A stretch of DNA of 64,000 nucleotides from an uncultured Planctomycetota bacterium (GCA_963823665.1 CAWGMQ010000003.1:832001-896000), one strand, 5' to 3'; counted from the stretch's first letter, positions 1 to 64,000 are shown. Program-made: numbers and translations. Notes: a model not told the origin generated them from the sequence alone.

Positions 1-359
1 TGATCGTGCTGCGTGATCGGCTCCTCGAGGGAATCCGCAGCCGGCTGTCTGACATTCGCTTGAACGGGCATCCCGTCGATCGACTGCCTGGCAATCTCAA
101 TCTCAGTTTCGAGGGCGTCGATGGCGAGGCGCTCATGATGGCGATGCGCGACGTGGCGGTCAGCTCGGGTTCGGCATGCTCCTCGACCAACCCCGAGCCC
201 AGCCATGTCCTCCTGGCGATGGGCCTCACCGACGATCTGGCGCGCGCCAGCCTCCGATTCGGCCTGGGGCGCTTCACAACCTCCGAAGAAGTCGATTTTG
301 CCGCGCAGGAGGTCGGAGGGGCCGTCGAGCGTCTCCGCGAGTTGGGTGTTGCCTGGTGA
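1..359 (+). CDS. iscS: Cysteine desulfurase (IscS/NifS type), 3' part; 5' end lies outside the window
   Basis: RLPGNLNLSF, VAVSSGSACSS (catalytic Cys loop), EPSHVLLAMG and SLRFGLGRFTT motifs; followed by iscA. Confidence 0.93.
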   Translation, partial: IVLRDRLLEGIRSRLSDIRLNGHPVDRLPGNLNLSFEGVDGEALMMAMRDVAVSSGSACSSTNPEPSHVLLAMGLTDDLARASLRFGLGRFTTSEEVDFAAQEVGGAVERLRELGVAW

Positions 360-463
360 ACCCCGAATAGCGCATGATTTGACAACCTGGTATGATTGTT
401 TAACGAGATCGAAGGCGCCGGATCCGGCGGCCGAATGATTCCAATTCAAAAGGAGATGCTGCG

Positions 464-793
464 ATGGGTGTAATCCTGACCGAAAAAGCTGCGACCGAAG
501 TCAAGAAAATCATCACCGAACAGAACTTGCCGGAAGGCACCGTCCTCCGCGTCGGCGTGCAGGGCGGCGGATGCAGCGGCTTTTCGTACAGCCTCGGGTT
601 CGATACGAGCACCTCTGAGAAAGATCGAGTCCAGGACGTCCATGGCGTGAAGCTGGCCGTCGAGAAGAAATTCGATCCCTATCTCGAGGGAACGGTCGTC
701 GACTACTACGACGGGCTGGAGAAGCGCGGGTTCGTCTTCAACAACCCGAATGTCGTCAAGTCGTGCGGCTGCGGCAGCTCGTTCCAGGTTTGA
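464..793 (+). CDS. iscA: HesB/IscA family Fe-S cluster assembly accessory protein
   Basis: GGGCSGFSY and C-terminal CGCGSSF motifs; AGGAG RBS upstream. Confidence 0.95.
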
Positions 794-1110
794 ACGGACA
801 GTGAGCGAGGCCGTTCGGGCGTTGTCCGCCCGGGGCCAGCTCGTTCGCCACTCGACCGATCCCCGGCTCATCCCTTCCAGGCTCGCCCTGGAAGGGTTCT
901 GATCGGGGTGCGTAGACCGGTCGTATCGCCATCCGCAAGCGGACCGGGATCGGCCGTCGCCAGACCCCGTTCGCGTAAGATCCCGAGCGTTCCTTATGAC
1001 GCGCACGATCGATTCAACCACCACCCAAAAATGGGCTCGGCTCCGTCGCTCTTCTGACGATCAACTCGACTGGTACTATAGAATGTCCATCAGAGGAGCC
1101 CGAGACTTTC

Positions 1111-4100
1111 ATGCCTTCACACCGCGCCACGCACAAGCCGCGCGGCGATCGACGTCGCCGGCAGCTTCTTCCCACCCTCGTGCAGCTCGAAGTACGACTG
1201 GTGCCAACGCTCACGCTGCCGGGTATCGAGGGTGTCGCCTACGACTCTTCGGGTGACATCTTCGTCAGCTACGACAGCTCCACGGCGTACTCGGGCCAGC
1301 AGCAATCCGTGGCCGAGATCAACGCGAGCGGCTTCCTGGCAAGCTATAGCGTATTCGGTACGACCGGCGCGTCTGCATTTCCCGGCACGTTGACCGCGGT
1401 CAACTCATCAGCTTCGCTCCCAGGCGTCGAAAGCGGAGCCGACATCCTCGAGCTCCAGCCCAACGGTCAGCTTTTCGACTTCAACCCCGAAAGCGGTGCG
1501 TCTTCGCAGCTCGACAACCTGGCAAGCTACACCGCGACTGCGTCGAACGTTTATGACGTGCAGACAGGCGCCTCCGTCAATCTGAGCAGCCAGATCAATC
1601 TCGCGAACGCCACATTCGGCGATTTCGGCGTCTACGACAGCTCGCTCGTCGTCTCGGCCGAGTCCAACAATTGGGACTTCGTGATGCGGGTGACCTACGG
1701 CTCAGCCGTGCCGGGGACAGCCGCCGTGCTCGTTGCTGGTCCGGCCAGCGACGGTCTCTCTACCTCACCCGAGGGTGTTGCGGTGGACTCAGCGGGCACC
1801 GTGCTTACCACGCTTCCCTACACCGAGCCCGGGTCAGGCACGGTGATTCACGTGCCGGTGGGATTCAGCCTGTTCTACGACTCGGGTGGCACCCCCACGC
1901 CGTTCGTGCCCAAACTGGGGCTCACGACGACACCGGATTTCGACGCCGGGGCGATCACCGTTGATTCACAGAACAATTTCATCCTCGGCCTGACCGATTC
2001 GTCGCTCATTGGCGGCGGCGGCGGGGTCGCCCACATCAACTCGGCGCTCAATGCCTTCCTCGCCGATCCCCTCCCTTACTCCGCAGAAATTCCGGCCGGA
2101 ATCGCTTTCAGCGACGCGGGAGGAACAAATTCGCTGGCGTTTACCGATTCGAATTCAGATCAGTTCCAGGATCCTGATGCCGACACACTCACGACGGCTG
2201 GCGAGCTGCCGCTCTTCAGCGGTCAGGCCAGCCCTTCGCAGCTTCGCGCTGCCTACGGCATCAACCAGATCAACTTCATTGGACCCGGCGGCACCACCGT
2301 CGCGGGCACGGGCGCCGGCCAGACGATCGCCATCGTCGAAGAGGGCGTCGATCCTTCGCTCGAAGCCGATCTGACCACCTTCGACCAGTACTTCGACATC
2401 CCCGCGCCACCCAGCTTCCAGATCGTGGACCAGAATAATTCCAGCACCCAGAATCCGGATATCATCGCCGAGGCTTCGCTCGACGTCGAGTGGGCGCATG
2501 CGATCGCCCCCGGTGCGTCGATCGTCGTCTACAATTCACAATGGCTGCCTACGAATGGGACCCAGTCACTCGAGAACCTGCTCGAAGCCATGCACCAGGC
2601 CTCGAATCTTCCAGGGGTTTCGGTGGTCACCCTGAGCTACGGTGAGGACGAGTATTCGATCCAGGATTCCGGGCTGTCGGAGACGTCGTTCGACTCGTAT
2701 TTCACCACCCCGAACGTGACTTTCCTGGCCGCGTCGGGTGATACGGGCATCTACGGCAGCGGCAGTCCTCGCCAGGTCGTGGCCGATTATCCGTCCGCCT
2801 CGCCGAATGTCGTCTCCGTCGGCGGTACATCGATCGTCATCGATTCGGCCGGCGCCTATCCGGGCACCGGCCCCTCCGGCGAGGTCGCCTGGGGCGCGGG
2901 GACCCAAAGCTGGAGCGCATCCGCAGGCGGAGGAGGCGGCGGCGGCCTGAGCGCCTACGAGGCGGAGCCCGCTTGGCAGACGGGCGTTGTCTCCAGCGCC
3001 CAGGATCCAAACGACGCCCGCGCCCTACCCGACGTCTCCATGGACTCGGGCGCTGCCCAGGAGTATGACGTCTTCACGAGCACGCTCGGCGCTTCCTCAG
3101 ACTCGCCTGCCGCCGTCGGCTGGCTCGGCGACGCGGGCACGAGCGCGGCGTCACCCATCTGGGCCGGCTTGATTGCCATCGCCGACCAGGGCCGGGCCCT
3201 CGCCGGCGGCACACCCCTGACCGGCTACACCCAAACCCTGCCCGCGCTTTACTCGCTCCCGGCAGCCGATTTCCACGATATCGTCTATGGCAGCAATGGC
3301 GACTCCGCCGGGCCCGGCTACGACCTGACCAGCGGGCGCGGCACGCCGGTCGCCAACCTGCTCGTTCCCGCGCTCGCCGATTACGGGCTCGCCAGCCAGA
3401 TGTCGATCAAGACCGAGCCACCGTCAAGCATCACCGCCAACACGGGCTTCGGACTGACCGTCCAGGTTGAAGACAGCTCGGGAAACCTGGCGAGCGGCAG
3501 CTATGTGACCGTCGCCCTCGGCTCGGACCCGACGGACATTACCTTGGGCGGCACCCTCACGGCGCCGGTCGTGAACGGCCTGGCCACCTTCTCGAACCTG
3601 ACGATCAGCCAACCAGATTCCGGCTATACGCTGACGGTCACCGACAACAGCTTCGCCGGCTCGCTGACAACGACAGCCATTGACGTAACACCCCCCGCGT
3701 CCACCCAGTCACCGGCAACGCTCACTCTCACCAACCTGAACTTCACCTACAACGGCTCACCCCAATTCGCGGCCGTCACGACGGACCCGGCGGGACTTTC
3801 GGGCGTCACCATCTCCTACGCCCAGAACGGCGTGGCGGTCGCCGATCCGACGCACGCGGGCGACTACACGGTCACCGCCACGCTCAATAACGCGAATTAC
3901 GTGGCGACGCCCGAGAGCGGAACCCTGGTCATCAACCAGGCGACGCCCACGATCAACTGGGCCGCTCCCGCGAACATCACCGTGGGCACACGGCTGAGCT
4001 CGGCCCAGCTCGATGCGACTGCGACCTTTAACGGAACGTCGCTGCCGGGCGGGTTTGACTACACGCCCGCCGTCGGCGCGTTGCTGCCCGTGGGCGACAC

Positions 4101-4602
4101 TCAAACCTTGAAGGTCGTCTTCACGCCGGGCGACACGACGGATTTCACGACCGCGATGGGCTCTGTGGCGATCAACGTACTGCCGCCGCCACCGCCGCCG
4201 CCTCCCAAAGTTCAGATCATCGGCGAGCGGCCCGTCTTCCGGCGCAAGCTGAACAAACATGGCAAACCCGTCGGCGCGGAAATCCTGACAGGTTTCACGC
4301 TCGACTTCAACATGCCCCTTTCCGTCCCGGCCGTCACGGATACGGCCAATTACCAATTCGACACCAACACGACCAAGACGGTGAAGCACAGAGTCGAACG
4401 CGTGCTGAAGCCGATCGTGAACTTCACCGTCAGCTACACGCCCGCGACCGACTCTGTGACGCTCGAGCTTGGCGGCACTGCGACGTTCCCACTGGGAGGA
4501 CAGCTCACCGTGCTCTCCGGCGTGACGGGCGGCTCGGGCGACGTGCTCAGCGGAACGAGCATATTCAAGATCACGGCCGGTGGGAAAAAGGTCGAGCCCT
4601 GA
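1111..4602 (+). CDS. Exported S53 (sedolisin/kumamolisin-like) peptidase with Ig/MBG-like C-terminal modules
   Basis: EASLDVEWAHAIAP, ASGDTG, PDVSMD and GTSAASP motifs; GYDLTSGRGTP Ca-site; basic N-terminus with LEVRLVP motif; poly-Pro linker before the last domain. Confidence 0.85.
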   Translation: MPSHRATHKPRGDRRRRQLLPTLVQLEVRLVPTLTLPGIEGVAYDSSGDIFVSYDSSTAYSGQQQSVAEINASGFLASYSVFGTTGASAFPGTLTAVNSSASLPGVESGADILELQPNGQLFDFNPESGASSQLDNLASYTATASNVYDVQTGASVNLSSQINLANATFGDFGVYDSSLVVSAESNNWDFVMRVTYGSAVPGTAAVLVAGPASDGLSTSPEGVAVDSAGTVLTTLPYTEPGSGTVIHVPVGFSLFYDSGGTPTPFVPKLGLTTTPDFDAGAITVDSQNNFILGLTDSSLIGGGGGVAHINSALNAFLADPLPYSAEIPAGIAFSDAGGTNSLAFTDSNSDQFQDPDADTLTTAGELPLFSGQASPSQLRAAYGINQINFIGPGGTTVAGTGAGQTIAIVEEGVDPSLEADLTTFDQYFDIPAPPSFQIVDQNNSSTQNPDIIAEASLDVEWAHAIAPGASIVVYNSQWLPTNGTQSLENLLEAMHQASNLPGVSVVTLSYGEDEYSIQDSGLSETSFDSYFTTPNVTFLAASGDTGIYGSGSPRQVVADYPSASPNVVSVGGTSIVIDSAGAYPGTGPSGEVAWGAGTQSWSASAGGGGGGGLSAYEAEPAWQTGVVSSAQDPNDARALPDVSMDSGAAQEYDVFTSTLGASSDSPAAVGWLGDAGTSAASPIWAGLIAIADQGRALAGGTPLTGYTQTLPALYSLPAADFHDIVYGSNGDSAGPGYDLTSGRGTPVANLLVPALADYGLASQMSIKTEPPSSITANTGFGLTVQVEDSSGNLASGSYVTVALGSDPTDITLGGTLTAPVVNGLATFSNLTISQPDSGYTLTVTDNSFAGSLTTTAIDVTPPASTQSPATLTLTNLNFTYNGSPQFAAVTTDPAGLSGVTISYAQNGVAVADPTHAGDYTVTATLNNANYVATPESGTLVINQATPTINWAAPANITVGTRLSSAQLDATATFNGTSLPGGFDYTPAVGALLPVGDTQTLKVVFTPGDTTDFTTAMGSVAINVLPPPPPPPPKVQIIGERPVFRRKLNKHGKPVGAEILTGFTLDFNMPLSVPAVTDTANYQFDTNTTKTVKHRVERVLKPIVNFTVSYTPATDSVTLELGGTATFPLGGQLTVLSGVTGGSGDVLSGTSIFKITAGGKKVEP

Positions 4603-4654
4603 TCTCCGGCGCGCACTTCCGACGTTGAAGTTCGATCACTGAGCTGCGCTGGGA

Positions 4655-4745
4655 TCAGATGCGGCAAGCCGGGGGCAACGATACGTGCTAGTCGAGCCAT
4701 TGCCGAAGAACACCAAGCACACTGCTGGCGGTCAACAATTCGGTT
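4655..4745 (-). pseudogene. 5' stub of a RAYT/IS200-like Y1 transposase (copy 1)
   Basis: Encodes MARLARIVAPGLPH, a typical RAYT N-terminus, then breaks off; near-identical to 7726-7812. Confidence 0.65.
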
Positions 4746-5082
4746 TTGCTGGCCTGTCCACTCAGGCCAGCGGTCATGCGCCAGGAGGGGCGAAGCGAGT
4801 CACGGAAGCTGGGGTTGGCTCTGCCCGGGAGCGAATTGGCCTTGTGCGTTTTCGGAGCTTCGATGATAAAAAAACTGCCAAGACCCTACTTTCGTGCGTC
4901 TTTCTGCGATTCAGACGGGTTGCCTTCCCTCGCACAACACCCCTGGCACGGAGCGGCAATATCGGACTCCTCCCCGAAGTCGAACCGTTTCCCCTCGGTG
5001 CGCCTGCGAGGCCTAACTCAAACTTGATCTCTGGCCAGGTTATCTCGCCTGCACCCTAGGCTCGCTCAAGCATGGAGGCGCG

Positions 5083-6252
5083 ATGATGGGATGGTTCTTC
5101 TCCGCAATGAAGTCGCTCCGGCGTCCATCACGGGAATTGCCGCGGGCGCCGAAACGCAACCGGTCGTGGAACGTCGAAGACCTCGAGGGGCGCCGGCTGC
5201 TGTCGCAGGCGTTTCAGTCGGTCGCGACCTTGCCCGTCAATGGCTTCGTGACGACCAACATGGTCTCGGGCCCAGGTGGGGACTTGTGGGTTGCCGCCAA
5301 CTCGAGCTCGGGCGCCTCGACGATGGAACGGATCGGCCTCAACGGCTCGGTCACGTCGTTCGCCGTGCCCGGCAATCTGATCATCAGCGCGCTGGCCGTG
5401 GGGCCGGACGGCAACGTGTGGTTCGTCGGCACCAGCAACCTCGACAGCGGGAACGCCAAAACCAGCAGACAGCTCGTTGTCGGCGAGGTGACTCCGAACG
5501 GTCAGTTCACCGAGTACCCGCCGATACCCGTGGCCAGTGGACAAGGCGGTGCGGCCGACGCGACGCTCACCACGGGGCCCGACGGCGACCTGTGGTTCAT
5601 TTACACGGTCGTCGGCAACACGCCCTCAAGCGGGAACGTCCTCACCCAGAACTTCATCGGACGGGTGACGGCCGCCGGGTCGGTCACACTGTTCCCCGTC
5701 TCCTCGTATAGCACCGATACGGGAGAGATGTATTCGCTCGCGGCAGGATCCGACGGTAATCTCTGGTTCACCGAGCAACTCAGTCAAGAGTGGGTGCTTG
5801 GCCGGATGACCCCGAATGGCGTCATGACTCAGTTTCCGCTCGGTCTGAATTCAGCGCACTGGGCGGCCGACGTGGCGGACGGGTCGAACGGGAGCCTCGT
5901 TCTGGTCGATCAAAGCCTTCTCCACCTGCGCGAGCTCGACGTCATCCGAGTGTCCACAGCCGGCGTCATGACGCCGTACAAGATCCCGGCGGCCAGCGCC
6001 GATGCATTCGCGGAGTACCTGGGTACGGACGACAGATCGGTCTGGTTCTCGAACATCCTCAGAGGGGGAACCACGATCGGCCGGATCACTCCGAGCGGCG
6101 TGGCCAAGGTTTATAGCGTGTCCGACGTCGTTCTCGGCCCGAACAGCCAACTCCAGTCGATGGTCCTTGGACCCAACGGCAAGCTGTACGTGCTGGTGCA
6201 GGGTGAGACCAAGACGTGGCTGTATCGCCTATCGCCGGGTGAGCTCCATTGA
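5083..6252 (+). CDS. Exported Vgb-like beta-propeller protein
   Basis: Repeated GPDGNxWF motifs; N-terminal LEGRRLLS motif; GGAGG RBS. Confidence 0.8.
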   Translation: MMGWFFSAMKSLRRPSRELPRAPKRNRSWNVEDLEGRRLLSQAFQSVATLPVNGFVTTNMVSGPGGDLWVAANSSSGASTMERIGLNGSVTSFAVPGNLIISALAVGPDGNVWFVGTSNLDSGNAKTSRQLVVGEVTPNGQFTEYPPIPVASGQGGAADATLTTGPDGDLWFIYTVVGNTPSSGNVLTQNFIGRVTAAGSVTLFPVSSYSTDTGEMYSLAAGSDGNLWFTEQLSQEWVLGRMTPNGVMTQFPLGLNSAHWAADVADGSNGSLVLVDQSLLHLRELDVIRVSTAGVMTPYKIPAASADAFAEYLGTDDRSVWFSNILRGGTTIGRITPSGVAKVYSVSDVVLGPNSQLQSMVLGPNGKLYVLVQGETKTWLYRLSPGELH

Positions 6253-6435
6253 GGACAACTGCGCGGTGGCGGCGCGTCGGAGCGGAGGGAACTGGTTACC
6301 GGCTGACCGGAATGGCCTTTCCCCGTGACCGCAGTGCCACGCGAGTTCTGAAACGGCTCGGAATAGCTTGCGATCGGCGGCTCTGGAGATAGAATCAATG
6401 AAGTGTCAATCGCTCAGGTTCGTTGGGGTCATTTC

Positions 6436-6696
6436 ATGACCCTCCCGATCACCATCACGATCACCGCGACGGCGCACGATCACTTCCGTGCCGAGACGCC
6501 GGGCGGGCCCGTCGAAGCCAGTTCCCTGCGTGAGCTGGGTGATCGCTTGAGGGATTTCCTCGCAAGTCTTGAGGAGGAATCTGCGTCCGACCTCGTGGAT
6601 CTGGCCAGACTTTCCAGTTCGGCGACCGACCAAACCACCTTACTTGAACTGGCCCGGACATCCCCGCCCCCAGACGCCTGGTTCGGCGCCGACTGA
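6436..6696 (+). CDS. Small acidic hypothetical protein, antitoxin-like
   Basis: 86 aa ORF ending SPPPDAWFGAD, directly upstream of a PemK-like C-terminal remnant. Confidence 0.45.
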   Translation: MTLPITITITATAHDHFRAETPGGPVEASSLRELGDRLRDFLASLEEESASDLVDLARLSSSATDQTTLLELARTSPPPDAWFGAD

Positions 6697-6835
6697 GGGA
6701 GGCTGCGCTGACAGGAAGTGCGCGGGCAATGTCGAAGGGGTTTTTATATGGGATGCCATCGGGCACGTCCCACCCGACGGCATGCGGAGGATCGACGAGG
6801 CCATCCGGCGCCATCGGGGCGACTCAGAACACTAG
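6697..6835 (+). pseudogene. Possible C-terminal remnant of a PemK/MazF toxin
   Basis: IGHVPPDGMRRIDEAIRRH resembles the last helix of PemK/MazF proteins; no start codon or N-terminal half. Confidence 0.35.
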
Positions 6836-7560
6836 CCTGCGCCCCCGGCCATTTTCCGGAGGCGATCATTCGCGAAATACTGAGCCTGACCTTCTTCGAT
6901 GGCTTGCAGAACAAGACCGGCGACGAATTCGGGCTTGTCACCATCGGCGTAACTGGCCGCCGGCCCGCCGCCGCCTGGATTCCCCATCCTGTTCTTGCCG
7001 AAGTTTGTGGCGGTGATGAACGGATAGATTTCACTGACGACGATGCGGTCCTTTTCCAGCTCGGCGCGTGCCGTGAGGCTGAAACCCAAGAGCGCCCGCT
7101 TCGAAGCCGAGTACACGCTGTACTCCGGAATCGTCATGAACGCGGTCCCCGAATTGATGTTTACAATGCTTCCACCACCCTGGGCCCGCATCACCGGAAT
7201 CACGGTCTGCATCGCGACAATCGGTCCCAGCACATTGAGATGGAAGATTTCGTCAAACAGGGCGGGATCGATCTCCTCTATTGCGGCCGCATAGCTGCGC
7301 CCTGCGTTATTTACGAGCCCATCGACGCGGCCGAAATGCTGGTGCACGGCGCGTACGGCTTCCCGCACGCGATCAAACTTCGTCATGTCCACCGTGACAG
7401 GCACGCTTCCCGGAAGCTGCTGCGCCAATTTTTCTAACGCGTCACTGCTGCGAGCGAGCAGGGCCACTTTCGCGCCGCGATCAGACAGAGCAATCGCCGT
7501 TGACAGCCCGATCCCCGACGAAGCGCCGGTAACAATAAATACGTGATCCTTGATTTGCAT
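6832..7560 (-). CDS. SDR family oxidoreductase
   Basis: TGASSGIG, NNAG and YSASK motifs; ATG at 7560 preceded by AGGGAG. Confidence 0.9.
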   Translation of the reverse strand: MQIKDHVFIVTGASSGIGLSTAIALSDRGAKVALLARSSDALEKLAQQLPGSVPVTVDMTKFDRVREAVRAVHQHFGRVDGLVNNAGRSYAAAIEEIDPALFDEIFHLNVLGPIVAMQTVIPVMRAQGGGSIVNINSGTAFMTIPEYSVYSASKRALLGFSLTARAELEKDRIVVSEIYPFITATNFGKNRMGNPGGGGPAASYADGDKPEFVAGLVLQAIEEGQAQYFANDRLRKMAGGAG

Positions 7561-7569
7561 CGTTTGGTC

Positions 7570-7685
7570 TCCCTGACTTGATGTAAAGACCGGGTTGACG
7601 CCGCGCTTGGCGGGGCTCAGTACGGTGTTGCGGCCGATACTGCGACTGCCACCTATGATAATCGCGATCTTATTTTGTGAAAGTA
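7570..7685 (-). pseudogene. N-terminal fragment of a second SDR gene
   Basis: QNKIAIIIGGSRSIGRNTVLSPAKRG is a degenerate Rossmann glycine motif, in frame with and upstream of the intact SDR. Confidence 0.5.
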
Positions 7686-7830
7686 CGTCAGTTTGCTGCC
7701 GACGGCTTCCCCTCTGAGTCATATGATGCGACAAGCCGCGGGCGACGATACGTGCTCATCGAGCCATTGCCGAAGAGCACCAATGCACACTGCTGGCGGT
7801 CAAGAATTCGGTATGGTGTCCCCGGAACTC
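7686..7830 (-). mobile_element. RAYT-type transposase 5' stub (copy 2) with terminal TATGGTGTCCCCGGAACTC sequence
   Basis: Translates MAR*ARIVARGLSHHMTQRGSRRQQ from ATG at 7767 (RAYT 'HHxTQRGxxRQ' motif); GGTGTCCCCGGAA motif within 7812-7830. Confidence 0.7.
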
Positions 7831-8795
7831 TGGCGAGCAGCGGCCAGTGGCTTTGACACCAACTCGACCAGTTCTTTTCGTAGCTCGAGTTCCTCGGCCT
7901 CATTGTCCTGTGGCCAGAATTATTCCGGGTGGACGAAGAGCGACCCCTTTGCGGGCGGCTTGGCGTTTTTGAGAAGCGCCTCGAGGCCAGGGTAACGTTT
8001 TGGGGCGGTTACGTAACGCTTCCAGGCCGTTTTCCAAACCGTCTTGGGCTGGAGCCCCAGTTTCTCGGCTGCGGCGAGCTCGCCGTCGCGAGCGGGGTCG
8101 AAATCATAGTCGGCGATACACCGGCTGCGCAACGCTTCCCATCGGGCTGGCTCCCATTTGTTGCGAGCCTCCTGCGGCTGCGACATCCACGAGAGCAGGT
8201 CATCCACCACGTCGACGCTCACGATCGAGTCGAAGTAGATGCTGTTCAACTCCCCGGCTGCGGACTTGGCTTGCAGGTCGGCGACGGGCACGTCGGCCAG
8301 TTTTTCGACGGCCCGGCGCAGGGAGGCTGCCGTCGTCTGGTCTCGGGCAACCTTTAGATTGAGCCCGCCTTTCTCGGTCTGGAGGTAGGCGGCGACAGTC
8401 CAGTCTTTTGAGTTGGCCTGCGACCAGACCACGCCCCGATACTGCAATTCGGCCAGGGGCTTCAATTCGTGCGGACAGTCCTCGGTCGCGCGCAAGGTCG
8501 CCCGGCTCACGGCAGGCAGGTAGATGATCGGCACAGTGCCGGGTGGCAGCGTCACATCGGCGATCTTTCCGGCTAGAACGCAGCGCAGCCAGATCGCCGG
8601 GCCGGACCGGTGAGCGGGATGGTAGGGTCCGAACATCAGGAACTGAGGGAGGGCTGCGCGTAAGCGCGAGGCGAGCGTCTCCCACTCCTTCTTTTCATCG
8701 GGCCAGAGGACGGCGGCGGGCTGGTTGGTGTCGTCGCGGTTGTAGTCGGCGGCCTTCTGGAGTGAGGTCAGCAGGCTGTCTAGCACAGTCAGCAT
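7831..8795 (-). pseudogene. pglZ: BREX phosphatase PglZ (type B-like), N-terminal part, with a nonsense codon and truncation
   Basis: PAAVLWPD, GPAIWLRC, PIIYLPAVSR, LKPLAELQYRGVVWSQ and DWTVAAYL motifs; homology continues past TAA (7920-7922) as FWPQDNEAEELELRKEL up to 7831. Confidence 0.8.
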
Positions 8796-8824
8796 CGTTC
8801 ACTTTTTCCTTGTGTTCCAAGGAT

Positions 8825-8884
8825 CAGAAGAAGGCCCCTTCTTCCATCAGCTCCGACCGAGTGATTCACCAGCGTCCGATTCAT
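8825..8884 (-). pseudogene. Collapsed gene retaining only its start and end, probably an HNH-type partner of the upstream gene
   Basis: ATG overlaps the upstream stop (ATGA) and reads MNRTLV; another frame gives RSELMEEGAFF*, resembling planctomycete HNH protein C-termini. Confidence 0.35.
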
Positions 8885-9180
8885 TCGTCACCGGATTCAA
8901 GATCGCGGGCCGCCTTCAATGAACGGCGCGCTTTCGACTGAAAAATCCCGAGCGTCTGGCCGACGCGAATGTAGTTGTCGAGCTCGACTTCTTCCTCGAG
9001 ATTGAGCTTTCCCTGACGGTTCTTGGCCGCGAGCCGGTTCATCCGCGCGCGGTCTGAAGCGCTGAAGCGCATGCGCAGGATCGCTTTTGCCGCGTCGACG
9101 GAGCGGAACGGTTGCTCGGGGTCAACCACTCGACGTAGGATCGCCATCTCACTGGTCGTGACGGTCGCTGTTTTGGGCAT
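8881..9180 (-). CDS. Small hypothetical protein (planctomycete antitoxin-like family)
   Basis: AILRRVVDP...AAKAILRMRFS..DRARMNRLAAKNRQGKL..EE..ELDNYIRVG..L..QSKAR pattern; AGGAG RBS before ATG 9180. Confidence 0.7.
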   Translation of the reverse strand: MPKTATVTTSEMAILRRVVDPEQPFRSVDAAKAILRMRFSASDRARMNRLAAKNRQGKLNLEEEVELDNYIRVGQTLGIFQSKARRSLKAARDLESGDE

Positions 9181-9217
9181 GGCGCGCTCCTGTGTTCGCT
9201 GCATCATACGAAATTAG

Positions 9218-10411
9218 CTAGGTAGCCAGTAATTTGAACTGTGAAATGTGTTCGATTCGGTGAATGCGCCGTTCCCGGAGCAGGATCCCGCTGAGAGCTA
9301 CGTAATGGGCGGATCCGTGGGCCTGCCACGCAATTTGATAATCGTTCGCATCGAGAGTTACCCTCGCTCGGATCGTGCCTTCGACGTCGAAAAGCATCAG
9401 GATGACGTCACCTTGAACCCGGCCCTCGGGGTCGGGATCGCCCATCAGGGAATCCACAAGCCCGATGAAATTGGAGATCTTGGGTTCCGTGGTTGGCCTG
9501 AGCGCTCGTGCGACCTTCTCGATCTCACCGAAAACATCGCTCCGAAGCACGACGTGCGACGGCGTTTCGGCCTCTGTTGGCGGTGCGAAAGCATTCGACC
9601 AGCTTGTGTGGACAGCTAATCGGGACCGTTCACCGATCGGCTGCATCGCTAGTACCGCTTCGCAGAGATTTGCGCTCAGGGCTGGCTGGCCGTTTTCCGC
9701 GACCAGCAACGAGGCTGTTTTATCTGCATCAATCGCCCTGGTTATGCGACGGAGCGACCCCATCAGCAGACGCGTCACTTGCCGCGTGAAGGGCTCGTTG
9801 GGCCCGCCGCTCGCGGAATCCGAATCCGGTTCACGGATCTTATCGAATAACGGCGTCGGTGCGATGGTGGCTGAGTCCGGGTCGAACGCGTCGAGCGGAC
9901 AGGCGACCTTGAGGGTGAAGCTTCCTCGCTCTGTCTGACCCATCCGGCATGCTTTGACCAGTTGCTCGGCTTCACTCCGGCTCAGGCGAGGGTGAAATGG
10001 CTGGGGCTGGATGACGCTGCACGCGGCAGATCGCAGAGCTCGTTCGGCGGCACCCAGGAGGCCGATGCCTTGTGAAAGTGGAATGGAACCGCGCTGCGAA
10101 TCAGGCTCGTCCAGTCGGAACCGGACGAGGTCGCAAGCGAAGTCGAGCAAGTCTTCGAGAACCTGAATTGGCGACAGGCGCGATCGTGCGGCTAGACGAG
10201 CAATCACGTCGGCCAAGTTTCTGCCGTAATCGTCCGTCGATCGATCCAGAGGGACGATCAGTTGATCCAGATCCGATTCGGGGTGTTGGTACAGCGCGAT
10301 TGCGCCGTTGACGCCCTCTGCTCGCCGCCAACCCTGCGAGATCGCGTAGCGGCGGACCTCAAGGGGGCTCACCTGGAGAATCAAGTCTTCCGGGAGGTCA
10401 AGGTGCCGCAT
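9218..10411 (-). CDS. Hypothetical protein (about 397 aa), candidate defence accessory gene
   Basis: Intact long ORF with GSIPL, AACS and CRMGQTERGSF motifs; possible OB-like C-terminus; lies between pglX and pglZ; alternative GTG start at 10456. Confidence 0.75.
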   Translation of the reverse strand: MRHLDLPEDLILQVSPLEVRRYAISQGWRRAEGVNGAIALYQHPESDLDQLIVPLDRSTDDYGRNLADVIARLAARSRLSPIQVLEDLLDFACDLVRFRLDEPDSQRGSIPLSQGIGLLGAAERALRSAACSVIQPQPFHPRLSRSEAEQLVKACRMGQTERGSFTLKVACPLDAFDPDSATIAPTPLFDKIREPDSDSASGGPNEPFTRQVTRLLMGSLRRITRAIDADKTASLLVAENGQPALSANLCEAVLAMQPIGERSRLAVHTSWSNAFAPPTEAETPSHVVLRSDVFGEIEKVARALRPTTEPKISNFIGLVDSLMGDPDPEGRVQGDVILMLFDVEGTIRARVTLDANDYQIAWQAHGSAHYVALSGILLRERRIHRIEHISQFKLLAT

Positions 10412-10591
10412 ACGGGAAGGTTGTTCTGCCGGACTGCCGTTCACGCTCAAGAGCACGCTAGTGCCTCCTGGACGCTATGACTTGGACCTCAGCAAAACCT
10501 CAATGGCTTTTCGCGATTCCGGGACGGCGATTCGTTCGAGCAGGGAGCACTCTGGCAAAGGCGGTGACACCCATCCGGAACTTTCAGCGGG

Positions 10592-10640
10592 CGGCACACG
10601 GAGTGTGCCTGCTACACCAGAGCACTGGCAAAGCCAGTAC
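10592..10640. repeat. Two adjacent REP-like palindromes
   Basis: GGCACAC-GGA-GTGTGCC(TGCTAC) at 10592-10615 and ACTGGC-AAA-GCCAGT at 10622-10640. Confidence 0.65.
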
Positions 10641-10814
10641 TACCCACCGCAGTCGCATGATTGTGCAATACTATTCAGTGTGACGTGCCCGCGCGGCGGT
10701 CGCAAGCAATTGAATCGGCTCCTGGTGCTCTTGGATAGCCTTGGCCAAACCGCTCCGGTGAATATAATTGAAAAGTACGTAGGTGGGACACTAGCTGGCG
10801 GTATGGGGTTGAAT

Positions 10815-10973
10815 ATGCCTTTGGTATTCCGCTTGATGAGGAAGGATGCCGACGGATTCCCAACCCTTAGCCCAACGAGCCTCGGAGTCCGCCCCTCAGG
10901 TGTCGGTGTCGACGCAGCGAAGAGTGTGCAGGGACTTGACCATGCGGTCGCAACTCCCAGAAATGAACCCTAA
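10815..10973 (+). pseudogene. Short N-terminal gene fragment, possibly toxin-like
   Basis: MPLVFRLMRKDADGFPTLSPTSLGVRP; short, overlaps the start of the next ORF. Confidence 0.3.
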
Positions 10974-11160
10974 CTACCTCGCGGTGGAGCGCGGAGTTCG
11001 TGAGTTGCACGCGCTGATAGCGGAGGGCAAGGAAGACTCGCCGGAAGCCGACGCCATCCGAGACGCAACCGATGGACCTTGGGAGTCACTTTCGGAAGCC
11101 GAGCGCCAACGCATTCGAAATCTGTCCGAGGCTCTTTACTCGCGGCACGAAAATGCGTGA
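10963..11160 (+). CDS. Small helical hypothetical protein, possibly truncated
   Basis: LHALIAEGKEDSPEADAIRDATDGPWESLSEAERQRIRNLSEALY looks protein-like. Confidence 0.55.
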   Translation: MNPNYLAVERGVRELHALIAEGKEDSPEADAIRDATDGPWESLSEAERQRIRNLSEALYSRHENA

Positions 11161-11232
11161 GGCTCTGCGAGCAGTTTCTGGTGACGCCAAGCTCCGCCGC
11201 GATAATGAGCGAGTTTTCCGTAGTCTCCCGGT

Positions 11233-11967
11233 TCACGAGACGTGTCCGATAAGACCGGCGAGTTTTTTTATTTCGTCGAGGAATGTCACCATTCCATTCT
11301 GGGCGCCACGCTCGCGTAGGGTCGCCAACGACGTTTCGAGCCAGCAGCGGCGCTCACGGTCGGGGTCTCCGGCGCAGAGAACACGAAGAACCCGCTTCGG
11401 ACTGCGCTTCGCCTGGTCGTTTTTGCCGGCGGTCAACTCATGCGACCGCGCGCGCGGATCGAAACCCAAGTTCTGACGTTCGTCCTCGAGCCTCTGTTAC
11501 TCATCGTCGTTGGCCGGGTCGAACCCACTGATAACCCAGCATTCCCGTTCGGGGATGGCCAGGCCGACGACGATTACAGCCGCCGCCGCGAAGCGATTTC
11601 TCGCTTGTTCCAGTCCTGATTGCCGCTCGACTTGATCGTCCCTGTCGCGGATCAGCAGAATCGCATCAACCGCGTCAAAACTGGCGAGCACGTAAGCAAT
11701 CGCGCGGGAAGCCGCTTTCGCGTCCGGCAGTGCGGGACCGCCGTCAAAATGGCCACGCACCCGGATCCCGAGTTTTCGTGCACCGATTGAGATTGATTGC
11801 CACGTCAGCCGCGCTCCCGACTGATTGCCGCCGATCCATTGTCGCTGTGAGTCGAGCAGCGTTTCATCGAGCCAGGTAATTTCATCTGTCAATACGCGAT
11901 CGGCGAGTTCCGTCGCCGTAGTGAAGTCTGCCTGGGCCTCGTAAACGACAATGAAACTCGCGGTCAC
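11233..11967 (-). pseudogene. RloB/TOPRIM-like partner of the ABC ATPase, with in-frame TAA at 11497-11499
   Basis: IVVYE..D, LLIRDRD and AIPERECW motifs; ORFs 11497..12075 and 11233..11469 are in the same frame. Confidence 0.65.
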
Positions 11968-11971
11968 GACG

Positions 11972-13174
11972 CTAAACCCCCCTCGCCGGGACAGTCCCCG
12001 CGAGTGCCTCGGCCCCGTGTCGGTAATCAGGATCCTTGGAGTTCGCTGCGCCTCCGCTGGCGAGCCACTTCTCACCGAATAAACTCCACATCTCTCCGGG
12101 AGCCATCTCGTCCTTCCACTTCTCGAATTGAGGATGATCGATTAACCGGCCGCAGAGGGAATAACCATCAGGCCCAATCGTCAGCAGGCGAACTTGCTCT
12201 GGTTGCAAGCTGTCGAGCAAGTATGGCGAATGGGCGCTGGCCAAGACTTGAAGTTCAGGAAACCGTTTCATCACTCTACTGAGCACATCCAATAGTGACT
12301 TCTGAGCGAGCGGGTGCAAGCCGTGCTCAATATCGTCCAACAGGAGGATCGATGGTTTGCTTGGACCGAGGAGCACCGTGAGGAGACCCAACAGCATCAA
12401 CGTGCCTTCACTGGCGGTATGGGCTGAAACGTTATTGGCGTTCACGAAATCGAAAAGGATAGCGTCTCCCTGGAACTCTCGGCTGGACCGATGCTCGAAT
12501 GCTTCGTTTCCAAACCGAACGAATTCCTATTCAAGACGTTGAACAGGAATCTTGGTGAAGCGGATACGTTTCAAATGCGGAACGAGCCCACGCATCTCTT
12601 CCACAAGCGCTTCGAATCCGTCCGGGTCATTGAGGGCCATGAACGCCAGTACGGAAGCTAATCCGTCGCCGTCGTATTCTATTTCAGGAGGAGATCGATC
12701 TGAGTACGTGGCCTTCGCTAGTTTCGTCTCACTGAGGTGGAGAAACACGATAGACCGAGCAGGGCGCAGCGCATCCTCTAAGAGTGCTGCCTCCGCTGGG
12801 GACGTCTGGAAGTGCCAAACTCCTTGACCGTAGAGCTCCGTTTGCAGGGGCGGAAATTCAGGTGGCGGGGTGGCCGAAACCGAGAATGTTCCGCCCGAAG
12901 TCGTGCAAGAGATCCTCATGTCGCCGGAGCCGCCGCGAGTGTAAAGCCAATCGCAGTGCCGCTCCGAGCCGAAGACTCTGTCCGGTCTCGGCTTCCAAAC
13001 CTTGGGCCGTTTCTTCGACGTCTGAGGCGTAGCCGCACGCACCGCAAGATAAATCGCGTCGAGCACACTCGTCTTGCCGCTTGCGTTAGCGCCAACAAAG
13101 ACCGTGAGCCGTTCTAGATCGATCTTCTGGAGGCGAATGTTCTTGAAGTTGCTAAGTTCGATCGAGTTTATCAT
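11972..13174 (-). pseudogene. ABC/AAA_21-type ATPase, disrupted by TAG (12527-12529) and a frameshift near 12480
   Basis: NFKNI, Walker A GANASGKTS, signature SEGTL, Walker B LLLDDIEHGLHP and H-loop SAHSPYLL. Confidence 0.85.
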
Positions 13175-13265
13175 GCCTCCTCATCTCCTTGTCTTGAGCG
13201 CCGCCCCTTAATGCACGCTTTTCCGTTGCATACGTCGGCCTTCGTGCTGATCCTGTCTTGCCATT

Positions 13266-14156
13266 TCATGGTGTTGCTCCCTTGGCCCTACGTGACGCCA
13301 TCTTGACCGCGTTCGTCAAGTGAATATCGTTGACGCGATCTCCAGTGAAAGCTCCGTCCTTCCAGAACCAAGGGTAATCGTTTATGTCTCGTTCCGGCTC
13401 TTTGCCGCGGTCTTTGGTCCACTTAATGTTGGGGTTCTTGCGGAGGATGCCTGCTGTCATGAAGGGGCGGATGTTTATGCGCACGCCGTCGTTGAGGTTT
13501 GGGCTCCCGCCGATCGGCTGCTCATGCAGGGGCTTCCAGCGGACGAAGATGTCGTGGGGCGGCTCGCCGGCCAAGATGAGCTTGAGCTTTTGTTGCAATT
13601 CCTGGGCGGCGTTCAGACGGAGATCGGCCCCGACCTTGTCGGACTTGCTCTGGGCAGTGATCCAGTCACCGAGATACGAGTAGATGAGGTTTCCCAGCGC
13701 TTTGTGGTCGAGCTTGTGGTAGTTCACCAGGGCCGAGAAACGATCCTTGCGACCGTCCCAGATGTGCCAGATGAACGGGCGGTTGTGGAAGCGCTTGCAG
13801 TGCTGGTCGAAGAACTGGTTTCGGAGCCAGTCGTCGAGCGTGGTCCCCGCGGTGCATCCGGCGCCAGTGAGCAGATTGTGCAGTACTGAATCGGTCGAGG
13901 CGGGGGAGACGTCGAATCGCTCTCGCGGTGCAACACCGAACTTACGAAGGATGAACCCGCACTTGAAACACGTGAGGTAGGCAGCCTCCTGAGCGAAGTT
14001 CGGATGGATGCGGATTCGATGCAAGCGCACGGGGCCGCGAGCAACGTCCAAGACAGCCATGTTCTTGACGGACGAATCCTGGACGACCTGAACGGGACAG
14101 CCCGTCAGGGATTCGACTTCATCGACGGTTCGCTTGACGGCGGTCTGTGGGTCCAT
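13266..14156 (-). pseudogene. pglX: Deletion fusion: N-terminus of an unrelated protein joined to the C-terminal part of a BREX PglX-like methyltransferase
   Basis: C-terminal ~200 aa has WLRNQFFDQHCKRFHNRPFIWHIWDG, LVNYHKL, YLGDWI, DIFVRWKPLHEQPIG and NDGVRINIRPF; no SAM-binding or NPPY motifs; junction near 13900. Confidence 0.75.
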
Positions 14157-14311
14157 CTTGCTATTATCCTCGGAGCACAGGGTTTTTCCCAGACTGGGCT
14201 GTGAGCGGGGCAGGCTTACGCCGCTTTCACTGGGATTGTGCTATGTCGTCTCGGCGGGTCGTGCTCGCAGCCGTCGTCGGCCCAGAAGCTGTGCGGTCTT
14301 TCCTGCGCGCC

Positions 14312-14360
14312 AACCCCCCTCCGCCGCCTGCGGCGGCACCTTCCCCACAAGGGCGGAAGG
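14312..14360. repeat. REP-like double hairpin
   Basis: CCGCCGC-CT-GCGGCGG followed by CCTTCC-CCACAAGGGC-GGAAGG. Confidence 0.55.
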
Positions 14361-14384
14361 AATGCCTGATGCCCCTTCGCGGAG

Positions 14385-16034
14385 AGGCTGTCATCTTTTG
14401 GCCGCGTTGCGGTAACTCGGCCGTTGGGCCTAGTCGGCTGTGATTCACCGCTTGGTCGCTCGGTTAGTGCCGCCGATTCACGCCAGTTCTCCAATAGCCC
14501 AGCCGTTGACGCAAACGCGCTTTCCTATTTTGTCCCTTTTTTGCAAAGTACCGCTCATTCCGCCAGTTTGCCCATCGCTGGGCGCAGTCTCCCTGCGACA
14601 ACCAGGTTGTGAGCAATTGCAAACAACAATGCGACGGCGCGGCAACGCGGTTGGCCACGCACGGGCATAAACCAGAATCCTCGATTGCGAGCCTGGGCGT
14701 TGACCCACTCGGCTGTTTGGCCTCGCAGCCGGTAGATCAGCTTCGCGGCCTCGGTCCCCATTCGGATCCGCCAAGCGGCAACCGCTTCGCTGTCGCCCTT
14801 CTTTGCGGTGTAGGGATCTTCTCCATTTGCCTGTTTCTTTTTCTCGTCTCTGATCGGCCCGTATACGATGCAGCCGCGTTGGGCCGCCTGATCGATCGAG
14901 TCCTTGGTCGTGAAGCCACCGTCAACCAATGCCTCATCCGGAATTCGTTCGTAACGCTCCTCCAACTGGTCGAGCATGGGCGGAAGTTCTTCGCCATCGT
15001 TCCCTGCGTTGGTCACCTCCACACCCACAATCACACCGCTTTCGGTGTCTGTTGTGAATTGAACGTTATATCCCGGCCGGAATCCTCCGTCTGGAAACTT
15101 CATGATCCTCGCGTCGGGGTCGGTGGTCGAAGCACGCGCTTCCCGCCCCTTGCGGCCGTAGGACTCGTCACGTTCGCGTTGCAGCTCCTCGCACTGCCGC
15201 ATCGCTTCTTCGATCCGTTGCTGTCGCTTGTTGGCGGCACGCTCCCGCGCCGCTCGCTGCCGTCGAGTCAGCTCTGCTGTGTCCTCCTCGGCCAGTTTCT
15301 TCAGCGCCTCAACCTGCTCCTTCGCCGCTTTCAGGCACTCCTCCAGGCTACCGCGACGACGAAACGAGCTCTTGCCCGCGCTGGCACGCACTCTCATTCC
15401 GTCCTGAGCGACCCGGTCCATTTTCACCAACCCGGCATGGAGCAGGGTGCCCACGATCTGCGTGAGCAGTTCGTTCAACTTCTCGCCCCCACAAGCGAGG
15501 AAGTGGGACAACATGCTGTGGTTGACGGTTACGCCGCCGCACAGCCACTGGTACGGCAGACTCCCTTGGTTCTTTTCGCACAGCCGTTCGATTTCACGGG
15601 CGCTGCCGACTCCCTTCAATGTGGCGAAAACCCGCAATCCGACCAGCAAGCGCGGGTCGGTGGCATCTCGGCCGACATGTCGCTCGACGGCCTTGATCTC
15701 GCCGAGCCAGGCTTTCAGATCGAGCTTGCAGACCGCCGCCCAGACGACCCGGGCCGGATGGTCGGCCTCGAGCAATTCATCGAGCGATGCCCAGCGCATC
15801 TCGATCTGGTCGCGTACGGGACACCGCAGCCGCGGCTTGCCAGTTGGCATCGACTGGGCAGCCTGGGCGGGAGAGGGCTGATCGGGCAAGTCTTCTGGGC
15901 TAAAGAGAGGAAGTGTCATGACGCTCGTCCTGCAACACCGGGGCTGCGTGGGGCTCATGCGGCGGACTACATGCATGGTATTAGAACGTGAACACTATAC
16001 AAAATCAACCCCAACGCCGAAAAAATCACAGCCT
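14385..16034 (-). mobile_element. IS1182-family insertion sequence (1650 bp)
   Basis: Imperfect terminal inverted repeats AGGCTGTCATCTTTT and AAAAATCACAGCCT; CGGAG duplicated at 14380-14384 and 16035-16039. Confidence 0.8.
14555..15919 (-). CDS. IS1182 family DDE transposase
   Basis: DUF772-like N-terminus (DHPARVVW, SAREIERLC, YQWLCGG); AQDGMRVRASAG, STTDPDARIMK, GYNVQ, LVDGGF and YRLRGQTAEWV motifs. Confidence 0.92.
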   Translation of the reverse strand: MTLPLFSPEDLPDQPSPAQAAQSMPTGKPRLRCPVRDQIEMRWASLDELLEADHPARVVWAAVCKLDLKAWLGEIKAVERHVGRDATDPRLLVGLRVFATLKGVGSAREIERLCEKNQGSLPYQWLCGGVTVNHSMLSHFLACGGEKLNELLTQIVGTLLHAGLVKMDRVAQDGMRVRASAGKSSFRRRGSLEECLKAAKEQVEALKKLAEEDTAELTRRQRAARERAANKRQQRIEEAMRQCEELQRERDESYGRKGREARASTTDPDARIMKFPDGGFRPGYNVQFTTDTESGVIVGVEVTNAGNDGEELPPMLDQLEERYERIPDEALVDGGFTTKDSIDQAAQRGCIVYGPIRDEKKKQANGEDPYTAKKGDSEAVAAWRIRMGTEAAKLIYRLRGQTAEWVNAQARNRGFWFMPVRGQPRCRAVALLFAIAHNLVVAGRLRPAMGKLAE

Positions 16035-16059
16035 CGGAGCGAAGGGCGACATTGGGCAG

Positions 16060-16192
16060 CCGGCGAGGTGGCCCCATCAATCCTGTTCGCGGGACAGCTA
16101 CCGACTGTAGAACCGTATGCGGGAAAACCGCCCGCCGACACGGATCGGAGGACGGAGAGAAATCGAAACCCATCGATCGTTCCGACCCCTAC
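16060..16192 (+). ncRNA. Degenerate group II intron 3' end (domains V-VI), fragment
   Basis: GAACCGTATGCGG-GAAA-ACCGC...ACGGATC DV-like hairpin from 16110; DVI-like stem ending TCCGACCCCTAC (AY terminus) at 16192. Confidence 0.65.
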
Positions 16193-16596
16193 CGAGCGTG
16201 TTCCGGTTGGCCGGATTATGCCGGATAAGCACAGCGCGGCGAGTCTTGCCTTGTGCGGCAATGCCTTGAGATCGCGGAGCTGGCGCATCTGATCGTTGTT
16301 CGATCGTCAAAATCGATGCAGGTTCCCTGGGAACCGCAGTTTTGGGAACCGGAAATTTTTGTTCATAGGGGAATCATGACCTATATTGTGGCGTCGTGAT
16401 GGATGATCCGGGATGGCGCATTTTGCGGCGCGGGTGTTCGTGCCGGAGCGCCAGGCTGATCGGGTCGTCGTCCCAGCGCGGTCGGAATGGTTGGGATTTC
16501 ACGCGACAGAGTTCAGGGAAATCGTCGGCTTGAAGCGTGAGCTATGTTGCGGGAATTGGTGGGCTTTCGAGCCACATATAGGGTTATGGTGATGCG

Positions 16597-18774
16597 ATGG
16601 GTGTGCTGCAAGGTGCCGCGGTTGTCGGGATGCGTGATCAGCGGTCTTCGACCGGCAATGGGTCGCGGTTCAACGCGGTCAAGCATGGGCTGACGGCGAA
16701 GACGCCGGTTTTGCCGGGGGAGGATCCGGCGGAGCTTCAGGCGAAGATTGATGCGTACAAAGCCAAGTATCAGACGCGAGACCAGGTCGAGCACGACCTG
16801 GCCGAGATGGCGGCGATGGCTTGCTGGCAGGCCAAGCGGGCCAACCGATTGGAGACCGTCCGGCTGACGTGCGGTATTGTGGCTCGGCCGGATGCCGATG
16901 CGCTTTGCGCGGGGAATGAAGTCGACGGCCTCGGTCGTCGCTTGTTGTTTGACCGCCGCGGGCCCTGGCAGCTTTATCCGTCGCCAGAGTATATGCATAA
17001 GCAGCCGCGGACCTCGGATTCGGGCGAACCTATTGACCCCGATCAGCCTGCGGTGATCAAACGCGGGCTTGAAGCGACCCCCGAGGGCTGCGGCTGGCTG
17101 CTGGACCGGTGGTTCGAGCTGAGGAAGCCGCTCGAGAACGAGAGCGAGGATGGCTCGGGCTGGATTTCGTGTCAGAAATTCACGGCCATCCGTCTGCTGG
17201 GTAAGCAGCCGCTCGACGCCATCCACGATCCCGAAGTGGCCATGGTGTTTCTCGCAAGCCATGCCATCAGTCCGAATTTTGCAACGGCTTTTCACGAGCT
17301 TCGGTGCGAGATCCGCGACGATCAGGTTGAGATGTATGAGGGCGAGCTTTGTCGAGAGGAGTGGCAGGCAATCACTCCGGCGGATACCGCGGCCGGACGG
17401 GCGGCGTTGTTCGAAATCGTTGACCGGGAGATTGAGCGGCTGAGGATACTCGAAGCCAAGCGGGCGGAAGTCGCCGACTTCCTCGATCAGGTTCAGACGG
17501 ATGTCCCCAGCGAAGCTCAGTGTAAGGCCGTCGAGCAGATTCGGCGTCATCTTCAGAGTGCCAACCGACTGATGCTGCGGAACATTGACGCGATTGAGAG
17601 GGCGCGACGGAAGGAGGCGGAAGGGTGGTACAAGGTCCGGCGGGAACGAGAACGGCTGAAAGCAGAAGCACGACGCGGGCATATGTCCGATCTGCGATTT
17701 GTGATCGATGAGCGTGGGAGCGTTCGCGATGCCCAAGGCTATGACGGCGACCTCGAGGCTGGGCTGGCTCGCTGGAAGGCGACGCACGGACCGCAGCCTT
17801 GTGAGAAGCCGTATTACAGTGCGCCTGGTGCTGGCGGCGAGAGCTACACATGTGGCACGCCGAATGACGTGAGCGCGAAGCCCGCACACTCGCAGATCCA
17901 GGGCCAAACGGAAGCGATCACCGATCGGGCGTGCGAGACGGCCGCGGGGAATAGTGATGCTCGGGAAGCGCCCGTGGCGATGCGGGCGGATGGGGTGACG
18001 GATGATCGTGCGATGGATCAGGGCGCTGCGGCCGGGGCGGAAATGCGGGATGGGGCCGCGGATTTGGGTCAAGCTGGGCTGAGCGATTTCGTTTCCGTAA
18101 CCCTTACGGGACAAGGGCCCGCGACGAATATACAAAACGAAATCGACGGGGGGAGCAGCGAGGGCGGAGGACGGAGAGCGGAGGAGGGAGGAGGGGCGGC
18201 GGAGGACGGAGGGCGGAGAGCGGAGGAGGGAGGAGGGGCGGCGGACTGGGGCGAGCCTTCGCGTGCAGGAGACCCGCGCCGAACTGGTGGCCACACAGAG
18301 GCGGAAATCGAGGACGCGGCCACCGGTTCCGGACAAGTTGGGCTGAGCGATTTCGTTTCCTTAACCCTTACGGAGAAAGTGCCCGCGACGAATATACAAA
18401 ACGAAATGGTGGAGGACGGACCAAGCGAGGCTGCGGGCGACGCGCCGATCGAAGCTGTGGCGGCCGGGCAAGACGAAGGGGGCGAGACCGGCTGCCAGGA
18501 GGACGGTGGCGGTGATGATTTGCCGGCGACTTTGGGCGAAGAGGGTTGCGTGGTGGCGCCTCGGGTGCCGGAGCCGCTTTCCAAGAGGGAGAGACGGCGG
18601 CGGGGACGTGAAAGGGCGCGGCGACGTGAAATGGCGAGGAAGGAGTTTGAGCGCCGGCGCGGGGTGATCGCGAGTCAACCCGATGTTTCGGTGGGCGAGA
18701 TACTCGACAGCGTTGAGTCGATCTTGCCGAACGCGGTCGCGTTTCTCCGGAAATACGGGCCGCGGTCGCCGTGA
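16597..18774 (+). CDS. Hypothetical protein of the 'SRxNAxKHG' family with a low-complexity repeat tail
   Basis: SRFNAVKHGLTAKTPVLPGEDP N-terminal motif; 725 aa ORF; start uncertain. Confidence 0.75.
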   Translation: MGVLQGAAVVGMRDQRSSTGNGSRFNAVKHGLTAKTPVLPGEDPAELQAKIDAYKAKYQTRDQVEHDLAEMAAMACWQAKRANRLETVRLTCGIVARPDADALCAGNEVDGLGRRLLFDRRGPWQLYPSPEYMHKQPRTSDSGEPIDPDQPAVIKRGLEATPEGCGWLLDRWFELRKPLENESEDGSGWISCQKFTAIRLLGKQPLDAIHDPEVAMVFLASHAISPNFATAFHELRCEIRDDQVEMYEGELCREEWQAITPADTAAGRAALFEIVDREIERLRILEAKRAEVADFLDQVQTDVPSEAQCKAVEQIRRHLQSANRLMLRNIDAIERARRKEAEGWYKVRRERERLKAEARRGHMSDLRFVIDERGSVRDAQGYDGDLEAGLARWKATHGPQPCEKPYYSAPGAGGESYTCGTPNDVSAKPAHSQIQGQTEAITDRACETAAGNSDAREAPVAMRADGVTDDRAMDQGAAAGAEMRDGAADLGQAGLSDFVSVTLTGQGPATNIQNEIDGGSSEGGGRRAEEGGGAAEDGGRRAEEGGGAADWGEPSRAGDPRRTGGHTEAEIEDAATGSGQVGLSDFVSLTLTEKVPATNIQNEMVEDGPSEAAGDAPIEAVAAGQDEGGETGCQEDGGGDDLPATLGEEGCVVAPRVPEPLSKRERRRRGRERARRREMARKEFERRRGVIASQPDVSVGEILDSVESILPNAVAFLRKYGPRSP
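18070..18407 (+). repeat. 74-bp imperfect direct repeat (18070-18143 and 18334-18407) enclosing a purine-rich tandem repeat of 42-bp period (18172-18245)
   Basis: TGGGCTGAGCGATTTCGTTTCC...CCCGCGACGAATATACAAAACGAAAT occurs twice; CGGAGAGCGGAGGAGGGAGGAGGGGCGGCGGA occurs at 18172 and 18214. Confidence 0.9.
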
Positions 18775-18894
18775 CGTGCTTGGGGGGCCGTGAGCCGGGA
18801 CTGATGAAAAGCGGGACGTATTGGCGAATTTCGAGCTCGAAGGTTCGGCGTTTTCTGTTGCGAGACGGCTTTGTGATGGCGGCCGCCGGGACAG

Positions 18895-18931
18895 ACCCCC
18901 CTGGCCCCCCTTTTTGCAAGGGGGGGAAGGG
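18895..18931. repeat. Poly-C/poly-G REP-like palindrome (same class as 44694-45001)
   Basis: ACCCCCCTGGCCCCCCTTTTTGCAAGGGGGGGAAGGG. Confidence 0.8.
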
Positions 18932-19329
18932 AGCGGGCCGGTTACGCTTGCTTACGTTCCGGGGACACCATGCCTAATTCTTCGAACGTCCCTCCGGGGC
19001 AGGTTTTTACTTTCTCGGTATTCGCCCGTGTTTTTTTGGAGCGACGGTCGAAACGCTCCCTCTCCCAGCGGTCGGCCGGCATCTTCTTTCGATCGAAAGA
19101 GCTTTATGTCCTCCTCTCGAATCACACCTGCAAGAAAGCTGCGCCAGTTTGGGGGCCAGCTCAAGGGGAAAAGTCATTCTCGATCCGTGATATCTAGGAA
19201 ATTTCTCGCCTCGCATGTAGCAGCGGGTGTATCCTGTTGTCGTTGCCGATTTCAAGAGGCCTCGTCAGCAAGGTGCCGCACCTGGTCCGTGGCCTCTTCG
19301 TCCAACGACCCGACAACCGGAGACACGAC

Positions 19330-19911
19330 ATGATGAAGAAACTCGGATTCGCAGCCGCTCTCGCCGTCGCGGCGACGCTCGTCATCGGAGCGCCGGCGAT
19401 GGCCCAGACCGCCAAGAAGAAGCAGCAGCGCATCAGCCCGCACGAGACGATCACGGAGACGATTGACGGTAACGAGGTGAAGCTCGTCTACGGGCGCCCA
19501 TACACCAAGAAACCTGGGACCGACGAGGTCCGCAAAATTTGGGGCGGCCTGGTCCCGTACGGCAAGGTCTGGCGGACTGGCGCTGACGAAGCGACCCTGC
19601 TCACGACCAAGGAGCCGATCGAGATCGGCGGCTACTCACTCGCCGCCGGCACGTATTCACTGTTCACCGTCCCTAACGAGGACGGCACCGCCAAGCTCAT
19701 CATCAACAAGAAGACCGGGCAGTGGGGCGTCCCCTATAAAGAAGAGTCCGAGAAGGCCAACGAGCTGGCGCGGGTGGACCTCAAGAAGTCGGACCTCGAT
19801 AAGGACGTTGACCAGTTCACGATGGCGATCGAGAAGGAGGACGGCGGGGGTAAGCTCAAAATGTGTTGGGAGAAAACGGAGTACTCGATCAAGTTCACCG
19901 TGAAGAAATGA
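19330..19911 (+). CDS. DUF2911 domain exported protein
   Basis: Signal peptide (AMA-Q); YGRP, IWGGLVPYGKVWRTGADEAT, AGTYSLFTVP and QWG motifs; GGAG RBS. Confidence 0.9.
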   Translation: MMKKLGFAAALAVAATLVIGAPAMAQTAKKKQQRISPHETITETIDGNEVKLVYGRPYTKKPGTDEVRKIWGGLVPYGKVWRTGADEATLLTTKEPIEIGGYSLAAGTYSLFTVPNEDGTAKLIINKKTGQWGVPYKEESEKANELARVDLKKSDLDKDVDQFTMAIEKEDGGGKLKMCWEKTEYSIKFTVKK

Positions 19912-19953
19912 GGCCGAAAGGCCGCGTGCTCACACTGATTTCCATCGCGGCCC

Positions 19954-22491
19954 ATGCGGTCGCGATGGATTCTTCAACTCCGGGGCTCGCCCATGCTTGC
20001 ACCACGACTCTCCGGCGGCTCGAAACGGCTCGTTCCGCTCGTCCTGGCCGGAGCCTTGCTGGCCGGCCCGATTTCCAGCGGCCGCGGCGCGGAGCCGATG
20101 ACCGCCCAGGAAACGCTACGCGAGCTGCGCGGGTTTCGCGAGCTGGGGAGCGTCTTGTACGTGGCCGCACACCCCGACGATGAGAACACCCAGCTCATCG
20201 CTTACCTGGCGCACGGGCGCTCCTACCGCACAGCCTACCTCTCGCTCACGCGGGGCGACGGCGGCCAGAACGTGATCGGCCCCGAGTTTTTCGAGGAGCT
20301 GGGAGTGATCCGCACCCAGGAACTGCTCGCCGCGCACCGCCTGGACGGCGGCCGGCAGTTCTTTACCCGCGCTGTCGACTTCGGCTTCTCGAAGAATTCC
20401 GCCGAGACGCTTCGAATCTGGGACCGGAAGGCGGTGGTCTCCGACATCGTGCGGGTGATCCGGACTTTTCGGCCCGACCTGATCATCACGCGCTTCTCAC
20501 CCCAGGGGGGCGGGCATGGACACCACACAGCGTCCGCGATCCTGGCGGTCGAGGCATTCAAGCTCGCGGGCGACCCCACGGCGTTCCCCGATCAGATCGG
20601 CGAGCTCGCCGCGTGGCAGCCCAAGCGAATTCTTCAGGACGGCGGCGGACCCGGCGGCCGGGGCGGCGGCGGGTCGGGATCGCTCCGCGTCGAGATCGGC
20701 GGGGATGACCCGGTTTCCGGCGAGCCGCTCGGGACGATTGCCGGGCGCAGCCGGGCCATGCACAAGAGCCAGGGCTTCGGCGACTTCGCCGGCCGCGGCG
20801 GGGGTGGCGGTCCCCGCACCGGCTCGTTCACGCTCCTGGCCGGCGAGCCCGCGACCAACGGCATCATGGACGGCGTCGACACGACCTGGGCCCGTGTGCC
20901 AGGCGGGGCGCCTGTCGCAAAGCTGGCCGACGAGGCGGTCGCGCAGTTCGACTTGAAAGACCCTGCCGCTAGCGTGCCGCGTCTGGTGGCGATCCGCGCG
21001 CGGCTGGCTTCGCTCCCCGTCGACCCCGTCGTGGCCGAGAAGCGGCGCCAGCTCGACCGGGCGATCCAGGGCTGCCTCGGACTCGTGGTCGAAACGACCG
21101 TCCCCCGAGCCGAAGCCGTGCCGGGCGAGAAGCTGCACCTTCAGCATCGGGCGACGGTCGCGGCGAGTGTCCCCGTCCGCTGGTTGTCGGTGTCTTATCC
21201 GCTCACGGGCCGATCAATCGACGTGCCGATCGAGCTGACAGCCGGCCGCCCCGCCACCCGCGACGTGGACCAGACGCTGCCGGCCGACTCGCCGCTTGGC
21301 CAGCCGTACTGGCTGCGCGCGGAGCACACTGTCGGCCTCTTCAAGGTCGACCCCGCCACGTTGATCGGACGCCCCGAGAACCCGCCGGCATTCCCGATCG
21401 AACACCGATTCCAGGTCGGCGATCAGACTCTTGAGATCGCCGACGTCGCTGCTGGAGCCGCAGAGCAGGGACAGCCGGCCCGGCGGCTCGAAGTCATCGC
21501 GCCCGTAGCGCTGCGGTTCGTCTCGGAGGTGCGACTCTTCGCCCCGGGGTCGGAGCGTCGCGTCGACGTCGAGGTGACGGCCGCGCGCGACGGCGCGGCG
21601 GGCCGGCTCGACCTCCAGGCGCCCAGTGGTTGGACGGTCACGCCCGCGTCACAGCCGTTCCGGCTCGCGTCGGCCGGCGACCACGCGCTCTTGGCGTTCA
21701 CCGTCAAAGCCCCGTCCGAAACGGGTACGGCCACACTCGCGGCCGAGGCTCGCGTGGGCGATCGGACCTGGAACACCGGCAAGGTCGTGATCCGGCACCA
21801 GCACATCCCCGTCCAGTTACTCCAGCCGGCCGCGCGACTGAAGGCCGTCGCCCTCGACCTCTCGATCAAGGGCCGCCGCGTCGGGTATGTCTCCGGCGCC
21901 GGCGACCGGGTGGCCGAGAGCCTCGCGGAAATGGGCTACCAGGTCACGCCGCTGGCCGGAGCGGATCTCACCCCCGATAAGCTCGGCAATCTCGACGCCG
22001 TCGTGATCGGCGTCCGCGCCTACAACGTGCGCACGGACCTCGACGCCGCCCTGCCGGCGCTGTTCGCCTACGTCGAGGGGGGCGGGACGGTGGTCGCCCA
22101 GTACAACCGGCCGAACGAGCTCAAGACGAACCGGCTCGCCCCCTACGACCTGCGGCTATCTGGCGCCCGCGTTACCGACGAAACGGCGCCGGTTGCCTTT
22201 CTCGCACCCGACCACCCCGTGCTCACGACGCCCAACAAGGTCAGCCAGACCGACATGGAAGGCTGGGTGCAGGAGCGTGGTATTTACTTCCCGGCGCAAT
22301 GGGACTCGCACTTCACTCCGATCCTCGCATCGGGCGACCCGGGCGAGACGCCGCTCAAGGGAGGCCTGCTCGTGGCGAAGCATGGCCGGGGCCACTTCGT
22401 CTATACCGGGCTCGTCTTCTTCCGGCAATTGCCCGCCGGAGTCCCCGGGGCCTACCGGCTCTTCGCCAATCTGGTCTCGCTCGGCAAATGA
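19954..22491 (+). CDS. Large exported PIG-L/LmbE family deacetylase with C-terminal Ig-like and GATase-like domains
   Basis: Signal peptide; AAHPDDE, LTRGDGGQN, RTQELLAA, DFGFSK and GHGHH motifs; C-terminal GWVQERG and GAYRLFANL; alternative start at 19993. Confidence 0.9.
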   Translation: MRSRWILQLRGSPMLAPRLSGGSKRLVPLVLAGALLAGPISSGRGAEPMTAQETLRELRGFRELGSVLYVAAHPDDENTQLIAYLAHGRSYRTAYLSLTRGDGGQNVIGPEFFEELGVIRTQELLAAHRLDGGRQFFTRAVDFGFSKNSAETLRIWDRKAVVSDIVRVIRTFRPDLIITRFSPQGGGHGHHTASAILAVEAFKLAGDPTAFPDQIGELAAWQPKRILQDGGGPGGRGGGGSGSLRVEIGGDDPVSGEPLGTIAGRSRAMHKSQGFGDFAGRGGGGGPRTGSFTLLAGEPATNGIMDGVDTTWARVPGGAPVAKLADEAVAQFDLKDPAASVPRLVAIRARLASLPVDPVVAEKRRQLDRAIQGCLGLVVETTVPRAEAVPGEKLHLQHRATVAASVPVRWLSVSYPLTGRSIDVPIELTAGRPATRDVDQTLPADSPLGQPYWLRAEHTVGLFKVDPATLIGRPENPPAFPIEHRFQVGDQTLEIADVAAGAAEQGQPARRLEVIAPVALRFVSEVRLFAPGSERRVDVEVTAARDGAAGRLDLQAPSGWTVTPASQPFRLASAGDHALLAFTVKAPSETGTATLAAEARVGDRTWNTGKVVIRHQHIPVQLLQPAARLKAVALDLSIKGRRVGYVSGAGDRVAESLAEMGYQVTPLAGADLTPDKLGNLDAVVIGVRAYNVRTDLDAALPALFAYVEGGGTVVAQYNRPNELKTNRLAPYDLRLSGARVTDETAPVAFLAPDHPVLTTPNKVSQTDMEGWVQERGIYFPAQWDSHFTPILASGDPGETPLKGGLLVAKHGRGHFVYTGLVFFRQLPAGVPGAYRLFANLVSLGK

Positions 22492-22670
22492 CCATCCGGG
22501 ACGACGATCGAGCCGGTCCGCCGCACCCGAGCGGCTGCGCGGAGGAACCGCCGGACGGGGCGACTGGCCTGCCCTGGCCGAGGACGTGGCCGGGCGTTTA
22601 CGCGCTGGTGCTCATCTGCTTCGTCGCATGGGTGGTCTTGCTCGTCGTGCTAGAGCGGAGCTATCCATGA
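22488..22670 (+). CDS. Small single-pass membrane protein, probable symporter accessory subunit
   Basis: ATGA overlaps at both ends; TWPGVYALVLICFVAWVVLLVVL transmembrane segment. Confidence 0.7.
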   Translation: MTIRDDDRAGPPHPSGCAEEPPDGATGLPWPRTWPGVYALVLICFVAWVVLLVVLERSYP

Positions 22671-24382
22671 CTCTGCTCGACTTCGTGGTGCTCGCCGGTA
22701 GCATGGTCGGGATCGCGGCCCTCGGCGTCTGGCAGACACGCGGGCGGCAGGAGCTGAGCTATTACCTGAAGGGCGACCGGCGCACCGGCTGGGCCGCCAT
22801 CGGCATCTCGGTCATGGCGACGCAGGCAAGCGCAGTGACGTTCCTCTCGATGCCCGGCCAGGGGTACCAGGACGGCCTGGGATTCGTTCAAAACTACTTT
22901 GGCGCCCCGCTCGCCCTGATCATCATCGCGGCGGTGTTCTTACCGATGTATCGCCGGCTGAAGGTGTACACGGCGTACGAGTACCTCGGGCGCCGGTTCG
23001 ACGCCAAGACCCGGCTTCTGGGCGCAGGCCTTTTTCTCCTCCAGCGCGGCTTGCAAGCGGGGATCACGGTGTACGCCCCCGCGATCATCCTCTCGACGGT
23101 GCTGCACTGGCGCACCGACGCCACGATCCTGCTCTCCGGGCTGGTCGTGATCGCCTACACGGCGGCGGGCGGCAGCCAGGCAGTGAACGTGACGCAGAAG
23201 TACCAGCTCGGCGTGATTTTCTGCGGGATGCTGGCAGCCTTCATCGTCCTGCTGCGCCGGTTGCCACCCGGCGTCGGGTTCGACGACGCCTTGGCCTTGG
23301 CCGGCGGCTTCGGTAAGTTAAACGGGGTCGATTTCTCGGTCGACGCGAGCCGGCGTTACACGTTCTGGTCGGGGCTGCTGGGAGGTCTTTTTCTGGCGCT
23401 GTCGTACTTCGGCACCGATCAGTCTCAGGTCCAGCGCTATCTGTCCGGAACATCGCTCCGCGAGAGCCGGCTCGGCCTGATGTTCAACGCCGTGCTAAAG
23501 ATTCCCATGCAGTTTTTTATCCTGCTCCTGGGGACGATGGTGTTCGTCTTCTACCAGTTCGAGCCGTCGCCGATTTACTTCAACCGCGTGGCCTGGGAGC
23601 GCGGGCTAAAGCGCGATCCGGACGGCCGGCTCCGGTCGCTCGAGCAGCACTTTGGAGAGCTTCACACCGAGAAGCGGCGCGCCGTCCTGGACTGGCTCCA
23701 TGCCCGCGAGAGCGGCGACCGCTCGGCCGAGGCTGCGGCGCGAATTCGGGCCCTGTCCGCGCACGATCGAAGTCAGGCCGCGCGGGCCGAGGCCAGGGCG
23801 GCCCTGGAATCGTTCACCTCGAGCGGCAAAGCTCCGGATACCGATTACGTGTTCATCAGCTTCATCCTCGGCCATCTCCCACATGGGATGATCGGTCTCT
23901 TGATCGCCGCGTTCTTCGGCGCCACGCTCTCGTCGAAGGCCGCCGAGCTGAACGCGCTGGCGTCGACAACGACGGTCGATTTCTACCGGCACATCGTCGT
24001 GCGCCAGGCGAGCGACGCACATTACGTAGGCGCCACGCGCTGGTTCACCGTGATGTGGGGGGCGATCGCGGTCGGCTTCGCGCTCTTCGCCAGCCTGGCG
24101 GAGAACCTGATCCAGGCGGTGAACATCGTGGCCTCGATCTTCTACGGCGTGGTCCTCGGCCTGTTCATCGTCGCGTTTTTCCTGCGGCAGGTGCACGGGA
24201 CCGCCGTCTTCTGGGCGGCGATCGCGGCGCAGCTCCTGGTGTTCGTGCTCTTCGCCACCCTGGAGATCAGCTACCTGTGGTATAACCTGATCGGCTGTGC
24301 GGCCTGCATGGGGTTCAGCCTCGCGCTGCAGGCGGCGATCGGCCCCGGCCCGTCCGCCGCGGAGGCGCCCGAGAACCCATGA
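22667..24382 (+). CDS. Sodium:solute symporter family protein
   Basis: SVMATQASAVTFLS, TAYEYLGRRF, YFGTDQSQVQRYL and ELNALASTTTVDFY motifs; many TM helices. Confidence 0.93.
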   Translation: MTLLDFVVLAGSMVGIAALGVWQTRGRQELSYYLKGDRRTGWAAIGISVMATQASAVTFLSMPGQGYQDGLGFVQNYFGAPLALIIIAAVFLPMYRRLKVYTAYEYLGRRFDAKTRLLGAGLFLLQRGLQAGITVYAPAIILSTVLHWRTDATILLSGLVVIAYTAAGGSQAVNVTQKYQLGVIFCGMLAAFIVLLRRLPPGVGFDDALALAGGFGKLNGVDFSVDASRRYTFWSGLLGGLFLALSYFGTDQSQVQRYLSGTSLRESRLGLMFNAVLKIPMQFFILLLGTMVFVFYQFEPSPIYFNRVAWERGLKRDPDGRLRSLEQHFGELHTEKRRAVLDWLHARESGDRSAEAAARIRALSAHDRSQAARAEARAALESFTSSGKAPDTDYVFISFILGHLPHGMIGLLIAAFFGATLSSKAAELNALASTTTVDFYRHIVVRQASDAHYVGATRWFTVMWGAIAVGFALFASLAENLIQAVNIVASIFYGVVLGLFIVAFFLRQVHGTAVFWAAIAAQLLVFVLFATLEISYLWYNLIGCAACMGFSLALQAAIGPGPSAAEAPENP

Positions 24383-25167
24383 ACGCACAAGTGACGACCA
24401 CTCCCGTCATCTGCTTCGGCCAGCAGCCATGCGGCTTCTTCCCGCGGCGCTATCTCTACGCCAAGATCGCCACGGCACGGCGGCTTCAGGCGGAGCTCGG
24501 CGGCGAGGTCGTCTTCTTCTGCCATGACAGCGACCACGACTTCCGCGAGACCCGCACCACTTTGCGCCACCGCAAGACGGGCGAGCCGCTCCAGCTCAAT
24601 TTCGCCTTCGACAACCAGGTGCAGCGGAAGTTCTCGCCGCTGTACTTGAAGCGGGTGCGCGCCGACTGGCACGCCCGCACCGCTCTGCAGATTCGACCCT
24701 ACGTCGACCCCCGGTGCGAAGACGCATTCCGCGCCGTCGAATCTCGATTTGTCGCCGATTTCTGCATCGAGATGTACCGAAGGATGGGCCTGCTCGAGGG
24801 CATTCGCGTCGCGCGCTCGTGCGAAGCGTCCTTTCGCAGCGCGGCGTGCGAGGTGGAAGACTTCTACGTCGACGTGCCGTACGAAGGCGAGGTCGTGCGG
24901 GCCCGGCCCGTCGATGGCCGGCTCAGGCTTTACAAGGGGGGTGATCAGTATGTGGACCTTCCGGACGTGAAGTTTACACGTGAGCAGATCAGCCCGACGC
25001 GCGACACCCGGCTGCGCTGGATGCAGTCGGTGATCCGGTGCACCCACTACGTAGCAGGAGCCAGCGAGCAGAGTTATCTTCGCAAGGAGGACGCGCCGGA
25101 GATCACTTACGTCGTTCGCGACACCATCGATCGGCCCGAGGAAGCCTATGTCGAAGTCTCATCCTGA
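24379..25167 (+). CDS. Compact BshC-like protein (putative ligase), 262 aa
   Basis: GQQ...LYAKI, VVFF.HDSDHDFRE and ISP...R..MQ....HYVAGASEQSY correspond to the BshC motifs GQQ, EDHD, SPNxxxRP..Q and GPGE..Y; directly upstream of bshB1 and bshA. Confidence 0.65.
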   Translation: MNAQVTTTPVICFGQQPCGFFPRRYLYAKIATARRLQAELGGEVVFFCHDSDHDFRETRTTLRHRKTGEPLQLNFAFDNQVQRKFSPLYLKRVRADWHARTALQIRPYVDPRCEDAFRAVESRFVADFCIEMYRRMGLLEGIRVARSCEASFRSAACEVEDFYVDVPYEGEVVRARPVDGRLRLYKGGDQYVDLPDVKFTREQISPTRDTRLRWMQSVIRCTHYVAGASEQSYLRKEDAPEITYVVRDTIDRPEEAYVEVSS

Positions 25168-25876
25168 GCTGGGACCCCTCGTGGCCTTTGGCGCCCATCC
25201 CGACGACGTCGAGCTCGGCTGCGGCGCGGTGGTGGCTCTGGAGGCCCGCGCCGGGCGGCCCGCCCATGTGATTGTCTGCTCGCGTGGCGAGTCAGCCACC
25301 CACGGCACGCCCGATGAGCGCATCCGCGAGTGCCAGACCGCGGCGAAGCTGCTGGGGGCATCGCTCGAGCTGATCGAGCTCGACGGCGACGCCCACCTCG
25401 AACTCAAGGCCGCCCACGCGATCCGGCTCGCCGGGGTGATCCGGCGGTTGCGGCCGGCGGTGGTCCTGGCGCCCTCTCTCGTCGAGAACCAGCATCCGGA
25501 CCACTCCCGGCTGGGGCGCCTGGTGCGCGACGCCGCCCGCATCGCCCGCTACGGCGGAGTTGCCGAACTGCGCGACCTGGCCCCGCACTCGATCGAGCTG
25601 CTCTTCTATTATGCACTGGCGCCGGGCGCCGAGCCTCTCGATGTGACCCCGGTCTTGGTCGACGTCTCGGCGCCCGAGGTCCTGGCTGCGTGGAGCGCCG
25701 CGATGAAGGCGCACACGACGCAGGTGAAGGCCCGACCCTACGTCGAAATGCAACAGACGCGAGCCCGCGTGAATGGGCTGCGGGCCGGCACCGGCCACGC
25801 GATCGCCCTCTACCCCAACGACCCTCCCGTCGTCGACTCGCTGGCGCGGCTGGGCCGCAGCACGAACCGGTTCTGA
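25148..25876 (+). CDS. bshB1: Bacillithiol biosynthesis deacetylase BshB1-like (PIG-L family)
   Basis: FGAHPDDVELGCG, SRGESATHGTPDERIRE and QHPDH motifs; adjacent to bshA. Confidence 0.78.
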   Translation: MSKSHPELGPLVAFGAHPDDVELGCGAVVALEARAGRPAHVIVCSRGESATHGTPDERIRECQTAAKLLGASLELIELDGDAHLELKAAHAIRLAGVIRRLRPAVVLAPSLVENQHPDHSRLGRLVRDAARIARYGGVAELRDLAPHSIELLFYYALAPGAEPLDVTPVLVDVSAPEVLAAWSAAMKAHTTQVKARPYVEMQQTRARVNGLRAGTGHAIALYPNDPPVVDSLARLGRSTNRF

Positions 25877-25877
25877 C

Positions 25878-27014
25878 ATGCCCGCTTCTCGCCCTCTGCG
25901 CATCGGCATCACGTGTTACCCGTCGGTGGGCGGAAGCGGCATCCTCGCGACCTCGATGGGCATCGACCTTGCGCGGCGCGGCCACGATGTGCATTTCATC
26001 TGCTACGAGCGCCCGTTTCGCCTCCCGAGCGATCTACCCCGCGTCCACTTCCATCCGGTCGCCATCAACGACTACGGCCTGTTCAAGTACCCGGACTACA
26101 CGCTGCCGCTCTCGGTGAAGATGGCCGAGGTCAGTCGCGAATTCCGGCTTGACGTGCTCCACGTCCATTACGCCGTGCCGCACGCCACGGCCGCGTTCCT
26201 CGCGCGGTCAATGCTGCCGCCCAGGCTGCGCCCGAAGGTCGTCACGACGCTCCACGGCACCGACACCACGTTACTCGGCCGCGATCCGGGCTACGCGCCG
26301 GCCTTGCGATACGCACTGACGCGTTCCGACGCCGTGACCGCCGTGTCCGAGTTCCTTCACGCCGAAACTCGCCGTGTTCTCGGCGTCAAGCGGCCGATCG
26401 AGGTTGTGCACAACTTCTTCGATCCGCGCCCACCGCGCAGGACGCGCGAGGCGGTGCGGCATGAGCTCGGCGTGACCGATGAGCTGGTCATCCTGCACAG
26501 CTCGAACCTGCGCCCGGTGAAGCGGATCGACCTGTTGCTCGAAGCGGCCGCGCGGGTGCGCCCGCAAGAATCGTTCCGCCTGGTGATCCTTGCGGGGGAC
26601 GACTTCGCGCCATTCGCCGGCGAGATCCGCCGTCTTGGCCTCGAACGCCGGGTGAGCGTGCTCGAGCGCGTGCTCGACATCGAGGACTACCTCCAGGCCG
26701 CCGACGTCGGGCTGTTCACATCGGATTCCGAGAGCTTCTGCCTGAGCATCCTCGAAGCGATGTGGTTTGGCTGTCCGAGCGTGGCGACGCGAGTGGGAGG
26801 CATCCCCGAGGTGGTGGAAGACGGCGTCTCGGGCCTCCTCGTCACCGCTGGTGACGCGGACGAGCTCGCCCGCGCTCTGGAAAGCCTATTGTCGAACCCG
26901 CCGCGCCGCCTCGCCATGGGCGAAGAAGCCCGCCGCCGAGCGCACGAGCGATTCTCCGCCGACGTCATCGTGCCGCTCTACGAGGCGCTCTACCGACGGG
27001 TCTGCCACATCTGA
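25878..27014 (+). CDS. bshA: N-acetyl-alpha-D-glucosaminyl L-malate synthase BshA (GT4)
   Basis: IGITCYPSVGGSG, LFKYPDY, LHVHYAVPHA, TTLHGTD, HSSNLRPVKR and ESFCLSILEAM are BshA-type motifs. Confidence 0.9.
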   Translation: MPASRPLRIGITCYPSVGGSGILATSMGIDLARRGHDVHFICYERPFRLPSDLPRVHFHPVAINDYGLFKYPDYTLPLSVKMAEVSREFRLDVLHVHYAVPHATAAFLARSMLPPRLRPKVVTTLHGTDTTLLGRDPGYAPALRYALTRSDAVTAVSEFLHAETRRVLGVKRPIEVVHNFFDPRPPRRTREAVRHELGVTDELVILHSSNLRPVKRIDLLLEAAARVRPQESFRLVILAGDDFAPFAGEIRRLGLERRVSVLERVLDIEDYLQAADVGLFTSDSESFCLSILEAMWFGCPSVATRVGGIPEVVEDGVSGLLVTAGDADELARALESLLSNPPRRLAMGEEARRRAHERFSADVIVPLYEALYRRVCHI

Positions 27015-27120
27015 CCCGTTTCCTGAGTCACACGTAAGTCCAAGCGCTGCAAGGCTGTGACGCTGTGACGCAGAAATGCGGGCACCCCAAATTGCAAATG
27101 CCACGTTCTGTGGAGGCTGA

Positions 27121-28110
27121 TCACCATTTCCACGCCGCTTGCAGCTCCGAATTGACAACGCACTCCGCCGGCCAGCGATCGCGCGAGAGCTCGACGATCG
27201 TCGACGCCGCCAGGTCGGCCATGTCGCTCATCGATCGAAGGTCGGTCCCGGCGATGTGCGGGCACAGGATGATATTCGGAACGCCGAGCAGCGGATTGTC
27301 CGGATCAGGCGGTTCCTTGCTCATGACGTCCAGGCCCGCGCCGGCAAGGTGGCCGGAGAGCACGGCTTCACGCAGGTCGCGTTCCACCACCAGGCCGCCG
27401 CGAGCGGTGTTGATCAGGTAAGAACCCGGCTTCATCTTCGCCAGGAACTCGCGGTTGACCATCCCACGGGTCGCATCGTTTAACGGCACGTGCAGGCTCA
27501 CGACGTCGGAGCAGGCGAGCAGGTCGTCGAGCGACATCCGCTTGATGCCATGCCGCTGGTCGAAGTCGGCGTCGACAATCGTATCGAAGGCAACCACGCG
27601 CACCTGGAATCCCGGCGCTCGCATCGCGACGGCGCGGCCGATGCGGCCCATTCCCACGAGGCCGAGCGTCATCCCACGCACCGGGCGAACCAGGGCGCGG
27701 TCCCAGCCTCCCGCGTGAATCACCCGGTCGTTGTGCACGATCCGGCGCGGCAGTGCCAGGAGCAATGCCCAGGTTTGCTCGGCGACGCTGTCCTGATTGG
27801 TGCCCGGAGTGATCGTCACCGCCACCTTGTGCGCCGAGGCGGCCTCGACGTCGATCAGGTCGTAGCCCACGCCGGTGCGGGCGATCACTCGCAACTTGGG
27901 GGCGAGCGGAAAGAGATCAGCCGACATGCGCTCTCCACCGGCGATCAAGGCATCAATCGTCCCCAGAAAGGGGTCAAGCTGCTCGCGCGTCAACGAGAAG
28001 TCGCCCTCGGGATCGACCACCTCGAACCCGGCGTCCGCCAGGATCTGGCGAAAGCGGCCTGGCTGTGATCGCAACAGATAAGGACCGATCAAAACTCTTG
28101 GCATGGTCAT
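27121..28110 (-). CDS. D-isomer-specific 2-hydroxyacid dehydrogenase (phosphoglycerate dehydrogenase-like)
   Basis: ARTGVGYD, GMGRIG, INTARG, GLDV..EP and PHIAG motifs. Confidence 0.92.
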   Translation of the reverse strand: MTMPRVLIGPYLLRSQPGRFRQILADAGFEVVDPEGDFSLTREQLDPFLGTIDALIAGGERMSADLFPLAPKLRVIARTGVGYDLIDVEAASAHKVAVTITPGTNQDSVAEQTWALLLALPRRIVHNDRVIHAGGWDRALVRPVRGMTLGLVGMGRIGRAVAMRAPGFQVRVVAFDTIVDADFDQRHGIKRMSLDDLLACSDVVSLHVPLNDATRGMVNREFLAKMKPGSYLINTARGGLVVERDLREAVLSGHLAGAGLDVMSKEPPDPDNPLLGVPNIILCPHIAGTDLRSMSDMADLAASTIVELSRDRWPAECVVNSELQAAWKW

Positions 28111-28546
28111 CTCGGTAGGAAGGAGGGTATGATCGGCCCAAATGGATGCTTCTCGACGAACGAGGGCGCCGATTTCTTGGCTCAAGGGCCGTCTTCGCCT
28201 TGCGTCGGGCCATTGCCCAACTTATTCTCATCGAAGCCGAAGGGCAACCTCGTTTCGCCGCCACCCTTCTTGTTGAGGCCTTCACGAGCCGTCCGATTTG
28301 AGCAGCGCGGCTTCCGTGATGAGACCGGGGGCGATCATGGCCGGGCAACGCCGCTCTTGACTGGTCCGAAATCCTGGCGACTATGGATTTAGGGGGGCAT
28401 CGTACGATCGAGACGAATTGGAGATTTCCGGGGCCCGTTCCGGCTGCGGGGTGTGGTAGACTTGTCCGAGGGAGCGCTGATAGCTTGCCGGCATTCGGTC
28501 AACCATCCTCGTTGGCAGATCCCGCCCTTGACGCAGAAAGCGCACT

Positions 28547-30037
28547 ATGGGGGTAATGAAGTTCCGCCTCCCTCCGAACGAGTCGCTAGGTGGCGTACCC
28601 GATTTTCGCAAGGCGTACATCACCGGCCTGGATCGGACTCCGGGCAGACTTGCCGTTGAGCTTCGCAACGGGGTGATGACCTGCGCTCGAGACTCGACGG
28701 AGAGCGGCCGTCTCTTTGTGCCCTGGCCGATCGCGGGGTTCGGCATGCCGCTTGTGGGCACGGCCACGCTGGCCGAGCGTGTGGCGCCTTACACGCTGGC
28801 CGTCGAGCTTGCCCGGGGTAAGCTCAACGATATCCGGAACCAGCTCGCCGACTGGCTGCAACTCGGGCTGCGATCGACTCCCGAGCTGGACCGTGCGATG
28901 GGCGCGGCGCAAAGAGCGTTCGTCGTGGCCGCAACCACGTCAGACCGGCCTGAAGAATGCGTGCGGGCGGCTCAGGCTTCGCTGGATGCTTCGTCTGCCG
29001 CGGGCGATTTGCTGATGAACGCCTACACGTCGCAAATCCTGCAAAGCCGTCTGTCGGCGACCTCCCGTCTGCCCACTCATTTCGGCTGCGTCATCGAGGA
29101 GACTCCGCAGAAAGGCCCGGGGTCGCTCGACTGGACGGGCTGCTTCAACATGGCTCAGGTAAGGATCTCCTGGAAGGACATCGCTCCCTCCGAAGGGCAA
29201 TATCGCTGGGATGCTCTGGACTCGGTCCTCTCCTGGTCGCGGAAGTCCGGGCTCGCCGTCGAGGTGGGCCCGCTCGTTGAATTCCGCTACGGCGCGTTAC
29301 CGGACTGGCTCTCGCTCTGGGACGGAGACTGCGAGACGATCAGCGGCATTCTCAGCGACTTCATCCAGCAGGCGGTGACCCGATACCGGGGCCGGGTGCC
29401 GCTCTGGCACCTGGTTCACCGTCCCGCCAGCTCCGACATCCTCGGCTTGACGGAGGAAGAGCAGATCCGGATCACCGCCCGTGCCATTCAGGTCGCTCGC
29501 CAGGCAGACCCCGGGGCGCAGCTTTCAATCGGCATCGACCGCCCCTGGGCCGACTGGATGGGCTCGAGCCACTTCCAGCTCGGCCCCTTGCACCTCTGCG
29601 ACTATCTGCTCCGGGCGGATCTTGGGCTTTCCGCCGTCGCAGTCGAGGTCGCGCCGGGATATTCCTCGCCGGGAAGCCACATGCGCGACCTCTTCGAATT
29701 CTCCAAGCTGCTCGATCTCTATTCGCTCTTGAACGTTCCCCTCTGTATCTGGATGGCACTCCCTTCGGCCACAGGACCGGACCCGTTGGCCGATCCCGCA
29801 GTGCACGTGGAGAAAGAGCAATGGCCAGGCTCGCTCGACGAAAACCTGCAAGCGGCGTGGGGAGCCAAGTGGCTTGCGCTCGCGGTCTCCAAGCCGTTCG
29901 TTCGCACCGCAACCTGGCTCGAGCGCAGCGACGCCATCCCGCATCTCTACCCCCATGCCGGATTGCTGCGACCCGACCGCACTCCCAAGCCGCTGCTCTC
30001 GTGGATGCGCATGATGCGCGAGCAGACGCTGGCATGA
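28547..30037 (+). CDS. Conserved planctomycete GH10-like TIM-barrel protein
   Basis: LAVELARGKLN, WKDIAPSEGQYRW, LPDWL, VTRYRG and GLLRPDRTPKP motifs; lacks the usual WDVVNE (reads WHLVHR). Confidence 0.75.
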   Translation: MGVMKFRLPPNESLGGVPDFRKAYITGLDRTPGRLAVELRNGVMTCARDSTESGRLFVPWPIAGFGMPLVGTATLAERVAPYTLAVELARGKLNDIRNQLADWLQLGLRSTPELDRAMGAAQRAFVVAATTSDRPEECVRAAQASLDASSAAGDLLMNAYTSQILQSRLSATSRLPTHFGCVIEETPQKGPGSLDWTGCFNMAQVRISWKDIAPSEGQYRWDALDSVLSWSRKSGLAVEVGPLVEFRYGALPDWLSLWDGDCETISGILSDFIQQAVTRYRGRVPLWHLVHRPASSDILGLTEEEQIRITARAIQVARQADPGAQLSIGIDRPWADWMGSSHFQLGPLHLCDYLLRADLGLSAVAVEVAPGYSSPGSHMRDLFEFSKLLDLYSLLNVPLCIWMALPSATGPDPLADPAVHVEKEQWPGSLDENLQAAWGAKWLALAVSKPFVRTATWLERSDAIPHLYPHAGLLRPDRTPKPLLSWMRMMREQTLA

Positions 30038-30102
30038 AACCCCGGCCCGATCGAACTGCCCGAGCCGGGGGATGATCAAAAGCTGCGAGCCAGCGCGCTC
30101 CC

Positions 30103-30910
30103 TCACGTCGCCGGTGTGTTTCCGCGTGCGATTCGCCCGACCACTCGCTCGATCAGCTTCGCGAGCTCCGGCGCGGCTCGTTTGCCGGCTTCGAGCACCT
30201 CCTCGTGGGTGATTGGAGCATCCGACAACCCCGCAGCCACGTTCGATACCAGAGCAATTGCCAGCACTTCCATGCCAGAGTGACGCGCCACGATCGCTTC
30301 GGGCACCGTTGACATTCCCACCACGTCCGCCCCCAGCACCCGGAGCATCTTGATCTCGGCGGGCGTCTCGTAGCTGGGCCCGGACATGCAGGCGTACACG
30401 CCAGTCGCAAGATCGAGCCCGATGGCCTTTCCTTCCTCAAGCGCAATGGCACGCAGCCTGCTTTGAGTAAACCTCGCCCATATCCGGAAAATGCGTCCCG
30501 AGTCGTTCGTCGTTCGGGCCCCGAAGGGGGTTGGCACCGAGAAGGTTCAAGTGGTCGGCAAGCACCAAGAGACCTCCCGGGCGCAGACCCAGGCCGATGC
30601 CGCCGGTGGCCGCCGTCAAGATCAGCACCTTCACGCCGAGCTGCTGGACCACCCGAACCGGAAAGGTGACAGTTTCCAGGTCGTGACCCTCGTAGTAGTG
30701 GAACCGCCCCTGGAAGACGATCACGTCCTGCCCTGCAAGTTTGCCGCAGAGGACCTGCCCGGTGTGCCCGGCAACCCGGGTCACGGGGAAATGAGGAACT
30801 CCTCCGTACGGGACGACCCGGGCGTGCTCGACGCGGCCGGCGAGCTCGTTCAATCCCGACCCGAGCACGATCGCGGCCGCGGGGGTCTCTTCCAGAGAAG
30901 ATTGAATCAC
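30103..30910 (-). CDS. punA: Purine-nucleoside phosphorylase (one apparent frameshift near 30460)
   Basis: IVLGSGL, VAGHTG, QGRFHYYEG, GPSYETPAE, VGMSTVPE and HEEVL motifs across two frames. Confidence 0.88.
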
Positions 30911-30976
30911 TAGCGCCGCCTCTTGTGCCCGAGAAAAGACGTCGAGCGGGGCGTTCGAACCAGGGGCGTCTGCGTG

Positions 30977-32464
30977 TCATAAGAGGATTCCCGCGATGCA
31001 GGCGGAAAGGTAGTTCGCCATCGTTCCGGCGAAGAGGGCCCGCACGCCCAGCCGCGCCAGGTCGTGCCGCCGCTCGGGGGCCAGCGCGCCGATGCCGCCG
31101 AGCTGGATGCCGATCGAGCTGATATTGGCGAAGCCGCAAAGCGCGAAGCTGGCGATCACCGCCGAGCGATCGATCAGCATGCCGGTTCCCTTTGAGCGCA
31201 CCCAGGTCTTTGTAGGCAATCAGCTCGTTGAGCACCGTGCGCGTGCCCGAGCAGCTCGCCTACGGCCCGGCAGTCCTCCCAGGCCACGCCCAGCATGTAG
31301 GCGATCGGGGCCATCAGCGAGCCGATGATGTTCTGGAGCGAGAGCCCGAAATAGCTCAGCCCAAGGTTGACGAGCGCGACCAGCGCGAGGAACGAGATCA
31401 GCATCGCGGCGATGTTGAGCGCCAGGTGAAGCCCGTCGCGTGTGCCGCGTGCCGCGGCGTCGAGCATGTTCGCGTCGGTGCTGCTCTCCGCTTTAGGCGG
31501 CCGTTCCGTAAGTCTCGGGCGTTTCCGTCTCCGGCACCAGGATCTTCGAGAGCAAGATCGATCCCGGGGCCGTCATGATCACCGCCGTCAGGATATGCTT
31601 CGCCTCGATTCCGTAGCCGATATAGGCGGCCATCACACCGCCGGAAACATGGGCCATTCCCGACGTCATCACCGTGAGCAGCTCGGATCGGGTCAGCCGC
31701 GCCAGATACGGACGAATCGTCAGCGGCGCCTCGGTCTGCCCCAGGAAGAGCGAGGCCCCGACGTTCAGGGATTCAGCACCGCTTGTGCCCATCAGCTTCG
31801 CCATCACGATGGCGAAGCCGCGCACCACCCACTGCATCACGCCCAGGTGGTACAACACGGCGAAAAGCGCCGCGACGAAAATCACCGTCGGCAAAACGCG
31901 GAACGCGAAGACGAAGCCGAGCGGTCCATCGGGTTTGACCGCTTGATCGCCGAACACGAACGCCGCCCCCGTCACCGCGCAGTCGAGGATTCATTGTGAC
32001 GACGGTCCCCGCCTCGGCAAAGAGCTTCGCACCGGCCGGCACTCGGAGCACAAGAATGGCGAGCCCCCACTGTAACGCCAGGCCCCAGAAAACCACACGT
32101 CGCGAAATGGCGCGACGGTTGTCCGAAAGAAAAACCGCCACGGCCAGGATCATGATCATTCCCACGAAACCGCGCATGCGATCGAACAAGTCCAGGAAGT
32201 CGAACGATTCGGGCACCGAAAAGTCCTGCGACCAGGGGCCGATGCTCAATCGATAAGTCCGCCGCGCTTCGTCCAGTTCACCCGCCGGCGCGGGCTCGCG
32301 CTCGCCTTTTGTCTTCACGGCGGGATTCCGCGCTGTCGCGCCTGCGCCGAGACCTGCTCGGCGCTGTCGACTCCGCCTCGCTCGAGGGCCCAGGCTGCCG
32401 CGCTACAGGCTGTGAGCGACACCGCTACGGCGATCAGCACGCGAATCGTATGCTTTTTGGGCAT
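30977..32464 (-). CDS. nupC: NupC/CNT nucleoside transporter with N-terminal extension (several apparent frameshifts)
   Basis: [37 protein letters not shown] and [20 protein letters not shown] motifs spread over several ORF pieces. Confidence 0.85.
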
Positions 32465-32504
32465 CCTGGATAACCTTTACGCGGGCCGATAGATCAAACA
32501 TTGC

Positions 32505-33864
32505 TCATGCTGAGTTTCGCGAGCGCGACCCTTCCGGGGAGGCGGCGATACGCTCGACGACTAATGACGGCTGTTCCACCGGCCGCGGTCCGATCTGGAA
32601 GGCTCCCTGGAAGAGAGCAAGCGCCTCTTCGAGCCGGGATTCGTCGTTGACAAGCACGGTGCAGAGCGATTCGCCTGCTCGAACCTCCGAGCCGGACTTC
32701 TTGTGCAGGATCACGCCGACGGCCGGGTCGATCGCGCTGTCCATGCGGGCCCGGCCCGCACCCAGCAGCATGGTCGCGTGCCCCACCGGCCGCGCCTCGA
32801 GCGATTTGAACGAACCCGCTCGCGCCGGCTTTGACCTCAACCTTCCGTCGAGCCGCCGGGAGGCGTGCAGGGTCGTCAACGGCTCGTGGATCGCCACCCT
32901 GGGCCTGCACGAGGCTCCGGAACCGGTCCAGGGCCGATCCGTCGCTGATCGTCTGCTGGCACAGCGTGCGTGCCTGCGCCAGTGTGTCAGCCTTGCCCGC
33001 CAGCAAGACCATTTCGGCCGCCAGCTCGAGCGAAAGGCTCATGAGGTCGCTCGCCAGGGCACCGAGCCGGCAACGTCGCCTCTCAAGCATTCGATGCACT
33101 CGGCGACCTCGACGGCATTGCCCACCGCGCAGCCCAAGGGCTCGTCCATCCGCGTGATCAGGGCGACCATGTCTTTTCCCAGTCCCTGGCCGATTGCGCA
33201 CATGGCCTGCGCCAGAGCCCGCGAATCGTCCAGACGCTGCATGAAGGCGCCTTCGCCGGTCTTCACGTCGAGCACGAGGCCGTCGATCCCCTCAGCCAGC
33301 TTCTTGGACATGATCGACGCGGCGATCAGGGGAATCGACTCGACGGTGGCCGTTGTGTCTCGCAGGGCATAGAGAAACTTGTCCGCCGGCGCGATCTCAC
33401 GCGTCTGGCCGATCATCACCAGATCCGCACTTGGCGAGCACTTCTTGATACCGGTCGAGATCAAGGTCGACGCGAAATCCGGGAATCGACTCGAGTTTGT
33501 CGAGGGTGCCGCCGGTATGCCCCAGACCTCGTCCGGAGACCATCGGCACGCTCACGCCGGCGGCGGCGGCAACCGGAGCGAGAATGAGCGAGGTCTTGTC
33601 GCCGACCCCACCGGTGCTGTGCTTGTCGATCTTGCGCCCGGGAATGTGGGAAAGGTCGATCACTCGCCCCGATCGAATCATCGCGTCGGTGAGCGCAGCA
33701 GTCTCGGTCTCGTTCATGCCGCGCCAGAAGATCGCCATCAGGAGGGCGGCCCACTGATAGTCGGCAACTTCACCGGACGCACTCCCGGAGACCATGGCTT
33801 CGATCTCACCGGGAGAGAGTGTTTCTCCATCGCGCTTCTTGCGAATGATGTCGACGGCTCTCAT
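32505..33864 (-). CDS. pdp: Pyrimidine-nucleoside/thymidine phosphorylase (several apparent frameshifts)
   Basis: [43 protein letters not shown] and LGAGR...IDPAVG motifs. Confidence 0.9.
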
Positions 33865-34493
33865 CGATCCTCTGTTCCGAACTGACGGTCGCCGGCGTCA
33901 CCCAGGCCGGGATAAATGAACCCACGCTCGTTCAAGCGCTCGTCCACGGCGCCGACGTAAATCTGCACGTCGGGCATGACGCGGGCCATGAGGGCGATGC
34001 CCTCGGGAGCCGCGATCAACGACAGCAGCTTGAGCCGCGGCACGCCGGCGCTCTTGATGATCTCGCAGGCGTGAACCGCCGAGCCGCCGGTGGCGAGCAT
34101 CGGGTCGACGAGCAGGGCCACCGTCACGCGGCGGCCAGCCGGCAGCTTGTTGTAATACTCCTTGGGCATGAGGGTGGCCTCGTCCCGGTAGAGGCCGAGA
34201 TGCCAGACTTCGGCTTCCGGCAAGAGCTCCATGACCGCCTCGGCCATTCCCAGCCCGGCCCGCAGGATCGGAAAGATGCCTACCGAATCTTTGAGCATGC
34301 GGCACCGGGCTCTTGCCAGCGGCGTCGTCACCTCGGTTTCGACGACAGGCAAGTCGAGCATCGCCTCGTGCGCGAGCAGAAGCGCCAGCGTGCGCACCGC
34401 CCGGCGAAAATCCGCCGGCTGCGTGCACTCGTCGCGGAGCGTCGCCAGCTTGTGCTGCAAAAGCGGGTGCGAGGAAACGACGACGTTCGACAA
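33861..34493 (-). CDS. upp: Uracil phosphoribosyltransferase
   Basis: [26 protein letters not shown] and [13 protein letters not shown] motifs; TTG start after GAGG. Confidence 0.95.
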
Positions 34494-34829
34494 CGAGCGG
34501 TCCTCTCCGAGACGGATTCTCGAGCGGCGTTCTAGCCCGACCTTGCGCGGCTCACTGCCACGCGTTCCGGGACAGAATGTCCCAGAATCGAGGCCGATCT
34601 CCTGATCCGAGCCGGGGATATGGTACACCAGGCGAAGCCTCGCGGCAAATGGCCTGATCCGCGATCACTCGAGTCGTCCTTTCGCACTAGGCAGCCAACG
34701 ACTTACGTACGGACACGGCGCCTGCCGCTGCGCGGCTAGTCTTGTCGAATCGCGCATTGCATCCTACACTGGCCTGCGTGCGAGAGGAGGCGGGGAACGC
34801 CTTCCCGGGGTCCTTTCGTCGTTTCAAGG

Positions 34830-35828
34830 ATGGCGCAAACGATGGCGGTTCAATTCGCGGTGCTCGCCAGCGGGTCTCGAGGAAATTCCACGTTGATTTG
34901 CGGCAAAGGAGCTGGGCTTCTCATCGATGTGGGAGTCGGGCCCAAGATTCTGGGCGAACGCCTCGAAAGTGTCGGTTCGAGCTGGTCGCGGATCGCCGCG
35001 GTCGTGCTCACGCACACCCACGCCGATCATGTCGACTCGGCCACTTTCAGCGAGCTCGCCCGCCGCGGGGTGACCGTGCACTGCCATGACGGCCATCGCC
35101 AGGCCCTGGCCCAGGACCCCGGTTTCAAAAAACTCGAGCAGAGCGGCGCGGTCCGCTGCTATGACGACCACCCTTTCCTCGTATCGAACGGGCTGCGCCT
35201 CGAGCCGATCGAAGTGCCGCATGATGGCGGCCCGACATTCGGTTTTCGCATCGAAGCCTCCTCCGAGCGCCGCGAGCCGCCGGTCGGCATCGGCTATCTG
35301 GCCGATTGCGGCTGCTGGTCGCCAACGATCGCCGAGAGCCTCGCCGGAGTTGACCTGATCGGCCTGGAATTCAACCACGACGTGGCCTTGCAGAAATCGT
35401 CCCGCCGGCCGGACTTTCTGATCGAACGAAACCTGAGCGATTCCGGACATCTCTCGAACGCCCAGGCCGCGGAGCTGCTCCAGGCGATTCTCGAGCGCTC
35501 GCACGAGGGAGCCCCGCGGCACGTGGTGCTGCTGCACTTGAGCGAAGATTGCAATCAAGCCGAGCTGGCGCTCGAGACCGCGCATGCGGCCATCGAAAGC
35601 TCCGGCCGCGAGGCACAGGTGCATATCGGCCGCCAATCGGTCGCCTCGCCCAGCATCTTGATCAGCGCCGGTCGCGGGCGAGGACGCGGATTCGGTCTGG
35701 CCGCCGGCGCACCACCGACGGCGCGCGTCCGAAAACGCCCCGCACAGAAGAGCGGCATGCCCGGTCCGTCCGGTCTCCTGCGCCTGGATCCGGAGCCTGA
35801 CCAGGAAAGCTTCGCCGCGGAGATCTAG
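34830..35828 (+). CDS. MBL-fold metallo-hydrolase (YycJ/WalJ-like)
   Basis: LASGSRGN, THTHADH, PHD, LEFNHD, GHLSN and LHLSEDCN motifs. Confidence 0.9.
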   Translation: MAQTMAVQFAVLASGSRGNSTLICGKGAGLLIDVGVGPKILGERLESVGSSWSRIAAVVLTHTHADHVDSATFSELARRGVTVHCHDGHRQALAQDPGFKKLEQSGAVRCYDDHPFLVSNGLRLEPIEVPHDGGPTFGFRIEASSERREPPVGIGYLADCGCWSPTIAESLAGVDLIGLEFNHDVALQKSSRRPDFLIERNLSDSGHLSNAQAAELLQAILERSHEGAPRHVVLLHLSEDCNQAELALETAHAAIESSGREAQVHIGRQSVASPSILISAGRGRGRGFGLAAGAPPTARVRKRPAQKSGMPGPSGLLRLDPEPDQESFAAEI

Positions 35829-35833
35829 CGATC

Positions 35834-36598
35834 GTGGCGCATTATTTCGCGAGCGACGTGCACTTGCGATTCGATCGACCGGATCGCGACCGGCGATTCA
35901 GCCAGTGGCTTACCTCCTTGACACCCGACGACGCTCTCCTCCTCGCCGGTGATCTCTGCGATTTCTGGATGGCCGCCCGGTACGGCCCGCCCGACCTGAT
36001 GCGCTCCGAAAGTCTCGCGCGCCTGGCCGAATTCCGGCGCCGCGGCGGTAGCCTTTCGATCATGCCGGGCAATCACGACGCCTGGCTCTGCCCGTTTTAC
36101 GCGAGCGAGCTGGGCGCGAAGATCGTCCCCGATCCCTTCGACATCACCGTTGCCGGACTGCGCCTGCGCATCGTGCACGGCCATCAGCTCGGAGCCAGGC
36201 GGGCCTGGAAGGCACTTCTGGAAAGCCGTTCGTTCTTCAGAGCCTTCGGCCATGTGCCCTTGACCCCCGCCCGCTTCCTCGACACCCTCCTCGCGCGGAA
36301 CAACGACCGGAAGCTCCTTTCCGACGAGGAACGGCACCTGCAAGTCTACCGCACCTACGCGTCCAGACTCCGCGGAACGACAGACCTGGTGATGATCGGC
36401 CACGTGCATCGGGCGGTCGACGACTCCCGGAACGACCCGCGCTTGATCGTTCTCGGAGGTTGGCAGGCGAGATCCAGCTATCTCAAGGTCGATGAAAGAG
36501 GTGCTACTTTTCACGTGATTGAGGATCGCGACCCGCACTGCCCACCAAACCCCCTTTCGAGCACCGCCAGCGCAAGCCCACAAGGCCAGGTTTCATGA
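35834..36598 (+). CDS. Calcineurin-like metallophosphoesterase, LpxH-like
   Basis: SDVHL, GDLCDFW, GNHD, HGH and GHVH motifs. Confidence 0.82.
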   Translation: MAHYFASDVHLRFDRPDRDRRFSQWLTSLTPDDALLLAGDLCDFWMAARYGPPDLMRSESLARLAEFRRRGGSLSIMPGNHDAWLCPFYASELGAKIVPDPFDITVAGLRLRIVHGHQLGARRAWKALLESRSFFRAFGHVPLTPARFLDTLLARNNDRKLLSDEERHLQVYRTYASRLRGTTDLVMIGHVHRAVDDSRNDPRLIVLGGWQARSSYLKVDERGATFHVIEDRDPHCPPNPLSSTASASPQGQVS

Positions 36599-37230
36599 AG
36601 ATTGATCATCACATTCATACTGCACGTCATTCCCCCGATAGCTCGATCCGTCCGGCGCACCTCGTTGAACGTGCGTGCGGCATCGGTCTTGATGGAGTTG
36701 TGATCACCGAGCACGACTACCAGTGGCAGGACGACGAGCTTGCCGATCTGGCGGAGGGTGCGCCCTCGCTGCGTGTCTTTTCGGGCGCCGAGATCTCGGC
36801 CCGCGAGGGCCACTTCCTGGTCTACGGCCTGCCTTCTCTCGACGAGACGCCACCGGGGATTCTCGTCAAGGATTTGATCGCAGTCGTTCGCCGGCATGAG
36901 GCCGCGATCGTGGCGGCCCACCCGTTCCGGTGGGACCAGCCGTTTGACGAGATCATCGAGGAAAATGGCCCGCAGTTCGACGCCCTTGAGCTCGTGAGCA
37001 ACAACATCGACCGGCACACACGCGCCAAGACCCGCGCACTCTTGAACAAGTTTCCCATGGGTGCGACCGGCTCGAGCGATGCGCACGAAATCGACGTGGT
37101 AGGCTGTTACTTCACCGAGTTTCCCGGCCGGATCGAAACGATGGCGGAATTCGTCACGGCGATTCGGAATCGCCAGGGACGGCCTGGAAACCGTGCGGGG
37201 GTGTTCCTTTCGAGCGGGCCGGTTGATTGA
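36595..37230 (+). CDS. PHP domain protein
   Basis: DHHIHT, ITEHD, GAEIS, AHPFR and GSSDAH motifs. Confidence 0.9.
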   Translation: MKIDHHIHTARHSPDSSIRPAHLVERACGIGLDGVVITEHDYQWQDDELADLAEGAPSLRVFSGAEISAREGHFLVYGLPSLDETPPGILVKDLIAVVRRHEAAIVAAHPFRWDQPFDEIIEENGPQFDALELVSNNIDRHTRAKTRALLNKFPMGATGSSDAHEIDVVGCYFTEFPGRIETMAEFVTAIRNRQGRPGNRAGVFLSSGPVD

Positions 37231-37363
37231 GTGGCTGGATTCCGGTTCAATTCGTTGATGAATTCAGCGATGAACCCGCCCCCGCCGCATCCGGAATCTG
37301 CCAGCCTGTTCGTCGTATACTGGCAATCGACAAATCTCGCTTGCAAATCCGGAGGAGGCCCAT

Positions 37364-37849
37364 ATGCCCGCCGCGAAGCCGGACCGACGAACGAAGCCGG
37401 CGTCCGTTGCACCCACCGGTCCCGCGCGACGAAACCGAGCCAAACCGAAATCACCGGCGGCTCGCTTTTCAATTTCCGCAACCATCAAAAGCAGGACCGA
37501 GTCCGGCGCGCCGGAGGTTACGGCGTCGGCCCGATTCGTTTCGGAGGTCCGGCCCGGCCTGAGCGTGACCCGCGAGTTCTTTGCGCGGATGACTGGCTTC
37601 TCGATCCGGGCAATCTCAGGTTGGGAAGCGGGTCGTCCGCTCAGCGAGACGGCATTGCGCCGCGTCAAGGAGATGAAACGACTCCGCGACGCCTTGGCCG
37701 ATGGACTGGATCCCAGATTCATTGCGCGGTGGCTGGATTCGCCGTGTGATGGCCTGGCCGGCTTGAAGCCGGTGGAAGTTCTCGAGCGCGGCGAAGTCGA
37801 CCGCCTCTGGCGAACCGTCTTCTTGATCGGCTCCGGCATGCCCGCCTGA
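37364..37849 (+). CDS. HTH plus Xre/MbcA/ParS-like C-terminal domain (antitoxin-like), with no adjacent toxin
   Basis: HTH TREFFARMTGFSIRAISGWEAG; RWLDSPCDGLAGLKPVEVLERGE; GGAGG RBS. Confidence 0.7.
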   Translation: MPAAKPDRRTKPASVAPTGPARRNRAKPKSPAARFSISATIKSRTESGAPEVTASARFVSEVRPGLSVTREFFARMTGFSIRAISGWEAGRPLSETALRRVKEMKRLRDALADGLDPRFIARWLDSPCDGLAGLKPVEVLERGEVDRLWRTVFLIGSGMPA

Positions 37850-37856
37850 GAGCCCA

Positions 37857-38452
37857 CTATTCCCCAACAAACGATCCTTCCCCCAGGATTGCCTGAAGGT
37901 GATGGCGGCGCTTTGCCCACGATTTGTCGTCAAGCACCGGGACGACTCCGCTCGTCGCGAGAGGCTCTTCCAGCTTGACCCAGGTCTTGCAGCCTGCATA
38001 TTCCGCCATCATCGGCATCTCGAAACCCGGCTCGTGGCGCCACACCCGGGCACCCAGAACCCACAGGCCCGGCTTCCGGTAATGAAACCGCTTGAGCACT
38101 GTCTCGGCTGTCAGGATGTGATGGTCTTCCAGCGCCGGAAGTCGTTGCTCGCTTTCAAGATAGCCCATAAGATCAACGCGGATCAGGCCCTCGACGGGAA
38201 CCGTGCCATCGCACGGCTGCGCAGCCGGCCGTCGGGCACCCAAGTGACTTTCTCGCACGCCTTGCTCGGCCTGGTGAACCCATGTCGGGTACAGCCAGAA
38301 CTCCGAATGCTCAGGCACGAATGTGCCGGGTGCTGGCCCTCGCTGATCCCTCCCTTGCGCAAGATGATCGTCTGCCGGCCGGCCAGCAAGGCGTCGCAAA
38401 CGCTGGCCCATTCCTTGAAGGCTATCGCGCAAGATTCGCCGCTCCGGCTCAT
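37857..38452 (-). CDS. DUF1802 family protein (apparent frameshift near 38330)
   Basis: AFKEWASVCDAL..GRQTIILRKGGISE, FWLYPTWVHQ and YAGCKTWV motifs. Confidence 0.85.
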
Positions 38453-39446
38453 GATGGCGACTCCACCTTGGCGCGCGCACCATCAGGTCGCCCACCGCCG
38501 CCCGGGGCGACTTGCCCTCGAACAGCACCTGATAAAGCTCGGCGGTGATCGGCATCTCGACGCCGCGCTCCTGCGCCAGCGAGTGCACGCTACGAGTTGT
38601 TGGCACACCTTCGGCGACGTTGACCATGCTCGCCAGCACGCGCTCGACTGCTTCGCCGCGGCCGATTCGCTCGCCGACGAATCTGTTCCGCCCGAACGGG
38701 CTATAACAAGTCGTCACGACGTCACCCACGCCGGCAAGTCCGTAGAACGTCTCCAGCCGTGCCCCAAGCTCAACGCCGAGCCGGGCGATCTCCACCAGCC
38801 CGCGGGTGAGGAGTGCCGCCTTGCCGTTATCGCCGATCTCGAGCCCGTCGCAGATGCCTGCGGCGATCCCCAGAATATTCTTGAGCGCACCCGCGAGCTC
38901 CACACCCAGCGGGTCCGTGCTGGTGTAGACTCGAAACGCCTCATGGCTCAAAGCGTCTCGCACGCGATCGTTCAGCGATTGCGTCTCGCCGGAGACGACC
39001 ACCGAAGCCGGCAAGCCTCGCGCCAGCTCTTCGGCATGGCTGGGCCCGGAAAGCACGGCGATCGCCCGGCGACCGAGCGTCTGCTCGATGATCTGGCTCG
39101 GCCGGGCGAACGACCCATACTCGATGCCCTTCACCACGCTCAGAACGGGTGTTTCCGCCGGAAGCTCTGCGGCCAGCACCTCGAGCGTTGTGCGCAGGTA
39201 GGAGGTCGGCACGGCCGCCACCATCAGATCGGCCCCAGCCGCGGCGTCCGCCGCACGCGACGTCACCAGGACGCCATCAGGCAGAGCCACCCCCGGCAGG
39301 TGGCGCGCATTGATCCGCGTGCGCACCAGTGCTTCGGCATGCTCGCGATCACGAGACCAGAGCCGGACGTCGCCGATAGTCCGCTTGAACAAGAGCGCAA
39401 GGGCCGTGCCCATGCCACCCGCACCCAGGATCGCCACCCGATTCAT
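38449..39446 (-). CDS. gpsA: NAD(P)H-dependent glycerol-3-phosphate dehydrogenase (apparent frameshift in the last codons)
   Basis: GAGGMGTALA, KGIE, LSGPSHAEE, GVELAGALKN, GLAGVGD, GRNR and AEGV motifs. Confidence 0.93.
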
Positions 39447-39822
39447 CAGCGCGCCACCAACAGGATCGCTGCTTTCGCCCAGCACAAGTTCCGGTCTTGT
39501 ACGTGCGACTGTTTCCAGGCGAATTCGCGATCACGCCCATTATACGCTCTGATGGGCCGAGGGGTGTGGAGCATGCCATGTGCCGCGCGCAATGCCTTAC
39601 GCCGTAACTACATTCGTCGCCCGAATGCATTCATTCAAGCGCGGTCTGATCAGGCGTGGAAGCCAATCCGAGTTCGCGCCGGAGGGTCGCAGGGCTATGA
39701 TGAGGGGAGGACGATCGACGACGTTCCGCGGTACTCCCGTCAGTTATCCTATCGTAATTTAATGGTGAGAGCGGCGTATCGCCGGGCTGCGATTGCGTCG
39801 CATGGGTTTTTCGGAGGTCTGC

Positions 39823-41408
39823 ATGGCCATCGGCCTCGAGTCACTCGCTATCGAGTTCGGAGCAGCGGAGGTGCTGCGCAACGCCCCAACGGCGATCTTG
39901 TATGAGCACGCAATTGTGCGAGAGAAGGCAGCCATCCTTTCCTCGGGCGCGCTGGCGACTTATTCCGGCGAAAAGACCGGCCGCAGCCCGCTCGACAAGC
40001 GAATCGTCGATAACCCCGAGAGCACGAGCGAGATCTGGTGGGGGAATGTCAACATACCCGCGAGCGACTCGAGCTTTCTCGCCTGCCGGCAGCAAGCCCT
40101 CGATCACCTCTGTTCGCTGGAGCTCGGTCTACGTCGTCGACGGTTTTGCCGGGTGGGACCCGGAATACCGGATCAAGGTGCGCGTCGTGTGCGCACGGGC
40201 TTATCATGCGCTCTTCATGCACAACCTCTTGATCCGGCCGAGCGATGCAGGAGCTCGAAGATTTCGGCGAGCCCGACCTGGTGATCTTTAACGCGGGCGA
40301 CCAGCGCGCGGACCGTCGCATCGAAGGCGTCTCCTCGGGCACCAGCGTGATGCTCAACCTCGAGCGCCGTGCACTGGTGCTTCTTGGCACCAACTACGCC
40401 GGCGAGATGAAGAAGGGCGTTTTCACCGCGATGAACTACTGGATGCCACAGAGCGGCATTCTCTCGATGCACTGCAGCGCCAACCAGGGCGCGCGGGGCG
40501 ACACGACGCTCTTCTTCGGTCTCTCGGGAACGGGAAAGACCACGCTGTCGTCCGATCCTCGCCGCCGCTTGATCGGTGACGACGAACATTGCTGGAGTGG
40601 CAACGGCGTCTTCAATATCGAAGGAGGGTGCTACGCCAAGTGCCTGGGGCTCTCGCAGGAACAAGAACCGCAAATCTACGGCGCAATCCGGTTCGGCGCT
40701 GTGCTCGAGAACGTGGTTCACGACCCGCTCTCTCGTGCGCCCGACTACAACGATCGGTCGCTTACCGAGAACACCCGCGCCTGCTACCCCATCGAGCACA
40801 TTTACAATGCGCTCGTGCCCTGCGTCAGCGGGCACCCGCAGAATATCATTTTTCTGACCTGCGACGCCTTCGGCGTGCTGCCGCCGGTGAGCCGGTTGAC
40901 CCCCGAGCAGGCAACCTACCATTTCCTGAGCGGATACACCGCCAAGGTCGCTGGAACCGAGGTGGGCGTCGCCGCGCCCCAGGCCACGTTCTCCGCATGC
41001 TTCGGCGCCGCGTTCTTGGTCCTGCACCCCACTCGTTACGGGGCGTTCCTCGCCGACAAGATCCGCATTCACAAGGCACAGGCGTGGCTCGTCAACACCG
41101 GCTGGACCGGGGGGCCGTACGGCGTCGGCTCGCGAATCAAACTGGGCTACACCCGCGCGATCATCGACGCGATTCACGACGGCTCGCTGCTCCAAGTGCC
41201 GGCTGTGCAAGACAACCGCTGGAAGCTCCAGATTCCCACGTCCTGCCCCGGGGTGCCCGCTCAACTGCTGCAGCCGCGCGACTCGTGGCGAGATCCGCAT
41301 GCGTACGAACAAGCCGCCGATCAGCTCGCGGCACTCTTTCGACAGAATTTCGAAAGGAACTTCGGGGCGGCGTCGGATGGGTCGCGCGAAAGCAATCCGG
41401 CGATTTGA
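39823..41408 (+). CDS. pckA: Phosphoenolpyruvate carboxykinase (ATP) (apparent frameshifts near 40120 and 40245)
   Basis: [44 protein letters not shown] and FSACFG motifs; GGAGG RBS. Confidence 0.95.
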
Positions 41409-41580
41409 GCCGTCCGTTCCTCACGGTTCGGTGGATGACGGACGTGCGGGATCGACGCTCTCGAGCCGCGAGAGCGACCGGTCGATCTCGGCTTCCACTT
41501 CACCGAGGGGGATTCTCCGTGTGCATGCCGCTCGCTCGTCAAGGAATCGCGTCGGTGTTGCTGACCGGTGTGATGTCCGG

Positions 41581-42969
41581 CTACCAGACCGACACCGCGA
41601 TCGTCACGTCCGCCAGGCCCTCTCCGCGTCTGACGAGGTGTTCGACCAACCGAGAATTCTTGGCGGCAGCAACATTCAGAGTGATGGCCTCTGTCGGTGC
41701 GTTGCTCCACACGAATCGCCCGTCGGCATCGGTCTTGCCCCTCCAGCCAAGCCGGTCAAAGCCGGTGAGCTTGACCTCAGGGATAACGATAGCGCCGACC
41801 ACTGGCTTGCCGTCACCATCGACAACCCGTCCGCGGATGCTGCGGCCTTTACTGAGCCGAAACACGAACGAGGGCGTACACGGGCCGGCTTTGTTAACCT
41901 GGTTTGCATCAATCGAGACTGCTGGGCCGCCGGCTTCCAACGGAGCAGCTGGCAGTGGCTCGTGTTCGGGATCAGGAGGGCCGAAGCGCACCTCCTTCAC
42001 GCCGGCCGCGAAGCCCGGCACTTTGACGGTCACCATCGAAATGCCCGCCGGACAGTTCTCGAAGCGGAAATGCCCGGCTGCGTCAGTTTTCTGGCGAATG
42101 CGCGGGGTCGGATCCTCGGATTCAAGCTCTTGTAAAATCTGAGCGTCATAAACCCGGGACCAAGGGAACAGGCCGTGATGACGCGGAGGTTCCTTCGAAC
42201 TCCAGAACGTGACGGCAGCTCCCGTAACAGCCTCTCCACGCTCGTTCATAACCTCGCCGCTCAGGGTGAATCCCTTCTGAAGCACGACGACTGCCCTCAT
42301 CGCACGAAGATCCTTGATCGACAGTGCCCGGTCGAACGCCCAACGGTTGCTCACGAAGCCCGAATGCTCAACGCGGAAGTTGAGCTTCCCGCGCTCGACC
42401 GACGCCGGAAGGAGTGCGCTGCCCCACCGGCCCTCGGAATCGCTCACGAGAGAGCGAGTCGGAGGCATAGATGGTGTTTCGGTTTTTTCGACCTGAAAAT
42501 CGTGCGAGAACCTGCCCACGAAAAGCCTCGCTCCGGCGACCGGCCGGCCCTCCTCGTCGCGAACGAGACCGCCGATCGGCGCACCTCGATCCAAAACCAA
42601 CGTGTAGCTGGCGGGCACGCCCGGCTCCCTCGGACCATCCAGCCAGCCTAGCCGAATGGGCACGAATCCCTCTTTCCAGGATTGGATCACAAAATACTCG
42701 ACTTGGTCCTTGCGCGGAGGGACTGGCACGGTGCAACGGCCAAGGTTGTCGGTTGTGGCTCGGAAATCCTTGGTGCCGTCGGGATTCGACAGGATTGTAA
42801 TCTCGACCCGTGCGACAGGCTGCTTGGTCCCCCGATCCATCACAGACAGTTCCAGGACGCGATCTCGTGAGCTCAAAGCCTCGCGCGGAGAAGCCTTCTG
42901 TTCGGCGGCGACTGATTCGAGGGAGAGCACGAGCACCAGACCAGCGAAAGCCGTCCATGATTTGCCCAT
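41581..42969 (-). CDS. Exported protein with carboxypeptidase-regulatory-like (transthyretin-fold) repeats
   Basis: Signal peptide; repeated G.V.DE.G.PV.GA...TD..GRF units; AGGAG RBS. Confidence 0.75.
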   Translation of the reverse strand: MGKSWTAFAGLVLVLSLESVAAEQKASPREALSSRDRVLELSVMDRGTKQPVARVEITILSNPDGTKDFRATTDNLGRCTVPVPPRKDQVEYFVIQSWKEGFVPIRLGWLDGPREPGVPASYTLVLDRGAPIGGLVRDEEGRPVAGARLFVGRFSHDFQVEKTETPSMPPTRSLVSDSEGRWGSALLPASVERGKLNFRVEHSGFVSNRWAFDRALSIKDLRAMRAVVVLQKGFTLSGEVMNERGEAVTGAAVTFWSSKEPPRHHGLFPWSRVYDAQILQELESEDPTPRIRQKTDAAGHFRFENCPAGISMVTVKVPGFAAGVKEVRFGPPDPEHEPLPAAPLEAGGPAVSIDANQVNKAGPCTPSFVFRLSKGRSIRGRVVDGDGKPVVGAIVIPEVKLTGFDRLGWRGKTDADGRFVWSNAPTEAITLNVAAAKNSRLVEHLVRRGEGLADVTIAVSVW

Positions 42970-43236
42970 CGCCGACTCCTTTCGCTTGACTATTCGCATC
43001 AAATGCTTACTGCTGAGTCTAGCTGCAGAGAAGGATTTCCAAAACACCGGATTGCCCAACGAACAGCACAACCCGCAGGTCCGTAGGCTCGCACGTATTC
43101 GGCTGTGATCCGACCCAGGCTTGAGGGCGTGATTCCGTTATGCCCCTCAGAGACGGATTGAGCACCTTCGATCGCCCGACCAAGACGCCGAAATCGACCG
43201 CGCTCGTTGCCTCCGAGTTCGACGGTGAGCTGGGCT

Positions 43237-44598
43237 TCAATGGCCTCGCTCTTTCCCCCGCCGGTAACTCGCATCCAGCAGATCCACCGGATGCACGACC
43301 TCGATCGCCCCGCCCCGCTCCTTCACCTTGCGGGCGATCTGCATGATGCAGCCCACGTTGCCGGTGGCCACGATCGCGGCGCCGGTCTTTTCGATATTGT
43401 CCATCTTCCGCGTGCCGAGCCGCTCGGACATCTCGGGCTGCGTGAGATTGTACGTGCCGGCGGCTCCGCAGCAGATCTCGGACTCCTCAAGGGGAACGAC
43501 CTCGACACCGGGAATCATCGCGAGCAGCGCCCGCGGCTGGCTCCGGATCTGCTGGCCGTGGCAAAGGTGGCAGGCGTCGTGATACGCCACCTTGCACGGA
43601 AGCGAGCCGCGCGGCGGAATCGGCCCGAGCGCGACCAGGAACTCCGAGATATCTTTCACCTTTGAAACGAAGCGGGCCGCCTGGTCATGCGACTCTCCGG
43701 GCAGGACGTGCGCATAATCTTTGAGCATCGCCCCGCAGCCGGCAGCGTTGACGATGATCGCGTCAGGCTCCAGCTCCCCGAAGACGGCCAGATTCTTCCT
43801 GGCCAGGTCAAGCGCCGGGGCCTCGACGCCCGAGTGGTAGTGGATCGCCCCGCAACAGACTTGCCCGCGGGGGATCACAACCTCGCAGCCGTTCTCTTGC
43901 AGCACCCTCGCGGTAGCCGCGTTGGTCTCGGGAAACATCGCGTCGGCGACGCAACCGAGGAAGAGCGCGACTCGCGCCCGCTTGGGCCCAACCGGCGGCA
44001 GCACCTCCGGCAAGCGGCTGCCCGCCCCGGAGAGCTTCGGCAACATGGCCTCCATGCGCCGGAGCGTGGGCGGTAAAAGTCGCATCAGCCCGGCTCGTTC
44101 GATGAGATCGAGCACGCCGAGCTTCTGCATCCAGCGCGCCGGGGCGATCGCCCACCGCACGCGCCCGGAATACGGAAACAGATGGTGCAAAATCAAGCGC
44201 TCGAGCCAGCTCGACTTCTCATTGCCCTGGGCAGAGCTTGCCATGGCGATTTTGAATGGTTCGATCATCTTGCCGTACTGGACGCCGGACGGGCACGCCG
44301 ACTCGCAGGCGCGACAGTCGAGGCAGAGCTCGAGGTGCTCGCGCACGCCGGGCCCCATCTCAAGGCGGCCGTCGGCGATCGCTCGCATCAAGTAGATACG
44401 GCCGCGCGGGCTGTCGTTTTCATCACATGTCTCGATATACGTCGGGCAGCTCGCCGTGCAGAGACCGCAATGCACGCATTCCTGGTAGCGACGATACGGG
44501 ATCTTGTCCGACAGCCAGGCCAGGTCAATCGGCGAGGATTGCGGAGGCCCGGCGGCCGGAGATGAAGCCGTCGCAGGTTCGGTCTGGGCGAGCGTCAT
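43237..44598 (-). CDS. glcF: Glycolate oxidase iron-sulfur subunit
   Basis: CVHCGLCTASCP and CLDCRACESACP ferredoxin motifs; two CCG domains. Confidence 0.9.
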   Translation of the reverse strand: MTLAQTEPATASSPAAGPPQSSPIDLAWLSDKIPYRRYQECVHCGLCTASCPTYIETCDENDSPRGRIYLMRAIADGRLEMGPGVREHLELCLDCRACESACPSGVQYGKMIEPFKIAMASSAQGNEKSSWLERLILHHLFPYSGRVRWAIAPARWMQKLGVLDLIERAGLMRLLPPTLRRMEAMLPKLSGAGSRLPEVLPPVGPKRARVALFLGCVADAMFPETNAATARVLQENGCEVVIPRGQVCCGAIHYHSGVEAPALDLARKNLAVFGELEPDAIIVNAAGCGAMLKDYAHVLPGESHDQAARFVSKVKDISEFLVALGPIPPRGSLPCKVAYHDACHLCHGQQIRSQPRALLAMIPGVEVVPLEESEICCGAAGTYNLTQPEMSERLGTRKMDNIEKTGAAIVATGNVGCIMQIARKVKERGGAIEVVHPVDLLDASYRRGKERGH

Positions 44599-44693
44599 GG
44601 GGAGAATCGCCTCGGGTTGGTTGTCTTTCGGGGCGCTGCGGGGGTTTCTTCGGTCGCGTGTTGCGAGGAAGATGGGGATGGCTTCCGCTGGGG

Positions 44694-45001
44694 CTCACCC
44701 CCCCTGGCCCCCCCTTCTAAGGGGGGGAAAGTGTCTTGGTGATGCGTTCGTTTGGAACCGATCGTTCGGGAGATGGTTCGGGCGCGGGACGACGCTCGCC
44801 CTCACCCCCCCTGCCCCCCCCTTCTAGAGGGGGGGAAAGGGATTGGCGGAAGCCCTCGTTCGTGTGCATCACCGCGGGGACGTGCGGTGCAGCTTCGGGG
44901 GAGTTCTCGTCGCCGCGCCGGCGCAGACGACGGCCGCTACCACGCGCCGGGCCTGCGTTCTTCTCCCTTCCCCCCCTTAAGAAGGGGGGGCCAGGGGGGG
45001 T
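44694..45001. repeat. Three poly-C/poly-G REP-like palindromes (44694-44730, 44801-44840, inverted copy 44965-45001)
   Basis: Consensus ACCCCCCCTGGCCCCCCCTT-N-AAGGGGGGGAA. Confidence 0.85.
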
Positions 45002-45394
45002 CCCCGGCGGCTGACTCGCAGCATTCAGAGCGCGCCGCTCGAGCACCGCTGTACCGATCGCCTTCAGCACGCCATCGAGATTCTCGTCCATATCCGCGTT
45101 CAGAAACCTCATGATCCTGATGCCGAACGAATTGATGAACGCTGTTCGCTTCTCATCGTATGCTCGTGCGCCTTCGCGAAAATGGCTATCACCATCAAGC
45201 TCGATCCCAAGCTTGATTTCGGGCGAATAGAAGTCAATCACGAAAGACCCAACGCTGTATTGCCGACGAAACTTACAGCCGGCCATCTGCCGCCCCTTCA
45301 GGCGTGCCCACAAGATCACCTCGGCCCGGGCCATCTCATTGCGCAGATGCCTGCGATTGTCACCGTCTTTCAACCGATTGAAGACCTCAGTCAT
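44717..45394 (-). CDS. DUF559 / Vsr-like PD-(D/E)xK endonuclease; the ORF runs on through the REP copies
   Basis: RHLRNEMARAEVILWARLKGRQ, KFRRQY, IDFY, IELDGDSH, YDEKRT and IMRFLN motifs; core ends near 45030. Confidence 0.88.
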   Translation of the reverse strand: MTEVFNRLKDGDNRRHLRNEMARAEVILWARLKGRQMAGCKFRRQYSVGSFVIDFYSPEIKLGIELDGDSHFREGARAYDEKRTAFINSFGIRIMRFLNADMDENLDGVLKAIGTAVLERRALNAASQPPGTPPGPPFLRGGREKNAGPARGSGRRLRRRGDENSPEAAPHVPAVMHTNEGFRQSLSPPLEGGGRGGEGERRPAPEPSPERSVPNERITKTLSPP

Positions 45395-45409
45395 GCCGCG
45401 ATCCACCAC

Positions 45410-46684
45410 TCAAATTGTACCCACAAACCGCCCCGGGTTCATCGCATGATGCGGATCGAGCGCCGCCTTCACCCGCTCAGCCGATGGCCCAGTCAGCGCG
45501 GGGCTCGCCCCAGACGCGAAGCATCTGCTTCAAGTCCGACAGGACAGCGAGAGAGGATCAAGTTTCCGCCGTCTGCGACCGCAGTCCGCCGAAGATCGCC
45601 GATCTGCGATTTGGCCGCTTCCAAGCTTTCCTCACCGATCGCGTGGGCTCGGACAATCCCATTCCCTGCGTGCGCCTGCACGGCCCAGATGCCCGGGGTC
45701 GAGGCTCGGTGACGAACGAAACAACCGACGACGGACGCAGGTTGGCGACAAAACTGATTGCGCCCATCGCGGCCGCTTGAAACTCGATCAAGCTCGCCCA
45801 GAGCGCGCTCGTCTGTTCCTCGCCGGCAATCGTTCAGATCGCCGTCTTTGAGCTCACTGCGAAGCCGATCGAGCTGCCAGCTCACGGTCGGCGCGTTTTC
45901 TTCGTAGCCGATGACGAGGATCGCTTCACCGTTCGGGCAAGCTCCGCTCTTTGCCGAGCGCCCGGGCGGCCGGCGAATTCAATAGCTCGACTGCGATCGG
46001 ACGGGTCTGGGATACATTCAGCTCTCGAGTGCCTCGGCGGCACGGTCCAGGCTCCGAAAGCAAACCCAGGCAATCGCCGACCTTTCCGGGATCGGCCTGA
46101 CCTTCAAGGTGAGCTGGGTGATGATTCCCAGCGTTCCCATCGAGCCAGTCAATAGCTTTGGCAGATCGTACCCGGCGACGTTCTTGACGACCCGGCCGCC
46201 CCCCTTCACCACCACCCCTTCCGACGTCACGAAGCTCACGCCGATAATCTGGTCGCGGGGCCTGCCCGCGCCGAAGCTTCGTGGCCCGCTGGTGTTGGTG
46301 GCGTAGATCCCGCCGAGAGTCGCCCGGTCGGGAAACGGTGCGTCCACCAGCAATCGCTGCTGCTTGACCGGCCAGGATCGCGGAGAGGGCCGCAAGCGTC
46401 ATGCCGGCCTCGACCGTGATCGTCATGTCGGCATAAGGGTAATCGATCAACCGGCTGATCATGCGAGTGCTGATCGCAACCCCGGCACGCGCCGGCGTGC
46501 CGCCATAGTCGAGCGCAGTCTTTCCCCCTTGCGGATAGATCGCCCGTCCCAGGGCAACCTGCTCGCGAACTGCCTGGCATAGGGCAGGGATGTCGCCGGG
46601 TTGAACCTCGGCGTGAGCCATCCGGCCGTCACCAAGTGCGATACGTGCTCCCTCGCTGTCGGGCCAGGCTTCGGGCGCGTTCAA
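45410..46684 (-). CDS. glcE: Glycolate oxidase FAD-binding subunit (several apparent frameshifts)
   Basis: DMTITVEAG, TLGG, GGRVVKNVAGYDLPKL and GSMGTLG motifs; C-terminal KAALDPHHAMNPGRF. Confidence 0.87.
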
Positions 46685-47628
46685 TTCGGTCGCTCCCAGC
46701 CGGGTTGCGCGGGGGGGTAAAAGCGGATGTCCTGGTCCGAGAGGATGCGCTCGACAGCCTCCTGCACGGTGCGGATCGCCTGGATCACGCGCTCGTCGAA
46801 GGCGCCCGGCCAGGCGTCCGTGAGCAAGACCTGCGACTCAAGCGCCAGGCGATAGAGATTGTGCGCGAGGCGACGATTGAGGGTTCTCGCTGCCGCGCAG
46901 CTCTTTCTCGAGCTGTTCGAGTGCCGCTTCGAGCTCCGCGACCTTGGCCGGCGGCACCGCTTCGCCACGCCTGAGGCACGGGAGAAAGCCCGATTCGTCG
47001 TCATCCATTGCTACGTGCGACGACAGGATTTCGCTCGCGGATCGGTCGTTCATCAGTTGCACCATCGGCGTCAAGGTCGCGGGTGGAACAGTGTTTGCGT
47101 GCGGCAAGACGCGGACCTGGAGGCGCTCGCGCTCGGGCAGGCGGCAACGGCCGGCAACGAATCGACAGCGGGCGCTGGCACGCCGGGTGTCGCCGGCTCT
47201 GGCTCCGGATAATACACCTCGACGGCGGGCGGAGCCTCGATGAAGATCGGCGCATCTGCGGGCAGAGCAACCGCGGGGGGCTCGGCCTTCTCATCTGACC
47301 GCTTGTGCCACTCGGCGAGATAGTCCGGGTCGTCGGCGATTTCCTTCAGTCCTTCGAGCGGGCCTCGCCTGGATTCGAACCCGGCGATCTTCTGCCGCAC
47401 TCGCTCGTCTTCGATCGCCCGCATGAGCAGCAGCGCGCAATAATCCTGAATGCTCGCGACTCCGGCCTTCTCGGCAAGCGCTTCAGCCAGGTCGAGGATC
47501 CGGGCCGGCACGTAGAGGATGATACGGTCGAGCTCGGTTCCGGACGTGCCAGGCCGATGGTCGCCGGTCCGAAAGACCGCCCGGAAGCCGCCGCCATCGC
47601 GAGAATCTCGGTCGCTTGGCCACGGCAT
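46681..47628 (-). CDS. Hypothetical protein, probably one gene broken by frameshifts (or two genes)
   Basis: Protein-like pieces in three frames: RIILYVPARILDLAEALA, SEILSSHV...GFLPCLRRGE and RRLAHNLYRLALESQVLLTDAWPG; stop overlaps the glcE start. Confidence 0.55.
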
Positions 47629-47764
47629 TCCTTCCGAGCGGGATACGAGGACAACACGATCGGCACGCACTCCGCATTCAAGCGCGCTCGATCACGACGC
47701 TCCCAGAATACACGGTTTGTCGAGGCGGGTGAATCGCGAAGTGGGGCGAACGCCAACGTACTGC

Positions 47765-48145
47765 TCACAATTCTAGCGGATCACATAAATGGACCGGAAA
47801 CGGTTCCCACGGTCGCCAGGCAGCCTGCTCCAATTTCCTCTTGATTTGAGAATGGTACGCAGCATTCCGCAAGGCCTCCTTCCTGCGCTCGGCGTCCGAC
47901 CGTAGGGACGCGAAATGATGACGTTTTGCGGGTGCTATCATCGATGCAAGGGACATGCCGCAGACGGCAATAGGCGGCAGGTTTTCCGCATACGATTCCT
48001 CGTAACGCGCTTCAGCAGCGTGCGTCCGGGCGTGCTTCATGCATCGATTCCAGTGCACCCAAGCCAGCCAACTCCAGAGCAACATTGCCGCGCCGGCCAC
48101 CACGACCATCCATCGGCGTGTTGTCATGACGGGGAGTTTCATCAT
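47765..48145 (-). CDS. Small membrane-anchored hypothetical protein (paralogue A)
   Basis: MKLPVMTTRRWMVVVA N-terminus; AAYH..KRK.E.AAWRPWE C-terminus; similar to 53740-54123. Confidence 0.75.
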   Translation of the reverse strand: MMKLPVMTTRRWMVVVAGAAMLLWSWLAWVHWNRCMKHARTHAAEARYEESYAENLPPIAVCGMSLASMIAPAKRHHFASLRSDAERRKEALRNAAYHSQIKRKLEQAAWRPWEPFPVHLCDPLEL

Positions 48146-48390
48146 TCGCCTCGCTGCGAGGTGCCGGCCTGCGACGCTCCGTCGGTGAGCATAACATACC
48201 GCAAAGTTGTCTTGCGAGCGATCCTGCTGCGCTCAGGAATGCGAACGAATCGCGAACGAGACATGTTTTTCGATGCGCACTGGAATAGCCAGTGCCACCC
48301 AAATCTTGATGCGTCAGGCTCGAAGCCTGACCGACTACCGGGAAGCGTCAGGTGGAGTTCTCGCTGCGCGATGAAGTCCGCACTGCCAAA

Positions 48391-48483
48391 GTCGCCTTTC
48401 GCTCCGCGAAAGTGCGCCTTTTGAAAAAATACAGAATCGAGAATGGGCCGATCAAGACGTTCTTTCGCGGAGCGAAAGACGAC
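48391..48483. repeat. Inverted pair of REP palindromes (REPIN-like)
   Basis: GTCGCCTTTCGCTCCGCGAAAG (48391-48412) and CTTTCGCGGAGCGAAAGACGAC (48462-48483). Confidence 0.85.
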
Positions 48484-48498
48484 CATGGTACGCGAGCT

Positions 48499-50982
48499 TC
48501 ATTGCAGCCGATCGAGGAGCGCCTTCGCTTCTCGGAACCCGAGCTCCACGGCTCTCTCGGCATTCATCTTCGCTGATCGACGGTCGCCCAGCCCGAGCTG
48601 GGCCAGCGCGAGATTGAAGCGCAGCCGGCCGCTCATCTCGCGATCGGGCCCTGCTTCCAGGGCCGCCTCAAAGTCGGCCACCGCCGCGCTGTGTCGTGCT
48701 TCCTTGTAGGAGATGATGCCCCGGTTCAGCCGCGCCGCGGCGAGCTCCGGCGCCAGCTCGATCGCCCTCGTGTAGCCGCGACAAGCATCCTGGCTGCGGC
48801 CGAGCGAGTCGAACGCGAGCGCTCGGTTGTAATGGGCGACGCTCGAGCCAGGCTCGATCGCCAGGCAGACCCGGAAATCGGCGACTGCTTCGTCGAGGCG
48901 ACTGAGCCGGAAGCTGCAAAGGCCGTGGTAGAAGTTGGCCCAGAAATCCTGCGGCCTCAGATCGAGCGACCGCTGGAACGCTTCTGTGGCGTGTTCGAGT
49001 CGTCCGATGCGCAGGTTGTAACGCCCGAGCTCGTAATACTCCCACGCCGAGCTCGGCATGCGTCCGCCCCCTCGGCTGGCCGAGGGAGCGGATGGATCAT
49101 CAAGATCATCGCGGCGCGCATCCAGCGCGAAGCTCGGCCCGCACAAGGCTTCTGCTTCATCCAGCAGCACGCGGGCATGCTTCCTCGCATCCGCCAGCGC
49201 GGCCGCCGGCGCGAAAGCAACCGAAAGATCGGACAGGATCGCAGCCAGCTCGAGAAGGTCGGTCCGTATCATTCGCTCCGACTCGTCCGCGAGTGGAATT
49301 CCAGCGCCCAGGAGCTGAGTTTTCCGCTCCCAGACCGCGCGACAGAGGCGCAGCAGTGTCTGTCCCTCCGCTCGAGACGGCAGCTCGACGCCGTACCCGG
49401 CCCGAACCCGGTCGGCGAGATCGTGCAGGTCTGCCGCCAGCCGCCCTCGTTCGGCAAGCTGCAGCTCGCTGCGCAGCGATGCTCTGAGATCAGAAGGCGC
49501 TGGGAAGATGGCGGCCGACTCGAGGCCGCGTCCGAGTGCGCGGATCGCTTCCTCAAATCGGCCGCCGGTGCGGGCTCGCCTCCCGTCTTCCAGAAGGAGG
49601 CGAACCTGACCCACTCGTTGTTGATAGACGACCATCGCGGCGCCGAGCCCAAGGCCGACGGCCATCGCGATCAACATGCCCAACATGCTCCACGCGAGCA
49701 CGCCCGGGATGGCGTCGCCGCCACTTCCTGAAAAGCGCCCGAACGCTTCGGTTGCGCACGCCGCGCAACGGTAAATCGTTCAGCTCCCGACGAAGATCCT
49801 CGGCGAGGGATGCGGCACACTCGTAGCGATCGCCCGACCTGGTCGCCAGGCATTTCCTCAGGATATCAAGGAGGCCTACGCTCACACCCGCGTGCCGTGC
49901 CAGTGCAAGCCGTGAACGGGCCCCATCACGGGCGGGAGCGACCACCCCAAGCGCTTCCGCGAGCAAAAGTCCGAGTGCATAAATGTCCGAACGCTCGTCG
50001 ACGGCCAGGGGAACGGGGCGGCCCTCCCCGATTGCCGTCATCGCGCGCTCCTGCTCAGGCGACATCCAGCCGGGAGTACCGCCCAGCCGGAGTGCGTCGC
50101 GCTCGCCGGGCAGGATCGACCCGCGCGAGGTGGAAGTCCAGAAGCATCGGCTGCCCATCCATCGTGATCAGGACGTTGGAGGGCTTGATGTCCATGTGCA
50201 CCAATCCCCGTGCGTGGGAATATTCAAGCGCGTCGGCGAGGCAAGATGCGATCCACGTCATGGCCTCGACGTACGAGGCCTGCACGAGACTGCGCCGGTA
50301 TGGCCCATCGGCGCGGCGCGGAGGGAGTCGCCCGGGTGTGGCGGTCGATCAGCTTGACGAGAAGCTCTCCGCTGCGGTCTTCCAGTGGAACGGCGGCGAG
50401 GTCTTCCAGAATCCTCGCGAGGCTCGTTCCGCCCAGGAACGGCATGCAAAGCAGTCGAAGGCCTCGCTCCGGGCACCTGTGCTCTGAAAACAGCGGCACG
50501 ATGTGCGTGTGCCGCAGCCGCGCCAGCGCCAGATGCTCATCCTCCTCGTCGGGAATCAGCTTCACCACAACCGGCCGGTCCGCCAGGCTCTCTTCGGAAG
50601 CGAGGAATGTGCGCCCCGCCCTGCCCCGCCCCAGCTCGGCCAGCAGCAAAAACGGGCCCAGCATTTCGCCGGCTTCGGGATAATCGACCAGAGCTCGCGG
50701 CGATCGGATCAGGCGATCGCATTCAAACAGTGCCCGCAAGTCCGGCCCCCAGCGCGGAAAGCGGGAAACGACCTCGGACGTCGCCACGCTCTGTCCCGCC
50801 TCTCGGCGCAGGCAGGTCTCCTCATAGATGAGACGAATGGCGCATTCCTTGTCGACATCCAGCCGGCCAGCCAGCACATCCTCGGCCGTGACCTGTGCGC
50901 CCCGGCCCCAGGCGGCCTCCATCGCCTCAACCTCGCGCGATACCCATCCCTCCCCCGAATCTTGAACGTCGGAAACGGTCAT
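48499..50982 (-). CDS. Ser/Thr protein kinase with TM segment and C-terminal TPR repeats (several apparent frameshifts)
   Basis: ELGRGRAG, VVVK, HTHIVP, HMDIKPSN, LLDFHLAR, GTPGWMSPEQ and SDIYALG motifs; TPRs in 48499-49050. Confidence 0.88.
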
Positions 50983-50992
50983 CAACGCTTCC

Positions 50993-51581
50993 TTACGAAA
51001 GGTCATCGGTCACCGCGGAGCGCCGGACGATCGAGAGCCGGTGCGCCAGCTCGTAGAGGATTCGCCGCACACTTCCCTCGTGCATCCCGGTCCGTTCGGC
51101 AATCTCGGCCAGCCGGTGACCACTCATCCTGAGCCGGACAACCTCGTGATGGGCCGGCGCGCACGCGCCCGAGGACTCGTTCCCAGAACTCGCGGCCCTG
51201 CGCCTCCTGGCTGGGGCGTGCCTGAGCCCGATCTCGCAGTGAGTGCGACGGTGTGTCGTGGAGCGATCGCTCTCGGTCCACGGCGCGAGCGTGCTTCTGA
51301 TAGCGATCGGCGAGCCGTCTCCAGGCGATGGTGCGGAGAAGCGCTTCCAGATGCGCTCGCCCGGTGAGATTCCAGCCGCCGTCGCGCACCCCACAGACCA
51401 GGTCGGCGAACACGGATTGAACGATGTCTGCCGAGTCCACCTTGGACCTCAAGCGGGGGCTGAGACGCCGCCGGACGGCGATCCTGAGATAGGGCTCATA
51501 AGCGATGAAGACCCGCGCGACGGCCTCGAGATCGCCTTCGTTCAAGCGGCCAATCCATTCATCGAGCGATCCGGAGTTCAT
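50993..51581 (-). CDS. ECF sigma-70 factor, kinase-associated planctomycete type (apparent frameshift near 51170)
   Basis: YEPYLRIAVRRRLSPRLRSKVDSADIVQSVF (region 2) and VVRLRMSGHRLAEIAERTGMHEGSVRRIL (region 4). Confidence 0.88.
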
Positions 51582-51609
51582 GGCGAGTTCCACACGCGCA
51601 TCCCAAGGT

Positions 51610-52667
51610 TCAGAGGAGACTGCTCAGCACGAAAAACCGCGATCGCCGAGACGTCCGTGGCGTCCGGGTCGACCGCTGTCGCCAGCGGCGGGTCAATTCG
51701 ACAGCAAATACAGCGAGTGCGACGTCGACGAGATACGGGTACGATCGAGCGAGTTGATCCGAAGGCTCGCTTGAGGGGCCCGATCGGTCAAACAGTCGCG
51801 ACAAACAATCGTCGAGTTGACTCGCCTGGAATGCCGTCAGACCGGTAATCAAGCCCGCACCTTGCGGGGCGGGAAGATTCGCCGTCACGATCGACGCCAG
51901 TTCGTGAGCAGACTCGTTGGCAGGGTCGACGAGCGCGAGTGGGCCCACCTGCTCCGGCGTCGCGCGGTGCATCGGACTGAATCGCCAGTTCGGGCGTGAT
52001 CGCCACGGTCAAGGCGGTGAGGCCCAGAGAGACCAAAGCCGTCCGGGCCGAGCCGGCCCCGATCGCGGTGGGCGGGGCAACCTGCGGATCGTCATTCATC
52101 GCCGGCGCCGGCGGCACCCGGGGCCGACGGGTCGACACCGGGGGCAACCGTGATCTCGATGTCTGCGCTCGCGATGGGCTTCCCCCCGTGCGAGGGCCCA
52201 ACGCCGATTGGGTTTCCGGACGGCCGCGCGATCGCAGGCAAGACGGCGGCCCCGGCGCCGGGTTCGCTTCCCGCAGCGGCCGTCTGACCGGCGGCGGTGG
52301 CGTCTGACGGAGCTCTGTTCGATACGCTGTTCTCCGGCACAGCCGCAGGCGACCCTGTCTGTACGAACGGGACCGTTGACGAAGCAGGTGGCGACGCCAT
52401 CCTTTCCGGATCGGGCATGGCTTCCCCGGACTGCCATCCGTCACCCGGAATCGCGGGTCGCGACGGTGCGGACATATTCGGACCGCTGCATTGCGCGGGC
52501 GAACTCGCGGATAGCGAAGCGACCATCGCCGGAGGCGAGCTCTGCGTGCCGGCCGAGCGTCCGAAGAACGGCGTCATCGGCCCTGAATAGCCGCTTGGCA
52601 GCGACCGTACTTCAAGCGACTCACAGCCTGGGGCAGCTCCAACCCTGCGCCTTGATCCCTTCGACAT
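51610..52667 (-). CDS. Low-complexity protein with LEVRSLPS motif and possible C-terminal TM segment (frameshifted)
   Basis: MSKGSRRR...ESLEVRSLPS; later pieces PQGAGLITGL...LDDCLSRLF and YPYLVDVALAVFAVELTRRWR in other frames. Confidence 0.55.
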
Positions 52668-52911
52668 CACCAATTCGCCCCTGAGCCGATGCTCCACTTC
52701 GTCGCCACTCATCGTAGGCGCTGGCTTGGCCTTCTATTAGTAGTTATCGCGGACAAATGAAGCTCGGCGACATTTCGCGAGAATTCCGCGCACGCTTTTC
52801 GGCACCATCGGCGATTGCTCTCTCAGAAGGGTCACGAGCCGCTGTGGTCGGTATACGCATCCAGACCGGCGGCACGAGACCGCCTCCCTTGCTTCATCAG
52901 GAGAGTCTCTC

Positions 52912-53679
52912 ATGTCGCATTCGAAACATGTCTTTCACGAGTTCATCTGCAGCATGCTCGGCAGCTCACCCAAGCCGAAGCGTCGTCGCACGCGGCAGTT
53001 AACGCCGACGCTCGACGGCCTGGAGGACCGCGTGGTCCTCTCGCACATCGCCGCCGCCGCCGTGCATCACCACCACGCTCATCACACGGCGGTCGTGCAA
53101 ACCAGCACAGCGAGCACCTCGAAGACGGCCGATACGGAGAGCACTTCCACGAGCACGGCTTCCGCGTCGTCATCGAGCTCGACGCTCCAGACGGCGCGCC
53201 AGACGCTGCTGAACGATATCCAGACCATAGAACTTGCCTCCGGCACGACGATCGGCGAGCTGACCGCCATCCACGCCGCGTTCCAGACGCTCTCAAGCGA
53301 TGGGCTCACGCCCAGCAGCAAGAGCGCGCTCTCGAGCTTTGAGAACAGCCTGGTCCAGTCGTACGCCAGCGGGACGACCCTGACCAACAACGCGACCCTG
53401 CTTTCCCAGTTCGAGGCGCTCTACACGACCTCGAGTGGCTCGCTGACCACGCAGCAGACGGCGGACCTGACCACAGCGTATAACTCACTCGCAGCGGCCA
53501 TCACGTCGTCGGGCATCACGTCGTCCGATCTCTCGACGATTGATACAGACTACGCGGCTGTCCTGGCCGCGGAAAGCAGCACGAGCACCGACACGTTCCC
53601 GTATTTCACGCTCGTGACCGGCCAGGCCGGGCGATTTGCCGGCGGATATGGCGGAGGCAACATGCAGGGCGGGTGCTGA
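52912..53679 (+). CDS. Exported Ser/Thr-rich helical protein with LEDRVVLS motif and His stretch
   Basis: KRRRTRQLTPTLDGLEDRVVLS; HHHHAHH; AGGAG RBS. Confidence 0.8.
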   Translation: MSHSKHVFHEFICSMLGSSPKPKRRRTRQLTPTLDGLEDRVVLSHIAAAAVHHHHAHHTAVVQTSTASTSKTADTESTSTSTASASSSSSTLQTARQTLLNDIQTIELASGTTIGELTAIHAAFQTLSSDGLTPSSKSALSSFENSLVQSYASGTTLTNNATLLSQFEALYTTSSGSLTTQQTADLTTAYNSLAAAITSSGITSSDLSTIDTDYAAVLAAESSTSTDTFPYFTLVTGQAGRFAGGYGGGNMQGGC

Positions 53680-53739
53680 TCTTCGCGGCTGGCCTCTGAA
53701 CAGAACGAGTCCGGCGGCGGCTGCGCCGCCGGACTTGAT

Positions 53740-54123
53740 TCATCGGCTGGCAGTCGAGAGTGACTCATCCGGCGGGTCGTATGGATCTCGCGGGATGGCC
53801 TCCCACGGTCGCCACGCCGCGCGTTCAAACTTTCTCTTGACGTATGCATGATACGAGGCGGCGCGCATCGCCAAAACGCGATACCTCGCGCGCCGGAGTC
53901 TCCGGTCTTCGTTTGATTCTGGATTTGGCGGTGCCATGCCACAAACGTATTCCTTGAAGTCCGGGTCCGCACTCCGCAGCTCATACTCCTCTGCATCATC
54001 GTGTTGGTACGCCCTCCACTGGCAACGGCGCCAGTGCTCGCGAGCTCGTTCGCCCCATAGCAGCAATGCAGCAACAGCCACAACGACGATCCAACGGTTG
54101 ATTGTCATTCGGGGCAGAGTCAT
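53740..54123 (-). CDS. Small membrane-anchored hypothetical protein (paralogue B)
   Basis: MTLPRMTINRWIVVVAVAA...VCGM...SYHAYVKRKFERAAWRPWE; GGAGG RBS. Confidence 0.75.
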   Translation of the reverse strand: MTLPRMTINRWIVVVAVAALLLWGERAREHWRRCQWRAYQHDDAEEYELRSADPDFKEYVCGMAPPNPESNEDRRLRRARYRVLAMRAASYHAYVKRKFERAAWRPWEAIPRDPYDPPDESLSTASR

Positions 54124-54303
54124 CGAACAGCCTCCGTGCCGGGCGCGCACCATCCGCGCTATGCCGCTGATACCATAATCCGGAAATCTAGCAAGCTCTC
54201 GTTGACTTTTCGAACCCGTGTTACGTCGCGGGCGTAGCCGCAGCATTTGCGCTGTCTGACGGCGTCGCACCAAAGGCATGGTGTGTTCACGGTCTAACGC
54301 CAC

Positions 54304-55212
54304 TCACTTTAATTCTGAAGGATTCGCTGGCTGCGCAACCGCAGGAGTAGCTACCGACTTCGCTCGTCGATTCCGACTCCGGTGGTGCGTCGATACGGCC
54401 GGCGTCAACAGCGCGACCAGAACGAAAACGATGGCAGCGCAGACAACCCACTCTGCGAGGGTTAGCCCGACAAGACACGCACCGACGACGATAGCCACCG
54501 CGACAGCGACGCACACCGGCAACGGAAGCCACGCGAAATTGACAGCCAGGAGCGCCGTGACGAGCATCAAGTACCTGAGCGAGAATTGCTTCCGAATACG
54601 GATGCGGCGCAGATCGCGCGTGACGCGAGCCGTCAGGCTCGTACTCTTCGAATGTCCGGGTTTTACCCGAAGATCTGCCGGCCCAAGGTGGTTTTGAAGA
54701 GCCGATGCAACGATCTCGCGATCGCCAGACTTCAATCCAAATGTCAAGACTGCGCTTCGAAGCTTGAGACGGAGACTCGAATCGGGGGCAGCCCAGCTCC
54801 ATTCGAGAATCGAATGCCACGCCGTGAAGCTCGTTCCGCACACAACGCCATCCTCGCGAACCTCGAGGAACATCCTGTTCCAGGCAAATGCGGCAAGGGT
54901 GATGACGAAAAGGAGGATGAGAACATTTGTCGCCTGATTCGCCAGCTCATCGGGACTTGAGCGCGGGCCTTGGGCGGCCAAGTAAACGCAAAACGCGGCA
55001 TTCACGACGACTGCCGACCAGGCGCATATCATCCAGACCGACTTCCAGCGCTTCACGCGCGGTCGGACCACCCTCAACAAGAGCTTGCCACCAAGCTGTT
55101 CGATGTTCGCGCGGAGTCCAACGAGATACCAAAGCCCGAACACGAACGCTGGTAGAACGACAATCTTGCTGATCAGGAAGACGTCGCGAATGCTCTGAAC
55201 GCTTCCGGTCAT
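54304..55212 (-). CDS. Membrane protein with a PH-like segment and an internal prepilin-like motif
   Basis: Several TM helices; LEVREDGV...WHSILEWSW; QFSLRYLM; GLTLAEWVVCAAIVFVLVALLTPAV. Confidence 0.7.
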   Translation of the reverse strand: MTGSVQSIRDVFLISKIVVLPAFVFGLWYLVGLRANIEQLGGKLLLRVVRPRVKRWKSVWMICAWSAVVVNAAFCVYLAAQGPRSSPDELANQATNVLILLFVITLAAFAWNRMFLEVREDGVVCGTSFTAWHSILEWSWAAPDSSLRLKLRSAVLTFGLKSGDREIVASALQNHLGPADLRVKPGHSKSTSLTARVTRDLRRIRIRKQFSLRYLMLVTALLAVNFAWLPLPVCVAVAVAIVVGACLVGLTLAEWVVCAAIVFVLVALLTPAVSTHHRSRNRRAKSVATPAVAQPANPSELK

Positions 55213-55371
55213 GATCGGGCCTCGCGAGGAGGGCCTCGGTGCCTCAATGCGATTTCGTGCTTTCGGGTCAGAGAGCCCTCCGGTCGCCAGGAGCGCGGAG
55301 CACCCAGACAGAGCCCCCAGGCGCCCGGTGATCGTGCAAACTCATCCTAGCTCGCCTTGATCTGCTGCACC

Positions 55372-56265
55372 TCATATTTGACTTTGAGATAGAGCGTGAG
55401 CTGCACGACGGGCTCGATCACCACGGGGTTGATCACCGAGTCGAAACTGTTGGCATTCAGACCATTGAAAAAGAACGTGCGGCTCTTGCGCGGTCTGCGT
55501 CGTCATACGATCGCGGTTTGGCGGTATCCCGACGTGCTCGGTCTCGAACGCGGTGTACGAGTCGTACATTTCGGTGGGATAGTAAACGGCCGACCGTTCG
55601 GCAATGACCTGCGCGGGCGGCTGAAGCCTGATATCCAGCAGCTTCTGGTATCGGCCCGCCTTGCGTTTGATGATCCGGCTAGCTTCCTCCATCAACTTGT
55701 CCTCGATCGCATCCAGGTTGGAAACGATGTAATCGACCTTGATCAGATCGAAGATCTGCGAGTGCGACGCGGCGACGACCAGTTTGTCGATCAGCATCTT
55801 GTCTTTGTAGTGGATCGAGATGTTCTTTTTCAGCTCGAACCCGACAAGTTTCTCACGTGCGATCTCGCCCGCCACTTCAAAACCGTAGATCTTGTTCTGC
55901 GCGACGAAGTCGACGAACCGCGCCTTCTCGCCGACACCCAATCCGGTCAGCTCGTCGGTGAACTGCTTGATCGTTGCGTCCATTTTCCGGCTGCACTCGG
56001 CGATGGTTTCACCTTCCTGAGCGACGCCGAACACCGCGACGTACTCATCCGCCAGCACATTCATGAGCACACTCGCGTCGACAAAGGTGCTGGTCGCCGT
56101 GGGAGGCAGCTCCTCCTTGGTCAGGTTGCGCTTGGAGCGTTCATTCTGTTCGGCGCGGGCCTTGCCGCTATTTTGCGCGTAGCTGATGTTCCCGCTAACC
56201 TGCGCGCAACAAAGAGACGGGAATACGAGTACGACGACCAGGATCCAGACGCTGAGCTTTTTCAT
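55372..56265 (-). CDS. SIMPL (DUF541)-like exported protein (probable frameshift near the C-terminus)
   Basis: Signal peptide; ASVLMNVLADEYVAVFGV, GFELKKNISIHY and IFDLIKVDY; likely true C-terminus (TFFFNGL...FDSVINPVVIEPVVQLTLYLKVKY) lies in another frame. Confidence 0.7.
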   Translation of the reverse strand: MKKLSVWILVVVLVFPSLCCAQVSGNISYAQNSGKARAEQNERSKRNLTKEELPPTATSTFVDASVLMNVLADEYVAVFGVAQEGETIAECSRKMDATIKQFTDELTGLGVGEKARFVDFVAQNKIYGFEVAGEIAREKLVGFELKKNISIHYKDKMLIDKLVVAASHSQIFDLIKVDYIVSNLDAIEDKLMEEASRIIKRKAGRYQKLLDIRLQPPAQVIAERSAVYYPTEMYDSYTAFETEHVGIPPNRDRMTTQTAQEPHVLFQWSECQQFRLGDQPRGDRARRAAHALSQSQI

Positions 56266-56609
56266 ATTGAACCTTACGAAGATCGGAATGGTCTAGTCAC
56301 TGTCAGCCCGGCTGTAAGCATAACGTTCGTATAAAGCTCCGGACCGGGGATTCACGGTTGCAACTGCAATGGTACGCGATATGGATGATTCCGCACGCGA
56401 ACACCTGAAGGGACCCGCGGACGCCAACAACCGCTCGCTACACGTCGCGCTGCACCGGATCCTATCACCGGCTTCAAAGCAGGTGAATATGGCCGCGGCG
56501 AGGGCGATCGCTGGTGCGATGCGCAACCGGCTTGAGGGCCGCTCGCACAGCGACAGTGGAGAGATCCTGGCTCAGGAACGCCTTCGGTGAGCGAATTCTC
56601 CCGCGCCGA

Positions 56610-58082
56610 TCAAGCAGAAATACCCCGCCCGGGCTTCGATCGCTCGATGCACCCCGCCCCGCCCGGGAGCATCTTCGACGGGTTGCAGCGACCGTCCGGA
56701 TTAAACGTCTGCCGCAAAGCCACCATGGCGGCCAGATCTTCCGGCGAGAAGAGCTTGGGCATGAATTCCATTTTCTCGACGCCGATGCCGTGCTCGCCGG
56801 TCACGCTGCCGCCGAGCTCGATGCACTTGTCGAGGATCTCGTGGCTCGCGACCAGGACGCGCTTCACCTGCTCTTGATCGCGTTCGTCAAACAGCAGGAT
56901 CGGGTGGATGTTGCCGTCGCCGGCGTGGAACACATTCGCGATGCGCAGGTCGTGGCGCTTGCCGACCTCGACGATGTACCGCAAGATCTCCGGCAGCTTG
57001 GTGCGTGGCACGACGCCATCCTGCGTGCAGTACGTGGGGCTGAGCCGGCCAATCGCACCAAACGCCGACTTGCGGCTCTTCCAGATGGCCACGTATTCCG
57101 GTTCCTTGCGCGTGCGCCAGGTGATGCACTTGCCGACCGTGCCGCCGTGCTCGTGCACGATCTGCGTGATCGCCTGCGCCTCGCGGTCCAATCCCGCGTC
57201 GAGCCCGTCAACCTCGATGATCAGCACGGCCCCCGCTTCGACCGGGAAACCAAAACCGAACGCTTTCTCGACCGCCCGGATCATCAGATTGTCGAGCATC
57301 TCGAGGGCCGCCGGCACAATTCCCGCAGCGATGATCCCGCTGACGGTCTCGGTTGCCTGATCGACGGTTTCAAACACGGCCAGCAGCGTGCGGCCGGCTT
57401 CCGGATCACGCGTCAGGTTGACGGCCACCTTGGTGACGATGCCGAACGTGCCCTCATTGCCCACGATCAAACCGGTCAGGTCATAGCCGGGGTTGTCTTC
57501 GGTGACGCCGCCAGTCTCCACGAGCGTGCCGTCGGGCATGACGAGCGTTGCCCCCTTGATGTGGTTGACCGTCACACCGTACTTGAGCGTGTGCGGGCCA
57601 CCGGAGTTGGTCGCGACGTTGCCGCCGATCGTGCAGGCTCCCTGGCTGGATGGGTCGGGGGCGTAATGAAATCCCGTCCCGGCCAGCGCACGCGTGAGCC
57701 AGATGTTGACGACACCCGCCTCGACGATCGCGTAGCGGTCGCGGATGCTCACTTCGAGGATTCGCTTCATCCGAGTCAGGCAGATCATCACGCCGCCGCC
57801 AATCGTGAGCGTGCCACCTGCCAAGCTTGTGCCGGCGCCGCGTGGAACGAACGAGATTCCCCGCCGATGGCACAGCTTCACGACTTCCACAACGTGCTCG
57901 GTCGATGTCGGAAACAGCACGACGTCCGGCACGCGCTTCTCGACCATGTAGCCGTCGCATTCATAGACGAGCATCTCATCGCGGCGCTGCAATACGTTTT
58001 CGGTGCCGACAATCGCGACCAGATCAGCGATGACGCCGGATGAGACGGGGGCCGACTTGATCTCTTCCAGGATTTGATTCAT
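56610..58082 (-). CDS. glcD: Glycolate oxidase subunit GlcD (FAD-linked oxidase)
   Basis: VYECDG, PRGAGTSLAGG, YAPDPSSQ, GGPHTLKYG, HAGDGNIHP and GEHGIGVEK motifs. Confidence 0.92.
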   Translation of the reverse strand: MNQILEEIKSAPVSSGVIADLVAIVGTENVLQRRDEMLVYECDGYMVEKRVPDVVLFPTSTEHVVEVVKLCHRRGISFVPRGAGTSLAGGTLTIGGGVMICLTRMKRILEVSIRDRYAIVEAGVVNIWLTRALAGTGFHYAPDPSSQGACTIGGNVATNSGGPHTLKYGVTVNHIKGATLVMPDGTLVETGGVTEDNPGYDLTGLIVGNEGTFGIVTKVAVNLTRDPEAGRTLLAVFETVDQATETVSGIIAAGIVPAALEMLDNLMIRAVEKAFGFGFPVEAGAVLIIEVDGLDAGLDREAQAITQIVHEHGGTVGKCITWRTRKEPEYVAIWKSRKSAFGAIGRLSPTYCTQDGVVPRTKLPEILRYIVEVGKRHDLRIANVFHAGDGNIHPILLFDERDQEQVKRVLVASHEILDKCIELGGSVTGEHGIGVEKMEFMPKLFSPEDLAAMVALRQTFNPDGRCNPSKMLPGGAGCIERSKPGRGISA

Positions 58083-58393
58083 TTGCTCGAGACTCTCGCG
58101 ATGTGCGACCACAACTCGTGTGAAGAAGAGTGTACCGGCCGTGTGCGTAGGCCAGCAATGCCTGGCGGGTTGGGGACGGAGCTCTGTATGGGACGTAGTT
58201 ATTGGTCGTGCAGCAATCCGACCGGTTGCCGCGGCAGTATTTGTGCTCGGGGTGGCGCACTGGTCTGCCGGCCGTTTTCCGCACCCGCCCGAGTAAGCGG
58301 TCAAACGAGCGGACGATGAGACACTTGCCGGTATGACAGAGGCAAACAAGGGCGTTGCGCGAAGCAATGCGCTCATGACCGAGAAGATGGGCG

Positions 58394-59119
58394 TCATGAT
58401 TCAGACGCTGCAGAAGATTCCGGGATTGAAGCAACAATAACGCCGGCTCCGGTCTGGGTGATGCTCGGTGAAAATACCGACTCCACTCGGCTCGATCGCA
58501 GCCATCTGCACCCGGCCCAGCCGCCGGCGATTACACCCACACCCAGCCCGACCATCCGGCGGAGCCAGCGAATGGAGAATGTTTGCATCGGCACGCCTCC
58601 GTGTGCCACATCGTCGATGGTTGTCAGAAGACACGCAACGAAGAGACCGAGGAGCGCACCGCGCCAGAACGCCGCGATGTCCCAGCCGAGCCGCCGATCG
58701 AGCCACGCCGCAGTCCACCCGGCTGATAACGCCAGTAACAAGCTCAGGAACGCCGCCGCCCAGATTTCGCCGACTCGCAAGTAACCGGCCCGTGAGAAGC
58801 TGCTCGTGCCTTCGCTGAAGAGTTGCTGGTACCAGCGCACGAAGAGGACGCTCAGGGGGCGAATCGACCCGGACCAGACAAGGCTGGCGAGGATATAAAA
58901 TGCAATGATCACGACGACCAGTGCAGTGTAATGAAGCGAGTCGAATGGTCGCTGCAGGATCAGTCTCCACGCGATCACGAAGTCGAGAGCCCCGACGAGG
59001 ATCCATATCGTCGGAGAGGCCAAGAATTCAAGCGGCACGGCGCGAACGACACCCAGGCTTACCGCGGCGAGGGCGATGAGGACCATGACCTGGCGGATCG
59101 AGAACTTGCTGCCGGACAT
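58394..59119 (-). CDS. Multi-pass membrane hypothetical protein
   Basis: N-terminal KFSIRQVMVLIALAA; about six hydrophobic helices. Confidence 0.7.
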   Translation of the reverse strand: MSGSKFSIRQVMVLIALAAVSLGVVRAVPLEFLASPTIWILVGALDFVIAWRLILQRPFDSLHYTALVVVIIAFYILASLVWSGSIRPLSVLFVRWYQQLFSEGTSSFSRAGYLRVGEIWAAAFLSLLLALSAGWTAAWLDRRLGWDIAAFWRGALLGLFVACLLTTIDDVAHGGVPMQTFSIRWLRRMVGLGVGVIAGGWAGCRWLRSSRVESVFSPSITQTGAGVIVASIPESSAASES

Positions 59120-59416
59120 GAAGGCGCTCTCCGCGGGACACGCCAGGATCTGCTGGGCGAATGTCGCGCCCGCTTGATTCAAAGTTGCAGGCGTCGAGAA
59201 AGAACGGACGATTCCTCCCACGCTTGTCATAGGACAGCGTATTCGTTTGGCTCAGCCAGTGCAACTTCAAACACCAGGCCAGTAGAATGAGTCTTGCGCT
59301 CTGCACCCACCGGGACACTCTGCGAGCTCAACCAGCATGATCCCCATTCTCAAAGACTCGGCCGGGAACGTGTTGTTTCCGAACCTCGCCAACTTGCTAA
59401 CTGTGTCACGGGCTGA

Positions 59417-59734
59417 TCAATTGAATGTTTTGCAGGCCCTCAAGTCGCGATTCGGGAAGCTGGATTCGGACCGTCCAAAAGGGTGACGGAGACGTGAAAT
59501 GAGCGGTTGATGAACGGCAGTCTGCGAATGAAAGTCGGCAAGGAGCTCGCCTCCTCGGTACGCGACCCACTCGCCTCGATGGCGCTCAAATAGTTGGGGT
59601 ATCGCTCGACGAAACGTGGCGATCGCTTCGGCGATGGTCGTGCCGCACTCATCGGCACTTGCGGGGTGAGTGGACACCTCGGAAACTTGCCCGATCGTCG
59701 CGTATTCGCCCCGCACGATTGGTTCGGAAGCCAT
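59417..59734 (-). CDS. Small DUF5678-like hypothetical protein, possibly degenerate
   Basis: ATFRRAIPQLFERHRGEWVAYRG motif. Confidence 0.45.
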   Translation of the reverse strand: MASEPIVRGEYATIGQVSEVSTHPASADECGTTIAEAIATFRRAIPQLFERHRGEWVAYRGGELLADFHSQTAVHQPLISRLRHPFGRSESSFPNRDLRACKTFN

Positions 59735-59744
59735 ATTCGTTTGG

Positions 59745-59795
59745 ATCCTTGAAAAGTTTCAGCGGCTCGGGCAGCGAGATATTCATGCTCGTCAT
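59745..59795 (-). pseudogene. N-terminal stub of a ParD-like ribbon-helix-helix antitoxin
   Basis: GGGAGG RBS, then MTSMNISLPEPLKLF, after which similarity ends. Confidence 0.5.
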
Positions 59796-59869
59796 GTGAC
59801 ACAACCTCCCTGACAGATTATAGCCGGATTTGCGTCTCCGTGTCGTGTGTGAACACGCCTCGTCCAGAA

Positions 59870-61264
59870 TCACTCCGCTCTGGCCGCGGGCTTCAGATCG
59901 GAGACAGTCTGAGCACTCCCATCGTCAAGCTCTTCGGAGCCGTCACTGGGAAGACGATCGAGGTAGCTCCCGACGAGGTCTGCTTCGGACGCAGGGAGTT
60001 TGCCGTGATCGCGGTTGTAGAGCTCGTCGGCCAGCGTCACGACCAGCGTCCGGTGTTCGCGGCGCTCGGTGGTGCGGATGGCTGGCCAGGGCCAGAAATC
60101 AAGCAGCACTTTTGCGTCTTTGGTGCCGATGATCCACTTCGCTAAACTCTGCGGCGTCAACTTGCGGGCAACCGCGGGCGCTCTGCGATCGACCGGATAG
60201 AAATAGACGGCGGTATTCCGATTCGTTTCTTGAAACGAGGCGCGGACTGCCGGCTTCTGCAACTTCGGATCACTGTTCTCGGCATGGGCAAGCCAGTTTG
60301 CAAACGACAGCCGCAGCACGCGCCGACTTCGCTCGGGCTCATTCCAGAGATAGCGTTTCGCGGCGTACGGAAGCCACGCAAGGTTGGGCGGGAGGTCCTC
60401 GCCGAAGATCTTGACCTGCTGGGCCTCCTCCACAGCCCAATACGCGCGTCCCCATTCCTTATCAAGCTCATGCATTTGCTCCAGATAATCAATCTTGAGC
60501 GAAAACGCATCCCATTCGGGTTTGGGTTCGCCGGCGAGAATATCAGCAAGTGCTTTGCGCAAGAGCGGCACACTCGTGCGCGGGTTCGCGGCCCAGGCCG
60601 TGATCTGGGGGCGCAGACTGCTGCAATTCTGGTCGGCGAGGTAACGCTGAAAGACCGAGCCTCGCCGCATCACATGAACCTTCATGCGGAACAAGGCACG
60701 ATACCAGGTCCATGCGCCCTCCATATCACCTTGCTCTTCAAGACGCGACGCCTCGAGCAAGACCAGCCAGGAAAACTCCCAGATGAAGTAGTAGCGATTC
60801 AACTCTCGGTCGAAGCCAGGATGAGGGATGCCGTCTTTTCGCTCCGACGCAGCCCGGAACACTTCAAGCAATTTACGATTGGCCGTGACCCAGTCGCGAA
60901 GCTCCGGCGCGGCCTTGGACCAGCCGGTCACCGGCCCGCGCCGCAGGACTGCGCTGGGCAGTCCCGGCATCCGCGTGAGCTTCTCCTGAGCCTGACGAAG
61001 CAACACGATGGCATCGTCTTCCTCGGGAATTCGAAATGCAGTGAAGGCCGCCACGTCGAACGGGTCGCCCGCATTCGGAAGTCCGATCAAGCTCGCCCCG
61101 CGCCAGGCCTCGAGTGCGCCGGCCATGAGCAGGAGGGCGAGCACGAGGATCAACCCCAAGCGCAAGAATTGGCGGCTCCGCCGCGCCAGGTATCTGCGAA
61201 ACCGAGTTCGCAATGACCGGGCCGGAGACTGCGATGGCTGATCGATTACTTCAGATGTCGACAC
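59870..61264 (-). CDS. Membrane-anchored helical hypothetical protein, tandem paralogue 1
   Basis: N-terminal TM; GASLIGLPNAGDPFDV, ASRLEEQGDMEGAW and NEPERSRRVLRL motifs shared with neighbours. Confidence 0.85.
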   Translation of the reverse strand: MSTSEVIDQPSQSPARSLRTRFRRYLARRSRQFLRLGLILVLALLLMAGALEAWRGASLIGLPNAGDPFDVAAFTAFRIPEEDDAIVLLRQAQEKLTRMPGLPSAVLRRGPVTGWSKAAPELRDWVTANRKLLEVFRAASERKDGIPHPGFDRELNRYYFIWEFSWLVLLEASRLEEQGDMEGAWTWYRALFRMKVHVMRRGSVFQRYLADQNCSSLRPQITAWAANPRTSVPLLRKALADILAGEPKPEWDAFSLKIDYLEQMHELDKEWGRAYWAVEEAQQVKIFGEDLPPNLAWLPYAAKRYLWNEPERSRRVLRLSFANWLAHAENSDPKLQKPAVRASFQETNRNTAVYFYPVDRRAPAVARKLTPQSLAKWIIGTKDAKVLLDFWPWPAIRTTERREHRTLVVTLADELYNRDHGKLPASEADLVGSYLDRLPSDGSEELDDGSAQTVSDLKPAARAE

Positions 61265-61382
61265 GGCTGTGAAGGTTCCGATCTATTCGGGGATTCGTTC
61301 GGTCTCGCCGTTCAGCCCATTCTACCGGCGATCTCGTTAGTTTCTACAAGTGTCAGAGAGGATGTCAACGTCTTCTTCAGAA

Positions 61383-62781
61383 TCACTCCGCTCTGGCCGT
61401 GGGCTTCTGATCGGAAACAGTCGGAGTACTCCCATCGTTTAGCTCTTCGGAGCCGTCGCCGGGTAGGTAATCGAGATAAGAGCCGACCAGGTCTGCCTCC
61501 GACGCGGGGGTTTTGCCGTGATCACGCTTGTAGAGCTCGTCGGCCAGTGTCACGACCAGCGCCCGGTGGACGCGGCGCTCGATGGTGCGGATAGCTGGCC
61601 CCCCCCAGAAATCAAGCAGCACTTTTGCGTCTTTGGTGCCGATCAACCACTTCGCCAAACTCTGCGGCGTCAACTTGCGGGCAACCGCGGGCGCTTTCGA
61701 GTCGACCTGATAGAAGTACACGGCCATGTTCCGATTCGCTTCTCGAAACGAGGCGCAGACCGCCGGCTTCTGCAACTGCGGATCACTGTTCTCGGCGTGG
61801 GCCAGCCAGTTTGCAAATGCGAGTCGCAGCACGCGGCGACTGCGCTCGGGCTCGTTCCAGAAATAACGTTTCGCGGCGTAAGGAAGCCACGCAAGGTTGG
61901 GCGGGAGGTCCTCGCCGAAGATCTTGACGTGATGGGCCTCGTCCACACTCCAACACGCTCGTCCCCACTCCTTGTCGAGTTCATGCATCTGATCCAGATA
62001 ATCAATCTTGAGCGAGAATACATCCCATTCGGGTCTGGGCTCACCGGCTTGAATATCCGCGAGCGCCTTTCGCAAGAGCGGGACGGTCGTCCGTCGGTCG
62101 GCAGCCCAGATCGCGATCCGGGGGCGCAAATCGCGGCAAGCTCCGTCCACGAGGAATCGCTGCAACGCCGAGCCGCGCCGCATCACATGAACCTTTATGC
62201 GGAACAACGAACGATACCAGGTCCACGCGCCCTCCATATCACCTTGCTCCTCCAGACGCGACGCTTCAAGAAAGATCAGCAAGGCGAATTCCCCGTCGAC
62301 GAACTGGTGGTAGTAGTTGTCCTGGTCGAAGCCAGGATGCGGGATGCCGTCTTTTCGTTCCGACGCAGCCCGGAACAGTTCGAGCGCCTTGCGATTCGCC
62401 GTCACCCAGTCGCGCAGCTCCGGGGCGGCCTCGGACCACACGATCGTCGGGCCGCGCCGCAGCACCGCGCTCGGCTCACGCGGCCTGCGGGTGAGCTGCT
62501 CCTGAGCTTGACGAAGCAACACGATGGCATCGTCTTGCACCGGAATACGAAGCTCGTTGAAGGCCGCAACGTCGAACGGATCGCCCACGTTCGGAAGCCC
62601 GATCAAGCTCGCCCCGCGCCAGGCCTCGAGCGCTCCGGCCATGAACAGAAGACACAGCACGAGGATTACCATCAAGAAGCGGAGCTGGCGGCCTCTTCGG
62701 ATCAGATAACCGCGCAAGCGAGACTCGCACTGACCGGGCCGGAGACGGCGATGGCTGATCGATTGTTTCAGTTGTCGACAT
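61383..62781 (-). CDS. Tandem paralogue 2 (apparent frameshift near 62720)
   Basis: MSTTETIDQPSPSPARS at 62781 matches the paralogue 1 start; the rest is in ORF 61383..62717. Confidence 0.85.
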
Positions 62782-64000
62782 GGGAGTCTCGCACGGTAGG
62801 AGCCTTGCCGTCGTCGTACTCCTCCGAGTCGTCGCTCGGCAGCTCATCAAGATAATGACCCACCAGCGATTCCTCGGAAGGCGGCGGTGATCCACGGTCG
62901 CGCTCAAACAGCTCGCTCGCCAGCAGCACGACCAGATTGCGGTAATCGCGCCGCTCAACACCGCGAATCGATGGCCAGGGCCAGGCGAGAAGGAGCACTT
63001 TTGCGTCGAGCGTGCCGGCGAGCCAGTGCGCCAGATCTTGCGGCGGCAGTTTGCGAGCAGCGGCCGAAGCGTCGGCGGGCACTCGATAGAAATTCGCTGA
63101 TCCCTGCTGCCTGGCAACCTGGAACGTCGCCCGGACTGCCGGCTTCTGCCGGAGGAGGTCGCGATCGCCGGTGTGCGAGAGCCAGTTGGCGAAAGCGAGT
63201 TGCAGCACGCGCCGGCTGCGCTCGGGCTCGTTCCGGAAGTAGCGCCGTGCTGCGTAGGCTGGCCATGTCAGATTCGGCGGAAGCCGTTCGCCAAAGATGC
63301 TCACTTGCTGATCTTCCTCGGATCCCTGCTGGACGAAGCCCCCTTCACGTTCGAGCTCGTGCATCAGGATCAGGTAATCGACTTTGAGTGAAAACGAATC
63401 CCCTTCGGGCTTGATCTCCAGCGCCTTGACGTCTGCAAATGCGCGGTGGAGCAGCGCCGTGCCGGTGCGGCGGTCGGACGCCCATGCCGCAACTCGGGGT
63501 CGCAGTCTGACGCAGTACCTGGCGGCATCCGCCCGCTGAAACATCGATCCCCGCCGGGTCACGTGGTTCTGCATGCGAAAAACCGCCAGATACCAGCGCC
63601 ACGCACCTGCCATGTCGCCGAGCTCTTCCAAGCGCGATGTCTCGAGGCGGATCAGCTCGACAAAGAGTCCGAGCTTCAACTCCTCATCACCGTCGTAAGT
63701 ACCGGGATCCGGCAGCGCGATTCCGTCCGGGCGCTCCGATGCAGCGCGGAACATCGCGAGCGATTCTCGATTCGCGTCGACCCAATCGCGCAATTCGGGC
63801 GCCGACTTCGACCACGCCAGCGGGCCGAGTTTTCTGACCGCGAGCGGGAGGCGCGGAAAGTCGGTCAGCTTCCGCTGCGCCTGGCGCAAGAGAACGAATG
63901 CATCGTTCTCGGGCGGGACTTGAAAGGCCCTGAACTGCGCGACGTCAAACGGATCGCCGATATTGGGCAGCCCGATAAGGCTCGCCCCGCGCCACGCCTC
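62768..64000 (-). CDS. Tandem paralogue 3, 5' end outside the window
   Basis: EAWRGASLIGLPNIGDPFDV at the window edge; same motif set, more diverged. Confidence 0.85.
   Translation of the reverse strand, partial: EAWRGASLIGLPNIGDPFDVAQFRAFQVPPENDAFVLLRQAQRKLTDFPRLPLAVRKLGPLAWSKSAPELRDWVDANRESLAMFRAASERPDGIALPDPGTYDGDEELKLGLFVELIRLETSRLEELGDMAGAWRWYLAVFRMQNHVTRRGSMFQRADAARYCVRLRPRVAAWASDRRTGTALLHRAFADVKALEIKPEGDSFSLKVDYLILMHELEREGGFVQQGSEEDQQVSIFGERLPPNLTWPAYAARRYFRNEPERSRRVLQLAFANWLSHTGDRDLLRQKPAVRATFQVARQQGSANFYRVPADASAAARKLPPQDLAHWLAGTLDAKVLLLAWPWPSIRGVERRDYRNLVVLLASELFERDRGSPPPSEESLVGHYLDELPSDDSEEYDDGKAPTVRDSHVDN

Follow-up and report, generated by a model that had tools for sequence, protein, structure and literature searches.

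A half-size BshC-like protein and an envelope module in a predicted bacillithiol operon of a planctomycete

Results

The window analysed here is a stretch of 64,000 nucleotides from an uncultured Planctomycetota bacterium (GCA_963823665.1 CAWGMQ010000003.1:832001-896000). The closest relatives of the host are Isosphaeraceae, in agreement with the planctomycete origin that the original prediction had assumed from the sequence. Seven open reading frames lie on the plus strand at 19330..27014:

19330..19911, + strand: DUF2911 protein, 193 aa (PF11138, E 2e-41)
19954..22491, + strand (start may be the ATG at 19993): long PIG-L/LmbE metallohydrolase, 845 aa (PF02585, 59.8 bits, cut-off 28.2; weak NEW3 domain)
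22488..22670, + strand: single-pass membrane protein, 60 aa (no family match)
22667..24382, + strand: sodium:solute symporter (SSS), 571 aa (TIGR00813, 207.5 bits, cut-off 184; PF00474)
24379..25167, + strand: mini-BshC, 262 aa (fold and profile kinship to BshC; predicted amino-acid ligase)
25148..25876, + strand: BshB-type cytoplasmic deacetylase, 242 aa (best family TIGR04001, 123.2 bits)
25878..27014, + strand: BshA, N-acetylglucosaminyl-L-malate synthase, 378 aa (TIGR03999, 404.6 bits, cut-off 273.7)

The first two genes are 42 bp apart, ATGA overlaps join the next three pairs, and the BshB gene overlaps the 262-aa gene by 20 bp and is followed by the BshA gene after 1 bp, in line with the earlier description of seven co-oriented genes joined mostly by ATGA or short overlaps, and the labels DUF2911, PIG-L, SSS and BshA were confirmed by family scans (PF11138, PF02585, TIGR00813, TIGR03999). 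A promoter and terminator scan of the operon gave a result at chance level. The gene order is conserved far beyond chance. The 262-aa gene has 565 genome relatives; in the best 80 the symporter gene lay upstream at every locus (80/80), and at loci with room for the neighbour in question PIG-L was found in 59 of 63, DUF2911 in 56 of 59, BshB in 71/72 and BshA in all 67. Six apparent fusions of mini-BshC to BshB or SSS were read and set aside; four look garbled by frameshifts, and P0277 and P0278 are clean but single-contig.

The 262-aa protein, labelled BshC-like in the original prediction, has no Pfam or NCBIfam match at E 0.05, including PF10079 and TIGR03998, and its genome has no PF10079 match. 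Since sequence searches against solved structures gave chance matches only and no BshC, fold comparison was needed to recognise the kinship. The best match of the predicted model (pLDDT 94) was B. subtilis BshC (4WBD; Z 20.1, rmsd 3.0, 242 residues aligned; next match Z 14.6), and Foldseek gave E 5e-11 against BshC. Profile comparison by hhalign yielded E 7e-5 to 1.6e-3 against 22 canonical copies, with a probability of only 16-34%, and E 5.8e-7 with 92% probability against seven intermediate copies; these intermediate forms of 400-410 aa bridge the mini form and the canonical enzyme. The Rossmann core of BshC (4WBD; PF10079, PF24850, TIGR03998) superposes and the GQQ, K, DHD, SP, LR, Q and T-Y-G-E-Y motifs are kept, whereas identity is about 15%, the N-terminal ~80 residues are lacking and the middle insertion is shortened. 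The profile alignment stops near canonical residue 364-390; mini-BshC ends at 262 aa without the C-terminal coiled-coil dimerisation domain, and its model shows no long helices at the C-terminus.

There are 6550 mini-BshC homologues of similar length, and GQQ, K, DxDHD, SP, R, Q and T-x-Y-x-x-G-x-x-E are near-invariant in the family. The mini form reads GQQPCG where BshC has GQQ(A/V)GL, and it differs from BshC in carrying conserved cysteines near the active-site motif; in all, five cysteines (C12, C18, C129, C157 and C221) are kept in 88-95 of 96 rows. A broken BshC gene was ruled out by the constant family length, and a search for longer proteins returned nine matches, none with PF10079. Homology of the 262-aa protein to BshC is practically certain, so the earlier label stands as regards fold and profile; what it had missed is a length half that of the canonical enzyme (~540 aa), beyond the sight of standard models.

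BshA aligns to 3MBO, the malate-using BshA of B. anthracis (E 7e-92), and its active-site motifs GGSG, HYAxPH, TLHGTD and SNxRxxKR are invariant in 98/98 mini-operon copies. The label BshB1 for the deacetylase held in part: TIGR04001 is its best family, it aligns to 2IXD, 6P2T and 1UAN, and the zinc motif is present, but the score stays below the cut-off of 182.5 bits. The residues H17, D19, D20 and H119, which form the HXDD+H zinc motif described for LmbE enzymes (PMC4101496), and R58, equivalent to Arg53, occur in 105/105 copies. All 105 mini-operon copies also carry a glutamine (Gln115) at the position of the malate-contacting Arg109 of B. cereus BshB; of the 14 copies next to a longer BshC form, 13 have arginine there. 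Exchange of Arg109 for lysine lowers activity on GlcNAc-malate (PMC4101496). The conserved R196 (101/105) might compensate for the missing Arg109.

The long PIG-L protein (model pLDDT 95) combines a zinc amidase domain (H73-P-D75-D76 and H191) with two Ig-like domains and, at the C-terminus, an alpha/beta domain, and its zinc motifs are invariant in 119 aligned rows. A hydrophobic N-terminal segment was detected in 139 of 145 distinct homologues as against 70 of 1948 mature windows. By sequence it has no solved relative and lies far below the Mca, MshB and BshB cut-offs, with scores on the Mca/Bca amidase models of 45.4 vs 277 (TIGR03446) and 30.4 vs 195 (TIGR04000); the best Foldseek match was MshB, and chitobiose deacetylases were also matched. 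All characterised LmbE enzymes cut N-acylglucosamine cores (PMC4101496), and the exported protein is predicted to be an amidase of N-acyl-GlcN-malate. At loci where PIG-L and SSS were both seen, a small transmembrane ORF separates them almost without exception (108 of 109 of PVC type, 13/13 in the Acidobacteriota sample); the 60-aa protein may be an accessory subunit of the symporter. The closest solved structures to the symporter are anion and carboxylate carriers (SMCT1, SMVT, NIS, 5NV9), ahead of glucose carriers, and GlcN-malate is its putative substrate. DUF2911, often present upstream of PIG-L as two paralogues, has a signal-peptide-like N-terminal segment as judged by eye and gave no informative look-alike in an Atlas search; we consider it a candidate periplasmic accessory or binding protein.

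In three phyla, the genes for PIG-L, the small protein, SSS and DUF2911 occur in the same genomes and at the same loci as bsh genes, as the original prediction would require. Among 151 genomes of the Acidobacteriota sample, the long PIG-L was present in 82, PF10079 in 100, both in 77 and neither in 46, and of the five PIG-L genomes lacking PF10079 three have the mini form, which gives a BshC-type gene in 80/82; as the genomes counted are kin, the Fisher P for this association overstates its significance. Two loci (L219, L220) combine a canonical bshC-bshB-bshA-PIG-L-SSS order with DUF2911 upstream. PIG-L was absent from 4 of the 63 mini loci that had room for it, 2 of 10 Verrucomicrobiota operons (L025, L291) and 23 of 100 PF10079 genomes. 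In two PIG-L genomes (G633, G645) a search at E 1e-40 found no BshA, and in three family members a distant PIG-L occurs without BshA or any BshC form. In the SSS tree the bsh-operon symporters form one clade, within which the mini-operon symporters are sister to those of canonical bshC operons, so the gene linkage may be one ancient event.

In the Verrucomicrobiota sample (201 genomes), BshA was found in 11 genomes, the mini form in 10 and PF10079 in one, the latter being the one BshA genome without the mini form; each BshA genome has one of the two, with the mini form in the place of canonical BshC. The mini gene co-occurs with bshA and bshB in this sample and at the conserved loci. The distribution of the operon is patchy: it was found in 0/300 other Planctomycetota, and the mini form occurs in a minority of the Verrucomicrobiota and Planctomycetota genomes sampled (10/201, 14/121, 0/300). 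The phylum samples are from Verrucomicrobiota, Planctomycetota and Acidobacteriota; the largest bsh-bearing group is the Bacteroidota. Two family members (G317, G350) have bshB-bshA and no BshC form.

Both the PIG-L and the symporter families also adjoin an ArgH-paralogue lyase, NagC-like regulators, NagB and sugar kinases. The lyase subfamily was present in 16/151 genomes of the Acidobacteriota sample, all 16 PF10079-positive, and 15 of the 16 genes adjoin bshC or a member of the PIG-L or SSS family of the operon. PIG-L relatives occur with NagB (L269) and with NagC-like ROK regulators. On plasmids of Thalassospira, Aminobacter and Bacillus they belong to ABC clusters with a kinase and a lyase; a signal segment is lacking in the copies of the first two genera, which have ABC importers. 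A non-housekeeping ArgH paralogue recurs beside PIG-L/SSS relatives in three phyla and is the second ArgH paralogue in both genomes checked. These contexts indicate GlcN-malate as a shared substrate, but the lyase-linked PIG-L and SSS form separate clades (35-44% identity), so that the substrate may differ between clades. A bshC gene near a ROK-TBDR-SSS-PIG-L-lyase cluster (L265-L267) was rejected as operon linkage, with mutL intervening.

YpdA/Bdr was found in 0/7 mini-form genomes and, with scores below cut-off, in two of three canonical-BshC genomes, and BrxA/B and BrxC were each found in 0/5 genomes searched; the completeness of the present genome is 91.9%. Thermus thermophilus, used as a control, has BshC and no Brx match. 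MshC (over cut-off) and GshB, as signs of mycothiol or glutathione, were each found in 0/5 carrier genomes. DinB_2 transferases were discarded as a marker, with 18 in the present genome, none in two carriers and two in a genome without the mini gene (G290).

Discussion

We propose, with a probability of about 0.6, that this operon makes bacillithiol (Cys-GlcN-malate) and that the thiol would be cleaved in the periplasm and its GlcN-malate core re-imported. BshA joins UDP-GlcNAc and L-malate, and its family membership makes this a very likely first step here; the BshB-type enzyme would then, with nearly the same assurance, take off the acetyl group, and the 262-aa protein, as a stand-alone Rossmann core in the role of BshC, would probably add cysteine to GlcN-malate. 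The periplasmic PIG-L, which has export and amidase motifs, would probably cut the amide of bacillithiol, its disulfide, S-conjugates or GlcNAc-malate to release GlcN-malate, which the Na+ symporter and its small membrane partner would probably import for re-ligation. In other bacteria the same uptake genes may feed the ArgH-paralogue lyase, converting GlcN-malate to glucosamine and fumarate; as the present genome has only one ArgH-type gene, import here would serve salvage and not breakdown. The earlier reading as a synthesis-plus-salvage system for a low-molecular-weight thiol is favoured by co-occurrence with bsh genes in three phyla and by the GlcN-malate contexts, but YpdA/Bdr and Brx were not found in the genomes searched and BshB lacks Arg109. 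More tentatively, there might be an undescribed bacillithiol economy, comprising a minimal catalytic BshC unit that provides part of the Planctomycetota and Verrucomicrobiota with a hidden thiol, the first uptake and salvage system for bacillithiol, an ArgH paralogue acting as GlcN-malate lyase and thus a first breakdown route, also in bacteria that only scavenge.

The same architecture could yield another product if the mini ligase added something other than cysteine or the aglycone differed. What the outer module recycles could then be an analogue of bacillithiol, or an amide of glucosaminyl-malate that is no thiol and serves as osmolyte, metal ligand or signal. The lack of YpdA, BrxA/B and BrxC in the mini-form genomes searched, the glutamine in every mini-operon BshB copy, and the GQQPCG motif and five conserved cysteines of the ligase would fit such a product. 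We nevertheless consider it unlikely, given that the BshA motifs match the malate-using B. anthracis enzyme, the mini form substitutes canonical BshC one for one and the mini-operon symporter is sister to that of canonical operons, while one of three canonical-BshC genomes is also without YpdA and T. thermophilus has BshC without Brx.

Less probable still is that bacillithiol is made by the bsh genes while the outer module acts on some unrelated amino sugar (GlcNAc, chitobiose or a sialic-acid-like acid), only supplying glucosamine or travelling along by historical accident. The fold matches to chitobiose deacetylases agree with it, NagB, ROK and kinase neighbours suit any amino sugar, the bsh-linked symporters form one clade, and PIG-L relatives on alphaproteobacterial plasmids have no bsh gene among their annotated neighbours. 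However, it does not explain why a lyase of the fumarase superfamily, the ArgH paralogue, recurs beside these genes in three phyla; moreover, co-occurrence holds at the genome level (80/82) even with genes unlinked, and translation of the symporter gene is coupled to that of the ligase. Very improbable, finally, is a degenerate, non-catalytic BshC remnant in an operon that ends at GlcN-malate or GlcNAc-malate: the dimerising coiled coil (PF24850 region) is missing and G317 and G350 do without any BshC form, but thousands of homologues of constant length with near-invariant motif residues, and intermediates linking the mini form to the canonical enzyme, argue for a working protein.

Verrucomicrobia and Planctomycetes have no documented or predicted low-molecular-weight thiol according to Hiras et al. 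(2018). This survey and a 2025 NmbA survey both required a length similar to the query, which a half-size BshC fails; mini-BshC bears on the thiol question for a minority of Verrucomicrobiota and Planctomycetota only. A 2018 review states that the BshC reaction had not been reconstituted and that it was unclear whether bacillithiol is imported or exported. A natural BshC of 262 aa would show which parts are dispensable and could be an easier test enzyme, and the genes described here are candidates for bacillithiol cleavage, uptake and breakdown and give DUF2911 a first context. Our literature search, with most subscription journals outside its coverage, found neither the operon nor a short BshC described, and nothing on the uptake of bacillithiol or on a lyase for GlcN-malate; DUF2911 turned up in one paper.

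Compared with the bacillithiol pathway of Bacillus subtilis and the N-methyl-bacillithiol pathway of Chlorobi and Bacteroidetes, the locus shares a cluster in which a true BshA stands with an LmbE deacetylase of BshB type and a third enzyme with the BshC fold; it differs in a ligase of 262 instead of ~540 aa below all family cut-offs, in the glutamine of BshB, in that neither YpdA nor Brx was found in the mini-form genomes searched, and in the coupling to an envelope module. With the Mca/Bca amidases and MshB of the LmbE superfamily, the long PIG-L has in common the HXDD+H motif, MshB as best fold and the proposed amide cleavage that recycles a glucosaminide, whereas those enzymes are small and cytoplasmic and this one is exported, 845 aa long and extended by a pair of Ig-like domains and by an alpha/beta domain at the C-terminus. 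Fumarate-releasing elimination is the chemistry of the argininosuccinate lyase/fumarase-aspartase superfamily, which the PIG-L/SSS-linked lyase would share; it passes TIGR00838 but scores best on PRK06705, below cut-off, and lies in amino-sugar uptake clusters outside this window. In periplasmic glutathione salvage, gamma-glutamyl transpeptidase cuts the thiol outside the cytoplasm and the pieces are imported; the logic proposed here is the same, with unrelated enzymes and an unrelated molecule, and serves as a working analogy only.

Results

Content and distribution of the operon

All seven co-oriented, tightly joined genes of the original prediction were present, and BshA and the symporter (SSS) scored above the curated cut-offs in a family scan. 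The name BshB1 was upheld only as the best-matching family, since the score stayed below the cut-off. The 262-aa gene, previously called BshC-like, had no family match at all, but its predicted fold best matches BshC of Bacillus subtilis. The operon and its surroundings comprise:

14555-15976 (-): DDE transposase, lying about 3.4 kb upstream of the operon
19330-27014 (+): operon (DUF2911, long PIG-L, 60-aa membrane protein, SSS symporter, 262-aa protein, BshB, BshA)
24379-25167 (+): gene of the 262-aa protein, here mini-BshC
27121-28185 (-): D-2-hydroxyacid dehydrogenase, convergent with bshA
28547-30037 (+): weak GH10-like gene, following the dehydrogenase

The operon occurs in 14 of 121 genomes of the host family, in none of 300 other Planctomycetota sampled and in 10 of 201 genomes of the Verrucomicrobiota phylum; its distribution is therefore patchy, and it is probably mobile. 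Its G+C content is 0.66-0.71, against 0.57-0.66 across most other 2-kb windows. The closest relatives of mini-BshC (77-85% identity) belong to Isosphaeraceae or Planctomycetota, followed by Verrucomicrobiota. Around the transposase the G+C content is lower, in line with a mobile region.

Linkage of the PIG-L module to bsh genes

The expected co-location of PIG-L, symporter and DUF2911 with bsh genes was borne out. With the mini gene as anchor, 565 genome loci were obtained and the 80 best evaluated, a selection favouring close relatives; counted only where the locus had room, SSS was found in 80/80, PIG-L in 59/63, DUF2911 in 56/59, BshB in 71/72 and BshA in 67/67. Anchoring on PIG-L (best 80 of 548 metagenome loci, close relatives again favoured and some contigs duplicated) left 29 loci with at least 5.5 kb downstream, which contained SSS (29), the mini gene (28), BshA (28) and BshB (27). 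PIG-L adjoins the mini gene in all 14 mini-carrying family genomes and occurs without it in four more. Two divergent DUF2911 paralogues, often in tandem, lie upstream of PIG-L in many loci (L008, L010, L113 and others), with about 50-69% and 31-39% identity to the DUF2911 protein of the window.

In a sample of 151 Acidobacteriota genomes, PIG-L was present in 82 and canonical BshC (PF10079) in 100, with both in 77, PIG-L only in 5, BshC only in 23 and neither in 46; these counts include one unpublished genome (G578), without which the overlap is 76/81. Among the five PIG-L genomes without PF10079, three have the mini form with the genes arranged in another order, and BshA was not found in G633 and G645. 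PIG-L is dispensable in some operons, such as that at L025 (Horticoccus sp. 23ND18S-11), where the symporter and bsh genes are present and PIG-L is missing from the locus, and in 23/100 BshC genomes. At two loci (L219, L220) canonical bshC-bshB-bshA is joined to PIG-L-SSS. Quick trees without outgroup placed the PIG-Ls of mini operons within the SSS-linked clade (54 rows, with PVC rows thinned to one in five and three rows labelled mini ending before the mini gene). In the symporter tree (36 rows), the mini-operon proteins are the sister group of the proteins from canonical bshC operons. The linkage in the operon may therefore go back to one early event, followed by rearrangement.

Complementarity of the BshC forms

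No PF10079 match was found in the genome under study (91.9% complete) or in five other mini carriers. BshA scored above cut-off in 11 of the 201 Verrucomicrobiota-phylum genomes. Ten of these carry the mini gene; the remaining one, G495, is the sole genome among the 201 with canonical BshC. This complementarity is the strongest functional evidence for the proposed ligase role of the 262-aa protein. BshA was also detected (E 1e-60) in 15 of the 121 family genomes, namely 13 mini carriers, G317 and G350; the latter two have a bshB-bshA pair (L286:9477-11473 in G317, L287:7055-9930 in G350), and no BshC form was found in either genome. Directly upstream of the pair in G350 lies a 308-aa GNAT-domain gene (PF13480), which might provide a third way of acylating glucosaminyl-malate (GlcN-malate).

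Catabolic gene contexts

Of 24 distant PIG-L matches, three were inspected, all of them on plasmids and all with a ROK regulator, ABC genes and an ArgH-like lyase nearby (lyase WP_245881426 in Thalassospira). In Thalassospira and Aminobacter the PIG-L relative has no signal segment, and its neighbours include a sugar ABC importer and a PfkB kinase; in Bacillus they include a GlcNAc-kinase-like ATPase. In the Acidobacteriota sample this lyase subfamily occurs in 16/151 genomes, all 16 PF10079-positive: four loci are ROK-TonB receptor-SSS-PIG-L-lyase clusters, in three the cluster is divergent from PIG-L and includes an amino-acid permease, seven immediately adjoin the SSS family of the operon, one is convergent with bshC, and one has none of SSS, PIG-L and bshC alongside. 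Both lyase genomes checked have a second ArgH, and the genome under study has a single one. The lyase-linked proteins form clades of their own in the trees. Lyase loci with PIG-L, SSS, TonB receptors, NagC-like ROK regulators and sugar kinases as partners were seen in Acidobacteriota, Alphaproteobacteria and Bacillus (L225:769-10205, with the lyase at 8667-10205, L228, L231, L265-L267, L284, L297-L308; L192-L194). Another locus (L269) has the order SSS-PIG-L-nagB, in which the long PIG-L gene overlaps at its end with nagB (glucosamine-6-phosphate deaminase, 10164-10925), and a canonical bshC is convergent with nagB.

Lyases of the fumarase/ArgH superfamily act on a 2-substituted succinate and release fumarate; amino-sugar kinases and NagB depend on glucosamine. 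To our knowledge, the only known compound that can be named for both requirements is GlcN-malate, the substrate of BshC. From this gene context we infer that GlcN-malate is the substrate of the PIG-L/SSS outer module, and the lyase is a candidate glucosaminyl-malate lyase of a bacillithiol breakdown pathway. The nearest structures of the symporter are carboxylate or anion carriers, which fits such a substrate. The long PIG-L retains the HXDD+H motif in the alignment and its model folds confidently, with MshB as the closest fold; 139/145 homologues have a hydrophobic N-terminal segment according to a simple hydropathy rule.

Discussion

The operon is real and conserved, and it is best explained, with a probability of about 0.6, as a variant bacillithiol pathway that uses a half-size ligase and probably includes a salvage arm. 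Several results count against this. YpdA was found in none of seven mini-form genomes and BrxA/B and BrxC in none of five each. The BshB protein has Gln at the Arg109 position in 105/105 mini-operon copies and Arg in 13/14 copies elsewhere, and the exchange R109K lowered activity according to PMC4101496. The dispensability of PIG-L and the separate clades of the lyase-linked proteins also count against it. GshB and MshC each scored below cut-off in 5/5 mini carriers, so that neither rival thiol is evident in them. A YpdA-like reductase, also below cut-off, is divergent from canonical bshC in another genome (G697:C8:979507-981898). Our literature search found no account of this operon or of a short BshC, and the operon is apparently undescribed in print; a survey (PMC12719100) may include some PVC species with canonical bsh genes.

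Mini-BshC belongs to a family of 6550 proteins of similar length, unnamed or "hypothetical" for most of the 120 matches listed. Its AlphaFold2 model (96 alignment rows, pLDDT 94) has B. subtilis BshC as best structural match (Z 20.1, rmsd 3.0, 242/262 residues; runner-up 14.6; Foldseek E 5e-11), and a PF10079 cluster ranks third among its Atlas look-alikes (0.91). Compared with BshC, it lacks ~80 residues at the N-terminus, a portion of the middle insertion and, at the C-terminus, the coiled coil through which BshC dimerises according to a review (PMC5790435). The profile of 22 canonical copies aligns with it weakly (E 7e-5 to 1.6e-3) and places GQQ, K, DHD..E, SP, LR, Q and T-Y-G-E-Y in the same columns. 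A group of Acidobacteriota-sample genomes has a BshC of 400-410 aa adjoining bshB (L270:6679-7902, L273:6869-8071, L271-L280), which reached 84-94 bits with TIGR03998 (cut-off 265.8) in two scanned copies; seven such copies aligned more strongly with the 262-aa family, at 92% probability (E 5.8e-7). The intermediate form bridges canonical BshC and mini-BshC.
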